Part shown: in pieces, positions 1-64,000 of the stretch
Layout: each line of letters opens with the position of its first letter
Position numbering within the stretch: the stretch's first letter is position 1
NCBI GenBank assembly: GCA_035604955.1
Contig: DATNHM010000034.1
Coordinates: 10,889 to 74,888 of the forward strand
Reading direction: 5' to 3'
Origin: Candidatus Limnocylindrales bacterium
Lineage (GTDB): Bacteria > Verrucomicrobiota > Verrucomicrobiia > Limisphaerales > UBA11358
DNA: 64,000 nucleotides
Position numbers and translations under genes: made by a program
The notes under the pieces: model-generated
Seen by the model: only the letters and a program-made list of their open reading frames with translations
Databases searched by the model: none
Told to the model about the DNA's origin: nothing

Positions 1-133
1 CGCCGGTGTGCCGATGGCGAAATGGGCGATGGCGTGGTGCTTGAAAAATCCGGCGGTAACCGCGGTCATTCCCGGCTGCAAAAATCCGGAACAGGTGCGC
101 GCCAATGCTGACGCGGCGGAGTTGGTTGCCTGA
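1..133 (+). CDS. aldo/keto reductase, C-terminal fragment (5' end outside window)
   Basis: Frame 2 reads ...AKWAMAWCLKNPAVTAVIPGCKNPEQVRANADAAELVA followed by TGA at 131-133. This fits the conserved AKR C-terminal pattern (AW-x-L-x2-P-x-V-x3-IPG-x4-EQ-x2-N). It is absent from the ORF track because no start codon lies inside the window. Confidence 0.55.
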   Translation, partial: AGVPMAKWAMAWCLKNPAVTAVIPGCKNPEQVRANADAAELVA

Positions 134-137
134 TTTT

Positions 138-207
138 GTAGCAGACGTGAGGAGGCTTTGACTTTTCGTGCCCGAATTAGAATGAGCCGACTCACGTCGG
201 CTGCTAC
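138..207. repeat. intergenic inverted repeat between convergent genes (GTAGCAG..CGTGAG / CTCACG..CTGCTAC)
   Basis: GTAGCAGACGTGAGG (138-152) is mirrored by GAGCCGACTCACGTCGGCTGCTAC (184-207). The latter contains its own hairpin, AGCCGAC-tcac-GTCGGCT (185-202). It probably also acts as a bidirectional terminator. Confidence 0.6.
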
Positions 208-235
208 TTGTTCGGTCTGCCTGCCGCCCACTTCC

Positions 236-784
236 CTATTTCGCCGCCAGCGCCGCTTCGATGGCCTGAGTCACTTCCGCTGAATCGGGTTTCACGGGCG
301 AGGGGAAGCGGTTCAGGATTTTGCCGTCGCGGCCAATCACAAACTTGGTGAAATTCCAGCCGATATTCCCGCGGAACGGCGAGTCCTGGCCTGCCAGCAG
401 CACGTAAAGCGGATGGCGGTTGGGGCCGTTGACTTCGAGCTTGTCAAACATCGGAAAGGTCACGTCGAATTTCGAGGTGCAGAATTGTTTGATTTCCGCG
501 TCCGTGCCGGGTTCCTGCTGGCCAAACTGGTTGCAGGGAAAACCGAGCACCACCAACCCCTGGTCCTTATATTTTTGGTAAGTCGCTTCCAACGCGGTGT
601 ATTGCGGAGTGAAACCGCATTTCGACGCTACGTTGACGATGAGCAACACCTTGCCCTGATACGGTTTCAGCGAAGTGCTGTGGCCGTCAATGTCCTTGAG
701 CGGAATATCGTAAATGGACCCCGCTGCGCTGGCGGCCAGGATTTGAAGGAATGTAATCGCGACCAGTAGAGAAAGTATTTTCAT
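236..784 (-). CDS. glutathione peroxidase (Cys-type), secreted
   Basis: The ORF-track entry 236..1195 is over-extended. The internal ATG at 784 gives 182 aa with signal peptide MKILSLLVAITFLQILAASAAG and GPx motifs NVASKCGFT (Cys codon TGC, not TGA/Sec), LGFPCNQFGQQEPG and WNFTKF. Confidence 0.9.
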   Translation of the reverse strand: MKILSLLVAITFLQILAASAAGSIYDIPLKDIDGHSTSLKPYQGKVLLIVNVASKCGFTPQYTALEATYQKYKDQGLVVLGFPCNQFGQQEPGTDAEIKQFCTSKFDVTFPMFDKLEVNGPNRHPLYVLLAGQDSPFRGNIGWNFTKFVIGRDGKILNRFPSPVKPDSAEVTQAIEAALAAK

Positions 785-935
785 GGCCGGAACGATGCAC
801 CGGCTTTGGCGGGCTGTCAACCCGGAGCAGGCAGACCGGGGCAAATTAACTTTCGGGGAACCTTTTATCGTCTCACACCTCTTACCCGACGCAACAAATG
901 TTTCGTTCGCAAAAAAGAACAAAGAGGAGAGTTTT

Positions 936-2081
936 ATGATTAAACAACGCAATAGAATCTTCAGATCGGCTGGCAGTTGGTGCAGCCTTCTTGCCGCTGT
1001 TGGAGTCTCGGTTTTGGCCGGCACGGCTTCAGCCGGTGGCCTGATACTGAACCGCCATTTCAACGACCCGGGGAATATCCTGATTGCCGACCAGTTCAAT
1101 AATCGGGTCATTGAAGCCACCCCGGGTGGCAACATCGTCTGGCAGTTCGGCCTGGGGCCGAATGACTTCTCGCCTAAATCCATCGTCGGCTGCAATGATG
1201 CTCAGCGCGTCGGGCCGTTCACCCTGATGGCGGGTACCGGCACCCCGCCGGGTGTGATTCCCCAGGCTCCGGGCGGCGTGGCTGACAATCGCGTCATCCT
1301 CGTCGATCCTTTCAAGCGGATTGTCTGGCAATACGGCCAGTTTGGAGTGACGGGTTCCGGTTCCAACCAGTTGAGCACACCGGTGCAATCCACCTGGTTG
1401 CCAAACTTCGACGTTCTCATTACTGATCAGGCCAACAACCGGATCATCGAGGTCAACCTGGCGAAGAAAATCGTCTGGCAGTATCCGGGCTCGAACACCA
1501 ACGCGGATCAGCAGCTGAGTGGCCCGAATTCGGCCGAGCTACTGGAAAATGGCCACGTTCTGATCTCCGACCAGGGCAATAACCGCGCCCTCGAAGTCAC
1601 CCATGACAACAAAAACCAGGTCGTCAAGACATTCTCCGCCGGCGGCACAGTCAGCATTGTTGCATTTTCCAGCCGACTCAACAACGGCGACACGTTGTTG
1701 ACCGATTCCGGCAACGCCCGGGTAGTCGAGGTGGATCCCAATGACAATATCGTCTGGGAGTACGACATTAATACCGCGTTCCCCAGCGTGCCTTCGCCGC
1801 TGCCGACGCGCGCCGTACGGCTGAAGAACGGCGACACCTTGATCAGTGACCAATTCAATAACCGGGTGATTCGGGTCAACATGGCGGGAACAATTGTGAT
1901 GAGCTATGGACTTCCGCTCGCGGGCGGCCCGGTAGGCTCATTCCCATTCGGCAACAATTTTGGCTACGACATCCATACGACGCAAAACGGATTGTATTCA
2001 CCGTATGACGCCAAAATCATCGGTGATTACACCGGCCTGACCCCGCCGTTCGATTTCGATGGTGACGCTGATGATAATTGA
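936..2081 (+). CDS. secreted NHL-repeat-type beta-propeller protein
   Basis: ATG at 936 is preceded by AAAGAGGAGA. Signal peptide is MIKQRNRIFRSAGSWCSLLAAVGVSVLAGTASA. Blade motifs recur: DQFNNRVIEA, DQANNRIIEV, DQGNNRALEV, DSGNARVVEV, DQFNNRVIRV. The 783 start in the ORF track is an upstream extension. Confidence 0.75.
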   Translation: MIKQRNRIFRSAGSWCSLLAAVGVSVLAGTASAGGLILNRHFNDPGNILIADQFNNRVIEATPGGNIVWQFGLGPNDFSPKSIVGCNDAQRVGPFTLMAGTGTPPGVIPQAPGGVADNRVILVDPFKRIVWQYGQFGVTGSGSNQLSTPVQSTWLPNFDVLITDQANNRIIEVNLAKKIVWQYPGSNTNADQQLSGPNSAELLENGHVLISDQGNNRALEVTHDNKNQVVKTFSAGGTVSIVAFSSRLNNGDTLLTDSGNARVVEVDPNDNIVWEYDINTAFPSVPSPLPTRAVRLKNGDTLISDQFNNRVIRVNMAGTIVMSYGLPLAGGPVGSFPFGNNFGYDIHTTQNGLYSPYDAKIIGDYTGLTPPFDFDGDADDN

Positions 2082-2117
2082 CGCAACGATTTGTTTCCGA
2101 GAACTGCGCTGAATGCG

Positions 2118-2153
2118 AAGCGGGTTGGCCGAAAGCCGGCCCGCTTTCGATTT
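2118..2153. terminator. bidirectional intrinsic terminator between convergent NHL gene and mnmA
   Basis: aaGCGGGttGGCcgaaaGCCggCCCGCtttcgattt: a GC-rich interrupted stem followed by a T-run, with A-rich sequence on the other side. Confidence 0.55.
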
Positions 2154-2171
2154 GCCTTGATCCCAGGAGAG

Positions 2172-3302
2172 TCAACGCGCAATCCAACCGCCGCCGAGGA
2201 CCAAATCGTCCTGGTAAAACACCGCCGCCTGGCCAGGGGTGATGGCCCGCTGGGCGGAATGCAGTTTTACCCCCACCGAACCGTTGCCTGTTGGTGTCAC
2301 CGTGGCCGGTGTGCCGGGATGGTTGTAACGGATTTTCGTCATAACCTCGATGGGCTCCGTCAACTTGTCGAACGGAATCCAGTTGCAGTTCGTCGCGGTG
2401 AATTCGTCACGATCGAGCGCGGATTCGTCGCCGACGACGACGCGATTGTTTTCCACGTCCAGCTCGACGACATAGACCGGCTTCGGTGTCGTGATGCCGA
2501 GCCCTTTGCGCTGGCCAATGGTGTAAAATTCGATGCCGTCGTGGTGACCAAGGACCGTTCCGTGCAAATCTACAATATCGCCGCGATGCTTTTGCGCGAG
2601 GCCAGCCTGCTGAAGGAAGCCACCGTAATTATTGTCCGGTACGAAACAGATTTCCATGCTCTCCGCCTTGTCGGCGGTCTTGAGCTGACAATGCCGCGCC
2701 ACTGCGCGCGTGTCGCTTTTGGTCTTCTCGCCGAGCGGAAACAGCGCTCGCGCCAATTGGTCCTGACGCAGCGAAAACAGGAAATAACTCTGGTCCTTCT
2801 TCAAATCCCGTCCGCGCTTGAGTAAATAACGCCCCTCACCTGCCTTCGCCACCCTCTCCCCGCCCAGCGGGGAGAGGGACGGGGCGAGGGGCCGTTCAAT
2901 CCTTGCAAAATGGCCGGTGGCGATGTAATCCGCGCCGAGCTGCTTCGCCCGGTCAATCAACCTGCCAAACTTGAGATTCTGGTTGCACATCACGCACGGA
3001 TTGGGCGTGCGGCCGGCTTTGTATTCGTCGGCGAAGTATTGAATGACGTGCTTCTGGAATTCTGCCGCCTCATCAATGAGGTAGTATGGAATGTCGAGTT
3101 TATGGCAGACGGCGCGGGCGTCGGTGACGGCCTGCGGGCCGCAGCACTTGTCCTCCGCGCGGTTCACGCAATCCTGTGGCCAGAGTTTCAGCGTGATGCC
3201 GATGACCTCGTAGCCCTGTTCGAGCAACAGCGCCGCCGTGGCAGATGAGTCCACTCCCCCGCTCATGCCACAGACGACGCGCTGGCGCTTTTGCGAATTC
3301 AC
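2172..3302 (-). CDS. mnmA: tRNA 2-thiouridine(34) synthase MnmA
   Basis: Motifs: PP-loop VVCGMSGGVDSS, TPNPCVMCN, ATGHFAR, KDQSYFLF, C-terminal GQAAVFY. Start is GTG at 3302 (in-frame TAA four codons upstream, no in-frame ATG before the PP-loop). It carries an in-frame repeat insertion at 2831-2893. Confidence 0.92.
   Translation of the reverse strand: MNSQKRQRVVCGMSGGVDSSATAALLLEQGYEVIGITLKLWPQDCVNRAEDKCCGPQAVTDARAVCHKLDIPYYLIDEAAEFQKHVIQYFADEYKAGRTPNPCVMCNQNLKFGRLIDRAKQLGADYIATGHFARIERPLAPSLSPLGGERVAKAGEGRYLLKRGRDLKKDQSYFLFSLRQDQLARALFPLGEKTKSDTRAVARHCQLKTADKAESMEICFVPDNNYGGFLQQAGLAQKHRGDIVDLHGTVLGHHDGIEFYTIGQRKGLGITTPKPVYVVELDVENNRVVVGDESALDRDEFTATNCNWIPFDKLTEPIEVMTKIRYNHPGTPATVTPTGNGSVGVKLHSAQRAITPGQAAVFYQDDLVLGGGWIAR
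2831..2893. repeat. nested palindromic micro-element inserted in frame in mnmA (family A: CCCTCTCCCC-loop-GGGGAGAGGG + CGGGGYGAGGG)
   Basis: gcccctcacc tgccttcgcc a CCCTCTCCCC gcccagc GGGGAGAGGG a cggggcgagggg c: a perfect 10-bp inner stem, with outer arms GCCCCTCACC / GGcGAGGGGC. It is translated (minus strand) as PLAPSLSPLGGERVAKAGEG. Related copies lie at 39539-39576 and 54617-54684. Confidence 0.75.
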
Positions 3303-3310
3303 AGTGGGAC

Positions 3311-3338
3311 ATTATACGATGCCCCGGCGGCGTGTAAA
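3311..3338 (-). promoter_or_regulatory. sigma70-like promoter of mnmA (TTTACA-N16-TATAAT), 8 nt upstream of the GTG start
   Basis: The minus strand reads TTTACA cgccgccggggcatcg TATAAT gtcccact GTG. On the plus strand, attata is 3311-3316 and tgtaaa is 3333-3338. The same hexamers are retained in the duplicated copy at 6687-6713. Confidence 0.55.
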
Positions 3339-3367
3339 ATGGTTTGCGAAGCACGTTTAGGAAAATG

Positions 3368-5008
3368 TTACTGTGCTTCCTCAAAATCTGCCGGCGAAAA
3401 TTTTCGGTTCACGACAATGTTTTCGTGTGTCTGTGTAAACACAACTCCTGATTCGAAGCTTGATTTGAGTGTGCCTTGCACCTGTTTCATGATTGCTCTC
3501 ATCTGTGGTCTCATGGCTGCAATCGCTTCAGGCGTGGCCGGTTTACTCTGCGCTTGCAGTGCCTTTTTTATCGCTTCATCAATCGCTTGATCACTCGACG
3601 CGCTGGAGTCCATCTTTTCCACATACTTCGTGCGGCATTGGTGGATGAGAAAATCCCTCTTGCCGATCCAAAGCGTGGTGGAGGCTGTTCCCGGCTTGCC
3701 TTTGTTGTCAGGAATTTTGGAAAAGTCCAGCACGCTCGACACAACAAAACAATCAACATCACTCACCTTCGCGTCTGGCTCTTTTTGAAGTGGATACCGG
3801 CCTGATGCGACAGGAGCAATAAAAACATCACCAAGGTCTTGGTTGAAGAAAGCTCCGGGTATTGTTGATGCCGCAGAACCTGAAAGCCCTGTGGCCAGAG
3901 TCAAGGCTGTCTTCATGTCGGGCATTTGTTTGAGCTTGGGTTTTTGACCCGGCACGTTTACACCCATCGGGTCGCCCATCAAGGAATAGTTGCCGCTCCC
4001 GTCGGACCAAACCATCCCTTTGGTCGTGGATATCCCGCCTGTTTGCGTCCAGTCAATCCGATAAAGATTTGGCCGCTGCAATCGGATATTGAAAGCGGTT
4101 GTTATCTGTTGGCTTCCGATTTGATAAACCACGGTCCCGCTGTCGCTGTAACTGGCAAGAGCGGCGTAGGCGTCGCGTGATTTTCCGGCGATATCCTGAG
4201 CCGTCAGTTTGTCATCACTACTGTTTTGCGAGATGGCCACCGTCACCACGCCGCCCACCAGCAATGCCGCCATACCCACGCCGATTGCGAATTTGATTTT
4301 CATCCAAGTCATTATTTTCATAGTTCCTTTCACAAGGGTCAGAGTTGATGCCGCAGCGATTGACCCTTTTGCAATCGCCACGGTAGTCATGGATTTTGCC
4401 AGCGCCACGGGAGCGGCTTGAATGGAGTTGACCGAAATCGTTCCAGCAATGATGGCGGTGGTCGAGTAAACGCCATGTCTGGTGAAAAATTTCCGCAGCT
4501 TTTCCAAGGCGCGGTTGACCCGTTTCTCCGCCGCGTCCTCGTTGGCGCCCAAGGCCAATCCGACTTCGCGCAAGTTCCTGCCATCGTAAAACCGGAGCAC
4601 GATGGCTTGCCGATCTTTCTCGCGCAGGTTAGCGACCGCAGTGTCCAGCAACGGCGCAATTCTCGGCCACACCTCGGTTCCATCTTCTTCCAACACAGAC
4701 TGCATATACGCCTCCTCTTCACGGTGATGGCGGCGGGTTTCGCTTCTGATGAAATTACTGGCCGTCAGGCGCGTGACCTGAAACAGCCAACTGGACAGCG
4801 CCTTGTCATGGCGCAATGACGGCGCCTTTTTGGCCAGAATGACGAAGACCGCCTGGGTGATTTCCTCAGCGTTATGGGGATTGCCGACGTGTCGCAACGC
4901 GACGGAATACACCAGGTTGATGTGTCGCGTCACCAGCGCAGCGAATGCCCCATCGGACTGGTTCTCGGCATATTGCCGCAACAACATGCTGTCGTCTGTT
5001 GGCTGCAT
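3368..5008 (-). CDS. ECF-type sigma-70 factor fused to TM helix and ~290-aa extracytoplasmic domain
   Basis: The N-terminal ~185 aa carry sigma region 2 (HINLVYSVALRHVGNPHNAEEITQAVF) and region 4 (DRQAIVLRFYDGRNLREVGLALGANEDAAEKRVNRALEKLRKFF). An Ala/Thr-rich linker follows, then the TM segment FAIGVGMAALLVGGVVTVAI and a C-terminal domain whose pattern looks LolA/DUF2092-like (low certainty). Confidence 0.85.
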   Translation of the reverse strand: MQPTDDSMLLRQYAENQSDGAFAALVTRHINLVYSVALRHVGNPHNAEEITQAVFVILAKKAPSLRHDKALSSWLFQVTRLTASNFIRSETRRHHREEEAYMQSVLEEDGTEVWPRIAPLLDTAVANLREKDRQAIVLRFYDGRNLREVGLALGANEDAAEKRVNRALEKLRKFFTRHGVYSTTAIIAGTISVNSIQAAPVALAKSMTTVAIAKGSIAAASTLTLVKGTMKIMTWMKIKFAIGVGMAALLVGGVVTVAISQNSSDDKLTAQDIAGKSRDAYAALASYSDSGTVVYQIGSQQITTAFNIRLQRPNLYRIDWTQTGGISTTKGMVWSDGSGNYSLMGDPMGVNVPGQKPKLKQMPDMKTALTLATGLSGSAASTIPGAFFNQDLGDVFIAPVASGRYPLQKEPDAKVSDVDCFVVSSVLDFSKIPDNKGKPGTASTTLWIGKRDFLIHQCRTKYVEKMDSSASSDQAIDEAIKKALQAQSKPATPEAIAAMRPQMRAIMKQVQGTLKSSFESGVVFTQTHENIVVNRKFSPADFEEAQ

Positions 5009-5120
5009 TCCCTGATAAGTGTGCGCCAGCCGGCAAAACCCGACAATTTAATTGCAATTTTCAGGCTATTTCCGGGCGACCTGTAAAATAGCCTGCAAAA
5101 CAATGAGGTCGTTGAATCAA

Positions 5121-5960
<840 letters not shown>

Positions 5961-5967
5961 AATTTCG

Positions 5968-6642
5968 CTAAAAGCTCACCCTGGAAAACGTGGCATCACA
6001 AGGCCAGTTCCCTTCACCGAAGATTCTGAAGCCGATGAGACCACTGGCAAACGTCGAATCGATGACCCGCAAGACCCGGGTGCCACTTAACCTGACCTCG
6101 ATCAACGGTCCTCGGGTGGTAATGGTGATTTTCGCCGTCCGGTCTATCGAGGACATCAGCCGCCCGTGGTAGGAGGCGAGAACGGTTTCGTCCCCGCCCA
6201 ACCTCTTGACCAGATTAATCAGACCGTCATCCGAAGAAAAAGGGACAAAGACGATAAAATAACCGTTGTGAGCGTCCTGCAGGCGAACGGCCAGGCTCGC
6301 TTCACGATTGGGGGTGCTAACGATCGCGGCCAGGGTAACATCATGATACTCCCTGCCAGAAGCCAGGATGCTGTCTCCGGTGGTGCTATGCCCGCAGATT
6401 TTGTCATTTGCCCAACTCCATTGATCAGCATTACCGCTTAGAACCGACCAATCCTTGGGAATACCCTGCAGGGGCTTGTTAAGTTGATAGAAGGTGATGG
6501 TTGCTACTTCTGCCACCAGCAACACACAGGCTCCGACAGCAATTGCCATTTTCGTTTTTGTCCACACCATAAGATTCAATGCTTCGTTGATGAGGGTTAA
6601 CGCTGAACCATTGGCCGTAGTGCCTTGGGCAATCTGCTCCAC
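5968..6642 (-). CDS. TM + DUF1080/LamG-like sensor domain protein; paralog of the C-terminal half of 7586..8902, lacking the sigma domain
   Basis: It aligns by eye with residues ~215-438 of the 7586..8902 protein ([27 protein letters not shown] vs GIPSDWSVINGSPDQWSWTNGAIHGHS; [21 protein letters not shown] vs NREASLAIRMQDADNGYIVLF; IGFRIFG vs IGLRIFG). The start is uncertain: GTG at 6642 or ATG at 6570. Confidence 0.6.
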
Positions 6643-6643
6643 C

Positions 6644-6742
6644 GCTCATACGCAGCGCCAGCGCTTTTGCGAATTCACAGAAGGACATTATAACAGCGCG
6701 GGCGGGGTGTAAATGCTTTGAACGGCGTCTGAAAGGAAAATG
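6644..6742. repeat. duplicated copy of mnmA promoter plus first ~10 codons (direct repeat of 3261-3367)
   Basis: Identical blocks are shared with 3261-3367: gcgcttttgcgaattcacag (20/20), ggacattata (10/10), gtgtaaa and ggaaaatg. The minus-strand reading GTG AAT TCG CAA AAG CGC TGG CGC TGC GTA TGA (VNSQKRWRCV*) is a decayed MnmA N-terminus (VNSQKRQRVVCGMS in the real gene). Confidence 0.8.
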
Positions 6743-6778
6743 CCGTTGCGCTTTCTGCACCAGCAATAACCGGGAATT

Positions 6779-7561
6779 TTATTTCAAGTAAGTGCAGTGA
6801 TCCTGCAGCCATTTCACATCCCGGTCCGTGGCCGAAGTATGAGTGGCATGGGCCTGTCCCAATGGCACCAAAGTCGTCGGCTCCAGCCATCGATGACCTT
6901 CCACATGACCGTCCGCAAATGAAAGGCGGCATGATCCATTATGGTAGCTGGCCGGGTAATCAATCATCCAGTAAGGATTGTTCGCTCCGGTTCCATCCGC
7001 GCGGCCGGTATTACTCATGTCAACGGTCAGTGAAGAATCGTTAATCGAGTCGCTGCGCTCGTCCAGGATCACATACATATCCGCCGGCTTCCGTATTTGC
7101 TTGAGCGTGGTAAAGATCTGATACAAAGTGCCGCCACCGCCGTCAAGCCAGGGGGCGGGTGGTGAATTCCCCATCCGGCCGTTCATCGATACACTGCGCA
7201 CCAGCACACCCCGGTCTGAAGGACATTTATAAATTTTTGGCGCCGAAATATACCGGGCGAAGGCCGATTGTTTTGGGTCCACCAACAGCGAACCATTCGT
7301 TGCATCAAACGGATCTTGCATGTTTCCGACCACCCAACTCTGAAGGCCGGGCAACTGGTCATTGTTGTCATGGCAATACATGTTCCACGCCAGAACAAGC
7401 TGCCGATGGTTGCTCGTGCATTGCGCCCCGAGTGCCGAGGCTTTGGAACGACTCAAAACGGGAAGCAGCAATGCGGCCAGAACGGCGATGATGGCGATGA
7501 CCACCAGCAGTTCAATGAGCGTGAAAGCCTGTCCGGGTGGGTTCCTGACGGGATGGCTCAT
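6779..7561 (-). CDS. prepilin-type N-terminal methylation domain protein, DUF1559 / H-X9-DG family
   Basis: N-terminus [27 protein letters not shown]; C-terminal SFADGHVEGHRW. It is a paralog of 5121..5960. Confidence 0.85.
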   Translation of the reverse strand: MSHPVRNPPGQAFTLIELLVVIAIIAVLAALLLPVLSRSKASALGAQCTSNHRQLVLAWNMYCHDNNDQLPGLQSWVVGNMQDPFDATNGSLLVDPKQSAFARYISAPKIYKCPSDRGVLVRSVSMNGRMGNSPPAPWLDGGGGTLYQIFTTLKQIRKPADMYVILDERSDSINDSSLTVDMSNTGRADGTGANNPYWMIDYPASYHNGSCRLSFADGHVEGHRWLEPTTLVPLGQAHATHTSATDRDVKWLQDHCTYLK

Positions 7562-7585
7562 GATTCCTTTCTAAACGCACTCCCA

Positions 7586-8902
7586 TCAATGGAAAGTCAA
7601 GTTGGAATAAGTGGCATCGCACGGAGAGCCCGGATCACCGAAGATTCGAAGGCCGATGTAACCGGAGGTGAAGGTGGCATCCTTGACCCGCAAAACCGTG
7701 ACATCCTTCAAGCGAACTTCGATCCAGGGCCCCCGCGCCGAGACTCCGATTTGTGCCGACTGGCCCAAGGAGGAAAAAATTCGTCCGTGGTAGGAAGCGA
7801 TGACGGTTTGGTCGTCCATGTTCCCGGCAAGCCTCCTATACACGGCGAGCCGGCCCGGCCAGTTGCTGAAACCATCTGGAGTAAAGAGGACAATATAACC
7901 GTTGTCGGCATCCTGCATACGGATCGCCAGACTCGCTTCCCGATTGGTGGTGCCGACGACAGCCGACATGGTGATATCACGATATTCCTTACCTGAAACC
8001 AAGAGGCTGTCTCCCCCGATGCTATGTCCATGGATGGCGCCGTTGGTCCAACTCCATTGGTCCGGACTGCCGTTGATCACCGACCAATCGCTGGGAATGC
8101 CCTGGACCGGCCTTTCCGTGCGGTAGATGATGACGGTTGTTGTCGTCCCCGCCGCCATCAACACGCACGTGCCGAAAATGATTGCCGTTTTCGCTTTTGC
8201 CCAGGCCATAATTTTCAGTGCTCCTTTAATGAGGATTAGAGTCGAAGCCGAAGCCGCCATACCTTTGGCCAGCGCTACGGCCGTCACAGATTTGGCCAGC
8301 GTCACCGGCGCCGCTTGAACAGAATTGGTGGAAATGGTTCCGGCAAGGATGGCGGTGGTCGAGGAAATCCCGTGCTGGTTGAAGAAGCGGTGCAGCTTTT
8401 CCAAGGCGCGGCTCACACGCATCTTCGCCGCGCCCTCGCTCGTGCCCAATGCCGCGCCGATTTCCCTGAAATCCCGACCTTGAAAGAACCGTAGCACAAC
8501 GGCATCGTGGTCCTTCTGGCCGAGCTTTTCCATCGCTGTGTCGAGCAGTGGCGCGATTTGCATCCAGGTTTCATCGGTAGTCGGTTCGTTCAACATCGTC
8601 TGCATGGGCGCCTCCTGTTCGCGGTGTTGCCGCCGCCGTTGAATAGTCAATGCGTTGGCGCTCGCGTAATGCGCCGTGCGGCAGAGCCAGCCGCTTAAAA
8701 TGGTCTTCGGGCCGAGTGACGACGACTTGCGCGCCAGAATAATGAACACCGCCTGTGTGATTTCCTCAGCCAGTTGCGGATCACGGACTTGCCGCAACGC
8801 CACGGAATAAACCAGATTGACGTAACGTGAGACGAGCGCGGCAAACGCTTCCTCGGAATGGCGCCGGGCATATTCCCGCAGCAAGCTCAGGTCGTCATTC
8901 AT
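7586..8902 (-). CDS. ECF-type sigma-70 factor fused to TM helix and DUF1080/LamG-like extracytoplasmic domain
   Basis: Sigma region 2 (YVNLVYSVALRQVRDPQLAEEITQAVF) and region 4 (DHDAVVLRFFQGRDFREIGAALGTSEGAAKMRVSRALEKLHRFF). The linker is nearly identical to that of 3368..5008 (STTAILAGTISTNSVQAAPVTLAKS...). TM segment is AIIFGTCVLMAAGTTTTVIIY, followed by a concanavalin/DUF1080-like pattern. Confidence 0.85.
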   Translation of the reverse strand: MNDDLSLLREYARRHSEEAFAALVSRYVNLVYSVALRQVRDPQLAEEITQAVFIILARKSSSLGPKTILSGWLCRTAHYASANALTIQRRRQHREQEAPMQTMLNEPTTDETWMQIAPLLDTAMEKLGQKDHDAVVLRFFQGRDFREIGAALGTSEGAAKMRVSRALEKLHRFFNQHGISSTTAILAGTISTNSVQAAPVTLAKSVTAVALAKGMAASASTLILIKGALKIMAWAKAKTAIIFGTCVLMAAGTTTTVIIYRTERPVQGIPSDWSVINGSPDQWSWTNGAIHGHSIGGDSLLVSGKEYRDITMSAVVGTTNREASLAIRMQDADNGYIVLFTPDGFSNWPGRLAVYRRLAGNMDDQTVIASYHGRIFSSLGQSAQIGVSARGPWIEVRLKDVTVLRVKDATFTSGYIGLRIFGDPGSPCDATYSNLTFH

Positions 8903-9089
8903 GATTTCACTGATATATTTACGCCAAAGCCAAAAGGTAACAGGTTATTTTTAAGGCAACGCAGCGGCTTTCGGCAGAAAGCCGGATCTTCTTTTTGAGA
9001 AGTTGGCGGCGCTCTACCGAGACGCCGCTACGCGGAGCCGAATCGGCTTTTTACAAACACCGCTGTTTCCATTACTTTGGATTCGATTT

Positions 9090-9860
9090 ATGAATGCCGC
9101 AGGTAAGACACTTTTACTCCTCGTCGGAATGAGTCTGATGCCTGCCGCACACACCTTCGCTGGTCCACCGTTCCTGACGGATGATCCGGAGCCGGTGGAT
9201 TATCAACATTGGGAATTTTATCTCTTCGGCGATGGCGACCACGCCAGTCTGGACAATTACACCATCAACGGTCCGGCAATGGAATTGAATTATGGGGTGC
9301 TGCCCGACACGCAACTGCATCTGGTGTTGCCGATGACCACGGTGGGCGCCGATGGTGCGCCGACCGAGGTCGGTTTGGGCGACATGGAATTGGGTGTCAA
9401 ATACCGGTTTGTGCATGAAACAGACGAATGGCCACAGATTGGGATTTTTCCGATGGCCGAATTGCCGGCGGGTGAGGCCAGCCGGGGTTTGGGCAATGGC
9501 CGTACCTGGTTTCGCCTGCCGTTGTGGCTGCAAAAGAGTTGGGGACCCTGGACGACCTACGGGGGCGGCGGTGCGGCCTTGAACTCCGCCCCCGGCCAGC
9601 GCGATTATCCTTTTGGCGGCTGGTTGTTGCAGCGCGATTTTGGCCCGCACCTCACGCTGGGCGGGGAGCTTTTTGCGCAGGGGCAGGACACGGACACCGA
9701 CCGTGGTTTTGCCGCGCTCAACTTCGGCGGGTACTACAATTTCACCGAGCATTTCAGCCTGTTGTTCAGCGCCGGACACAGTGTGGCCGGCGACAGCCAT
9801 TTGCTCTGGTATTTCGGACTTTACTGGACGTGGGGACCGGAAAAATCTTCCAAACCGTGA
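9090..9860 (+). CDS. outer-membrane beta-barrel protein (MetA-pathway/transporter-like family, tentative)
   Basis: The ATG at 9090 gives signal peptide MNAAGKTLLLLVGMSLMPAAHTFA. The sequence has alternating beta-strand character, a PFLTDDPEP N-terminal motif and an aromatic C-terminal region (WYFGLYWTW). Confidence 0.6.
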   Translation: MNAAGKTLLLLVGMSLMPAAHTFAGPPFLTDDPEPVDYQHWEFYLFGDGDHASLDNYTINGPAMELNYGVLPDTQLHLVLPMTTVGADGAPTEVGLGDMELGVKYRFVHETDEWPQIGIFPMAELPAGEASRGLGNGRTWFRLPLWLQKSWGPWTTYGGGGAALNSAPGQRDYPFGGWLLQRDFGPHLTLGGELFAQGQDTDTDRGFAALNFGGYYNFTEHFSLLFSAGHSVAGDSHLLWYFGLYWTWGPEKSSKP

Positions 9861-9884
9861 ACCAAACAAGAAAGGAGAGAGATT

Positions 9885-10355
9885 ATGAGCCTCTGGAAAA
9901 AAATCTGCGAACCGACGGGCGCCAACGCCAACATCCTGATTCGTCTGGTGGTGGGCGGCGTGTTTCTGAACGAAGGCATCCTCAAATTCCTGTATCCGGT
10001 GGCACAGGCGGCGGGCCGTTTTGCCAAGATTGGCATACCGTATCCCGATTTCTTCGGCCCGTTTGTGGCGACGGTGGAAACCGTTTGCGGAGTGATGGTC
10101 ATTCTCGGCCTGCTGACGCGCCCGGCAGCCATCGCCTTGTTCATCGATATTTCCGTGGCGATTTTCACCACCAAAATCCCGGTCTTGTTGGGGCACGGTT
10201 TTCTCGGCTTTTCGTTGATGGACCTGCCGCACTACGGCTTTCTCAGCATGGTACATGAGGCGCGCACGGATTTCTCCATGTGGTTCGGACTGCTGTTCCT
10301 GCTGGTGACCGGGCCCGGGCGCTGGTCGGTGGACGCCCGGCTGGCAAAGACCTGA
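9885..10355 (+). CDS. DoxX-family membrane protein
   Basis: It has four hydrophobic segments and the N-terminal pattern LIRLVVGGVFLNEGILKF typical of DoxX. AGGAGAGAG lies upstream of the ATG. Confidence 0.75.
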   Translation: MSLWKKICEPTGANANILIRLVVGGVFLNEGILKFLYPVAQAAGRFAKIGIPYPDFFGPFVATVETVCGVMVILGLLTRPAAIALFIDISVAIFTTKIPVLLGHGFLGFSLMDLPHYGFLSMVHEARTDFSMWFGLLFLLVTGPGRWSVDARLAKT

Positions 10356-10362
10356 AGCTTAT

Positions 10363-10445
10363 TTTCGATTTACAAAATACGATCTACGCGACGCTCCGCA
10401 TGTCGCAAGACCCGTAAATCATAAAACGCATATCGTAAATTCAAC
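10363..10445. repeat. ATTTACGA/ATTTATGA-type inverted short-repeat cluster
   Basis: ttCGATTTACaaaatacgatctacg ... cCGTAAATCataaaacgcatATCGTAAATtc. CGATTTAC and GTAAATCG-type words occur in opposite orientation. The same word family appears at 47649-47745. Confidence 0.45.
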
Positions 10446-10648
10446 CGGACATAATTTGCAATTCTTCGGCCAGCGAGTCTGTTTGGGACGCAACTTCAAC
10501 CGCCACCATGAAGTTGCATGAAAGCGGAACGCCGATCACCGTATCGGCTTGGACCGCGCGATTTCGTTAACCGGGCCGAAAAGGTGTTCGGCGCTCCGGT
10601 GGCGGCGTGAAGTTACACCCGCCTATTTGTTGAGAACGATATCTTATA

Positions 10649-10677
10649 TTGACAGGTGTGGAAATAACTGCTTTAAT
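10649..10677 (+). promoter_or_regulatory. sigma70-like promoter TTGACA-N17-TTTAAT
   Basis: TTGACA (10649-10654), a 17-nt spacer, then TTTAAT (10672-10677), 21 nt upstream of the ATG at 10699. Confidence 0.45.
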
Positions 10678-10698
10678 GCCTCCTCGACAGGAGCGGTC

Positions 10699-11817
10699 AT
10701 GAAACGATTCTTGATTCTTTTGACGGCGGGTTGGCTTCTTTACCCAATCACAAACCACGGCGCGGAAACGGCGCAGGCGCGGCTGTATTGCATGTCTCTC
10801 CGATTTCAGCAAGGCACCGCGTATGGCGGCACCATGAATATAAGCACCATCGCAGGAACATCGTACAATGGTGAGTTGATGCCAACGTATTTGAGCGATG
10901 TTTCCGGCAATCCCTGGGGCAGCGGTCTGGTGCTCGTTTGGAGCGGCATGGGAGACAGTGGAAGCATTTACGTGAATTTACCGCTGGGAGTTGACGCAAA
11001 CAACGATGGCTACGACGATTTCTTTGAAGTTTCGCAAGGCGTAAGCAATGGGAGCAGTTCTGGAACCTATTCCACCAAGACTGACTTTTCGGGGACCGTC
11101 ACCGCCACCTGGAACCGCGCAGCCGGATCGGCAAGCGGTACTTGCGTGCTCAACTTGAATGACGATTTATGGGGAGATTTGGGCAATTTTACGTGTCCGT
11201 TCACCCTGATCGAATACACCGGCCCGATGACTTACACGCCCGGCTCGAACACGGTTTCGGCTGCCGTGAATCTGGCTCAGACCGGCAATCCCGCCAACAC
11301 GTTGAAAGGGCCGATGGTCTTCGTCAAATCTTCCACCGACCGTTTTAACACACTCACCAATCAGCCCGGCGTGTGGACCAATGCTTCTTCGCAGACACTC
11401 AGTTTTGACAGTGAAATTTATTTGCGGGGCATTCCCACCTGGCCCACCAATTACGCCGGCTACGTCCACTTTGCCGACGGCGATCCGAGTACGGCAAGCT
11501 CGGATTACGATTGGTGGGTGCTATCCATCAATGACACGAACGATGCCAATGCCAACGGCATTCCGGATTTCAGCGACAACCCGGCCAGCATTGCCCCGCC
11601 GCATGCGCCCCGCCTGTCTCTGACGCCTGGCTCGACGAATCTGCTGTTAATGATCAGCGGCGACACCGGCCACACCAACCAAATCCAACAGATCAACTCC
11701 CTGACCTCAACCGATTGGCAGACAACGCAAACTTTCGTGCTGACCAACAGTACGCAGGTGATTTCCCTGCCGCTGCCATCCGGCAGTCCTCAGTTCTGGC
11801 GCGTGGTGGCGCAGTAA
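10699..11817 (+). CDS. secreted hypothetical protein with Asp-rich Ca-binding-like motifs and shared C-terminal tail domain
   Basis: ATG at 10699 follows GACAGGAGCG. Signal peptide is MKRFLILLTAGWLLYPITNHGAE. Motifs DANNDGYDDFFE and DANANGIPDFSD. The C-terminus ...TDWQTTQTF...SPQFWRVVAQ resembles the tails of 32769..36155 and the RHS protein. Confidence 0.7.
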   Translation: MKRFLILLTAGWLLYPITNHGAETAQARLYCMSLRFQQGTAYGGTMNISTIAGTSYNGELMPTYLSDVSGNPWGSGLVLVWSGMGDSGSIYVNLPLGVDANNDGYDDFFEVSQGVSNGSSSGTYSTKTDFSGTVTATWNRAAGSASGTCVLNLNDDLWGDLGNFTCPFTLIEYTGPMTYTPGSNTVSAAVNLAQTGNPANTLKGPMVFVKSSTDRFNTLTNQPGVWTNASSQTLSFDSEIYLRGIPTWPTNYAGYVHFADGDPSTASSDYDWWVLSINDTNDANANGIPDFSDNPASIAPPHAPRLSLTPGSTNLLLMISGDTGHTNQIQQINSLTSTDWQTTQTFVLTNSTQVISLPLPSGSPQFWRVVAQ

Positions 11818-12037
11818 GCCGGTGGCTCTGGCTCCCAAAAAATTTCAGAGTTCACCCCGACTTTTTGCGGACACATTTCCCCACCGGGCGTTCCGCTCAG
11901 GGTCATTTGATGGCGAGTGGCGCGCCCGGTGCCTCGTTCCGCCCGGCAACGCGCCATGTACAATTCCCCTTCGGGGTGTAGATTGAGGCTGGTTTGTGCA
12001 AAACATTTATTGCACAACGGCAAAAATTGAGTAAAAA

Positions 12038-15000
12038 ATGGATGAACGAAGGCTAATTCGCCAAGCGATGACCCGAAGCTTAACAGCAAACGCTAATGTC
12101 AGACGGCCCGCGCCAATCTCCGCGCCGCCGAAACAGGGGCTTTACGATCCGCAATTTGAACACGAGGCCTGCGGGGTGGGCTTTGTGGTCAACATGAAGG
12201 GGAAAAAATCCCACACGATTGTACGGCAGGCGCTGCAGGTGCTGCTCAATCTGGACCATCGCGGTGCGTGCGGGTGTGAAGCCAACACCGGCGACGGGGC
12301 GGGCATCCTGATGCAGACGCCGCATGAATTTTTGCAGGTGGCGGCGAAGGAAGCGAAGATTTCCCTGCCTTCGTTCCGCGAATACGGCGTGGGCATGGTG
12401 TTCCTGCCGCACGACGCCGCGCAGCGCGCCGAATGCGAACGGATTTTTGGCGACATTGTCACCGAGGAAGGCCAGCGCGTGCTCGGCTGGCGCACGGTGC
12501 CCACGAACAATGCCTCGCTGGGCGCCACCGCGAAGGCGTCCGAGCCGTTCATGCGGCAGGTGTTCATCGCGCGCAGTGCGAAGCTCGCTGATGACATGGC
12601 GTTTGAGCGGAAGCTCTACGTCATTCGCAAGCGGGTGGAAAATACGATCCGCTATTCCGGCAAGGTCAAGGGCGGCGAGTTTTTCTACCTCGCCAGCCTG
12701 TCGTACAAGACCGTCGTGTACAAGGGCATGTTGCTGACGGCGCAATTGGGCGAATACTATCCGGATTTGTCCCATCCGGCGCTGGCATCGGCGCTGGCCC
12801 TCGTGCATTCGCGCTTCTCCACCAACACCTTTCCGAGCTGGAACCGCGCGCATCCCTATCGTTATCTCGCGCACAACGGCGAAATCAACACGTTGCGCGG
12901 CAACATCAACTGGATGCACGCGGCCCAGTCGAATTTCGCCTGCGAACTTTTCGGCGATGACATCAAAAAAATCGCCCCGGTCATCAACACGGACGGCAGC
13001 GATTCGGCAATGTTCGATAATTGCCTCGAATTGCTCGTCATGGCGGGCCGCGAACTGCCGCACGCCATGATGATGATGATTCCCGAGCCGTGGGAAAATC
13101 ACGAGAGCATGGACCCGGAACGCCGTGCGTTCTATGAATTCCATTCGTGCCTGATGGAGCCGTGGGATGGCCCGGCATCCATTGCGTTCACGGATGGCAA
13201 GGTGATTGGCGCGTGCCTCGACCGCAACGGGCTGCGTCCGTCGCGTTATTATGTCACCAAGGACGACCTCGTCATCATGGCGTCGGAGGCGGGTGTGCTG
13301 CCGGTGGAACCGGAACGGGTTTTGCAGAAAGGCCGCTTGCAACCGGGCCGCATGTTTCTCGTGGACATCGAGCAGGGCCGCATTGTGGCCGACGAGGAAC
13401 TGAAGAATAAATTTGCCCGGGCGCATCCCTATCAGCAGTGGTTGAGCGAACACCATGTCCTGCTCGAAAGTCTGCCGGAACCGGGGTTTCAGACCGAACC
13501 CGGCCACCAGACGGTGTTGGAAAGGCAGCAGGCGTTTGGTTATACGTTCGAAGATTTGCGGTTCATCATCGGTCCGATGGCGAGCGATGGTGTGCAGCCG
13601 CTGGGTTCCATGGGCACGGACACGCCGCTGGCAGTGCTCTCGAACAAGCCGCAGTTGCTTTACAACTATTTCAAGCAGCTTTTCGCGCAGGTCACCAATC
13701 CGCCGATTGATCCGATCCGCGAAGAAATCATTACTTCGACCGAAACAATGATCGGCCCGCGGGGCAGCCTGCTCCAGCCGGCGCCTCAAAGCTGCGCGTT
13801 GATCAAGTTGAAGTACCCGGTGCTTACGAACGAAGAACTGGAAAAATTGCGCCGTGTGGAGGGCAAGACCTTCAAGAGTGCCACCTTGCCGATCCTGTTC
13901 TCAGCGGCCGATGGTACCAGGGGTCTGGAGGCCGCGCTCGACAAACTGTTTGCCGCGGCGGACCAGGCTATTGCCGGCGGCGCCAACATCGTGATTCTCT
14001 CGGATCGCGGCATTGACGCGCAACACGCGCCCATCCCGGCGTTGCTGGCGGTGTCCGGCCTGCATCATCATTTAATTCGGGCGGGAACACGCGGCAAAGT
14101 CGGCCTGGTGCTCGAATCCGGCGAACCGCGCGAGGTGCATCATTTCGCGCTGCTGATCGGTTACGGTTGCAGCGCCATCAATCCGTATCTGGCGTTTCAA
14201 ACGCTCGACGACATGATTCGCGAGGGCTTGCTGCCCAAGCTCGACCATCCGACCGCCGTCAAGAAGTACATCAAGGCGGCGGTGAAAGGCGTGGTCAAAA
14301 CGATGGCCAAAATGGGCATCTCGACCGTCCAAAGCTATCGCGGCGCGCAAATCTTCGAAGCCGTCGGCCTTAACAGCAACGTGGTGGACAAGTATTTCAC
14401 CTGGACGCCATCGCGTATTCAAGGCGTAGGGATGGACGTACTGGCGGAGGAAGTTCTGGCGCGGCATCGCCACGCGTTCCCGAACCGGCCGCTCAATCCC
14501 GACTCGTCGGGACTGGAACCCGGCGGCCAGTATCAGTGGCGCTCGGACGGCGAATATCATTTGTTCAATCCGCAGACGATTCACAAATTGCAAATCGCCT
14601 GCCGCCTTAACAGCGAGAGAATTTACCGTGAATATGCCGGGTTAATCAACCAGCAGGCGGCGAACCTCTGCACCTTGCGCGGCCTGCTCGATTTCAAATT
14701 CGCGGAAAATCCGATCCCGATCGGCGAGGTCGAGACGGTCGAAGAAATTGTGAAACGGTTCAAGACCGGGGCGATGAGCTATGGCTCGATTTCGAAGGAA
14801 GCGCACGAAGCGCTCGCGGTGGCGATGAACCGCCTGGGCGGAAAATCCAATACTGGCGAAGGCGGCGAAGACCCCGATCGTTATGTCCCGCTGCCCAACG
14901 GTGATTCGAAGAATTCAGCCATCAAGCAGGTTGCGTCCGGCCGGTTCGGCGTGACGAGCCATTACCTCATCAACGCGCGTGAGCTGCAGATCAAAATGGC

Positions 15001-16714
15001 CCAGGGCGCCAAGCCGGGTGAAGGCGGCGAATTGCCGGGCCGCAAGGTGTACCCGTGGATTGCCAAGACCCGGTTTACCACGCCGGGTGTCGGTCTCATC
15101 TCGCCGCCGCCGCATCACGACATTTATTCCATCGAGGATCTGGCGGAGTTGATTCACGATTTGAAGAATTCAAATCGCGATGCGCGGGTGAGCGTGAAGC
15201 TCGTCGCCGAAATTGGCGTTGGTACGGTCGCGGCCGGCGTCGCGAAGGCGCACGCGGACGTGGTGCTGATCTCCGGCCACGACGGCGGCACCGGGGCGTC
15301 GCCGCTGTCGTCCATCAAGCACGCGGGCGCACCGTGGGAACTGGGCGTGGCCGAAACCCACCAGACACTGGTGCTGAACAATCTGCGCAGCCGTATTTAT
15401 GTCGAGACGGACGGCCAGTTGAAGACCGGTCGCGACGTGGCCGTGGCCGCGCTGCTCGGCGCGGAGGAATTCGGTTTTGCCACCGCGCCACTTGTGGTGC
15501 TCGGTTGCATCATGATGCGCGTCTGCCATTTGAACACCTGCCCGGTCGGGGTGGCCACGCAGGACCCGCGTTTGCGGGCACGGTTTACCGGCGAACCTGA
15601 ACACGTTGAGAATTTCATGCGGTTTGTAGCGCAGGAGCTGCGCGAAATCATGGCCAAACTCGGCTTCCGCACGCTCAACGAAATGATTGGCCGCACGGAC
15701 AAATTGATTCCGTGGAAGGCCATTGAGCATTGGAAGGCGAAGGGACTCGACCTGACCCCGATTTTGCATCAGCCGGAAGTCGGGCCGGAAGTCGGACGTT
15801 ACCGGCAGATTGACCAGGAGCACGGCATCGAGAAATCGCTGGACGTGACGAAGCTGCTCGGCATCTGCGAGCCGGCCATCGAACGCGGCGAGCGCGTCCA
15901 CGCCGATTTGCCCATCCGGAATGTCAACCGGGTCGTCGGCACGATCGTCGGCAGTGAAGTGACGAAAAAACAAGGTCCGAACGGTTTGCCAGAGGACACG
16001 ATCCATCTGAAATTCACCGGCAGCGCCGGCCAGAGTCTCGGCGCGTTCATGCCCCGGGGAATGACGATTGAACTCGAAGGCGACGCCAACGACTATTTCG
16101 GCAAGGGCTTGAGCGGCGGCAAAATCATTGTTTATCCGCCGAAAGGTTCGACTTTTGTCGCGGAGGAAAACATCATCATCGGCAACGTGGCGCTTTACGG
16201 CGCGACGAGTGGCGAAGTGTTTGTGCGCGGCATGGCGGGTGAGCGTTTTGGCGTGCGCAACAGCGGTGTGGATGCCGTCGTGGAGTCCATCGGCGATCAC
16301 GGTTGTGAATATATGACGGGGGGACGCGTGGTGGTACTGGGCAAAACCGGCCGCAATTTCGCCGCGGGCATGTCCGGTGGCATCGCCTATGTGCTGGATG
16401 AAGCCGGTGATTTTCCGACGCGTTGCAATCAGGCTCTGGTCAGCCTGGAAAAACTCGAGGACGCGGATGAAATCGAGGCGGTTTGGAAATTGATCCAGCG
16501 CCATCAAACTTATACCCGGAGCGAGCGTGCGGCCGGAATTCTCGGTGAATGGAAAAAGCTGGTGCCGAAATTTGTGAAGGTGATGCCGAAGGATTATGCG
16601 CGCGTGTTGCAGTCCATGAAAAAGGTACAGTCGCAGGGCTTGAGCGGCGACGAGGCCATCATGGCTGCATTCGAGGAAAACATTCGTGACGTCGCGCGCG
16701 TCGGCGGCGGTTAA
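12038..16714 (+). CDS. gltB: glutamate synthase large subunit
   Basis: An Ntn amidotransferase start ([12 protein letters not shown]) follows a propeptide. FMN and 3Fe-4S regions are present ([22 protein letters not shown]), as is the C-terminal GXGXG beta-helix domain. The 1558 aa is the typical size. Confidence 0.95.
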
Positions 16715-16745
16715 TGGTAATTCAGCCATCAAACCCGATTTATAA

Positions 16746-18230
16746 ATGGGAAACCCACGAGGATTTTTAGATTATCTGCGCGAACTCCCGGCGGACCGTC
16801 CGCCGAACGAACGTGTCGCCGATTGGAAGGAATTTCACTTCCACATGGAGGAGAAAAAACTTCGCGAGCAGGGCGCACGCTGCATGGACTGCGGCATCCC
16901 GTTCTGCCACACCGGCACACTGCTCAGCGGCATGGCCAGCGGCTGCCCGATCCACAATCTGATCCCCGAGTGGAACGATCTGGTTTATCGCGGCCTCTGG
17001 AAGGAAGCGCTCGAACGGTTGCACAAGACAAACAATTTTCCTGATTTCACCGGCCGCGTTTGTCCGGCGCCATGCGAAGGCTCGTGCGTACTCGGCATCA
17101 ACAATCCGCCGGTCACCATCAAAAACATCGAGTATGCCATCTCCGAAAAGGCCTGGGCGGAAGGCTGGATTGTGCCTGAGCCGCCAAAGGTTCGCACCGG
17201 CAAAAAGGTCGCCGTCGTCGGTTCCGGCCCGGCGGGACTTTGCGCTGCCGCCCAATTGAACCAGGCCGGCCACCTCGTGACGGTTTTTGAGCGAGCCGAC
17301 CGTCCGGGCGGGTTGCTCATGTACGGCATTCCGAACATGAAACTGGACAAGGAGCAAGTCGTGCTGCGCCGCATTAAACAAATGGAAGCCGAAGGCATCA
17401 AATTCGTGTGCCATACGGAAGTCGGAACAAATTATCCGGCGCAGAAATTGTTGAAGGAATTTGATGCCGTGATCCTGGCCACGGGCGCCACCCAGCCGCG
17501 CGATTTGCCGGTTCCCGGGCGGGAACTTAAAGGTGTTTGTTTCGCCATGGATTTTCTCACCGCGAATACCAAAAGCGTCCTGGACGGCCGGAAAAACGGC
17601 AATTTTATCTCCGCCACCGGCAAAGACGTCGTCGTCATCGGCGGTGGCGACACGGGTACGGACTGCGTGGGCACCGCGATGCGCCACGGTTGTAACAGCC
17701 TGGTGCAGGTGGAAATCCTGCCGCAGCCGCCGGCGGACCGCGCCCAGGACAATCCGTGGCCGGAATGGCCGAAGGTTTATCGCCTCGACTACGGCCAGGA
17801 GGAAGCCGCGGCGAAGTTCGGCGCCGACCCGCGGGTCTATCTGACGACCGCCACCCGGTTTGAAGGGGACGCTCACGGCCAGGTCAAGGCCGTCCATACC
17901 GTGCAGGTCCAATGGGAACGAAACGAAAAAGGACAGTTCATTCCCAAAAACGTTCCTGGCACGGAAAAGGTTCTGGCCACGCAACTCGTACTGCTGGCCA
18001 TGGGTTTTCTTGGACCGGAACAGCCGTTGTTGGAAGCGTTGGGCGTCGAGCGCGACGCGCGCAGCAACGCCCGGGCCGAATTCGAGAAATACACGACGAA
18101 TCTCAAAGGTGTCTTTGCCTGCGGCGATTGCCGACGCGGCCAAAGCCTGGTGGTGTGGGCGTTCAACGAGGGGCGCGGCGCGGCGCGCGAGTGTGACCGG
18201 TATTTGATGGGACAGACCGATTTGCCATGA
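16746..18230 (+). CDS. gltD: glutamate synthase small subunit (NADPH)
   Basis: Fe-S cysteines ([19 protein letters not shown]) and two Rossmann motifs ([23 protein letters not shown]) are present. The gene lies immediately downstream of gltB. Confidence 0.95.
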
Positions 18231-18273
18231 CTAACGGTTGCCCTGAGAAAACAATTTTGCTATTTATCCCGCC

Positions 18274-18663
18274 ATGGCGCACGCTGACCGCATGACGCAG
18301 CCGCTCGCGCTCGTTTTTTACGAGAAGTTGATGCCGGGCAGCCAATTGGTGAACCGGCTGCAGGATTTGAATTATCGCGTCCAGGCGGTCAACGATTTGG
18401 CGTCGCTGCAGCAATGTGCGCGCAGTGAAGGCCCCTTGTTGGTGATAGTGGATCTGGCGGGCCGGGAGGAGGTTTGCCGCGCCATTGCCGCGTTGAAGGC
18501 CGATGCGGCCACGCAGCACATCCCCGTCATCGCCTTTGCCGGTGATCAGGCAGCGGAATGGCAGGCGGCGGCGCAAAAAGCCGGGGCGAACCTGGCGGTC
18601 AGCGAGGCCGCCATCATTAATTACCTGCCCCAGTTGCTCAATCAGGCCCTGCAGCTGGAGTAA
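18274..18663 (+). CDS. stand-alone degenerate receiver (CheY-like) domain protein
   Basis: It has an alpha/beta receiver-like pattern with candidate phospho-Asp (LLVIVDLAG). The acidic pair is replaced (LVFYEK) and the conserved T/S and K positions are not recognisable (PVIAFAGD, NLAVSEA). Confidence 0.55.
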   Translation: MAHADRMTQPLALVFYEKLMPGSQLVNRLQDLNYRVQAVNDLASLQQCARSEGPLLVIVDLAGREEVCRAIAALKADAATQHIPVIAFAGDQAAEWQAAAQKAGANLAVSEAAIINYLPQLLNQALQLE

Positions 18664-18680
18664 GGTCTCTGGTTAATCAA

Positions 18681-18747
18681 GTGTTAAGATTGTGTTAAAG
18701 CGTGTTAAAAAGTTGTGCTTGACGCGGACACAATAACTATTTATTCT
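18681..18747 (+). promoter_or_regulatory. csp promoter region: three helically phased GTGTTAA repeats + TTGACG-N17-TATTCT
   Basis: GTGTTAA occurs at 18681-18687, 18692-18698 and 18702-18708. TTGACG is at 18719-18724 and the candidate -10 TATTCT at 18742-18747. Confidence 0.4.
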
Positions 18748-18852
18748 CGCGTTATAGGCATGAGTGCACCTGAAAAGTGACGACAGACACGGCTGGACTT
18801 CAGTCGTGTCTTTTCGCTTCGATGAGTTGCGCCTGGGAAGTCAGGAGAGATT

Positions 18853-19062
18853 ATGGCCAGTGGCAAAGTCAAGTGGTTCGATAATAAAAAAGGGTTTGGG
18901 TTCATCGCCCAAAATTCCGGGCAGGACGTCTTTGTGCATCATTCGTCTATTGTCGGCACGGGATTTAAAACACTGAATGAGGGAGACGATGTCTTGTTTG
19001 ATGTCGTCGTCAGTGACAAAGGGTTGAAAGCCCAGAACGTTCAGCGCGTGCATCAGCAGTAA
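18853..19062 (+). CDS. cold-shock protein, CspA family
   Basis: MASGKVKWFDNKKGFGFIAQNSGQDVFVHHSSI contains the RNP1/RNP2 motifs (KGFGFI, VFVHH). The protein is 69 aa, with GGAGAG upstream of the start. Confidence 0.93.
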   Translation: MASGKVKWFDNKKGFGFIAQNSGQDVFVHHSSIVGTGFKTLNEGDDVLFDVVVSDKGLKAQNVQRVHQQ

Positions 19063-19148
19063 CGACTGCCGCCGTCGGAATTTAGTTTGTGTGCGCGACC
19101 CCGAGGATTTGTGTTAGCCGACGGCGGTTGAAGGGGTAATGTGTCTTC

Positions 19149-20381
19149 ATGCCGGATTCAAAAGCAACACGCGTCTCCAGCCTCTATCTGCATGTGCCGT
19201 TCTGCGCGCAGAAATGCGCGTACTGCGCCTTTTATTCGGAGCCTTCAACCGGCGATCTGATTAATCGGTATATCGCCGTGCTCGTGCATGAGCTGGAGAT
19301 CGTGGCGGATGATCTCCGGCCGGAAACAATCTTCTTCGGTGGCGGCACACCGTCGCTGCTTAACCTTCGCCAGTGGGAACAAATCCTTCGGGCCATGGAA
19401 CGGCTGAATCTGCTCGGGGCAGCGGAATTCACCGTTGAATGCAATCCGGCCACCGTTTCGGCGGACAAAGCCAAATTACTCCGAGACTTCGGCGTCAATC
19501 GCATTTCGATGGGTGTGCAATCCCTCGACGAGGCCTTGCTCAACCGCCTGGGCCGGGTTCATTCGCGGGAGATGGTCTTCAAATCGTTCGACATCCTGCG
19601 CCGGGCCGGTTTTGACAATCTCAACCTCGACCTCATGTTTGCCATTCCCGGCCAGACCCTGGAAGTCTGGCGTGCCACTTTGACCGAGGCGCTCGCGCTC
19701 GGTAGCGAGCATTTGTCCAGTTATGAAGTCATCTACGAGGACGATACGCCGCTGTTTGCGCAATTAAAAGCCGGCGAATTCGACGTGGACGAAGATTTGG
19801 CCTGCGCGATGTATGAAGAACTCGTTGACGGCGCAACCGCCGCCGGTTTCCGGCAATACGAGATTGCCAACTTTGCACGTGGATCGAAGTCCAATACGTC
19901 CACAGTCCAGAGTCTACAGTCCGTGCCCGAAGGTGGCATGACTGAGGACTGTGGACTGACGACTGTGGACATCCCCGCCTTTGCCTGCCGCCACAACGTG
20001 AATTATTGGCGTGGCGGTTCGTTTTACGGCCTGGGTCCCAGCGCGACGAGCTATGTGCGCGGCGTTCGGACGAAAAATTGGGCCAACACGCAGCTTTACT
20101 GCGAGCAGTTGGGAAAAGGAAACCGCGCCATCGAATCCCGCGAAGAACTGCCGCCGTTGAGACGCGCCGGGGAAACCGCCGCGTTCGGTCTGCGGATGGT
20201 CGCCGGCTGGCCGTTTGAAGAATTTCAACGTACGACAAATTTTGACCTGCGCCGCGAATGGTCGGCGGACATGAATCAACTGGCGGATCGCGGCTGGGCA
20301 AAGATTTCGCCGGACCGCTTTCACCTCACGCCCCGGGGGTTGCGTTTCGCGGATGCCGCGGCAGAAATGTTCCTTCGTTGA
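19149..20381 (+). CDS. hemW: radical-SAM HemN-like protein / heme chaperone HemW
   Basis: Contains LYLHVPFCAQKCAYCAF (CxxxCxxC), GGGTPS and a HNVNYW motif. It carries a repeat insertion of about 30 aa at 19890-19972. Confidence 0.85.
   Translation: MPDSKATRVSSLYLHVPFCAQKCAYCAFYSEPSTGDLINRYIAVLVHELEIVADDLRPETIFFGGGTPSLLNLRQWEQILRAMERLNLLGAAEFTVECNPATVSADKAKLLRDFGVNRISMGVQSLDEALLNRLGRVHSREMVFKSFDILRRAGFDNLNLDLMFAIPGQTLEVWRATLTEALALGSEHLSSYEVIYEDDTPLFAQLKAGEFDVDEDLACAMYEELVDGATAAGFRQYEIANFARGSKSNTSTVQSLQSVPEGGMTEDCGLTTVDIPAFACRHNVNYWRGGSFYGLGPSATSYVRGVRTKNWANTQLYCEQLGKGNRAIESREELPPLRRAGETAAFGLRMVAGWPFEEFQRTTNFDLRREWSADMNQLADRGWAKISPDRFHLTPRGLRFADAAAEMFLR
19890..19972. repeat. GTCCACAGTCC / GGACTGTGGAC inverted-repeat element inserted in frame in hemW
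   Basis: GTCCACAGTCC (19898-19908) and GTCTACAGTCC (19912-19922) face GGACTGTGGAC (19946-19956) and GACTGTGGAC (19961-19970). The 11-bp arms are exact reverse complements. The element is translated as NTSTVQSLQSVPEGGMTEDCGLTTVD. Confidence 0.7.
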
Positions 20382-20389
20382 GCTTTTCT

Positions 20390-20482
20390 GGTAGGGCAGA
20401 GCTGCCGCTCTGCCCTAATCCCGTCCCCGGCAAGGATGGGGAACGAGTGAAAGTCGAGGCGGCGCAGCAGCGCCGCCCTACC
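20390..20482. repeat. composite GGTAGGG...CCCTACC palindromic element (family B) between convergent hemW and kinase genes
   Basis: GGTAGGGCAGAGC-tgcc-GCTCTGCCCTA (20390-20417), TCCCC..GGGGA (20424-20442) and GGCGGCGC-agca-GCGCCGCC-CTACC (20458-20482). The outer arms are GGTAGGG / CCCTACC. Confidence 0.7.
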
Positions 20483-20488
20483 TTGGAG

Positions 20489-21940
20489 TCAACCGAGTGG
20501 TAACCGGACGGTGAAAGTGGACCCGACATTTTCCCTGCTTGAAACTTCGATGGTCCCACCATGCGCTTCGACAATCGCCTTCGAAATCGCCAGTCCCAGC
20601 CCGGCGTTACCATTGGAGGTTGTTCGTGATTTGTCGCCCCGATAAAATCGCTCAAACACGTGGGGCAGATCCTCACCGGAAATTCCCGGCCCCGTGTCGC
20701 TGACCGTCAACACGGCGAGCCCGGCCGAGGCTTCCAATTTGACGCGAACTTCGCCGCCCGGCCGGTTGTATTGAATGGCATTAACCAACAAGTTGGTAAT
20801 GACCAGCGCCAAACGTTCGGCATCGCCGATGATTTCAACCGGGGCCAGCCCGGTCAGGATATTCACATTACGCTGACTGGCAATGGGTTTCATTTGTTCG
20901 GCACACTCGTTTACCGTTTCGGCCAGATTAAAGCACAACCGTTTCAGGGTTTCCTGGCCCGTGTCGAGCCGTGCCAGTTCCAGCAATGATTCAATCAAGC
21001 GACGCATCCGCTGGGCCGAACGCTGGCAGGCTTCGATCGTCTCGCGATATTCGGCCGGGCTGCGCTCGCGGTTTAAGGCGGTCTGGGTTTGCGTCAGTAC
21101 CACCGAAACCGGTGTGCGCAATTCATGCGCAGCATCGGCGGTGAATTGTTGTTGCTGGGCAAACGCGGTTTCCAGCCGGGCAAAAGTGGAGTTTAAAACA
21201 CTGGCCAACCGGCCCAGCTCGCTTTCGGTTTCGGCGACGTTGATGCGTTGCGTCAGGTCGCCGGCGGAAATCTTCACGGCGGCGGCGCTGATGCCGTCAA
21301 TCGGTCGGAGAGCGCGCCCCACCAGCCACCCGCCGCCGACAAGGCCAACCAGCAAAATAGCCGTACCGACAGCGGTGAGCCGCCAGGCCGTCAGCCGAAG
21401 ATCCTTCAATTCCGGCGCCAGACTGCGACCGACTGTGATTTGTTCGCCCAGTGGGAATGTGCTATGAATTTCGCGAAAACCGTCCAAGGTCCGCACGTCG
21501 ACGGGCTCGGCAGCTTTCATTGCAGTCATGTGCGTTGGCACGGCACCCTCCCGGGCGATTTCATCGCCATATCGTGACCAAACGACATAATAAAAATTCT
21601 GACCGTCATTCGTACCAAAAAAATGTTCGGCCCAAGCCGACAGTTGGAACTGATTCGTTGGTCGCGGCAGTTCGTTGTCAAGTCCGGCCCCCATGGGAGG
21701 GCCTTCCGGGGGCCGGTCCGGTGGTGGTGGACCGAAACCGGGCCTGTGGGGCGGTGGATGAAGTGCGTCAGTAATGAGATGCAGGCGCATGTTCAACTCA
21801 TCGTCCACCTTGCGAAGCACCCGCCCTCGCTCAAGTTGATACGCCGTGAAACCAAACCCCGCCAGCACAACCACCAGGATAAGACCGTACCAGAGTTGCA
21901 ATCGCCACTTGATGGATTTGAAAATCTTCATTCGATGCAA
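20489..21940 (-). CDS. sensor histidine kinase (two TM, HAMP, HisKA, HATPase_c)
   Basis: H-box ADAAHELRTPVSV; N, G1 and G2 boxes (LLVNAIQYN, DTGPGI, GLGLAI). The periplasmic region is Pro-rich. Confidence 0.9.
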   Translation of the reverse strand: MHRMKIFKSIKWRLQLWYGLILVVVLAGFGFTAYQLERGRVLRKVDDELNMRLHLITDALHPPPHRPGFGPPPPDRPPEGPPMGAGLDNELPRPTNQFQLSAWAEHFFGTNDGQNFYYVVWSRYGDEIAREGAVPTHMTAMKAAEPVDVRTLDGFREIHSTFPLGEQITVGRSLAPELKDLRLTAWRLTAVGTAILLVGLVGGGWLVGRALRPIDGISAAAVKISAGDLTQRINVAETESELGRLASVLNSTFARLETAFAQQQQFTADAAHELRTPVSVVLTQTQTALNRERSPAEYRETIEACQRSAQRMRRLIESLLELARLDTGQETLKRLCFNLAETVNECAEQMKPIASQRNVNILTGLAPVEIIGDAERLALVITNLLVNAIQYNRPGGEVRVKLEASAGLAVLTVSDTGPGISGEDLPHVFERFYRGDKSRTTSNGNAGLGLAISKAIVEAHGGTIEVSSRENVGSTFTVRLPLG

Positions 21941-22578
21941 TAGCCATGGCCGCGCCGGGTAGTGATGAAATCCGCGCCCAGTTTTTTGCGGACATTGGAG
22001 ACATGGACATCCAGCAGGTTGGAGAGCGAGCTGTCGTTTTCGTCGAACAGATGCTCATAAAGTTGCGTCCGGGTAACGACTTCGCCCCGATGCCGGGCGA
22101 GAAATTCCACGAGCGAATATTCACGCGCGGTCAACTCGACCGGTTTGCCCTTGAGTGAAACCTTCCGTGCCGCGGTATCAATTGTTATGTCGCCGATTTC
22201 GATGATGTTGGTGGTCTGGTTCGCGCTGCGGCGGATGAGAGCGCGCAGGCGGGCGAATAATTCCGGCAAATCAAATGGTTTGATCACGTAATCGTCCGCG
22301 CCGGTGTCGAGGCCTTTGACGCGATCGCGCGATTGGTCCCTCGCGGTAAGCATCAGCACCGGTGTCTTTTTGGTTTTGCGGAGGCGTTTGAGGATTTCCC
22401 AGCCGTCGAGCCTGGGCAGCATCACGTCCAGTACGATGGCATCATAATCGTAGCTCTCGGCATTGAACAGGCCGTCCTCGCCGTTGTTGGCGCTGTCCAC
22501 GGCGTAACCTTCCTCGCGCAACGCCTGGGCCAGGCTGCGCAGCAGGTCCGGTTCGTCTTCGACAATCAGGATTCTCAT
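21928..22578 (-). CDS. OmpR-family response regulator
   Basis: The ATG at 22578 gives MRILIVEDEPDLL, followed by a receiver domain and a winged-helix C-terminus (RGHGY). It overlaps the kinase start by 13 nt. The ORF-track start at 22680 is an extension. Confidence 0.9.
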   Translation of the reverse strand: MRILIVEDEPDLLRSLAQALREEGYAVDSANNGEDGLFNAESYDYDAIVLDVMLPRLDGWEILKRLRKTKKTPVLMLTARDQSRDRVKGLDTGADDYVIKPFDLPELFARLRALIRRSANQTTNIIEIGDITIDTAARKVSLKGKPVELTAREYSLVEFLARHRGEVVTRTQLYEHLFDENDSSLSNLLDVHVSNVRKKLGADFITTRRGHGYCIE

Positions 22579-22772
22579 GCGGGCTGCGGCTGCGGCTGAT
22601 TTAACACAACCGCGGTCTGCCGTCACTCTCGCAGGCGCAACCTTAAGGGAAGATGAAGGTGCGAAGCGAAAAAACTTCAAAAAATTTCCGGCTTCACGTT
22701 TCCTTAAGGTGCGTTCGGGTAAATTGCCTCAAAAGAAAAAATCACACCGGCAAAAAAGAAAGTGAGCACAAC

Positions 22773-23336
22773 ATGAAAACCACAATGAAAACCATGCTGA
22801 CACTGCTGGCGCTTGGCGCGTCAGCCTTCCTCATCAATGCCCAGGACGCTGGCGGACCACCTCCAGACCGTGGTCCAGGCGGAGTTGGTCCCCGGCATCG
22901 CCCGCCGCCCCTGCCGCTCGTTCTGGCGCTGGATGCCAATCACGATGGCGTGATTGATTCCAACGAAATCGCCAACGCCAGCGCGGCGTTGTTGACGCTG
23001 GACAAAAACGGCGATGGTCAATTGACCAAGGACGAATATCTGCCGCCGCTGCCGGCCAACGTGCCGAAGGACGCCCCGCGTCCGCCGCTCCCGGCGATCG
23101 TTAAGGCGCTCGATGCCAACGGCGACGGGGTGATTGACGCGACTGAAATCGCCAATGCACCGGCGGCCTTAAAGGCGCTGGATAAAAACGGCGACGGCCA
23201 ATTGACGCCCAATGAATTCATCGGGCCGCGTCCGCACATGGGCCCCCCTCGCGAAGGAGGTCCAAACGCTGACAATAGCACCCCGCCGCCCGGTGATAAC
23301 GGCCAGTCCTCCGGGCCGCCTCCGGACCAGCAATAG
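22773..23336 (+). CDS. periplasmic EF-hand protein (four canonical Ca-binding loops, internal duplication)
   Basis: Signal peptide MKTTMKTMLTLLALGASAFLINA. Loops are DANHDGVIDSNE, DKNGDGQLTKDE, DANGDGVIDATE and DKNGDGQLTPNE, with Pro-rich flanks. Confidence 0.8.
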   Translation: MKTTMKTMLTLLALGASAFLINAQDAGGPPPDRGPGGVGPRHRPPPLPLVLALDANHDGVIDSNEIANASAALLTLDKNGDGQLTKDEYLPPLPANVPKDAPRPPLPAIVKALDANGDGVIDATEIANAPAALKALDKNGDGQLTPNEFIGPRPHMGPPREGGPNADNSTPPPGDNGQSSGPPPDQQ

Positions 23337-23339
23337 ATT

Positions 23340-23406
23340 TCCGTTCGAGTGAACGGATCGGCGGCGGATTGACGCAAAAGCCGGTGTGACGCGATCAATC
23401 CGCCGC
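23340..23406. terminator. bidirectional terminator region between convergent EF-hand and MFS genes
   Basis: Hairpin TCCGTTC-gagt-GAACGGA (23340-23357), plus a perfect 12-bp inverted repeat GCGGCGGATTGA ... TCAATCCGCCGC ending at 23406. Confidence 0.5.
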
Positions 23407-24684
23407 TTCTTGAATTTTGCCACCGGCAATTTCAATTCCTTTACCCAACCGCTGCATCGCCAGAATACCGGCCAGGATGGAAATGGCCCCGCACGTTACG
23501 TAAGGCAGCATCGGGACCTGCAGATAAAATGTCGCGGCGAAAATGGGGCCAACAATACGCGCCAGGGCGCCGGCGCTTTGGGCCACGCCAATAGTGGAGC
23601 CCTGTTCGTTGGCCGGTGCGAGGTTCGACAGCAGGCCAAAGACCGGCGGTCGCGTCAGGCTGGAGCCAATGGCCAGCAACGCCAACGCCAGCAGCATTCT
23701 AATCCACGGCCAGTCGGCGAGACGCAAAACCGCCAGCCATTTTAATTGGCCGTCGCCTTTAATAAACGGCAGCAATGCCAGACTGATACCGGTCAACACG
23801 AGACTGAACGCAATCAGTCTGGGTTCGCCGAATTTGTTCACCAACCTCCCAATGGCACCACCCTGGATGAATGCTCCGATGATGCCGCAAAAGACGAAAA
23901 GCGAAATCACGGTTGTGGCCGGTTTGGTCTCGTCCACGGTGATCCCAAGGTTGAAATTGTCGTTCACCAGCAAAGGCAGGGTGCTTTCAAAACAACTGAA
24001 GGCGAACGTGGCCAGGAAAAAAATCAGGATGAGCAGGCCGATTTTCGGCTGGGACAGCGTGTGTCCCCATTGCTTCAGGCGCGGGCGGCGGGTGGTTGGG
24101 TTGGAATCCGGTTTCCAGCTTTCGGCGAGAATGCAAAAGGCCAGGAGGAAATTGGCTGCGCACAGCGCTGCCGCCGTCCAACCGGGACCGGTTGCGCCAA
24201 AAAGCTTCAGGGCGACGCCGCTGATGGCCGGGCCGAAAATGAATCCCAGCCCGAACGCCATGCCAATCAAACCCATCCGTTTGGAACGCTGTTCCGGCGG
24301 TGTGATGTCGGCGATGTAAGCCTGGGCAACGGTGATGTTCCCCCCGCAAGCGCCGGCGAACAGGCGGGAGATGAACAATGCCCAGAGCGCGGCAGCGTGA
24401 TTTTCAAACCCGGACCCGATGGCAAACAGGACGTACGAAAACGCCGCGCCGGCGGTGCTGATGAGCAGAATCGGGCGGCGTCCGTGATGATCAGACAACC
24501 GGCCCCAAATCGGGGCGAAGAGGAATTGCATGGCCGAAAACGAGGCGATGATGGCACCGATGACAAAACCGCCCGCGCCGTAATGCCGGCTGTAAATCGG
24601 CACCAGCGGCACGACGATGCCGAAACCGATGAGGTCAATGAAGACCGTCAGGAAAACGACGAGCAACGATGGCTTGCGATTCAT
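23395..24684 (-). CDS. MFS transporter (TetA-like drug:H+ antiporter pattern)
   Basis: It has about 12 hydrophobic segments. Motif A-like GRLSDHHGRRP is present, and the N-terminus reads LLVVFLTVFIDLIGFGIVVPLVP. Confidence 0.85.
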   Translation of the reverse strand: MNRKPSLLVVFLTVFIDLIGFGIVVPLVPIYSRHYGAGGFVIGAIIASFSAMQFLFAPIWGRLSDHHGRRPILLISTAGAAFSYVLFAIGSGFENHAAALWALFISRLFAGACGGNITVAQAYIADITPPEQRSKRMGLIGMAFGLGFIFGPAISGVALKLFGATGPGWTAAALCAANFLLAFCILAESWKPDSNPTTRRPRLKQWGHTLSQPKIGLLILIFFLATFAFSCFESTLPLLVNDNFNLGITVDETKPATTVISLFVFCGIIGAFIQGGAIGRLVNKFGEPRLIAFSLVLTGISLALLPFIKGDGQLKWLAVLRLADWPWIRMLLALALLAIGSSLTRPPVFGLLSNLAPANEQGSTIGVAQSAGALARIVGPIFAATFYLQVPMLPYVTCGAISILAGILAMQRLGKGIEIAGGKIQEAAD

Positions 24685-24787
24685 TCCTATGTAAATTTAA
24701 ACGTTAAGTTTTAAGTTTTTCGGCCTCCAACTCAAAGTTAAAAACACAACTTGAAAACTTCACCGGTGATCGTAATATCCACCGGTC

Positions 24788-25930
24788 GTGAGCAAAACCC
24801 GCTGGGCGGTTGCGGTTCAGTCGAAGAATATCCCTCTGGATCTGGAACTTTCCACGGCCATCTGTCAGTGCCTGCAACAACTGGGGCATCAGGCGATTTT
24901 GGTGCAGGACGGGGAGCCGGCCGGGTTTGAAGCGGATGTACTGTTGCTATTGACCTACCTCGGCAATTTTCCGGCGTATTGCCGAAGGTTGAAAAGCTGC
25001 GGCTCACAACGTCCCAAAACCATCTTGTGGCAGGTGGATCCGTTGCCGCCGGAAACTCTGCCGCCGGCAGCGGAGGCCGTCGGGCTTAAGGCCACCCGCT
25101 GGAAGGACCGGTTCCGGCTGCACCAGTCCACCGCGGCAATGCCGCGTTGGAAAAAAAACTGCACGTTGTTCCGGCTGCGCGCATGGGCCAACAAACAATG
25201 TTCCGCTCCTGGTTACCGCAAAGCCACCCGGCTCATCCAACGCTGCGTCGGGGGAGAATTCGACTGGATGAAGGTCCGCGGGGTGATGGAAGCATGGCGG
25301 AGGATTCTGGACGCATGGCGGGAAGGATGGTTGGATCAGATTGCCGTCAGCACAAACCCGCGTCGGCGTTTCCTCGCGAGCCGGGGGATTACCGCGCCGT
25401 TCATTCCGGTGGGAGCGCATGAGGCAATGGGCCGCGACCTGGGCCGGCCGCGGGACATCCCGGTTGGTTTTCTTGGCAACGTAAAGCACAGCCGGCGCAC
25501 GGAAATGCTCGAGCGATTGAGCAAACGCCTGAAGGAAAAGAACATCCCGTTCGCCCGGATGGTGAACGGTTGCTACGGCGAGAAACGCTGTGAATGGCTC
25601 AACCGCACCCGCATCCTGCTCAGCCTGCACAATTATTCCTGGGACCCCGCGTGGATCCGCCTTTTGATTGCAGCGCGATGCGGAACACTGGTGGTGAGCG
25701 AACCGATGAAGGACGAGCACCCGATGATCGCGGGTGTCCATTATGTTGCCGCCGCCGCGGATGAGATGCCGGAGGTCATCGGCAAACTGCTCGACGACCC
25801 GGCGAAAATTCGTCAGCTTACGTCCGCCGCTGCCGACCTGTGCCAGCACGAATTAACGCTCCTGCGCGCAACGGAAAAATTGATCGATTTGGGCGAAACC
25901 GTAAATCCAGAGAGGCTGGCCCGGCTATGA
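24788..25930 (+). CDS. glycosyltransferase-like protein (CgeB/DUF3880-type C-terminal domain, tentative)
   Basis: GTG start. The C-terminal half (FLGNVKHSRRTEMLERL ... ILLSLHNYSW ... SEPMKDEHPM..GVHYV) resembles the GT1-like domain of CgeB-family proteins. It is the first gene of the sugar-modification cluster. Confidence 0.5.
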   Translation: MSKTRWAVAVQSKNIPLDLELSTAICQCLQQLGHQAILVQDGEPAGFEADVLLLLTYLGNFPAYCRRLKSCGSQRPKTILWQVDPLPPETLPPAAEAVGLKATRWKDRFRLHQSTAAMPRWKKNCTLFRLRAWANKQCSAPGYRKATRLIQRCVGGEFDWMKVRGVMEAWRRILDAWREGWLDQIAVSTNPRRRFLASRGITAPFIPVGAHEAMGRDLGRPRDIPVGFLGNVKHSRRTEMLERLSKRLKEKNIPFARMVNGCYGEKRCEWLNRTRILLSLHNYSWDPAWIRLLIAARCGTLVVSEPMKDEHPMIAGVHYVAAAADEMPEVIGKLLDDPAKIRQLTSAAADLCQHELTLLRATEKLIDLGETVNPERLARL

Positions 25931-25970
25931 CCAACGTCCTTTCGTGACGGAGGAATTGACTCTGGAAAAC

Positions 25971-27161
25971 ATGCTCCCCAAAATGCCAATCCACACTTTG
26001 AACAAAGAGTTGATGATCGACACGTATCGTCCTTCGCTGGGGCCCGAAGAACTGCAAGCCGTCGCCTCGGTTTTTGACAGCCGGTGGCTCGGGCTTGGTC
26101 CAGTTACCGAAAAATTCGAGTGCCGACTGGCGGAATTCCTGGAATGTAAATACGTCGTTGGCGTCGGACACGGCACTGCGGCGTTGCATCTGGCGCTGGA
26201 CGTGCTCGGGCTGGCGCCGGGCGACGAGGTGATTGTCCCGTCGTTGACGTTTGTGGGCTCGGTGCAGGCGATCCGGATGTGTGCCGCAACGCCGGTGTTC
26301 TGCGAGGTGGATCCGGACACGCTGAACCTGGACCTGCCGGACGCCGCCGCGAGGATCACCCCCCGGACCCGCGCTATCATGCCGGTGCATTTCGCCGGAC
26401 TGCCTTGCGACCTGGATCCGTTGTGGGAAACCGCTCGCCGGCGCGGTATCCACGTCGTGGAGGACGCCGCGCACGCCTTTGGGAGCCGGTATCGCAACCA
26501 TCCGGTCGGGGCCGCCGGTGATCTGGTCTGTTTCAGTTTTGACACCATCAAGAACATCACCTGCGGCGAAGGCGGGGCGGTGGCCACGAACAACGAGACG
26601 TGGGCCCGGCGCATCCGGCACCGCCGCCGGTTAGGGATGGAGATGGATTTTGAGCCCCGCACGGCGGCGGAAGCCAACTGGCAATATCAGGTAGTCTCGC
26701 ACGGGTTCCGCTACCATATGTCCGATCTCCATGCCGCCATCGGCCTCGTTCAGATGGAGAAATTTTCCGTTTTCCAGCGGCGAAAACGTGAGATCATGGA
26801 GCGCTACGACGCAGCGTTCTCGGAACTTCCCGGCATCGAAGTCCTCCAGCATGACCTGGAAACAACCTGTCCTTGGGCCTGCATGCTCAAAATTCTCGAC
26901 GGGCGCCGTGATGCGTTTCGCGAGCAACTCCGGCAAAAAGGAATCAATACGCTGGTGCAATTCATCCCGAACCACCTCCAGCCCGCATTCGCCTCCGGCC
27001 GTTCGAATCTACCGGTGACGGAGCGGCTCTTCGGGCAAATCGTCTCTCTGCCGTTTTTTGCGGAGATGACGGACGCCGACGTGGACGCAGTCATTCAGGC
27101 CGTCAGCGTTTTTACAAAAAATTCCGCATGCGAGACGGTGTGTTGTGGATTCAAGACCTGA
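25971..27161 (+). CDS. DegT/DnrJ/EryC1/StrS-family PLP-dependent sugar aminotransferase
   Basis: Motifs: YRPSLGPEEL, GHGTAALHLAL, GDEVIVPSLTFVGS, and FSFDTIKNITCGEGGAV (catalytic Lys). The start is uncertain: GTG 25944, ATG 25971 or ATG 26013. Confidence 0.85.
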   Translation: MLPKMPIHTLNKELMIDTYRPSLGPEELQAVASVFDSRWLGLGPVTEKFECRLAEFLECKYVVGVGHGTAALHLALDVLGLAPGDEVIVPSLTFVGSVQAIRMCAATPVFCEVDPDTLNLDLPDAAARITPRTRAIMPVHFAGLPCDLDPLWETARRRGIHVVEDAAHAFGSRYRNHPVGAAGDLVCFSFDTIKNITCGEGGAVATNNETWARRIRHRRRLGMEMDFEPRTAAEANWQYQVVSHGFRYHMSDLHAAIGLVQMEKFSVFQRRKREIMERYDAAFSELPGIEVLQHDLETTCPWACMLKILDGRRDAFREQLRQKGINTLVQFIPNHLQPAFASGRSNLPVTERLFGQIVSLPFFAEMTDADVDAVIQAVSVFTKNSACETVCCGFKT

Positions 27162-27812
27162 ATGAATACACCTGACAAACCATTGCTCATCCTGGGAACC
27201 GGAACGTTCGCAGTTGAGATTGCCGACGTGGCGTCCGAGGTGCCGGGATTCATCGTGGCAGGCTTTGTGGAAAATCTGGATCGCTCGCGCTGTCGTGAAC
27301 GGTTGGAAGACAAACCGGTGTTCTGGGTGGATGATCTGGGAAACAGCATCGGCACGCACTGGTTTGTTTGCGGATTGGGTACCACCCATCGCAGCCGTTT
27401 CACGGAGCAGGTGCAACAGATGGGGGGCGGGTTTGTGTCGCTCGTGCATCCGAGTGCCCGGATTTCCGCGAGCAGCTCGCTCGGTGCAGGTTGCGTTATT
27501 CATCCGGGCGCAATTGTGGCCGGACACTCCCGCTTGGGAAACCACGTGTGCGTGAACCGCGGCGCCACCATCGGACACCATACCACGGTTGACGACTTCG
27601 TCACGATTGGGCCGGGAGTTAACCTGGCGGGCAACTGCCGGATTGGCCGGGCCACGTATATCGGCATCGGCGCCACGATTATTGACAACCTGACAGTAGG
27701 TTCGCAATCGGTGGTCGGAGCCGGCGCCGTGGTGACGAAGGCTGTCCCGGACAAGGTCCTCGTCGTCGGCGTGCCGGCTAAAGTAGTCAAGGAAGGGATC
27801 GACGGGAAATAA
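27162..27812 (+). CDS. NeuD/PglD-family sugar N/O-acetyltransferase (left-handed beta-helix)
   Basis: The N-terminal Rossmann-like segment is LLILGTGTFAVEIADV. The C-terminus has hexapeptide repeats (IGPGVNLAGNCRIGRATYIGIGATI...VVGVPAK). Its ATG directly abuts the DegT stop (TGAATG). Confidence 0.8.
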   Translation: MNTPDKPLLILGTGTFAVEIADVASEVPGFIVAGFVENLDRSRCRERLEDKPVFWVDDLGNSIGTHWFVCGLGTTHRSRFTEQVQQMGGGFVSLVHPSARISASSSLGAGCVIHPGAIVAGHSRLGNHVCVNRGATIGHHTTVDDFVTIGPGVNLAGNCRIGRATYIGIGATIIDNLTVGSQSVVGAGAVVTKAVPDKVLVVGVPAKVVKEGIDGK

Positions 27813-27840
27813 ACTGATCCAAATTCAAACCACCGAACTC

Positions 27841-28737
27841 ATGCAACCCTTGATTATCAACGCGGCCATCACCGGCATGGTTCCGATGCCATCGGACAAT
27901 GCGTCGCTGCCCGTGACGGTCAAACAGATTATTGCTGAAGCCCGCCGCTGCGCCGACGCCGGTGCTTCTATCATCCACGTCCATGCGCGGGGTGACGATG
28001 GCGCGCCGACCTGGCAGAAGGAAATCTATCAGGATATTATAGACGGCATCCGGTCCAGTTGTCCCGGGCTGTTGATTTCTGCATCCACCAGCGGGCGTCT
28101 CTGGTTCGAGTATGAAAAACGTTCGGAGGTGTTGGATTGTCGGCCGGATTTGGCTTCCCTGACACCTGGTTCGTTGAATTTTTCCACGGCCGCGTCGGTG
28201 AACCCGCCGCAAATCATCCGCCAATTGGCCGCCGCCATGCTGGAACGCGGCATCATGCCCGAGTTGGAGTTTTTTGAGATCGGCATGATTGATTACGTGC
28301 GCGATTACCTGATCCCCAAAGGTTTCATCCGGAGTCCGCACTACGCGAATCTGCTTCTGGGTTCGCTGGGCACGATGGCCGCGTCCGCCCGCAATTTAGC
28401 CCACATGGTGGAAGCGCTGCCGACGGGCACGGTGTGGTCGGCTGCCGGCATCGGTCGCTTTCAATCTCCCATCCACAATCTGGCCATCCAAATGGGCGGT
28501 CATGTGCGAGTCGGTCTGGAAGACAATCTTTGGATGGACGCGGAAAAAACCGATCCGGCCACCAACGTCCGGCTCATCGAACAGGTCGTCCGGGAGGCGG
28601 AAGCCGCTGGACGTCCCATTGCCAGCCCGGCCGTCGCGCGGAACATTATTGGTATACGCAAGGAAACCCGGGTCATTCCCTTTGTGCCTGACCGGATAGC
28701 CGCCGTCAAAAGTGCCCGGCGGCGAATAACTCTGTGA
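27841..28737 (+). CDS. BKACE-family (DUF849, 3-keto-5-aminohexanoate cleavage enzyme-like) protein
   Basis: INAAITGMVP...LPVTVKQIIAEARRCADAGASIIHVHARGDDG matches the BKACE TIM-barrel N-terminal signature. Confidence 0.8.
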   Translation: MQPLIINAAITGMVPMPSDNASLPVTVKQIIAEARRCADAGASIIHVHARGDDGAPTWQKEIYQDIIDGIRSSCPGLLISASTSGRLWFEYEKRSEVLDCRPDLASLTPGSLNFSTAASVNPPQIIRQLAAAMLERGIMPELEFFEIGMIDYVRDYLIPKGFIRSPHYANLLLGSLGTMAASARNLAHMVEALPTGTVWSAAGIGRFQSPIHNLAIQMGGHVRVGLEDNLWMDAEKTDPATNVRLIEQVVREAEAAGRPIASPAVARNIIGIRKETRVIPFVPDRIAAVKSARRRITL

Positions 28738-28804
28738 ATTGGCTGCGAATGGATGTTTGGAATTACCGCTTGTTACTGGTTCAAATTCGCGGTCTCCTGT
28801 TCCA

Positions 28805-30277
28805 ATGATTGATTCCGTTTCCGAGACCGCCGGTGCCACCGCCGATTTGAAAAAGGCGCGGCGCCAAAAACCCGCACTCCGCAATCCGGAATCCGCACTT
28901 GCGGATCGCTTGCCGCCGCATTCCCCCGAAGCCGAGCAAGGCGTGCTCGGTTGCGTGCTGCTTTCGCCGAATGAGTGCATGGGGGAGTGCGTGGAAAAAC
29001 TCAAGGACGGCAGGGAGGTTTTCTACGACCTGCGGCACCAGACTATTTTCGAGACGTTGGTGGCCATGTATGACACGCGGGAGGCGATTGACGTCATCAC
29101 GCTGCAACAACGACTCAAGGACAAGCAACTGTTGGAACAAATCGGCGGGATTGCGTATCTGGCGCAACTGCAGGATGCCGTGCCGAGCGCGGCGAATCTT
29201 TCCTATTACCTCGACATCGTCCGGGAAAAATTCCTGCTGCGGAAGATGATCCAGACCTGCACCGACGTCGTCGGACGGGTTTATGATTATGAAGGCGAGG
29301 TGGACGCGCTGCTGGATGAAGTGGAGCGCGATGTTTTAAGAATTTCCGAATCGCGCGCGCAAAGCGACGTGCTGACGACCAAGGATTTGGTCAACAAGGC
29401 CATCGGCACGATTGAAAACTTTTTCAGCCGCAAAGGAACGCTCACCGGCCTGGCCACGGGCTTTGCGGATTTGGACCGGATGACGGACGGTCTGCATGGC
29501 AGCGAGATGATCGTCATCGCGGCGCGGCCGAGCATGGGCAAGACGTCACTGGCGATGAACATCGTGGAAAACGCGGTCCTGGAGCAAAAATTGCCGGTGG
29601 GTGTGTTCAGCCTGGAAATGAGCGCGGAAGCGCTGGTATTGCGCATGATGTGTTCCATCGCCCGGGTGAATTTGCGGAGCATCCGCGAGGGGTTCATGAG
29701 CGAATCGGACTTCCCCAAACTGACCAGCGCGGCCGGCAAACTGGCAAACGCAAAGCTGTTGATTGACGATACGGCTGCCCTCTCGATCTTGCAGCTCCGG
29801 GCACGGGCGCGGCGCATGTGGCAGCAACATGGCATCAAGCTTTTTGTGGTTGATTATTTACAGTTATTGCATTCTACTGGCCGCCGAGCACAGGAAAACC
29901 GGCAGCAGGAAATTTCGGACATCTCCAGCGGCCTCAAGGCGCTGGCGAAGGAATTACAGGTGCCGGTGCTGGTGCTCAGCCAGTTAAACCGTGAACTCGA
30001 ACGGGACAAAAGCCGCAAGCCGCGGCTGTCGGATTTGCGGGAATCCGGCGCGATTGAACAGGATGCCGACCTGGTCGGTCTGTTGTACAAACCTAACGCG
30101 GGTGACGATGAAGAGGCCGCATTCGGCGAGGAAGCCGATGGTGTGCCGGTCAATTTGCTGATTGCCAAACAACGAAACGGCCCGACGGGCGATATCAATC
30201 TGACATTCTTGAGGCCTTACACGCGATTTGAAAGCGCAGCCAAAGTCAGCGATGAAGATGTGCCGGTGGACCGATAG
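28805..30277 (+). CDS. dnaB: replicative DNA helicase DnaB
   Basis: PPHSPEAEQGVLGCVLL N-terminal domain, Walker A ARPSMGKTS, Walker B LFVVDYLQL, and QLNRELE. The ATG at 28805 is preferred over the TTG at 28739. Confidence 0.93.
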   Translation: MIDSVSETAGATADLKKARRQKPALRNPESALADRLPPHSPEAEQGVLGCVLLSPNECMGECVEKLKDGREVFYDLRHQTIFETLVAMYDTREAIDVITLQQRLKDKQLLEQIGGIAYLAQLQDAVPSAANLSYYLDIVREKFLLRKMIQTCTDVVGRVYDYEGEVDALLDEVERDVLRISESRAQSDVLTTKDLVNKAIGTIENFFSRKGTLTGLATGFADLDRMTDGLHGSEMIVIAARPSMGKTSLAMNIVENAVLEQKLPVGVFSLEMSAEALVLRMMCSIARVNLRSIREGFMSESDFPKLTSAAGKLANAKLLIDDTAALSILQLRARARRMWQQHGIKLFVVDYLQLLHSTGRRAQENRQQEISDISSGLKALAKELQVPVLVLSQLNRELERDKSRKPRLSDLRESGAIEQDADLVGLLYKPNAGDDEEAAFGEEADGVPVNLLIAKQRNGPTGDINLTFLRPYTRFESAAKVSDEDVPVDR

Positions 30278-30280
30278 ACG

Positions 30281-32755
30281 ATGAAATTATTTTTTCGCCT
30301 TTTCGGGATATGCCTCCTGCTGGGCTGCGCGCCGGCCGTGTGGTCGCAAACTGCCGGGCTTAAAATTGACCGCGTGGACATCAAATACGTCGGCCCGGCG
30401 TCCGTCAGCGAACAATTCATCCGTTCCAACATCCGGCTCAAGGCGGGAGACTTCTACATTGCCAGCGCTTCCGAGGCGGACATTCGCAGCCTCTATGCCA
30501 CGGGACAGTTTTATAACATCCGGGTGAGCCTGGATCAGGCCAGCGATGGGGGCGTGGTGCTGACGTATATCGTGCAGGCCCGCCCGCGCCTGACGGAGAT
30601 TAAAATCGATGGCAACAAAAAACTGAGCGCCTCGAAAATCCGGAAGAAGATCACCGCCAAGGTCGGCCAGCCGTTGGACGAACAAAAACTGTTCACCGAC
30701 AGCCAGGAGATCCAGAAACTTTATGAAAAATACGGTTATGCCGGCACCAGGGTCAAATACGTGGTGGACGTGGATGAAAACGCCGGGCGCGGCACGGCGA
30801 CGTTTCAAATCACCGAGCAGCCGAAGGTCAAAATTGTAAAAGTTGAATTTATCGGCGCGGCGGCATTTTCCCAGCGGGAACTGCGCAAGCAACTCAAAAC
30901 CCGGCAACGCTGGATGTTTTCATGGCTGACGGGCAGCGACGTGTACAAGGAGGACCAGTTCGCGGATGACCAGGACGCGCTCGTGGAATATTACCGCAGC
31001 CACGGTTACCTGGATTTTGAAATCAAGGACGTAAAACTTGAGCATCCGACGCCCAAAACCATGGACATCCGATTTTTCATTTTCGAAGGCCGGCAATACA
31101 AAGTCGGCTCGGTCAAGTTCACCGGCAACAAGATTTTCAACGACGCGCAGTTGCGTCAAGGGCTCCAATACGTTCACGATTTCGAGCGGGAGCGGGGCAA
31201 GCTCGGCCCGCATGGATTGCCAATGGATGCGGGCGATATTTTTACTCCCGACGGCCTCGACAAGGATGTGACGGCGGTCGAGGATTTTTACGGCAGCAAG
31301 GGATACATTAATGTGAAACAAGGTCCCGCGCTCCAGGTTCTGCGCGTGCCGAACGTCGATACCGGCACGATGGATCTGGAATTTCAAATTGACGAGGGCC
31401 ACAAGTATTACGTCGAGCGCATTGATATCCACGGCAACGTCAAGACCAAGGACAAGGTCATCCGGCGCGAACTGGCCATCTCCCCCGGCGAGGTCTTCGA
31501 CATGGTGCGGGTCAAAATCAGCAAGCAACGCCTCGAAGGGCTCCAGTATTTCGACAAGGTGGACATGAACCCGGAGCCGACCGATCCGCCGATTGCCGGG
31601 CGCCAGAATCTGGTCGTGGACGTCGAGGAACAAAATACCGGCAAACTGATGCTCGGCGCGGGCTTCAGTTCCGTGGATTCGGTGGTGGGTTTCATTGAAA
31701 TCGAGCAGGCCAATTTTGATTTGTTCCATCCGCCCTACTTTACGGGTGGCGGCCAGCGGGCGCGGCTTTTCATCCAATTGGGCAGCCAGCGACAGGATTA
31801 TGAACTCCTGTTCAGCGAGCCGTGGTTTATGAATCGCAAGCTCCGGCTGGACGTGGACCTCTATCGGCATCAATGGGATTTTGAAAGCCCCAACAACATT
31901 TTCAATGAAACCCGCACCGGCGCCAGCGTCAGCCTGACCCGCGCCCTGTGGAGTGACTTCCTCATGGGCACAATTGGTTACAACATCGAGGATGTGGGTA
32001 TCTCCTTGAACGGTGGTTGGCATGGTGATGAACTGGTTCCAAGTCCTATTTTTCCTTATCCGCTGATCCCGATTTTACCAAATGTGCCAAGCGCCATTCT
32101 GGAACAAAACGGGGATCATTTGTTCCATCATTTCACCGCTTCACTGGCCTATGACACACGTAACAGCATCGAACTGCCCAATGGCGGTCAGCGCACGGAA
32201 TTCGATCCGGAGTTTGTAACCGGCGACAGCACGTATTACAAACTGGAACTTAAAACCGAGTGGTTCTTCCGTGGTCTGTACAAGAGTCACGTCATCGAAT
32301 TGAGTGGACGCGCGGGTATCGCGGACGGTTTGGGCACCGAAGATGTGCCGTTTTATGACCGTTACTATCTCGGCGGCCTCTACAATCTGCGCGGCTTCAA
32401 GTATCGCAATATCGGCCCCCGTGACCCTTTGTTTGGCATCCAGCCTCTTTTACCCAATGAACCGGTTGGCGGCGACAGTTACTGGTTTGGTTCCGTTGAT
32501 TACTACATTCCCATCATTCAGAAAGAGGGTGGCGTTAGCCTGCGTTTCGATCTCTTCTACGACGCTGGGTCTGTCAGCACGCAACCTTATTCGTTCTCCG
32601 GCAGCGTGAGTGACGACTACGGGGTTGGCTTGCTTTTGAACATTCCCCATTTGGGTCCCTTGCAGCTGTATTACGGCATCCCCATCAGCCATGACCAATT
32701 CAACAGTGGTGCCGGCAAGTTTCAATTTGGATTTGGCTATTCGCGTGAATTTTAA
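30281..32755 (+). CDS. bamA: outer membrane protein assembly factor BamA
   Basis: It has a signal peptide and POTRA repeats (I..V.I.G....S), followed by a C-terminal Omp85 barrel ending FQFGFGYSREF. The start lies 3 nt after the dnaB stop. Confidence 0.92.
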   Translation: MKLFFRLFGICLLLGCAPAVWSQTAGLKIDRVDIKYVGPASVSEQFIRSNIRLKAGDFYIASASEADIRSLYATGQFYNIRVSLDQASDGGVVLTYIVQARPRLTEIKIDGNKKLSASKIRKKITAKVGQPLDEQKLFTDSQEIQKLYEKYGYAGTRVKYVVDVDENAGRGTATFQITEQPKVKIVKVEFIGAAAFSQRELRKQLKTRQRWMFSWLTGSDVYKEDQFADDQDALVEYYRSHGYLDFEIKDVKLEHPTPKTMDIRFFIFEGRQYKVGSVKFTGNKIFNDAQLRQGLQYVHDFERERGKLGPHGLPMDAGDIFTPDGLDKDVTAVEDFYGSKGYINVKQGPALQVLRVPNVDTGTMDLEFQIDEGHKYYVERIDIHGNVKTKDKVIRRELAISPGEVFDMVRVKISKQRLEGLQYFDKVDMNPEPTDPPIAGRQNLVVDVEEQNTGKLMLGAGFSSVDSVVGFIEIEQANFDLFHPPYFTGGGQRARLFIQLGSQRQDYELLFSEPWFMNRKLRLDVDLYRHQWDFESPNNIFNETRTGASVSLTRALWSDFLMGTIGYNIEDVGISLNGGWHGDELVPSPIFPYPLIPILPNVPSAILEQNGDHLFHHFTASLAYDTRNSIELPNGGQRTEFDPEFVTGDSTYYKLELKTEWFFRGLYKSHVIELSGRAGIADGLGTEDVPFYDRYYLGGLYNLRGFKYRNIGPRDPLFGIQPLLPNEPVGGDSYWFGSVDYYIPIIQKEGGVSLRFDLFYDAGSVSTQPYSFSGSVSDDYGVGLLLNIPHLGPLQLYYGIPISHDQFNSGAGKFQFGFGYSREF

Positions 32756-32768
32756 CAAGAGCCGTCGT

Positions 32769-35700
32769 ATGAAAAAGTTTTTGTCGTTAAAAACAACCCT
32801 TCTGGGGCTGGGTTGTGCAGCTGCCTTGAATGTGTTTGGGTTCACACCCTTGCGCCCCGTCCCGGCGGAACTCGGCAATCTGCCGCTATACTTCGAAACC
32901 CATCCCGATCCAACTTCCGGCCCGGTCCAATTCCTTACCCGCGGCTGTAATTACCAGTTTTTGCTTTCTCCGACGGCGGTCCAAATCTCGCTTGGCAAAA
33001 CCGGGGTCAAACCTGCTGAAGTACGGATGCATTTTGCCGGGGCCAATCCCGGAGCGCAGATATCTGGCGACACCGAACTGCCCGGCAAAATCAATTATCT
33101 CATCGGCAACAATCCAGCGAAGTGGCATACGGGTGTAGCCACGTTTGCGCGGGTGCGAGTGGAACGGCTTTATCCCGCTATCAATCTGGTGTACTACGGT
33201 AACCAGCGGCAGCTTGAATATGATTTCACTGTTGCGCCGGGCGCGAATCCAGACGCGATAAGGATTCATTTCGATGGTGTGGACAAAATTTCAATTGGAC
33301 CGCAGGAAGAATTGATTCTGGCGGTGGGAGGAAGCGAAATTCGCCAACCGGCGCCGGTCATTTACCAGACACTTCACGGCCAGCACCAGGCAGTCACCGG
33401 CCGCTATCGGCTGGTGGATGCCCATACGATCGCCTTCGCCATCGGAAAATATGATCAAAAACAGCCATTGGTGATTGATCCGATATTGGGTTTCTCAACC
33501 TATTTTGGTGGCAATTCCATTGATTTAGCCTCGTCAGTCGCTCTGGACACAAATGGGTTTGTCTATATCGCGGGTCAGACACTATCCTCCCGATTTTATC
33601 CCACGCCTGGCGCGATTCAGACGAATTTTGCGGGCGGCGGTATCACCGGTGATGCCTTCGTGGCTAAATTGACGACTAACGGTCAAAGTCTCATCTATTT
33701 CACTTACCTGGGCGGCAATGCGGATGACGCTGCCTATGCGCTGGCGGTGGATGGCGCGGGCGACGCTTATGTAACCGGTTTCACAGATTCGAAAAATTTC
33801 CCTGTCACCAACAGCATTCCCGGCGGGGTTGAAGGACTCTCCAACTCCATGAAGATCAGTGGAATAGTGGGGCCTACCGGTTATTACCCGGGAGATGCCT
33901 TTGTTGCAGAATTAAGCCCCAGCGGCTCAAATCTGGTCTATTCAACTTACCTGGGTGGTTCGGCCACAGATGCGGGCATCGGTATTGCCGTGGATTCTTC
34001 AGGAAACGCCTATGTGACCGGAGTTTCTTACTCGACCAATTTCCCCACGACCCTCAATGCATTCCAAAAAAATCTGATGGTCACCAATTGGGCTTACCAG
34101 GCTTACTTCAACGCTAATGCGTTTGTGACTGAAATCAGCGCCAACGGCACAAATTTGCTTTATTCCTCCTACCTCGGCGGCACCAACTTCGATCAAGGCG
34201 ATGCGATCGCCGTTGACATTTCAAATAATGTCTATGTGACGGGGCTCACTGCTTCAACTAATTTTCCCACGACCAATGCCGTGCAACAGCAGTTCGTCTC
34301 CGTGATATTGACAACCAATTCCGCGCCCACCAACGTGGTGTTGATTACCAATTTCTTCAATGGTTATTTACTCAATGGCACGACGAATGTGGACCCAGCC
34401 TTCGATGCCTTTGTCGCCAAATTCGCTCCGGGCTGCACCAGTCTGATCTATTCCACTTTCCTGGGCGGGACCAACAATGACGTTGCCGACGGCATTGCCG
34501 TGGACGGTTCGGGCAACGCTTATGTGACCGGGTGGACGGTCTCTACCAATTTCCCCAATACCATCACGAACGTCGCTGGTTTATATAATGGCCTGACTAA
34601 CAACGCCGGTCTTTTTTTCCCGCTCATCACCAATGCCTTCCTGACGCAAATTGTCTGGAACGGCACCACCACCAATGCGGCCATCGGCTATTCCGCGGTC
34701 TTCGGTGGTACTAATTTCGGCTTTGATGTCGGCTATGGCGTGGCCGTGGACCCGTCTGGCGATGTGTTCGTGGTTGGTTCATCTTCCTCGACCAATTTCC
34801 CGGCGGTTAACACGCCCGGTTTCTTTGGCCCCACCAATGCCGGCGGCAGTGATGCCTTTGTCATCGCTTTTAATACCAATGCCACCGCCATTCTTTATTC
34901 CGGTTATTTGGGCGGCTCCGGCGATGACTTCGGCTACGGCATCGCGGTGGACGCTCTGACCAATGTATACATTGTCGGCCAGACCGCCTCGATAAACTTT
35001 CCGACCCTTTTTCCGTATCAGCCTTCGCTCAATGGCCCAAGCGACGCCTTCCTGGCCAAGATTGGTTGGGCCGTATTGCCGCCGCAGATCACCGACCAGT
35101 CCTCCTTGACCAACCGGTTGGTGGAGAAGGGACAGTCCGTAACGTTTTCAATCACGGCCACCGGGACGCCGCCATTGAGTTACCAATGGCAATTGAACGG
35201 GACGAATCTGGCTGGAACAAATGTCTTTGGCGCTACCAATGCCACGCTGACCATCAGTCCCGCACAGACAAACGACAGCGGAACCTATCAGGTCATCGTT
35301 ACCAATTTTGCCGGATCGGTCACCAGTTCCAATGCCGTATTGACGGTTCAGTCGGCTCCGCTGATCACGCTACAGCCGACGAATCAAACGGCGGGTGTCG
35401 GTTCCACTGTGCAATTCTTCGTCAACGGTCCCGGGCCGTCGCCGCCGTACTTTTTCCAGTGGTTCAAAGATGGTTTGAGTCTGACGAACGGGACGAACGC
35501 CAGTGGTTCTGTCATCAGCAATGCAACCTTTGACCCGCTGATTATCAGCAACGTACAGACAAATGACGCCGGGAATTATTGGATAGTCATCACGAATGCC
35601 GGAGGATCCACAACCAGTTCTGTTGCTGTGCTGACGGTGTTATCTTTCCCGACGATCATTGTGCCGCCGACCAACCAGACGGTAGGGTTGGGATCACTGG

Positions 35701-36155
35701 TGACCTTTAATGTCACTGCCGTTGGAGCGGTGCCGTTGAGTTATCAATGGCAGGCGAATGGAACGAGTTTGGTCAACGGAGGGCGCATCACCGGCGCAAC
35801 TACCAACGTACTGACCATCACCAACGCGCAAACAAGCGATAACGGGGGCTATACGGTCATTGTTACAAACAGTGTTGGGTCGGTAACCAGCGCTCCTCCT
35901 GCTGTCTTGACAGTGCTGACAGCGCCGCTTTTCAATGGTATCACGGCGGACACCAACGGCGGTTTCATTTTGACGGGCGTGGGGGGCACCAACAGTGGTT
36001 CCTATACCGTGTTGACCTCGACCAACCTGGCGATACCGCCGGCGCTCTGGACGCCGGTGGCGACCAATCAATTCGGCAACCAGGGCCAGTTTGTTTTCAC
36101 CAACATCGCGCCCACCGACGTGCCGCAACTGTTTTACCTTCTGCAAATGCAATAA
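32769..36155 (+). CDS. giant secreted protein: SBBP-type beta-propeller repeats + three Ig I-set-like domains + shared C-terminal tail
   Basis: Signal peptide MKKFLSLKTTLLGLGCAAALNVFG. It has about 8 repeats of DAFVAKL..G..L.YSTYLGG...D.G.GIAVD.SGNAYVTG.T.S.NFPT. There are three domains of the type PLSYQWQ.NGT.L...TNATLTI..AQT.D.G.Y.V.VTN..GSVTS. The C-terminus is ...ALWTPVATN...PQLFYLLQMQ. Confidence 0.8.
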   Translation: MKKFLSLKTTLLGLGCAAALNVFGFTPLRPVPAELGNLPLYFETHPDPTSGPVQFLTRGCNYQFLLSPTAVQISLGKTGVKPAEVRMHFAGANPGAQISGDTELPGKINYLIGNNPAKWHTGVATFARVRVERLYPAINLVYYGNQRQLEYDFTVAPGANPDAIRIHFDGVDKISIGPQEELILAVGGSEIRQPAPVIYQTLHGQHQAVTGRYRLVDAHTIAFAIGKYDQKQPLVIDPILGFSTYFGGNSIDLASSVALDTNGFVYIAGQTLSSRFYPTPGAIQTNFAGGGITGDAFVAKLTTNGQSLIYFTYLGGNADDAAYALAVDGAGDAYVTGFTDSKNFPVTNSIPGGVEGLSNSMKISGIVGPTGYYPGDAFVAELSPSGSNLVYSTYLGGSATDAGIGIAVDSSGNAYVTGVSYSTNFPTTLNAFQKNLMVTNWAYQAYFNANAFVTEISANGTNLLYSSYLGGTNFDQGDAIAVDISNNVYVTGLTASTNFPTTNAVQQQFVSVILTTNSAPTNVVLITNFFNGYLLNGTTNVDPAFDAFVAKFAPGCTSLIYSTFLGGTNNDVADGIAVDGSGNAYVTGWTVSTNFPNTITNVAGLYNGLTNNAGLFFPLITNAFLTQIVWNGTTTNAAIGYSAVFGGTNFGFDVGYGVAVDPSGDVFVVGSSSSTNFPAVNTPGFFGPTNAGGSDAFVIAFNTNATAILYSGYLGGSGDDFGYGIAVDALTNVYIVGQTASINFPTLFPYQPSLNGPSDAFLAKIGWAVLPPQITDQSSLTNRLVEKGQSVTFSITATGTPPLSYQWQLNGTNLAGTNVFGATNATLTISPAQTNDSGTYQVIVTNFAGSVTSSNAVLTVQSAPLITLQPTNQTAGVGSTVQFFVNGPGPSPPYFFQWFKDGLSLTNGTNASGSVISNATFDPLIISNVQTNDAGNYWIVITNAGGSTTSSVAVLTVLSFPTIIVPPTNQTVGLGSLVTFNVTAVGAVPLSYQWQANGTSLVNGGRITGATTNVLTITNAQTSDNGGYTVIVTNSVGSVTSAPPAVLTVLTAPLFNGITADTNGGFILTGVGGTNSGSYTVLTSTNLAIPPALWTPVATNQFGNQGQFVFTNIAPTDVPQLFYLLQMQ

Positions 36156-36225
36156 CCATGACCGGCCAGCCGGGATTTAAGCCCGCCAGTTTTCAGTTGG
36201 CGTTTGCCGAAAACTCTGTTTTCCT

Positions 36226-36870
36226 ATGCCCATGAAACGCGTTTTGCGAATTATTTTTCCGGCGGTTTTGTTGATGTCGCTTTTAAGCAGCTCCGCCCTG
36301 GCGCAGCAGAAGATCGCCACGGTGGACATGCGCAAGCTCTTTGACGGTTATTGGAAAACCAAGCAGGCCGAGACCGCGCTCAATGACCGCAAGGCCGAAC
36401 TGGACAAGGAGGACCGCGGTTTCCTTGATAATTTGCAGAAAGACCGGGACGCATATCAAAAATTACTGGATGCGGCCGCCGACCAGGCCATCTCGGCCGA
36501 CGAGCGCGACAAACGCAAACAAGCCGCGGCTGACAAATACGCCGAGATCAAGGATTCGCAAACGGCCATTGTGCAATTTGAACGCCAGGCCCAGGCAACC
36601 CTGGGCGCCCAAACCCAACGGATGCGCGGCGATATTATCAAGGAAATCACAGCGGCGGTGAGCACCAAGGCCAAGGCTGCCGGTTACACCATGGTGGTGG
36701 ACATCGCCTCGGATAATGCCAACCAAACATCGGTGGTGCTTTACACTGATGGTCAAAGTGATTTGACGGCGGCGGTCCTCGCCCAGCTCAACGCCGGCGC
36801 CCCCATTGACCTGAACAAGGCAGCCGCATCGGCTGTGCCCGCGTTGACGATTACCACCAACAGCCCGTAG
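36226..36870 (+). CDS. skp: OmpH/Skp-family periplasmic chaperone
   Basis: It has a signal peptide. IATVDMRKLFDGYWKTKQAETALNDRKAELDKE is the typical OmpH coiled-coil start. In many Gram-negative bacteria skp lies directly downstream of bamA. Confidence 0.8.
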   Translation: MPMKRVLRIIFPAVLLMSLLSSSALAQQKIATVDMRKLFDGYWKTKQAETALNDRKAELDKEDRGFLDNLQKDRDAYQKLLDAAADQAISADERDKRKQAAADKYAEIKDSQTAIVQFERQAQATLGAQTQRMRGDIIKEITAAVSTKAKAAGYTMVVDIASDNANQTSVVLYTDGQSDLTAAVLAQLNAGAPIDLNKAAASAVPALTITTNSP

Positions 36871-36879
36871 CGGGCCATT

Positions 36880-38061
36880 TTAACTGGCGCTGAGCCGCTG
36901 CACCGGTTTCTCAAACAACATCCGGTGCGCCTCCTCCAGAATTTCGGGAATCCGCCTGGCAAACGGGCTCCGCTGAATCGCCGTCTGCAAATCCAGTTCC
37001 CGGATCTTCGCCGCGTTCTGGCCGGGGAACCAATGCTCGGCCTGGCCCAGCAGGTTGTAGCGCATTTTCCCCCAGGCAACCAGATCGAGTGACTTGGCAT
37101 ACGTCCACAACCGCAAAATTTCCGATACGTTGATTTCGCCGGGCACGTCTTCAAAATTGGGCAATCCGTCGAACCACCGCGCGCACCAGTCCGCGCCGAG
37201 CACGCGTTCCATTTCCGCGCGCAACCGCTTTTCAATCGGCGTAATCGTCTCCGGAATCCGGTCGTAAAATTTCAGCGCGCGAACATGCTCGTCAAAATCC
37301 GCGGGCCGGGCCGGGCCGCAGCTCAGGGTGTGAACTTCCTTTCGCGCCAGGCAATAAAGGTCGTTGAACTCCATCGGCGTCAGCGGCGCGCACAGCTTTA
37401 CCAGTTTTTCCGGCGGCTCATAGAGTTTTCCGCCCTTGTCGTTCGGGCTGATGATGAATACACCCATGTCCTGCCGGTGCGCCGCCACCACCGCTGCCCG
37501 GTTCAAATCATTCACGAAATACCAGTGAACATTCATGTAATCGAACCCGCCGCTGTTCACTGCGTCCAGGATGACATCCGTGGTCGCGTGGGTGGAGAAA
37601 CCAACGAACCGCGCGCGGCCTTCCCTTTGCAACTGCCGGGCCGCAGCCAGACAGCCGTCTTTCTTCAGTGACCAGTCCAGCAGTTCGCGATTGTTAATGC
37701 CGTGCAAGGAAAGCAAGTCCACGTGGTCCAGCTTCAGGTACTTCATCGAAGTCTCAAAGTCCTTGAGAAACTCCGGCTGCGTGGCGTAGAGCTTGATTTT
37801 GGTCTGGACGATGATTTTCTCTCGCGGCAATTCCGGCAGGACGTTGCCGAGTTGCATTTCCGAGGTGCCGTAGCCACGCGCCGTCTCGATATGATTAATG
37901 CCGAGTTCCAGCGCGTGGTGGATGGTGGCCTCGATGTTTTCCTGGCTTTCGCGCGGGATTTCCCCGGGTGCCACATCCTGCCACTTAAACTGGTAACGCA
38001 TCCCGCCACAGGAAATCACCGGCATGGCCAGTTCCGTCCGCCCAAAACGACGATATTTCAT
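36880..38061 (-). CDS. aldo/keto reductase family oxidoreductase (long form)
   Basis: [46 protein letters not shown]. Confidence 0.8.
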
Positions 38062-38131
38062 CGGGCCGAAAAATAAGTGACCCCCGGAACTCTGGCAAGC
38101 AACGCCACCCGATTTTGGCCTTAAAAATTGC

Positions 38132-38160
38132 TTGCCGCCCCCGCCCGCCTGGCGTATAGT
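38132..38160 (+). promoter_or_regulatory. sigma70-like promoter of rpmI-rplT (TTGCCG-N17-TATAGT) with A/T-rich upstream element
   Basis: TTGCCG 38132-38137 and TATAGT 38155-38160, with ttaaaaatt immediately upstream. Confidence 0.45.
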
Positions 38161-38194
38161 TTGCGCTCTTTTGCAATAGAGATTTTAAGATTTT

Positions 38195-38404
38195 ATGCGA
38201 CGTCCCAAAGGCATCAAAACCAGAAAGTCCGTGGCCAAACGGTTCAAGATTACGGCGCGCGGAAAAGTACTGCGCTCCAGCGCAGGCCGGCGCCACCTGG
38301 CGCAATCCAAAAACCCAAAACGACGACGCGGTCTGCGCGGACTGACTGGCGTGGACGTCACCGACGCTTATCGCATCACGCAGAATCTGCCTTTCAGCCA
38401 CTGA
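38195..38404 (+). CDS. rpmI: 50S ribosomal protein L35
   Basis: MRRPKGIKTRKSVAKRFKITARGKVLRSSAGRRHL, 69 aa. Confidence 0.93.
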   Translation: MRRPKGIKTRKSVAKRFKITARGKVLRSSAGRRHLAQSKNPKRRRGLRGLTGVDVTDAYRITQNLPFSH

Positions 38405-38405
38405 C

Positions 38406-38433
38406 TCTCAACTTTCAACATTCAACTCTCAAC
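38406..38433. repeat. four tandem heptamers (NNTCAAC) filling the rpmI-rplT spacer, flanked by CTGACTC direct repeats
   Basis: CTGACTC tcaac tttcaac attcaac tctcaac TGACTC, then ATG at 38440. Confidence 0.5.
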
Positions 38434-38439
38434 TGACTC

Positions 38440-38823
38440 ATGCGAGTTACCAATGCCCCCGCTTCCCGTAAACGACGCACCCGGATGATCCGCGCCGCCA
38501 AAGGCTTCCGGATGCGCCGCTCAAAACTTTACCGCTACGCGTCCGATGCCGTGGACCATGGCCGCCAGTACGCCTATCGCGACCGCCGTCGAAAAAAGCG
38601 CTTGTTCCGTTACCTCTGGCAGGTGCGCATCAACGCCGCCGCCCGGGCTGCCGGCCTCACTTACAGCCGCCTGATCGAAGGGCTGAAGGCCGCCAAATGC
38701 GCGCTTGACCGCAAAGTCATCGCCGACCTCGCCGCGACCGACGCCGCCGCTTTTAACGAACTGGCCAATGTCGCCAAAAATGCGCTCAAGGCCAAACCCG
38801 GCGCGACGCTGATCAAGGCATAG
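38440..38823 (+). CDS. rplT: 50S ribosomal protein L20
   Basis: MRVTNAPASRKRRTRMIRAAKGFRMRRSKLYRYA...YAYRDRRRKKR...WQVRINAAAR. Confidence 0.93.
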   Translation: MRVTNAPASRKRRTRMIRAAKGFRMRRSKLYRYASDAVDHGRQYAYRDRRRKKRLFRYLWQVRINAAARAAGLTYSRLIEGLKAAKCALDRKVIADLAATDAAAFNELANVAKNALKAKPGATLIKA

Positions 38824-38848
38824 CTAAAATCTCGATTTGAACTCAAAC

Positions 38849-38882
38849 GGGCGGCCGGGAAGGACCGCTCGTTTTGCTTTTG
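38849..38882 (+). terminator. intrinsic terminator after rplT
   Basis: GGGCGGCC-gggaa-GGACCGCTC stem followed by GTTTTGCTTTTG. Confidence 0.55.
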
Positions 38883-38886
38883 TAAC

Positions 38887-38967
38887 GCAGATTGGCAATC
38901 TGCGAATTGTGGGAACCACAAGAGTCTGCCGACTGCCAGTCGGCGAAACAGCAGGTTGTCAACCTGC
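38887..38967. repeat. cluster of four short perfect hairpins (family C, GCAGATTG-CAATCTGC type)
   Basis: GCAGATTG-g-CAATCTGC (38887-38903), TTGTGG-gaa-CCACAA (38908-38922), GCCGACTG-cc-AGTCGGC (38928-38945) and GCAGGTTG-t-CAACCTGC-GCTAC (38951-38972). Confidence 0.65.
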
Positions 38968-39034
38968 GCTACGAGCAACGGGATTTTTCTTTGTGTCTTT
39001 TGTGCCTTTTTGTGGCTAAACTTTTGGAAACTTT

Positions 39035-40096
39035 ATGGCCGGACTCCTCGACGAAATTGAGCCTCTGAAGCAGGCTGCGCTGGCCGAATTGAAATCCGCC
39101 GCCGATCTTGCCGCGCTTGAACAAAGCAAAGGCGCATGGATCGGACCGCACGGGAAGTTCACTGCGCTCATGAAACAGCTCGGCACGCTGTCGAAGGAGG
39201 AAAAACCCGCCGCCGGCAAGGCCATCAACGCCGCCAAGGTCGAACTTGAAGCCGCGCTGGCTTCTCGCCGTGAAGAATTGGAATTGAAAGCCGCGCTGCC
39301 CAGGGAACCGACCGATTTCAGCGCACCCGGTCGCCGCCGTGCCCTCGGCAAGTTGCATCCGCTCACGCAAGTGACCGAGGATATTGTCCGCAGCTTCCGC
39401 AAAATCGGGTTCGTCGTCGCCGACGGCCCCGAAATCGAGGACGAATATCATTGCTTTGACGCGCTCAACACGCCTGCCGACCATCCCGCCCGCGACACGC
39501 AGGACACGTTCTATCTTGCAAACGGCGCAGCGAATGTTTCTCCCTCTCCTGGGGGAGAGGGCCGGGGTGAGGGCGGTCGTCAACCACTGTTGCTCCGCAC
39601 TCACACTTCGTCCGTCCAAATCCGCGTGATGGAAAAGCAACCGCCGCCCATCCGCATTATCGTGCCGGGCCGCGTCTATCGTCGCGACAACGCCGACGCC
39701 ACGCACAATCCGACGTTCCAGCAAATCGAAGGACTCTATGTGGACAAAAACGTCACCGTCAGCGACCTCAAGGGCACGGTGGAATTTGTTTTCAAGGAAC
39801 TGCTCGGCGAGGAAACCAAGATCCGGTTCCGCCCCCATTATTTCAGTTACACCGAGCCGAGCTTTGAGATTGATTTCAGCAACGCCCTCGTGAAAAGACT
39901 GGGCAAGGACTGGCTGGAAATCGCCGGGTGCGGCATGGTGCATCCGGAGGTGTTCGAGAACGTTGGTTACGACCCGGAAATCTGGACCGGCTGGGCCTTC
40001 GGCTTCGGCATCGAACGCATCGCCATGATCCGCTACGGCATCAACGACATCCGCCTTTTTTACGAGAATGACGTGAGGTTTTTGAAACAATTTTAA
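39035..40096 (+). CDS. pheS: phenylalanine--tRNA ligase alpha subunit
   Basis: HPARDTQDTFY, LLRTHTSSVQIR, class II motifs (FRPHYFSYTEPSFEID, GCGMVHPEV, AFGFGIERIAM). It carries the repeat insertion at 39539-39576. Confidence 0.93.
   Translation: MAGLLDEIEPLKQAALAELKSAADLAALEQSKGAWIGPHGKFTALMKQLGTLSKEEKPAAGKAINAAKVELEAALASRREELELKAALPREPTDFSAPGRRRALGKLHPLTQVTEDIVRSFRKIGFVVADGPEIEDEYHCFDALNTPADHPARDTQDTFYLANGAANVSPSPGGEGRGEGGRQPLLLRTHTSSVQIRVMEKQPPPIRIIVPGRVYRRDNADATHNPTFQQIEGLYVDKNVTVSDLKGTVEFVFKELLGEETKIRFRPHYFSYTEPSFEIDFSNALVKRLGKDWLEIAGCGMVHPEVFENVGYDPEIWTGWAFGFGIERIAMIRYGINDIRLFYENDVRFLKQF
39539..39576. repeat. family A palindromic micro-element inserted in frame in pheS
   Basis: tCCCTCTCC-tggg-GGAGAGGG-CCGGGGTGAGGGCgg is translated as SPSPGGEGRGEGG. 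It lies between the conserved DTFY and LLRTHTS motifs. Confidence 0.7.
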
Positions 40097-40127
40097 TTCG
40101 GTAGGGCGAGCGTCCCCGCGAGCCGAA
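40097..40127. repeat. family B half-element (GGTAGGGCGAGCGTCCCCGCGAGCC) between pheS and carbonic anhydrase gene
   Basis: ttcGGTAGGGCGAGCGTCCCCGCGAGCCGAA shares the GGTAGGG head with 20390 and 42764. Confidence 0.4.
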
Positions 40128-40136
40128 ACCAAACAT

Positions 40137-40904
40137 ATGAAAAATTCATTGAACTGCTTCTCCTGGCTCGCCGTTCTGGCCGTTGCCTTGTCCATCGCGG
40201 CCGGCTGCCAGTCTTCCAGGAACACCTGTTGCTCAAGTTGTTCGATAACGGCGGCGACCTGTTCCATGCCGGCGCTGGCCTCACCTCCCACGAAGGCGTC
40301 GCAGGTGGCCATGACGCCGCAGCAGGCGCTGACAGAATTGAAGGCAGGCAACGCCAGGTTTGTGGCCGGCCACCCGCTGAAGCGCAATCTGCCGGCGGAC
40401 GTCAAGGCCACCGCTTCCGGCCAGTATCCCTTTGCCGTGGTGTTGACTTGCATTGACTCGCGCCAGCCAATTGAAATCGTCCTCGACCAGGGTATCGGCG
40501 ACATTTTCAGCGCGCGCGTCGCCGGCAACGTGCTGAACGACGACGTCCTGGGCAGCATGGAATTCGCCTGCAAGGTTTCAGGTGCGAAACTGATTGCGGT
40601 CATCGGCCATTCCAATTGTGGTGCCATCAAGGGTGCCATTGATGATGTCCAACTCGGCAACCTCACCGGCCTGCTCGCCAAAATCAAACCCGCGATGGAC
40701 GCGGTTCCTGCCGACGTCCAGCCGCGTACTTCCAAAAATTATAAATTCGTGGATGAAGTTTCCGAAGCCAACGTGCGTCTGGTCATGCAACAGATTCGCG
40801 ACCGCAGTCCCATCCTGCGAGAAATGATCGATAACGGTCAAATCGCACTGGTCGGCGGCATGTATGACCTTTCCACCGGTGAAGTGCGTTTCTTCGAGAA
40901 ATAG
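40137..40904 (+). CDS. beta-class carbonic anhydrase, lipoprotein
   Basis: Lipobox LSIAAGC. Zn ligand motifs are CIDSR and HSNCGA, and LKAGNARFVAG is typical of beta-CA. Confidence 0.88.
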   Translation: MKNSLNCFSWLAVLAVALSIAAGCQSSRNTCCSSCSITAATCSMPALASPPTKASQVAMTPQQALTELKAGNARFVAGHPLKRNLPADVKATASGQYPFAVVLTCIDSRQPIEIVLDQGIGDIFSARVAGNVLNDDVLGSMEFACKVSGAKLIAVIGHSNCGAIKGAIDDVQLGNLTGLLAKIKPAMDAVPADVQPRTSKNYKFVDEVSEANVRLVMQQIRDRSPILREMIDNGQIALVGGMYDLSTGEVRFFEK

Positions 40905-40912
40905 TTTTATCA

Positions 40913-43456
40913 ATGAAAGTCACCTTTAACTGGCTTAAACAGTACGTCGATTTTGACTTGTCGCCCGAGGAATTGACCGAGCGGCTCACCATGCTCGGCC
41001 TCGAAGCCGAGAGCGTCCACAAGATCGGCGGCAAATTCGAAGGCATCGTCATCGCTCAAATCCTCACCAAGGACAAGGTTCCTTCCTCGGACAAATTGAC
41101 GGTCTGCAAGGTCAACGACGGCAAGGGCGAGCGCATTATCATTTGTGGCGCGCAGAACCACAACGTCGGCGACAAAGTCCCGCTGATCCTGCCAAACTTC
41201 GCGCTGCCGCTGAAACCCGGCGAAAAGGAGCCGTTCGTCATCAAGGAACGGAAAGTCTTCGGCATCACCAGCCACGGCATGATGTGTTCGCCGCAGGAAC
41301 TTGGTCTGCCGGACAAGGTGGACGGTCTGCTCATCCTGCCCCAGGACGCGCCGATTGGAAAATCGTTCGCCGAATACCTCGGCCGTGCCGGAGGCGACGT
41401 GGTTTACGATTTGGAAATCACGCCGAACCGGCCGGATTGGAACAGCGTCATTGGCATCGCCCGCGAAATCGCAGCCGTGACGGGGAATAAGCTGAAAATG
41501 CCGGATGTTTCGGAGGGCGGAGCTCTGCGACGCCCTGACTCAACGGAGAAATCAGGGGCTCATGGAACTCGCCCCTCCGAAAATGTCAGTGACCTTGTGT
41601 CGGTGAGAATTGAAGATGCTGAGCTTTGCCCGCGTTACACGGCGCGCGTTGTAAAGGGTTTGAAGATTGGTCCCAGCCCGAATTGGCTCCGGACCACCCT
41701 GGAGAAGGTGGGAATTCGGAGCATCAACAACGTCGTGGACGTGACGAATTACGTCATGTTGGAAATAGGCCAGCCGCTCCACGCGTTTGACTATCATCTC
41801 ATCGCCAAAGGCAAGGATGGCAAACCAACTATCGTCGTCCGCCGCGCGAGCGAAAAAGAAAAATTCAAAACGCTGGACAATGTTGAGCGCACGCTGACGG
41901 ACGAAATGCTGCTGATTGCCGACGAGCAAAAAGGCATCGCGCTGGCTGGTGTCATGGGGGGGCAGAACACAGAAATCAACGAAAAGACCGTGGATGTGCT
42001 CATCGAGAGTGCCTGTTTCTCGCCGACGAACATCCGGCGCACCAGCAAAGCGCTTGGTCTGCGCAGCGAATCGTCCTATCGCTTCGAACGCGGCGCGGAC
42101 ATCGGCATTTCCGATTGGGCGAGCCAGCGTTGCGTGCAACTGATTCTCGAAACCGCCGGCGGCCAGCTTGCGGAAGGCGTCGTGGATGCGTATCCGAAAC
42201 CGGCCGAACCGAAGCAGGTGACTTTGCGCCATCACAAGGTCAATGAATTGCTCGGCATCGAATTGAAGCCGGAAGAGTGTGAATTTTATCTCGGACAACT
42301 CGGGCTGAAAATGGTCAATCGCAAGGCGCGGCCCGTTGGTGAGGGTGGTCCGCCGGAGCCGGCCACATTCCAGATTCCCACCTTCCGCGTGGATCTCAAA
42401 CGCGAGGTGGATTTGATTGAGGAAATCGCCCGATTGCACGGCGTCGAAAAGATTCCCGCCACGCCGCCGCGCGGCGCGATTGGCGCGAATGAATTTGATT
42501 CCGTTCACGACCAGATTGATGAAGCCCGCCGGATTTTGAGCGGTCTGGGATTGTACGAGGCGCAGGGACAGACGCTGATTGCGAAGTCAGAGGTCAGAAG
42601 TCAGAAGTCAGAAGAAATCCTGGCGCTGGCGAATCCTTTGAGCAGCGACATGGATGTGTTGCGACCGAGTTTGTTACCGGGGTTGATTCATTCATTGCGC
42701 CACAACGTCAGCCGGAAGAACTACGACGTGGCGCTGTTTGAGATTGGAAGGGTGTTTGCGCAAGGTAGGGACGCATCGCCGAAGCGTCCGGACAGCGCAG
42801 CGCGCTGTCCCCACCAGGAAGAACGCCGTGTGGCTATTGCGCTCACCGGTCAACGCGCCCTGCCCTTCTGGAGCGGTGACGAACGCGACGCCAGATTTGA
42901 TGCTTTTGATTTGAAAGGCGTCGTCGAGGAATTCCTGGAACAATTCGGCGTCCGCGGCGTGTCGTTCGGCAAAAGCACTGAAAGCACGGCGTTATTTCTC
43001 GAATCCGCGACAATCGCACTCGGCGGCAAGCTACCACTCGGGGACATGGGCCAACTCTCGCCGGTCCTGGCCAAAAGGTACGATTTGCGGGACGCAGTTT
43101 TTCTCGCGGAGTTGAGTCTCGATCAACTGTTGGCACGAAGAAATCCGGTGAAGTCGTTCAAGCTGTTGCCGCAATTTCCAGCGATTCGCCGCGACGTGGC
43201 GATGATTGTGCCGGAAACGACAACGCACGACGCCGTGCTGCAAACCGTCAAACAAGCCAGGCCGGCGAATCTTGAAGGCGTCGAATTGTTCGACGTTTTT
43301 CACGGGAAAAATGTTCCGGAAGGGCAAAAAAGCCTGGCTTACGCCTTCACCTATCGTTCACCGGAAAAAACTTTGACCGATGCCGAAGTCAACGCGGCGC
43401 ACTCGAAAGTTGTGGCAGCCTTCAAAACGCAATTGAAGGCAACGGTACGTGAGTAA
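40913..43456 (+). CDS. pheT: phenylalanine--tRNA ligase beta subunit
   Basis: MKVTFNWLKQYVD start, with tRNA-binding, B3/4, B5, FDX-ACB and C-terminal domains recognisable. It contains three repeat insertions (41512-41578, 42586-42613, 42764-42815). Confidence 0.93.
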   Translation: MKVTFNWLKQYVDFDLSPEELTERLTMLGLEAESVHKIGGKFEGIVIAQILTKDKVPSSDKLTVCKVNDGKGERIIICGAQNHNVGDKVPLILPNFALPLKPGEKEPFVIKERKVFGITSHGMMCSPQELGLPDKVDGLLILPQDAPIGKSFAEYLGRAGGDVVYDLEITPNRPDWNSVIGIAREIAAVTGNKLKMPDVSEGGALRRPDSTEKSGAHGTRPSENVSDLVSVRIEDAELCPRYTARVVKGLKIGPSPNWLRTTLEKVGIRSINNVVDVTNYVMLEIGQPLHAFDYHLIAKGKDGKPTIVVRRASEKEKFKTLDNVERTLTDEMLLIADEQKGIALAGVMGGQNTEINEKTVDVLIESACFSPTNIRRTSKALGLRSESSYRFERGADIGISDWASQRCVQLILETAGGQLAEGVVDAYPKPAEPKQVTLRHHKVNELLGIELKPEECEFYLGQLGLKMVNRKARPVGEGGPPEPATFQIPTFRVDLKREVDLIEEIARLHGVEKIPATPPRGAIGANEFDSVHDQIDEARRILSGLGLYEAQGQTLIAKSEVRSQKSEEILALANPLSSDMDVLRPSLLPGLIHSLRHNVSRKNYDVALFEIGRVFAQGRDASPKRPDSAARCPHQEERRVAIALTGQRALPFWSGDERDARFDAFDLKGVVEEFLEQFGVRGVSFGKSTESTALFLESATIALGGKLPLGDMGQLSPVLAKRYDLRDAVFLAELSLDQLLARRNPVKSFKLLPQFPAIRRDVAMIVPETTTHDAVLQTVKQARPANLEGVELFDVFHGKNVPEGQKSLAYAFTYRSPEKTLTDAEVNAAHSKVVAAFKTQLKATVRE
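41512..41578. repeat. nested palindromic element inserted in frame in pheT
   Basis: GGAGGGCG ... CCCTGA-ctcaacggagaaa-TCAGGG ... CGCCCCTCC is translated as EGGALRRPDSTEKSGAHGTRPS. Confidence 0.6.
42586..42613. repeat. tandem heptamer array GTCAGA(G/A) x4 inside pheT
   Basis: gtcagag gtcagaa gtcagaa gtcagaa is translated as (K)SEVRSQKSEE. Confidence 0.65.
42764..42815. repeat. family B (GGTAGGG...CCCCACC) double-hairpin element inserted in frame in pheT
   Basis: GGTAGGGACGC-atcgccgaa-GCGTCC and GGACAGCGC-agc-GCGCTGTCC-CCACC are translated as GRDASPKRPDSAARCPHQ. Confidence 0.7.
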
Positions 43457-43515
43457 GTGGCGGGTGACGCGTGACGGGACAATCACGGCACTTGTCAACC
43501 GCCACATTCATCGCA

Positions 43516-45660
43516 TCACATCCATTGCTTCAGATTTTCCCAGCGTACCGACCATTTGCCGTCTTTCGGAAATCCAGGCTCGGACCCATTCGGGCCGCCA
43601 GTCCAACCGGCGCACATCATGGCGGTGGCAGCAAGCAATCCGCCGTTGCCCGGCAAATAGGCCGGCAAATCGGCGCGCTGATAGTTGTGGCCGTTGGATA
43701 AATAACGGTTTTTCGGTGCGTCGAGCAGGAGAAAATCGAGCGCCAGTTCGGGTTGGCCGGTGCGCGTGGCGGCCATCGCGGCCATCGGAAAATCCCAGCC
43801 CCAGGAACGATCCCACTGCCAGGTTTCCCGGACGCGTTGTACTGTACGGCGCATGGTGTCGGCGTCCACTCCATCGCCGGGCTGCATGCCCAGTGTTCCG
43901 AGCAACGCCGGGTGTTCCCAATTCCATTTTGTGTAGGTGTCGGTCATGCCTTCCTGCATCAAATAAACGCCGTCTTGAACCGGCAACGGCGAAAGATTCT
44001 TCAGGACCTGGTCCCAACGCGTTTCGCGCGCCAACCCCAGCCGCTCGCGCCAGCTTTGTGCCACGCGCAGGCCAAACCGCCAGTAAGCCAATTCAAACGT
44101 CGGGTTGGCGGTCGTCAGCGCGTCAGTGTTTTCTGAAACCGTTTTCAAAGGCGGGCCGAGAACGAATTGGTTTTGTTTTTGAACGAACTCGGCGTAGGAA
44201 GCCATGAATTCCGCCGATTCAAAAACAATTTCCCGCCAGCGGGCCAGAGTTTGTTTATCCGGTCGCTGACGGTAGGAAAGTTCGGCGTAGTAAATCGGGT
44301 GTGGTTGCTGCCAGATGAGCAACGGGCCGATGGACGAGGGCGAATCGTGTCCGTCCGGGCCAATCATTTTCGGCCAGCGCGCGCCGCGATAGCCCTGGCG
44401 CCGGGCGGTGTCGCGCGCCAGCGGCAGGATGCGCTCGTATATCGCCAGGCTCTGTTCAAACAACTTGAAACGGTTCCACGCGGTGAAATGGACGCTGTGC
44501 CACCAGTGCATTTCCAGGTGGAATTTTCCAAACCAGCTGTTGCACAAGAGCCCGGTTTCTGCCGACGGCAACGCGCCGGTGCAGTGCAACGCCGTGTTGT
44601 AGAGCGAAAGCACAATACGCCGTTCCAGTTCAGGCGCGCGCGGGTCGGTGCTGCCGCTCAAGTCAATCGCACCGCCACCATTCCAGAATTGGCGCCAATG
44701 TTTTTCGGCGGCGGATTGGGTTTGGGCGACGCCAGGCAGTTTTTCGGGAAATGGCTTCGGCGAAAAGTGGCAGGCGAATTCAAGCGTATGGCCGTTTTTT
44801 ATGCCCAGCAGAAATTCGTGTTCCCCGCGCCGTGCCAGCTCGGCATCGTCGTTCCATTGCAGACGGACGGTGTATTCGGTGGCATCCAGATTACGCGCAA
44901 AATCGGCGCAGTTTTTTGCGGGGCGCGAAAGTGTCGTCGTATGACGCTCCGGGTGACCCCAGTCGGCCATGCTCATGGCCGGCGAGGCGCAGGGAAACGC
45001 AAGGCGCACCAGCAACCGGCCATCCGCCAGCAGTGGCGATTCGATATGTGCTGCAATCAAATCCAATTCGGGATGGCAACAGGTTTGGACCTGAACCGGC
45101 CGGCCTTCAAATTCAAAATAACTTTCCAGCAAGCCGTTCCATAGGTCGAGTGTCTGATGGATGTTTTTCAAATCACCGGGCACTGCCGGCGAGCCATCCG
45201 ATTTCTTCAATGCAAATCCGATTTGGCCCAGATGAAAGCGGTGCGGATTTTCCCGCAGCCAGTTGAACAGCAGTTCCTGTCCCGTCGAATCCGTCGCGTA
45301 ACCGACAGGCCGGCCATAAGTATCGAAGTCCTGGTACCGAAATTTTTTCGGGGCAAGCCCGGCGGACAATGGCGTGCTGTGCCAGGCCCAATGCGACGTG
45401 GTGCAGAGTGGAAATTGTTTCTCGCATTCGGCCGAAAAGGTCTGCAACCCGGTCACGTCGGCGGTGAAGGCGAATTCGCCGTTGCCTACAGTTAATGCGG
45501 CAAAGGGATCGAATTGTGTCGCGAGCGGATTATGCCGGCGGATCAATGCACGCCGGTCAATCTGGCCGGACCAATCTCCCCACGCCGGCAGCAGGCCGGC
45601 GGCAAGCGTGAAACCCGCAGCACTTGTGGTCTGGAGGAACTGTCTGCGGTTGATCCGCAT
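43516..45660 (-). CDS. Tat-signal secreted protein, probable (alpha/alpha)6-barrel glycoside hydrolase-like enzyme
   Basis: It has the twin-arginine motif MRINRRQFLQTTSAAGF. I recognised a helix-rich C-terminal two-thirds with a GH-like pattern (ELERRIVLSLYNTALH, WFGKFHLEMHWWH, LLIWQQPHPIYY). The family is not assigned. Confidence 0.55.
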   Translation of the reverse strand: MRINRRQFLQTTSAAGFTLAAGLLPAWGDWSGQIDRRALIRRHNPLATQFDPFAALTVGNGEFAFTADVTGLQTFSAECEKQFPLCTTSHWAWHSTPLSAGLAPKKFRYQDFDTYGRPVGYATDSTGQELLFNWLRENPHRFHLGQIGFALKKSDGSPAVPGDLKNIHQTLDLWNGLLESYFEFEGRPVQVQTCCHPELDLIAAHIESPLLADGRLLVRLAFPCASPAMSMADWGHPERHTTTLSRPAKNCADFARNLDATEYTVRLQWNDDAELARRGEHEFLLGIKNGHTLEFACHFSPKPFPEKLPGVAQTQSAAEKHWRQFWNGGGAIDLSGSTDPRAPELERRIVLSLYNTALHCTGALPSAETGLLCNSWFGKFHLEMHWWHSVHFTAWNRFKLFEQSLAIYERILPLARDTARRQGYRGARWPKMIGPDGHDSPSSIGPLLIWQQPHPIYYAELSYRQRPDKQTLARWREIVFESAEFMASYAEFVQKQNQFVLGPPLKTVSENTDALTTANPTFELAYWRFGLRVAQSWRERLGLARETRWDQVLKNLSPLPVQDGVYLMQEGMTDTYTKWNWEHPALLGTLGMQPGDGVDADTMRRTVQRVRETWQWDRSWGWDFPMAAMAATRTGQPELALDFLLLDAPKNRYLSNGHNYQRADLPAYLPGNGGLLAATAMMCAGWTGGPNGSEPGFPKDGKWSVRWENLKQWM

Positions 45661-45665
45661 TTATC

Positions 45666-47645
45666 TTACTCTCCTGCCACAAACGGCGGCATCGGGCAAT
45701 CCAGGGTATCGGCGATCGCACGGAGCAGTTCGGCTTCCGCTTCCAGAATGACGCCATCGGCACCGATGGTATGGATACAGGCTTCGAGCAGATTTTTCTT
45801 GATCAGCGGCGACGCCTGCATCAGGCGGTTGAGCGCGGCGTCAATCTGGTTCACGCCGCATTGTTCGCCGGGCAGCAGCATCAGATCGGTTGCATCCGGC
45901 GCGCGCAAGTACGGCATGCCTGTTGCAAACGCCTTTTGAATTTCGGCAGCGTCATGGCTGCCGACGTTGGCCAGCGCCGAAAGCAAAACGGCGCAATCCG
46001 GCATGAGCGGTTTGAGGGAGTAATATTGCACCACGGCGCGCGACGCCTGGCCAAATTGCGGCGCGAGGTGGTGCAGAACAATTTTCTGGAGAACGAACCC
46101 GAACCATCCGACCTTGCCGTCGCTTTCGCTGAGCCACTGAAGCGTCTGCGAGAATTGCGTGAACTGGTCGGCGTTCAAGTGCCGCAAAGTGCCCAGGGCA
46201 AGATTGATCATGGGCAGATGCGCGTGCGTGGCGGCCTTGGCCACGTCTGGAAACAGCGCAGCGGTTTTTTGCTGGATCGCCGGGTCCACGCGCTGGGCCA
46301 GCCCGGCCAGTTGCGTCGCGCGCACTGTTTCGTCAGAACTCAGCAGCATGGCGTAAATGAGCGCGACGGCGTCGAGCGGCTCACGCGCGGCGGCCTTGAC
46401 GCCGTCGGGCAAGGAATCGCGTAATTGCTCGGCATAATGCAAATGGAGCGGCGTGGGATTGCCCATATTTGGCAGGACGGAGTGCGGCCGGATGACTGGC
46501 GGTCTTTCGGCGTTGCCGGAGGCGAGGACGGCACTGCCCAGCACGGTGCCAAAAAGATTGGGCATGGGCTGGCGTTTCGGTTTAGCCGTTTCCTCCGGCG
46601 GTTGCGCACGCCCATCGTAACGGACGTATGGAAATTGTCCGTCAAAATTCGGGTCAAAGACGCGGATGCGTTGCACGAGCGGCGGATGCGTTTCGAGCAG
46701 GCCGATGAACGGTTCGGAAACACCATTGCCAAAAAACATGTGTGACAATTCCTCGGCATGGGCATGACTGATCCGGGAACCGGTTTCGCCAAGGCCGCCG
46801 ATTTTTTTCAGCGCGCCGGTGATGCCTCCGGGATTGCGCGTGAATTGGACGGAGGAGGCGTCGGCGAGAAATTCACGTTGGCGGCTGACGGCGGCCTGGA
46901 TGAGTCGTCCAAAGAAAACACCAATGTAACCGATGAGCAATAAAACCAGGCCCAGCAACGGCAACGGATTCTGGCCGCGCCCGCGTCCGCCGCCGCGCGA
47001 CGTTTGCAGCAGCACCCGACCGATGACGGCGAGGCAAAGGATGCCAAAGATGATTCCCATGAGCCGGAGGTTCAGCCGCATGTCACCGTTCAGAATGTGG
47101 CTGAATTCGTGGCCGATGACGCCCTGCAATTCGTCACGCGAAAGCAGTTTCATGCAGCCACGGGTGACGGTAATGGTCGCGTCGCCGGGTTTGTGGCCGG
47201 CAGCAAAGGCATTGATGCCGTCCTCCGCGTCCATGACGTAAACCTGCGGCACGGGCACACCGGAAGCGATGGCCATTTCCTCCACCACATTGAGCAGCTT
47301 GCGCTCGTCCGGATCGGTGGCGTTGGGGCTGAGCGGCCGGCCGCCCATCATCTCCGAAACGGCGCTGCCGCCGGCGGCGAGCGACGAGGTTTTGTAAAGG
47401 CTGCCGATGCCGATAATGGCGAGCGTGGCGATGCTGACACCGAAAAAAATCTGCGGGTTCCAAACCGAAAACTGCGGCTGCTCCTGCCCATAATCATTAC
47501 GGTTTTGATGCGCCTGAACACCGGAAAAGATCAGCAAAACAGCGACATAAATGGCAGCGATCATCGCGACGACAGCCATGGCAAAGTAAACGACGAGCCA
47601 CTTCGTTTTGCGGTGGGCCTTATCCTGTTGCTGAAAAAAATCCAT
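45666..47645 (-). CDS. M48-family (HtpX-like) zinc metallopeptidase with large C-terminal domain
   Basis: The ATG at 47645 gives MDFFQQQDKAHRKTKWLVVYFAMAVVAM. It has TM segments and the HEFSHILNGD zinc motif. The ORF-track start at 47714 reads through the repeat cluster. Confidence 0.8.
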   Translation of the reverse strand: MDFFQQQDKAHRKTKWLVVYFAMAVVAMIAAIYVAVLLIFSGVQAHQNRNDYGQEQPQFSVWNPQIFFGVSIATLAIIGIGSLYKTSSLAAGGSAVSEMMGGRPLSPNATDPDERKLLNVVEEMAIASGVPVPQVYVMDAEDGINAFAAGHKPGDATITVTRGCMKLLSRDELQGVIGHEFSHILNGDMRLNLRLMGIIFGILCLAVIGRVLLQTSRGGGRGRGQNPLPLLGLVLLLIGYIGVFFGRLIQAAVSRQREFLADASSVQFTRNPGGITGALKKIGGLGETGSRISHAHAEELSHMFFGNGVSEPFIGLLETHPPLVQRIRVFDPNFDGQFPYVRYDGRAQPPEETAKPKRQPMPNLFGTVLGSAVLASGNAERPPVIRPHSVLPNMGNPTPLHLHYAEQLRDSLPDGVKAAAREPLDAVALIYAMLLSSDETVRATQLAGLAQRVDPAIQQKTAALFPDVAKAATHAHLPMINLALGTLRHLNADQFTQFSQTLQWLSESDGKVGWFGFVLQKIVLHHLAPQFGQASRAVVQYYSLKPLMPDCAVLLSALANVGSHDAAEIQKAFATGMPYLRAPDATDLMLLPGEQCGVNQIDAALNRLMQASPLIKKNLLEACIHTIGADGVILEAEAELLRAIADTLDCPMPPFVAGE

Positions 47646-47648
47646 AGC

Positions 47649-47745
47649 ATTTATGATTTGCGATTTACGACTTATGATTGGCGCCCATTTGCGTCGGGCG
47701 GGCGGACGCCTCAATCATTAATCATAAATCATCAATCATAAATCC
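47649..47745. repeat. large imperfect palindrome of ATTTATGATT/AATCATAAAT words between lemA and the M48 peptidase gene
   Basis: atttatgatttgcgatttacgacttatgatt (47649-47679) faces aatcattaatcataaatcatcaatcataaat (47713-47743). They flank GGCG...CGCC. Confidence 0.55.
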
Positions 47746-47747
47746 GC

Positions 47748-48377
47748 TCAAAACTGCACCTTCGGAGCGTCCTTTTGCTCCGGTTTGTCGATGACGAACA
47801 GTTCCGCCGGGGCGAAGTTGAACATGCCGGCGATGAGATTGCTGGGGAAAACCTCGCGGTCGGTATTATAGGTCATCACCGAGTCGTTGTACGCCTGCCG
47901 GGCGAAGGAGATTTTATTTTCCGTCGAGGTCAATTCCTCGCTGAGTTGCATCATGTTCTGGTTGGCCTTCAAATCCGGATATGATTCGGAAACCATCATC
48001 AGGCGGCTGAGGGTGCCGGCGAGGCCGCTTTCGGCGGAAATAAGATTTTTCATGGTGCTGGCGTCGCCGGGATTGGCGGCGGCGGCCTGTGACGCGGCAT
48101 AGGCGATATTGCGCGCCTTGGTGACGTTTTCCAGCGTCTCGCGTTCGTGCTTGATGTAGCCCTTGGCCGTTTCGACCAGATTGGGAATCAAGTCGTAGCG
48201 GCGCTTGAGCTGTACGTCAATCTGCGCATAGGCGTCTTTGTAGCGATTGCGCAAGGTGACGAGTTTATTGTAGCCGCCGATGACAAAGCCGACGAGGCCG
48301 AGCAACACCAACAGCACGATAACGACAAAAATCAATCCCATAGCCATATTTTTCCTTTGTTCAGGTTGCTTAACCAT
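47748..48377 (-). CDS. lemA: LemA family protein
   Basis: It has an N-terminal TM segment plus GGYNKLVTLRNRYKDAYAQIDVQLKRRYDLIPNLVE and ARQAYNDSVMTYNT. Confidence 0.88.
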   Translation of the reverse strand: MVKQPEQRKNMAMGLIFVVIVLLVLLGLVGFVIGGYNKLVTLRNRYKDAYAQIDVQLKRRYDLIPNLVETAKGYIKHERETLENVTKARNIAYAASQAAAANPGDASTMKNLISAESGLAGTLSRLMMVSESYPDLKANQNMMQLSEELTSTENKISFARQAYNDSVMTYNTDREVFPSNLIAGMFNFAPAELFVIDKPEQKDAPKVQF

Positions 48378-48520
48378 TAGGTCAAAGCGTATCTCCCGGC
48401 AATAATAATTTGGACGGCATTTTGGAATCGCCAGAAGGCTTCAGTTCCGGCGGTCAGAACCGGCATTGTCCACCCACCGGCCGTTTTACCGGACGCAGGC
48501 GTGGGAGGAATTTTGCGCGG

Positions 48521-50485
48521 TCAACGGTTGCCCTGCGCTTTGGCTTTGTCCAAATCTGCCTGGGACATTGCGGGCAAATAAACCTGAAACGTGGAACCTT
48601 TCCCGGATTCGCTTTCCACCAGGATGAAGCCGCCGTGGCTCTTGACGATGGATAGTGTGGTGGACAACCCCAAGCCAGTGCCTTTGCCCAGTTCCTTGGT
48701 GGTGAAAAACGGTTCAAAAATCCGGTCACGAATGTCTTGCGGAATTCCGTGGCCGGTGTCGATTACTTCAAACAGCACATAAGCCACGGGTTTGGCTTCC
48801 GGGTTGAGACTGACGAAATGGGAGTCGGCGGTAAAATTGCGCACCTTCAACTTCAGGTTGCCGCCCTGGGGCATGGCGTCGCGCGCGTTGACGCAAAGAT
48901 TGAGCAGGACCTGGTGCAACTGCGTCATGTCGCCGGAAACAAAGGAGACATCCGGAGCCACGTCGGTTTCAACCTGAATGGATTTGCTGAAAGTTTCGGT
49001 TGTGATGCGGATAACGTCTTTGATGAGCAGTTGAGGGTTGACCGGCATCCGCTGACCTTCCAGACCACGGCCAAATCCCAGGACCTGTCTGACAATGTCC
49101 GCGCCGCGCTTGGCACTGGCTTCCAGCCGGGTCAACATTGCCAGGCCTTCATCGTCCTGAACCTTTTGCCGCAACAAGGCGGTGGAAATCAAAATGGGCG
49201 CCAGGATGTTGTTCAGGTCGTGAGCGATGCCGGTGGCCAGACGGCCAATACTTTCCATCCGCTGGGCGCGCAGGAATTGTTCTTCCAGATGCTTTTTATC
49301 GGTGATGTCGCGGCCAATGCCGACGAGACCGATGATATGGCCATGGGCATCGCGCCAGGGAACTTTCGTGGTGAGCAGCCAGCGGACTTCGCCGTCGGGC
49401 CGGATGACTTTCTCTTCACGGTTGATGACCGGCTCCCCCGTTTTCAGCACGACTTGGTCATCGGCAAAAAATGCGTCGGCGATGATCTTGGGAAACAGGT
49501 CAAAATCGGTTTTGCCGATGGCCTCGGCTTCCGTCTGGCAACCCAGGTTTTTCAAGTCGCCCGCATTGGCCATGATTTTGCGTGCGGCGGCGTCTTTGGC
49601 GTAAATGGCATCGGGAAGGTTGTCAATCACCGTGCGCAACAGATTGCGTTCAGCCGTCAGCTTGAGTTCCGCTTCCTTTTGGCGGGTGATATTGCGGCCG
49701 CCACCGATGAGTCCGATAATGTTTCCCGCGGCGTCGCGCCACGGGACCTTGGTGGTGAGCATCCAATAAACCTTGCCGGTGGCGGTCACCAGCCGCTCTT
49801 CATGCTCAATGAGCGATTCGCCCCGCAGCACTTTCTGATCTTCCTCAAACAGTTTGGCGGCGACCTCCGGCGCAAACAGTTCAAAATCGGTTTTGCCCAG
49901 GACCTCAGCTTCGCTGTTGAATCCTGTGTTTCGGACGTTGGCCTTGTTCGCCAGCGTCTTGCGCGCCTGAAGATCCTTCAAGTAAACGGAGTCCGGGTAA
50001 TTGTCAATCAGCGCGCGGAGCAGATTCCGCTCCGCTGCCAGTTTGGTCTCCATCTCCCTTTGTTTGGAGATGTCTGACAGTACGCCGACCATGCGCACGG
50101 GCTTGCCTTCGGCGTTGTGGACCACATAGCCGCGATCCAACACTTCCGCATACAAACCGTTTTGGCACAAAAAGCAGTATTCCTCACGCCAGAATTCCTT
50201 GCCGCTGCGGATCACCCCTTGAATGCTTTCCTCCACGCGGACCCGATCTTCCGGGTGAATGCGATTGATCCAAAAATTGACATCCGAGACCTGCTCGTTC
50301 GACGGATATCCAAAAGTTTCGCTCGCGCCTTCGCTGCGCCACGCCGCGTTGGTTTCCAGATCCCAGTCCCAAAAGACGTCATTGGTGGCGCGGGCAATTA
50401 ATTTAAAGCGTTCGTCATCCGGTTGCGAGGCTCCCGGATTCTCTTGTCGAAGGGCCTGTTTTGGGGAAGATTTTTGCATCATCAT
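48521..50485 (-). CDS. multi-PAS sensor histidine kinase (cytoplasmic)
   Basis: It has three or four PAS-like modules (WDWDLETN..., RWLLTTKVPWRDA...). The H-box is GIAHDLNNIL, and HATPase motifs are LNLCVNARDAM, DTGHGI and GTGLGLS. Confidence 0.88.
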   Translation of the reverse strand: MMMQKSSPKQALRQENPGASQPDDERFKLIARATNDVFWDWDLETNAAWRSEGASETFGYPSNEQVSDVNFWINRIHPEDRVRVEESIQGVIRSGKEFWREEYCFLCQNGLYAEVLDRGYVVHNAEGKPVRMVGVLSDISKQREMETKLAAERNLLRALIDNYPDSVYLKDLQARKTLANKANVRNTGFNSEAEVLGKTDFELFAPEVAAKLFEEDQKVLRGESLIEHEERLVTATGKVYWMLTTKVPWRDAAGNIIGLIGGGRNITRQKEAELKLTAERNLLRTVIDNLPDAIYAKDAAARKIMANAGDLKNLGCQTEAEAIGKTDFDLFPKIIADAFFADDQVVLKTGEPVINREEKVIRPDGEVRWLLTTKVPWRDAHGHIIGLVGIGRDITDKKHLEEQFLRAQRMESIGRLATGIAHDLNNILAPILISTALLRQKVQDDEGLAMLTRLEASAKRGADIVRQVLGFGRGLEGQRMPVNPQLLIKDVIRITTETFSKSIQVETDVAPDVSFVSGDMTQLHQVLLNLCVNARDAMPQGGNLKLKVRNFTADSHFVSLNPEAKPVAYVLFEVIDTGHGIPQDIRDRIFEPFFTTKELGKGTGLGLSTTLSIVKSHGGFILVESESGKGSTFQVYLPAMSQADLDKAKAQGNR

Positions 50486-50641
50486 TCCAGCCCGTGGTAA
50501 TATTCCATTGCGCAGCGGTTCAAGATTCGATCCATGTTTGCCTGCCGTTTAATCAAGAGCCTTCCGAGGACACATACCATCGTCTGATCTGGCCACAGAT
50601 TTTTATGCCAGGCACCAGCCCGGCGCAAGTTCAATTCCCTT

Positions 50642-51736
50642 TCATGGCTCCACCAGCACCGGCATGCCCGTCCACGCCAGTTGCATCAGGTATTCCGCGT
50701 CCCAGTTCGCCAGCCGGAAACAGCCGTGCGATTCAGTGCGGCCAACCTGCTCCGGACTGGGTGTGCCATGAATGCCGTAACCGGTTTTGTCCAATCCAAT
50801 CCACGCCACCCCAACGGGGTTGTTCGGCCCGGGCGGTAGAATCAGCTTGTGGCCGACCGCCTGCAATTCCGGGGATTCGGGAAAAAGCTCCGGATCCACG
50901 GTGTAATTTGGATTCGGTGCAATGACAACAACATGCAACTCGCCCACCGGCCGCTTCTCGACACGCGCCGCAATGCTGCACGGAAAATGCGCGAGCAGGT
51001 TCGTTTCCAGGCCGAACGCCTCCAGATATTTTCCGTCAAGATGGATCACTACAAACGCCGCCTTGTCCGTCACCACGGGATAATTCACATCGGGGATCTT
51101 CAAAACCGTGCCCGGGGCGACGTTTGTCCAATTTACTCCGGGGTTAAGTCGCTGAATCAATTTGGGGTTCGAATGGCTTTGCTCGGCCACCAGCTCGAGT
51201 TCCGTTTCGTATTCCAGTGCCGTCTGTTGTGATTTGGCCAGCCACGTATTGCCGAGCGGTTGGAGGCGCGCCAGGTCATTGGTCGTCACGGTGCAGGTTG
51301 TCAACACCGGCGCGTCGAGCGTGAGCCGGGTGTACGTGTTGGTGTCCAGCCGGCCGGTCGCAGGCAGATTTTGCGTTTGTTGGAAGACCGCGATCGCCTC
51401 ACGGGTCTGGGAACCGAGCGCACCGTCAATGGAGCCGGGGGAAATCGCCCGGCGCGCCAGCGCGATTTGCGCCTCCAGCACGTCATGGACTGGTCGCGGG
51501 AAATCGCCCGGCGACTGCCGCGTCAGCACCAGCGGTTGCACCCGCCGCTGGACGGCGGTTGGGGGCCGGGCAATCTTCCTGGGATGTTCATGCCGCCACC
51601 AAAACCAGGCCAGCAAGGCAAACCCGACCAGCACGAGCAACCACACCCAGCCGCCGCGTTTTTTACGCCGGACAGGGTTTGAATGGTGTCGGGTGCCGCG
51701 AGACACGCCGGGATTAAGCCACAAGCCAGGCGCCAA
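50642..51736 (-). CDS. L,D-transpeptidase (YkuD) with PG-binding domain
   Basis: The PG_binding_1-like segment is GSQTREAIAVFQQTQNLPATGRLD. The catalytic motif is HGTPSPEQVGRTESHGCFRL, and there is an N-terminal TM anchor. There is no in-frame ATG, so the start is TTG 51736 or GTG 51706. Confidence 0.8.
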   Translation of the reverse strand: MAPGLWLNPGVSRGTRHHSNPVRRKKRGGWVWLLVLVGFALLAWFWWRHEHPRKIARPPTAVQRRVQPLVLTRQSPGDFPRPVHDVLEAQIALARRAISPGSIDGALGSQTREAIAVFQQTQNLPATGRLDTNTYTRLTLDAPVLTTCTVTTNDLARLQPLGNTWLAKSQQTALEYETELELVAEQSHSNPKLIQRLNPGVNWTNVAPGTVLKIPDVNYPVVTDKAAFVVIHLDGKYLEAFGLETNLLAHFPCSIAARVEKRPVGELHVVVIAPNPNYTVDPELFPESPELQAVGHKLILPPGPNNPVGVAWIGLDKTGYGIHGTPSPEQVGRTESHGCFRLANWDAEYLMQLAWTGMPVLVEP

Positions 51737-51766
51737 CCCAAGGTCGAACTGGAAACGAAAGGCGGA

Positions 51767-52498
51767 TTATTTCCATTCCGCCGAAGTGGCCGTCCTGCCA
51801 TCCGGATTTAAAACTGCTTCGCCAATCAGTTTGGCGGCGGCATGATAGTCCATCTGGCCGGTATTGATAATCAGGTGGTAAAGCAGCGGGTCGTCAATGT
51901 CGGCGTTAAAATACTTTTTCAGATAGCGGGCGCGGCCATGATCTTCCCGGAGGCAGAATTTTTGCGCTTCGGCTTTGGTCATGTGGTAGTATTGGTGGGC
52001 GTGCTCAACGCGTTTTTCGAAAGGAGCCACCAGCCGCACGTGCAGTACGTCCGGCAATCGGGCCGTGACCACGTTGCCGCCACGGCCAATCAAAATCACT
52101 CTGCCCATCGCCGCCAGCCCGAGCAGGGTCTCGGCGGTTTGATGCACGATGGTATGCAACGGTGGATGCACCTCAAACATTTCGTCCAAAAAATCCTCAA
52201 GCTGCGAAACACGATCCTCGGGCAAAAATTTGGCAAGGCAGGGTGGCAAATTGTGATCTTCAAGGACCTTGTCGATCAGGTTGCGGTCAAAGATTGTCCA
52301 GGGAGCGGGGTTTCGGGAATGTTCCTGCAAATAATGCGCCAGCTTCCCGGCCACCACCAAGGCTCCACACCCGGTTTGGCGGGAAATGGTTACTGCCCGG
52401 CAAATACCGCTTTTGGTGAGTGTCCTGGAATCATCGGCCGATTGCAACTGGCTGCTGATGAATGACGCACACGGATCAACACCACGGGTTTCAATCAT
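51767..52498 (-). CDS. cytidylate kinase-like family protein
   Basis: VTISRQTGCGALVVAGKLAHYL is the P-loop-like start typical of the family. The ATG at 52498 is preceded by AGGAGG. A TTG at 52660 would add 54 aa. Confidence 0.6.
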   Translation of the reverse strand: MIETRGVDPCASFISSQLQSADDSRTLTKSGICRAVTISRQTGCGALVVAGKLAHYLQEHSRNPAPWTIFDRNLIDKVLEDHNLPPCLAKFLPEDRVSQLEDFLDEMFEVHPPLHTIVHQTAETLLGLAAMGRVILIGRGGNVVTARLPDVLHVRLVAPFEKRVEHAHQYYHMTKAEAQKFCLREDHGRARYLKKYFNADIDDPLLYHLIINTGQMDYHAAAKLIGEAVLNPDGRTATSAEWK

Positions 52499-52813
52499 AA
52501 CGGCCTCCTGATTTTGGGGATGGGTATGCAGGATGGGGAACTTCCCTGCCTTTCTGTCCTCGCAAAGCTTTTGGTGTCCGTTGGATTTGCGTTTCGACCA
52601 TAATTGCCTCAACGGTTTCAAGCCGACGATGCATTTTTGATTCAGCTTCGCCGTTTCCAACTCAACCTACTCCTCCCATACTGCGGATTTCAAGGGCACC
52701 CAGGCGATTTGATGGTGACTAATGTAAATTATAAAATCGGCAAACGACAGTTAACCATGCCGCACCTCTTCAAATCAGGTAAATAAAGCGGCGGCCCGGC
52801 CGGAATGGGAGAC

Positions 52814-53647
52814 TTAGGCTTTGGCAAGCAGTTCGCGATACGCGTTGAAAACTTGATCCACCAGGGGTGATGAGGCAACGGGCTCGCCGTCGAAGGTTGC
52901 CACGGGTACGATGCCGAACGCACTTTGGGTGATGAAGATGCCTTCAGAGTTTTTCAACGCCCCGGGTTTGACGACGCGCTTGTTGGTCAGCAGGCCCAGT
53001 GCCTGGCAGATTTCCAGCACGACCGCGCGCGTGATGCCCGGCAGCACGCCGCGGCCCGTCGGGGTCGTGCAAATCTTGTCATGGTAAACCCAGAAGACGT
53101 TGCCGCTCGCGGTCTCCGCCACCTCGCCGTTGGAGTTGATCAGCAACGCCTCGTCCGCACCCTTCCCGGCGGCCTCGACGCGCGCCATGACGTGCGTGAG
53201 TTTGTTCAGGGTTTTAAATGACGACAGCGGATCGGCGGCGAGCACCCGAAACGATGACGTAATCAAACTCCACTGAACCGGTGTTTTTGAATGCGGCGCG
53301 GCGTGCAACGTCATGACGATAGTCGGTTTGCCATCCGTTTCAGGCGTGTATCCGCGTTCACCTGGCCCGCGTGTCAGCGTCACGCGCAGGATGGCCTCCG
53401 ACAGCTGGTTTTGTTCGATGAGTTGTTCCGCAAATTCCTGCAATTCCTTCGGCGCAATCGGCAGTTTGATTTTCAAAAAATCCGCACCGCGTGTCATGCG
53501 TTCCAGGTGCTGGGCCAGGCGAAACGGCCGGCCGTTCACGACCCGGACGGTTTCGAAGAGCCCATCACCGTACATGAAACCGCGATCGTTGACCGGAATG
53601 ACAGCCTGGGTTTCGGGTACAAACCGGCCGTTGAGAAAAATGGTCAT
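52814..53647 (-). CDS. pabC: class IV aminotransferase fold, probable aminodeoxychorismate lyase
   Basis: It contains DRGFMYGDGLFETVRV and the class IV pattern. The gene lies directly downstream of pabB. Confidence 0.7.
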   Translation of the reverse strand: MTIFLNGRFVPETQAVIPVNDRGFMYGDGLFETVRVVNGRPFRLAQHLERMTRGADFLKIKLPIAPKELQEFAEQLIEQNQLSEAILRVTLTRGPGERGYTPETDGKPTIVMTLHAAPHSKTPVQWSLITSSFRVLAADPLSSFKTLNKLTHVMARVEAAGKGADEALLINSNGEVAETASGNVFWVYHDKICTTPTGRGVLPGITRAVVLEICQALGLLTNKRVVKPGALKNSEGIFITQSAFGIVPVATFDGEPVASSPLVDQVFNAYRELLAKA

Positions 53648-53728
53648 GCGTTCCTAATGCCCTCCAATTATCCAAAATGCCGTGATTCCGCGAGCAGAAA
53701 AAATTTGCCCACCGGGTTTCGCTAATTT

Positions 53729-55240
53729 TCAGGAATTAATTTCGCGTTCTCCGGCGTGGACAACGAGCGAAGCCGGAACTTTCATTTGCAAAGCCGCCAG
53801 AAAGCCGGCGGCTTTGGCCAGCGTTTCTTCGTATTCCGCTTGAGGGCTGGAATCGGCCACAATACCGGCGCCCACGTTGAAATGCGCGAAGCCATCTTTG
53901 CAAACCGCCGTGCGGATGGTAATGCTCAACTGGCTTTCGCGGTTGAAACCCAAGTAGCCGTGGCAACCGCAGTAAGGCCCGCGCGCAATCGGTTCCAGCT
54001 CGTCAATGATTTCCATGGCGCGAAATTTCGGCGCGCCGGTGATGCTGCCGCCGGGAAAACACGAAGCCAGCGCGGCGAAATGCGTCACGTCATGCCGCAA
54101 TCGGCCTTCGACCGTGGAGACCAGATGTTGCACCTGGGCGAATTTTTCGAGTTTGGCCAGCTCGGGCACTTGAATTGAGCCGAATTCGCAAACCTTGCCG
54201 AGATCGTTGCGCAACAAATCGGTGATCATGATCAACTCGGCGAGTTCCTTGGCGCTGGTCTGGAGTTCGTAGGCAAGTTGCGCGTCGCGGGTCGAGTCGG
54301 GGTCGCGCGGGCGCGTGCCCTTGATCGGCTTCGTCTGAATATGCGAACCGCTCAGGCGTAAAAACAATTCCGGTGACGACGACGCGATTTGAAAGCGGCA
54401 GTGCCGCCTCCCATCATCACAATCGAGAAACGCAGAAAACGGCGCAGGTGAAACGGAATTCAATCGCTCGAATAATTCCCAACCGGACAAATCGCATGGG
54501 ACCGTAAGCCGTTGCGAGAGGTTGACCTGATAAATGTCGCCGGCACGGATGTAACGCTGGGCGCGTTCGACGGTAGCGATGAACTCCGCGCGAGATATAT
54601 TGGAAGTGACGAAACCCGCACCCCGGCCCTCGCCCATCGGATGGGAGAGGGTCGTCCCGTCAGGGCGGGACCGGGTGAGGGCTCGTTTCCAAAATTCCAC
54701 CTGTTCCCGCGCCCGTTTTTCGCTGCGCGAACCGTCGGCGTTGAGACCGGTGGATATGATGCACACCTTGCCGAGCTGGTGGTCGAAAACTACCAGGCTG
54801 TCATAGAAACCAACGTGGCCATCGGGCAATTCCAGGTCGTTGGCGGCGCGGCGCGGGAGTTTCGGCTCAGTAAAATTTTTCAAATCGTAACCCCAGTAAC
54901 CGAAACAGCCGCCCAGCGGAAACGGCAGGTCAACCTCGTCCAACAGCTCAAACCGCGCCATCAGTGCATCCAACACCTGCCAAGGGTTGCCAAACTGGAC
55001 GTAGCCGCCGTTGTCAAACGGCGGAACTGTCCGCGAATTCACATTCGCGGCCACAATTTCACAGCGCGAGCCGGTCGAGCGGAAGGTGAAAAATGGATTC
55101 GCCGCAACCAACGAATAGCGTGCGGATGGCAAATCAAACGCCGCCGTGCGCAGCAGGACAATCCCCGCGGCGCCGTGCAGAGTTTCGACCAGCGATTCCG
55201 GCGTGTGGGCCGTGGCGATTTCCAGAATCAGCGGGCGCAT
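53729..55240 (-). CDS. pabB: aminodeoxychorismate synthase component I (chorismate-binding enzyme)
   Basis: The C-terminal chorismate-binding domain carries SSPELFLR, GTRPR, ITGAPK, GPYCGCHGYLG and IRT. ATG at 55240. A repeat insertion lies at 54617-54684. Anthranilate synthase TrpE cannot be excluded without a search. Confidence 0.8.
   Translation of the reverse strand: MRPLILEIATAHTPESLVETLHGAAGIVLLRTAAFDLPSARYSLVAANPFFTFRSTGSRCEIVAANVNSRTVPPFDNGGYVQFGNPWQVLDALMARFELLDEVDLPFPLGGCFGYWGYDLKNFTEPKLPRRAANDLELPDGHVGFYDSLVVFDHQLGKVCIISTGLNADGSRSEKRAREQVEFWKRALTRSRPDGTTLSHPMGEGRGAGFVTSNISRAEFIATVERAQRYIRAGDIYQVNLSQRLTVPCDLSGWELFERLNSVSPAPFSAFLDCDDGRRHCRFQIASSSPELFLRLSGSHIQTKPIKGTRPRDPDSTRDAQLAYELQTSAKELAELIMITDLLRNDLGKVCEFGSIQVPELAKLEKFAQVQHLVSTVEGRLRHDVTHFAALASCFPGGSITGAPKFRAMEIIDELEPIARGPYCGCHGYLGFNRESQLSITIRTAVCKDGFAHFNVGAGIVADSSPQAEYEETLAKAAGFLAALQMKVPASLVVHAGEREINS
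54617..54684. repeat. family A variant palindromic element inserted in frame in pabB
   Basis: CACCCCGG CCCTCGCCCATC g GATGGGAGAGGG tc GTCCCG tcaggg CGGGAC CGGGTGAGGGC is translated (minus strand) as ALTRSRPDGTTLSHPMGEGRGAG. Confidence 0.6.
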
Positions 55241-55250
55241 TGTCCAAAAG

Positions 55251-55344
55251 GATGATTGGACGATTGGACCGATGGATAAATGGACGAATGGACGCCGGCG
55301 CGGTCCCGCTTCTCCACCAATCCATAAATCCATAAATCCATAAA
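55251..55344. repeat. two 8-nt-period tandem arrays upstream of pabB
   Basis: gatgattg gacgattg gaccgatg gataaatg gacgaatg gacg (55251-55294) and tccataaa x3 (55321-55344). Confidence 0.6.
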
Positions 55345-55359
55345 TCCGGGCTCCGGAGG

Positions 55360-64000: not shown

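Follow-up and report, generated by a model that had tools for sequence, protein, structure and literature searches.

The 64-kb window analysed here (the whole stretch of DNA, 64,000 nucleotides in length) carries an mnmA gene whose product scores 438.6 bits against the MnmA profile NF001138 (cutoff 284) and aligns to E. coli MnmA (PDB 2DER) with E = 2e-75. The protein reads ATGHFAR-IERPLAPSLSPLGGERVAKAGEGRY-LLKRGRDLKKDQSYFL; in the E. coli enzyme 9 residues (RADVDGKSR) separate ATGHYVR from LLRG, and the alignment to 2DER opens gaps totalling 17 residues (15, then 2), all of which lie inside PLAPSLSPLGGERVAKAGEG. The insertion point corresponds to about positions 144–148 in the chain of the 2DER structure, an MnmA–tRNA complex. 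The original prediction had placed roughly 15–20 extra codons at this point and ascribed them to a palindromic element inserted in frame. Both statements hold: in the ortholog alignment the gap coincides with the palindrome, and the element is a nested palindrome with inner arms of 12 nt (2852–2863 and 2867–2878) that are 100% complementary. The predicted extent, 2831–2893, was right as to the location of the palindrome and slightly off at both borders (Table 1). A short hydrophilic loop just behind the ATGH motif of MnmA carries the copy at its tip; there 60–63 nt of repeat replace about 5–6 ancestral codons and add some 15 residues to a loop that measures 8–12 residues where it is empty. Its natural length variation and composition suggest that this loop is surface-exposed; an AlphaFold2 model of MnmA built from 26 close homologs (all at least 84% identical) reached a mean pLDDT of 48, and loop exposure was not visible in it.

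Table 1. Positions of the host genes and of the BoxC/TM-type repeat copies within the window.
Feature	Position	Strand	Details
mnmA, tRNA 2-thiouridine(34) synthase (host gene)	2172–3302	minus	376 aa ORF; NCBIfam NF001138; PDB 2DER
Four-block BoxC/TM-type repeat in mnmA, 60 nt	2832–2891	minus	encodes PLAPSLSPLGGERVAKAGEG
Blocks of the mnmA repeat, coding strand			C2 CCCCTCGCC, CCGT, C1 CCCTCTCCCC, loop GCTGGGC, G1 GGGGAGAGGG, spacer TGGCGAAGGCAG, G2 GTGAGGGG
Inner perfect 12-bp stem with 3-nt loop (C1/G1 blocks)	2852–2878	none	matched in 0/100 shuffles
pheS (host of the second copy)	39035–40096	plus	TIGR00468, 346 bits vs cutoff 237
Short three-block BoxC/TM copy in pheS	39542–39573	plus	CCCTCTCC-TGGG-GGAGAGGG-CCG-GGGTGAGGG; encodes ..SPSPGGEGRGEGG..
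pabB-like chorismate-utilising enzyme (host of the third copy)	53729–55333	minus	TIGR00553, 330.2 bits vs cutoff 328.4
Four-block BoxC/TM copy in pabB	54615–54684	minus	21-nt hairpin in one spacer; encodes ALTRSRPDGTTLSHPMGEGRGA

The block structure of the element fits the known BoxC / PIT / TM_ECO G/C-rich intrastrand triplex motif rather than a new family. In E. coli the BoxC/PIT/TM family was described as early as the 1990s (Bachellier et al.; Hoyne/Maher 2000; PMC4666352). A C-rich block is followed by two G-rich blocks, the first being its complement, and a single strand of the motif folds in vitro as an intrastrand purine-motif triplex, as seen by CD and NMR (PMC4666352). The pattern given by Holder et al. 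2015, 5'-CCCTCNCCC N3-6 GGGNGAGGG N3 GGGNGAGGG-3' with at most one stem mismatch (PMC4666352), is matched by the pheS copy and by the plus strand of the mnmA copy, which reads CCCTCTCCC-(CGCCCAGCG)-GGGAGAGGG-ACG-GGGCGAGGG at 2852–2890. When stems are held strictly to 9 nt the first loop of this copy measures 9 nt; its real stem is 12 bp and its loop 3 nt. A longer second spacer, of 12–21 nt rather than 3 nt, is found on the other mnmA strand and in pabB. The mnmA copy also has a fourth, C-rich block. This places the motif on both strands and makes the unit as a whole a nested palindrome, with outer arms (2831–2840 and 2883–2892) complementary at 9 of 10 positions. The earlier description of a hairpin repeat was incomplete, since the sequence corresponds to the C-G-G three-block motif in a symmetric four-block form. 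The pheS copy, CCCTCTCCTGGGGGAGAGGGCCGGGGTGAGGGC, is identical at 32 of 34 positions (two differences) to TM_ECO copy no. 1 of E. coli, CCCTCTCCCTGTGGGAGAGGGCCGGGGTGAGGGC (Table 1 of PMC4666352). A blastn search with the mnmA copy against E. coli genomes returned only partial matches in unannotated DNA (E = 2–7), probably as a result of low-complexity filtering, and the E. coli sequences used for comparison are accordingly those published in PMC4666352.

The mnmA repeat is the strongest hairpin of the window (80-nt segments at 8-nt steps, plus strand). With tools that consider Watson-Crick and G-U pairs only, the triplex being known from the E. coli motif, it folds at −51.9 kcal/mol as RNA (z = −4.3; 1 of 200 shuffles as stable) and at −28.5 kcal/mol as DNA (z = −5.4; 0 of 200). 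Five of the six reading frames through the copy are free of stops.

A search of the window with the pattern CCCTCNCC-N3-11-GGNGAGGG-N2-32-GGNGAGGG identified three loci, in mnmA (both strands), pheS and pabB, compared with no match in 100 shuffled windows; all three copies lie in frame within ORFs identified to family level. The alignment of PheS to its PDB homolog is broken at query residues 162–185, where E. coli-type PheS has 4 residues, and that of PabB to 1K0E (E = 1e-81) is gapped at the insert; the real start codon of pabB may be located further inside the ORF. Relative to the coding strand the pabB copy is inverted with respect to the mnmA copy, and the peptides encoded by the two orientations are alike (PLAPSLSPLGGER..GEG in mnmA; ALT..TLSHPMGEGRGAG in pabB, where the element is reversed). 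The presence of one element type in all three genes and the similarity of its peptides in either orientation were both anticipated by the original prediction, which further counted seven insertions in five genes, those in hemW and pheT included. The five genes stand, and six in-frame palindromic inserts were verified in them; the seventh was not found, and the hemW insert and two pheT inserts, real as they are, represent repeat families other than BoxC/TM. A hairpin at 21681–21760 is one candidate for the seventh insertion. At gathering thresholds, no Rfam family matched anywhere in the window.

Many more copies of the motif, which the original prediction needed if the element was to be a repeat at all, occur beyond these three loci: about 25 distinct copies (counted from 35 strand-hits) are present in 1.83 Mb comprising the window and related genomes. 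Two exact-arm scans of the sequence collection (at least 120 stretches each) had Verrucomicrobiota, Planctomycetota, Acidobacteriota, Alpha-, Beta-, Gamma- and Deltaproteobacteria, Rokubacteria and Omnitrophota among the matches listed; the second scan used the ordinary three-block motif in reverse complement and so adds taxonomic breadth and no specificity. In Pkinase, HrpB, TrpE/PabB and GlnE proteins the motif falls either within a stretch matched by a Pfam domain or between two domains of the same protein.

We compared the mnmA site in 80 related species, of which 28 are filled, 52 empty and none broken, with an intact ORF in all 80. The empty loop (for example IEKSADGSRY) is found in all of the distant species, none of which carries a conserved segment of the same length as the insert, and also in close relatives at 82–87% identity (L009, L013, L014, L016, L020, L021, L023, L024 and L026). 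Every filled allele (28/28) has a multiple-of-three length and is stop-free. The PheS loop shows the same pattern across 80 species, and the pheS inserts that were recovered are likewise all multiples of three and stop-free. The 60-nt unit of the window occurs at the same site in five orthologs (L281–L285), and a BoxC copy is common to many metagenomic MnmA orthologs 84–94% identical to that of the window, which points to vertical inheritance; the MnmA protein matches behind this last observation (at least 120) were gathered through words in common with the query, and carriers of the same insert are over-represented among them. Across 175 MnmA orthologs the other ∼340 residues are of exactly equal length in 152, and no repeat-sized insertion was seen elsewhere in the protein. 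A neighbour-joining tree of the 175 masked MnmA proteins did not resolve well enough for gains and losses to be counted, and nearest-neighbour nucleotide identity was used in its place.

The filled loops do not hold one repeat only. At least 12 unrelated palindromic families (counted by eye, nested composites included) occupy exactly the MnmA and PheS loops of species that are 80–94% identical, among them doublets of the form GTAG...CTAC in the mnmA loop of L005, L007, L017, L019, L022, L027 and L035; the same doublets are present in pheT of the window. In front of different inserts the prefix EFSP recurs. Filled mnmA loops fold at −34 to −100 kcal/mol and empty sites at approximately −5 to −22 kcal/mol. 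Since the loop of sister lineages is either empty or holds other palindromic repeats, the MnmA loop is a recurrent insertion site. We found no description in the literature of the MnmA and PheS loops in this role. Clustering of the inserts by shared 11-mers was abandoned, as unrelated families became joined by way of the L286 nested composite and of halves common to GTAG REPs.

Two-arm changes could be read directly from seven copies at the mnmA site, in which internal insertions and deletions cause misalignment. Orthologs L281 and L285 encode different peptides (PLTPSLSPSDGERVAKPGEG and ALTPSLSHPMGEGGRRSGEG) from the same 60-nt DNA; in L285 both inner arms are shorter by one base each and the spacer is longer by two. 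In L283 each inner arm is longer by one base. In L284 a T:A pair of the inner stem has become G:C and the outer stem has changed from CTC/GAG to ATC/GAT, with the right half remaining the exact complement of the left. The insert peptide drifts freely, including through internal +1 and −1 frame changes, each of which is compensated within the insert. As read from the aligned copies, it is only the symmetry of the insert DNA and its length modulo 3 that are kept, and the peptide is not conserved, a combination for which we found no description in the literature.

We consider it likely that the mnmA segment is a translated in-frame copy of the dispersed BoxC/PIT/TM_ECO repeat that the enzyme tolerates. 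A length divisible by three, together with five stop-free frames out of six, would leave the gene open and lead to translation of about 20 residues. MnmA would accommodate a loop of that size, the insert itself doing nothing for the enzyme, and selection on the insert would be limited to the overall reading frame. The repeat single strand would be able to fold back into a purine-motif triplex, and complementarity of the arms would be maintained by copying of one arm onto the other (template switching in quasi-palindromes) or, alternatively, through conversion by other copies in the genome. The original prediction of a selfish repeat that colonises coding sequence in frame gains support from the BoxC copies in pheS and pabB and from the empty sites in close relatives; we infer both 'selfish' and 'translated' from comparative data. 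No target-site duplication was consistent across filled/empty pairs, and mobility is seen only as presence or absence among relatives.

A difficulty for a tolerated repeat is the state of its arms, which are near-perfect across lineages 6–15% apart in protein. Purely neutral DNA is not expected to keep them, so this observation counts against that account, implies some force on DNA or RNA structure and leaves room for a function. One could accordingly propose that a stable hairpin or triplex-prone stretch is itself selected at this position of mnmA and pheS, for instance for ribosome pausing between folding units, for mRNA half-life, or for replication stalling and local variation, and that any repeat supplying such structure is retained. 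Coordinated two-sided changes that leave the arms complementary, the occupation of the same loop in many lineages by unrelated palindromes that all fold strongly (−34 to −100 kcal/mol), and the link drawn by Holder et al. between TM loci and local genomic instability (PMC4666352) would agree with this. We nevertheless think it unlikely, because the structure is absent from 52 of the 80 species, close relatives included, the same repeats also occur between genes and in unrelated genes, nested pile-ups such as that of L286 resemble accumulated junk more than a tuned element, and PIT elements acted neither as promoters nor as terminators in E. coli (PMC4666352).

The very stable hairpin and the unconstrained peptide would also be compatible with an insert that is missing from the mature protein, either cut out of the mRNA or passed over by the ribosome in the manner of programmed translational bypassing of hairpin inserts. 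We regard this as highly improbable, given that all 28 filled mnmA alleles and the recovered pheS inserts are stop-free multiples of three, which would be needless if they were bypassed, and that after an internal frame change the insert itself invariably restores the frame. It is hardly credible that the segment is an ordinary lineage-specific extension of a loop that already varies between 8 and 12 residues in empty alleles, palindromic by chance and unrelated to repeat DNA: the same three-block motif recurs in pheS and pabB (against 0 of 100 shuffles) and in many phyla, and is missing from close relatives. An assembly artefact or chimera might be suspected in an uncultured organism with GC-rich palindromes that are difficult to sequence; its probability is negligible, as the same 60-nt insert is found at the same codon in independent JGI, ENA and NCBI assemblies.

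Beyond the tolerated repeat itself, a further proposal can be put forward tentatively, as a possibility that we hold to be rather doubtful: that the loops following ATGH in MnmA and DTF(Y) in PheS are landing pads in Limisphaerales-like Verrucomicrobiota, at which at least 12 unrelated palindromic families, BoxC/triplex motifs and GTAG REP doublets among them, arrive repeatedly and independently by structure-directed insertion, with BoxC mobile across phyla. The families would nest in and replace one another, always in frame; their concentration at the two loops would exceed what a filter of protein tolerance produces, and insertion would take place at hairpins or stalled forks. If this were true, BoxC/PIT motifs would be a steady source of new protein loops.

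BoxC/PIT elements have for about 30 years been without a known function or spreading route and have been treated as intergenic, and we found no description in the literature of the BoxC/TM family inside essential genes in what appears to be translated form. The range of the family is much wider than one would gather from the 262 proteobacterial genomes catalogued (Holder et al.; PMC4666352), and BoxC-type repeats would join RPEs and REPs as an additional source of protein-loop insertions. In mnmA and in pheS one codon-scale site has undergone filling, emptying and replacement in dozens of independent events, a natural experiment from which insertion borders, orientation bias and rate might be deduced, and by which transposition, template switching and conversion might be told apart. 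There is also a practical consequence: the low-complexity insert peptides (SPxxGERxxxxGEG) mislead gene prediction, sequence alignment and homology searching in genomes of PVC bacteria, Acidobacteriota and Proteobacteria.

Among the closest known systems are the BoxC/TM elements of E. coli and other Proteobacteria. Shared with them are the three blocks CCCTCNCCC, GGGNGAGGG and GGGNGAGGG, dispersal in multiple copies, inverted ('palindromic') arrangements, loci that are unusually variable among relatives, and the lack of an associated transposase. To our knowledge, no transposase is known for BoxC elements; among the genes surrounding the E. coli sites Holder et al. came across none (PMC4666352). 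The differences are those of location and form. All three window copies are genic and in frame, whereas in E. coli MG1655 every one of the 23 copies lies between genes (PMC4666352). The mnmA and pabB copies are compact four-block units with a hairpin common to two inverted motifs, one spacer in the window measures 12–21 nt (often a small hairpin) rather than 3 nt, and the host belongs to the Verrucomicrobiota and not to the proteobacterial genomes counted by Holder et al.

REPINs, as inverted doublets of short palindromes, resemble the mnmA element in their long hairpin, vertical inheritance and long persistence. We know of no link between BoxC-type elements and RAYTs, the transposases that mobilise REPINs, which are described as extragenic (Bertels and Rainey 2011; PMC3116915). 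A REP/REPIN tag was sought and rejected, since GTAG is absent and the CGTC preceding the inner stem is not conserved (linkers CCGT, CCTT, CTGT, CCGG and CCAG). As regards MITEs, which have terminal inverted repeats together with a target-site duplication, the outer arms are complementary at 9 of 10 positions, and the comparison of filled with empty sites gave no consistent direct repeat at the borders, ancestral codons being replaced rather than duplicated.

Rickettsia palindromic elements (RPEs) offer a likeness of behaviour, which is no evidence of family membership, with genic and intergenic copies and intact host ORFs; their host is a small-genome, obligately intracellular alphaproteobacterium, and that of the element studied here a free-living soil or peat bacterium. 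We know of no report of many RPE families at one codon position. RPEs are palindromic, lie in frame in housekeeping genes and encode a tolerated peptide (Ogata et al. 2000, 2002, as cited in PMC3733652), and RPE-4 and RPE-6 are CGTC-tagged REPs according to the same paper. The original prediction knew of no such elements described for this lineage; the phylum has a case in the in-frame palindromic GTAG REPs of the verrucomicrobium Opitutus terrae, reported by Di Nocera et al. 2013 (PMC3733652). Neither mnmA nor pheS appears in the supplementary files of that paper, including its table of intragenic REPs, and its accessible parts contain no description of several families at one site. The window mnmA element lacks the GTAG tag and represents another repeat family. 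The Opitutus REPs are of the same kind as the GTAG...CTAC doublets in the mnmA loops of relatives and in pheT of the window, and they too are palindromes in frame within genes of known function (the helicase gene hrpA and uvrA).

The product of the window's mnmA gene matches the NCBIfam MnmA model NF001138 at 438.6 bits (cutoff 284) and the E. coli MnmA structure (PDB 2DER) with E = 2e-75. In E. coli MnmA the nine residues RADVDGKSR separate ATGHYVR from LLRG; the window protein reads ATGHFAR-IERPLAPSLSPLGGERVAKAGEGRY-LLKRGRDLKKDQSYFL, and its alignment to the E. coli enzyme contains gaps totalling 17 residues within PLAPSLSPLGGERVAKAGEG, in agreement with the original prediction of some 15–20 extra codons. 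The DNA of those codons is, as also predicted, a nested palindrome, with inner arms that are perfectly complementary over 12 nt and outer arms that pair at 9 of 10 positions; its proposed location (2831-2893) held, while the exact borders had to be corrected. The palindrome has a folding energy of −51.9 kcal/mol for RNA (z = −4.3) and −28.5 kcal/mol for DNA (z = −5.4; equalled by none of 200 shuffles), and it ranked first among hairpins of the entire 64 kb (80-nt windows at 8-nt steps, + strand), followed by the inserts in pabB and hemW.

Palindromic features of the window and the genes that contain or adjoin them
Feature	Position	Gene and strand	Detail
mnmA ORF	2172..3302	mnmA, minus strand	376 aa
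mnmA repeat unit	2832-2891	mnmA	60 nt
mnmA inner arms	2852-2863 / 2867-2878	mnmA	
mnmA outer arms	2831-2840 / 2883-2892	mnmA	
hemW insert	19898-19970	hemW 19149-20381, + strand	palindrome of another family; DNA fold z = −3.9
Intergenic hairpin	20392-20417		begins 11 nt past the hemW stop codon
Hairpin in histidine-kinase ORF	21681-21760	ORF 20489-21940, − strand	−43.6 kcal/mol
pheS copy	39542-39573	pheS	three-block pattern
pheT insert 1	41508-41582	pheT 40913-43456, + strand	palindrome of another family; arms TTTCGGAGGGCG / CGCCCCTCCGAAA
pheT insert 2	42765-42814	pheT 40913-43456, + strand	palindrome of another family; doublet of two small hairpins
pabB copy	54627-54681	pabB	three-block pattern

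Alignment of orthologs identifies the mnmA segment as an insertion rather than a native loop. We took mnmA from 80 species-level genomes, all Verrucomicrobiota of Limisphaerales, Pedosphaera or 'subdivision 3' kind, with MnmA 71–89% identical to the window protein. The loop comprises only 8–12 residues (typically IEKSADGSRY) in 52 of these species, including every distant relative, none of which conserves a segment of the inserted length, and several close relatives at 82–87% identity (loci L009, L013, L014, L016, L020, L021, L023, L024 and L026). The other 28 species carry an insert at exactly the same loop, and the mnmA reading frame is broken in none of the 80. Filled alleles adjoin empty ones in several separate clades (L072 versus L061/L065; L042 versus L038; L025 and L037 versus L043; L019, L012, L017 and L027 versus L021), so the loop was filled on more than one occasion. 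Comparison of filled and empty mnmA sites revealed no target-site duplication, and we know of no transposase for BoxC-type elements.

Pattern matches place the segment in a dispersed repeat family. Searching one genome per species for CCCTCTCCCC-N3-9-GGGGAGAGGG-N6-30-GGTGAGGGG gave, among the matches listed, Verrucomicrobiota, Planctomycetota, Acidobacteriota, Alpha-, Gamma- and Deltaproteobacteria, Rokubacteria / Methylomirabilota, Omnitrophota and others, to which a second scan added, again among the matches listed, Enterobacteriaceae, Pseudomonas / Stutzerimonas, Dyella, rhizobia and Bradyrhizobium. A full-text literature search matched the arm sequences to the motif CCCTCNCCC-N3-6-GGGNGAGGG-N3-GGGNGAGGG of Holder et al. 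(PMC4666352), named successively BoxC, PIT and TM_ECO; the element family itself is not new. Those authors counted 23 copies in E. coli MG1655, all between genes, and 3610 copies in 262 proteobacterial genomes; they detected no remnants of a transposase or integrase near the E. coli copies. They found that the single strand forms a purine-motif triplex in vitro, which was undetected in double-stranded DNA and in vivo, that the motif has neither promoter nor terminator activity, and that its loci vary unusually between strains (PMC4666352).

Within the window, a relaxed three-block pattern matched three loci, in mnmA (on both strands), pheS and pabB, and had no match in 100 shuffles, bearing out the expectation that the element has other copies. 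PheS breaks from solved PheS structures at residues 162–185, where the structure has 4 residues, and the pabB insert appears as gaps when the protein is aligned to E. coli PabB (1K0E). The pabB element is inverted relative to the coding strand and still encodes a similar peptide (TLSHPMGEGRGAG), as anticipated for either orientation. The inserts in hemW and pheT, which had been counted among the seven such insertions, belong to other palindromic families. The former has arms GTCCACAGTCC...GGACTGTGGAC and encodes ..STVQSLQSVPEGGMTEDCGLTTVD.., and the NCBIfam HemW match ends at residue 245, immediately before it; both pheT inserts are in frame and correspond to gaps when PheT is aligned to its solved structures, the second starting with GTAG in the manner of REP doublets (GTAGGGACGC..GCGTCC, then GGACAGCGC..GCGCTGTCC-CCAC). 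Of the seven insertions in five genes originally proposed, all five genes and six insertions were verified.

The histidine-kinase ORF contains the fourth-strongest 80-nt hairpin of the window, coinciding with a proline-rich protein stretch (HPPPHRPGFGPPPPDRPPEGPPMGAG); this may be the seventh insertion. A separate intergenic hairpin, G-GTAGGGCAGAGC-TGCC-GCTCTGCCCTA, is preceded by GTAG and lies downstream of a gene, the usual position for REP.

At the mnmA site, BoxC-type inserts occur in seven orthologs; six are exactly 60 nt long and one is 63 nt. Their peptides differ (..SPSDGERVAKP.. in L281 versus ..SHPMGEGGRRS.. in L285) over DNA that is the same save for small indels: relative to L281, the L285 insert lacks one base in each inner arm and gains two in the spacer, so that the frame slips within the insert and is regained before its end. 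L283 has one additional base in both inner arms, and in L284, where the right half is the exact complement of the left, paired changes have replaced T:A by G:C in the inner stem and CTC/GAG by ATC/GAT in the outer stem. The peptide is not conserved, the symmetry of the palindrome is conserved through coordinated changes in both arms, and the reading frame is kept in every case; selection therefore acts on length modulo 3. The palindrome would be maintained by something else, either templated correction from arm to arm or conversion from other copies. The element is suited to coding DNA: five of six frames are open in the mnmA copy, and the three C-rich frames are open in 90–94% of 134 copies from other genomes, versus 55% for random sequence of the same composition.

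The mnmA insert is probably a copy of a BoxC-type repeat that is translated and that the enzyme tolerates. We infer that it is neutral to the enzyme, sits in an exposed loop and belongs to a mobile element. The main rival, in which selection favours a stable structure at this mnmA position for its own sake, we consider highly improbable; the DNA of every MnmA-loop insert does form a strong hairpin (−34 to −100 kcal/mol, versus about −5 to −22 at empty sites), and most of the 80 species have the empty loop. We conclude that the finding is real and was correctly interpreted in the original prediction; it is a variation on a known theme and not categorically new.

What we find most interesting lies beyond the coordinates first proposed: the MnmA and PheS loops are hot spots for several repeat families. 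Among the 80 genomes and the 120 closest MnmA proteins of the metagenome collection (84–94% identical to the window protein, except two at 72% and 78% over full length, which have the two longest composite inserts), we count at least a dozen unrelated inserts in the MnmA loop: BoxC (PLTPSLSPSDGERVAKPGEG), GAPASCR..RRQDAGAP, GSADVSSAS..GRRDASAP, GAPSAGSAS..AELVLGAP, VGVQASAC..TLKRELQ, GTSRCDV..TAQRAVPT, SSRREEA..SLLTSAAT, GQASSLS..DRQDACPT, GRADLPV..ARQRVPT, DLNNKETKEQSSSLLRSFVV, AAVPAA..AAGTAAL and several singletons. These alignments show insertion recurring at one loop; across the ~340 residues outside it, length is identical in 152 of 175 sequences and none of the 175 has a repeat-sized insertion. 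In one composite allele (L286 2001-3392; protein P0058, 463 aa), ~260 nt of other repeats interrupt a BoxC copy; among them is a further BoxC copy, with a GTAG REP in its spacer. The ORF stays open even so, with 112 residues between ATGHFAR and LLKRG, ~100 more than in an empty loop. The PheS loop (DTF(Y) to LRTHTS) has 8 residues when empty (LNTTDKRL) and up to 44 when filled (L201-L280), and in many of the 80 species it contains BoxC-type inserts, VGQASRLSQ..ETGATPVLL-type inserts, and inserts that are tandem or nested (tandem or adjacent repeats in L205 and L240).

The prefix 'EFSP' or 'EFTP' directly precedes several unrelated MnmA-loop inserts (proteins P0047, P0068, P0079, P0083 and P0086; loci L019, L028 and L031). 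Its recurrence suggests that one repeat may have been swapped for another, leaving in place a flank of the earlier insertion.

Roughly 25 distinct copies (35 strand-hits) occur in 1.83 Mb, comprising the window and relatives' sequence around mnmA and pheS; apart from the mnmA and pheS sites, about five loci fall within long, high-GC3 ORFs and about six between genes. Pfam assignments for loci found by pattern matching put the motif inside the part of the L085 protein that matches a protein kinase domain, between DEAD and Helicase_C in the HrpB of L088, in the N-terminal domain of the TrpE/PabB enzyme encoded by L103, in a planctomycete GlnE (L146) and just past the matched part of a metallophosphoesterase domain in an Omnitrophota MAG (L115). 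A further candidate, L156, was rejected because the copy is probably intergenic, within an open frame that spans two genes. MAG JACRJY01 has two inverted copies ~100 bp apart (L080 5008-5140 and L261 271-403) within long putative ORFs of high GC3 (556 and 810 codons). Ten contigs titled after unrelated organisms (Akkermansia muciniphila, Bifidobacteriaceae, Pseudomonadales or Sulfotelmatobacter) encode Limisphaerales-type MnmA, 73–87% identical to the window protein (L035, L048, L050, L075, L021, L029, L038, L040, L013 and L020), and look like mislabelled bins.

In-frame palindromic repeats are already known, classically as the RPEs of Rickettsia, and Di Nocera et al. reported in-frame intragenic GTAG REPs in the verrucomicrobium Opitutus terrae, with 'terrae' 70 times in their intragenic-REP table (PMC3733652). 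The phenomenon is therefore not new for the phylum, contrary to the suggestion that it was undescribed for the lineage; the accessible supplementary files name neither mnmA nor pheS. A search of open-access full text found no description of BoxC/PIT motifs within coding sequence and translated, of their compact four-block arrangement with a hairpin in the spacer, or of many repeat families that share, and replace one another at, a single codon-scale site of essential genes. Several MnmA-loop inserts are inverted doublets bounded by GTAG...CTAC, of the same kind as the REP doublets of Di Nocera et al. (PMC3733652), called REPINs by Bertels and Rainey (PMC3116915). In many BoxC-type copies of other genomes, a small hairpin with two co-varying sides makes up the longer spacer (for example TGGCCGAAGGCCG, TGCCCGAAGGGCG and TGTCCGAAGGACG). 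The pheS copy of the window and E. coli BoxC/TM_ECO copy no. 1 agree at 32 of 34 positions. The mnmA copy is compact and symmetric (C2, C1, loop, G1, spacer, G2), a layout that places the C-G-G motif on both strands.
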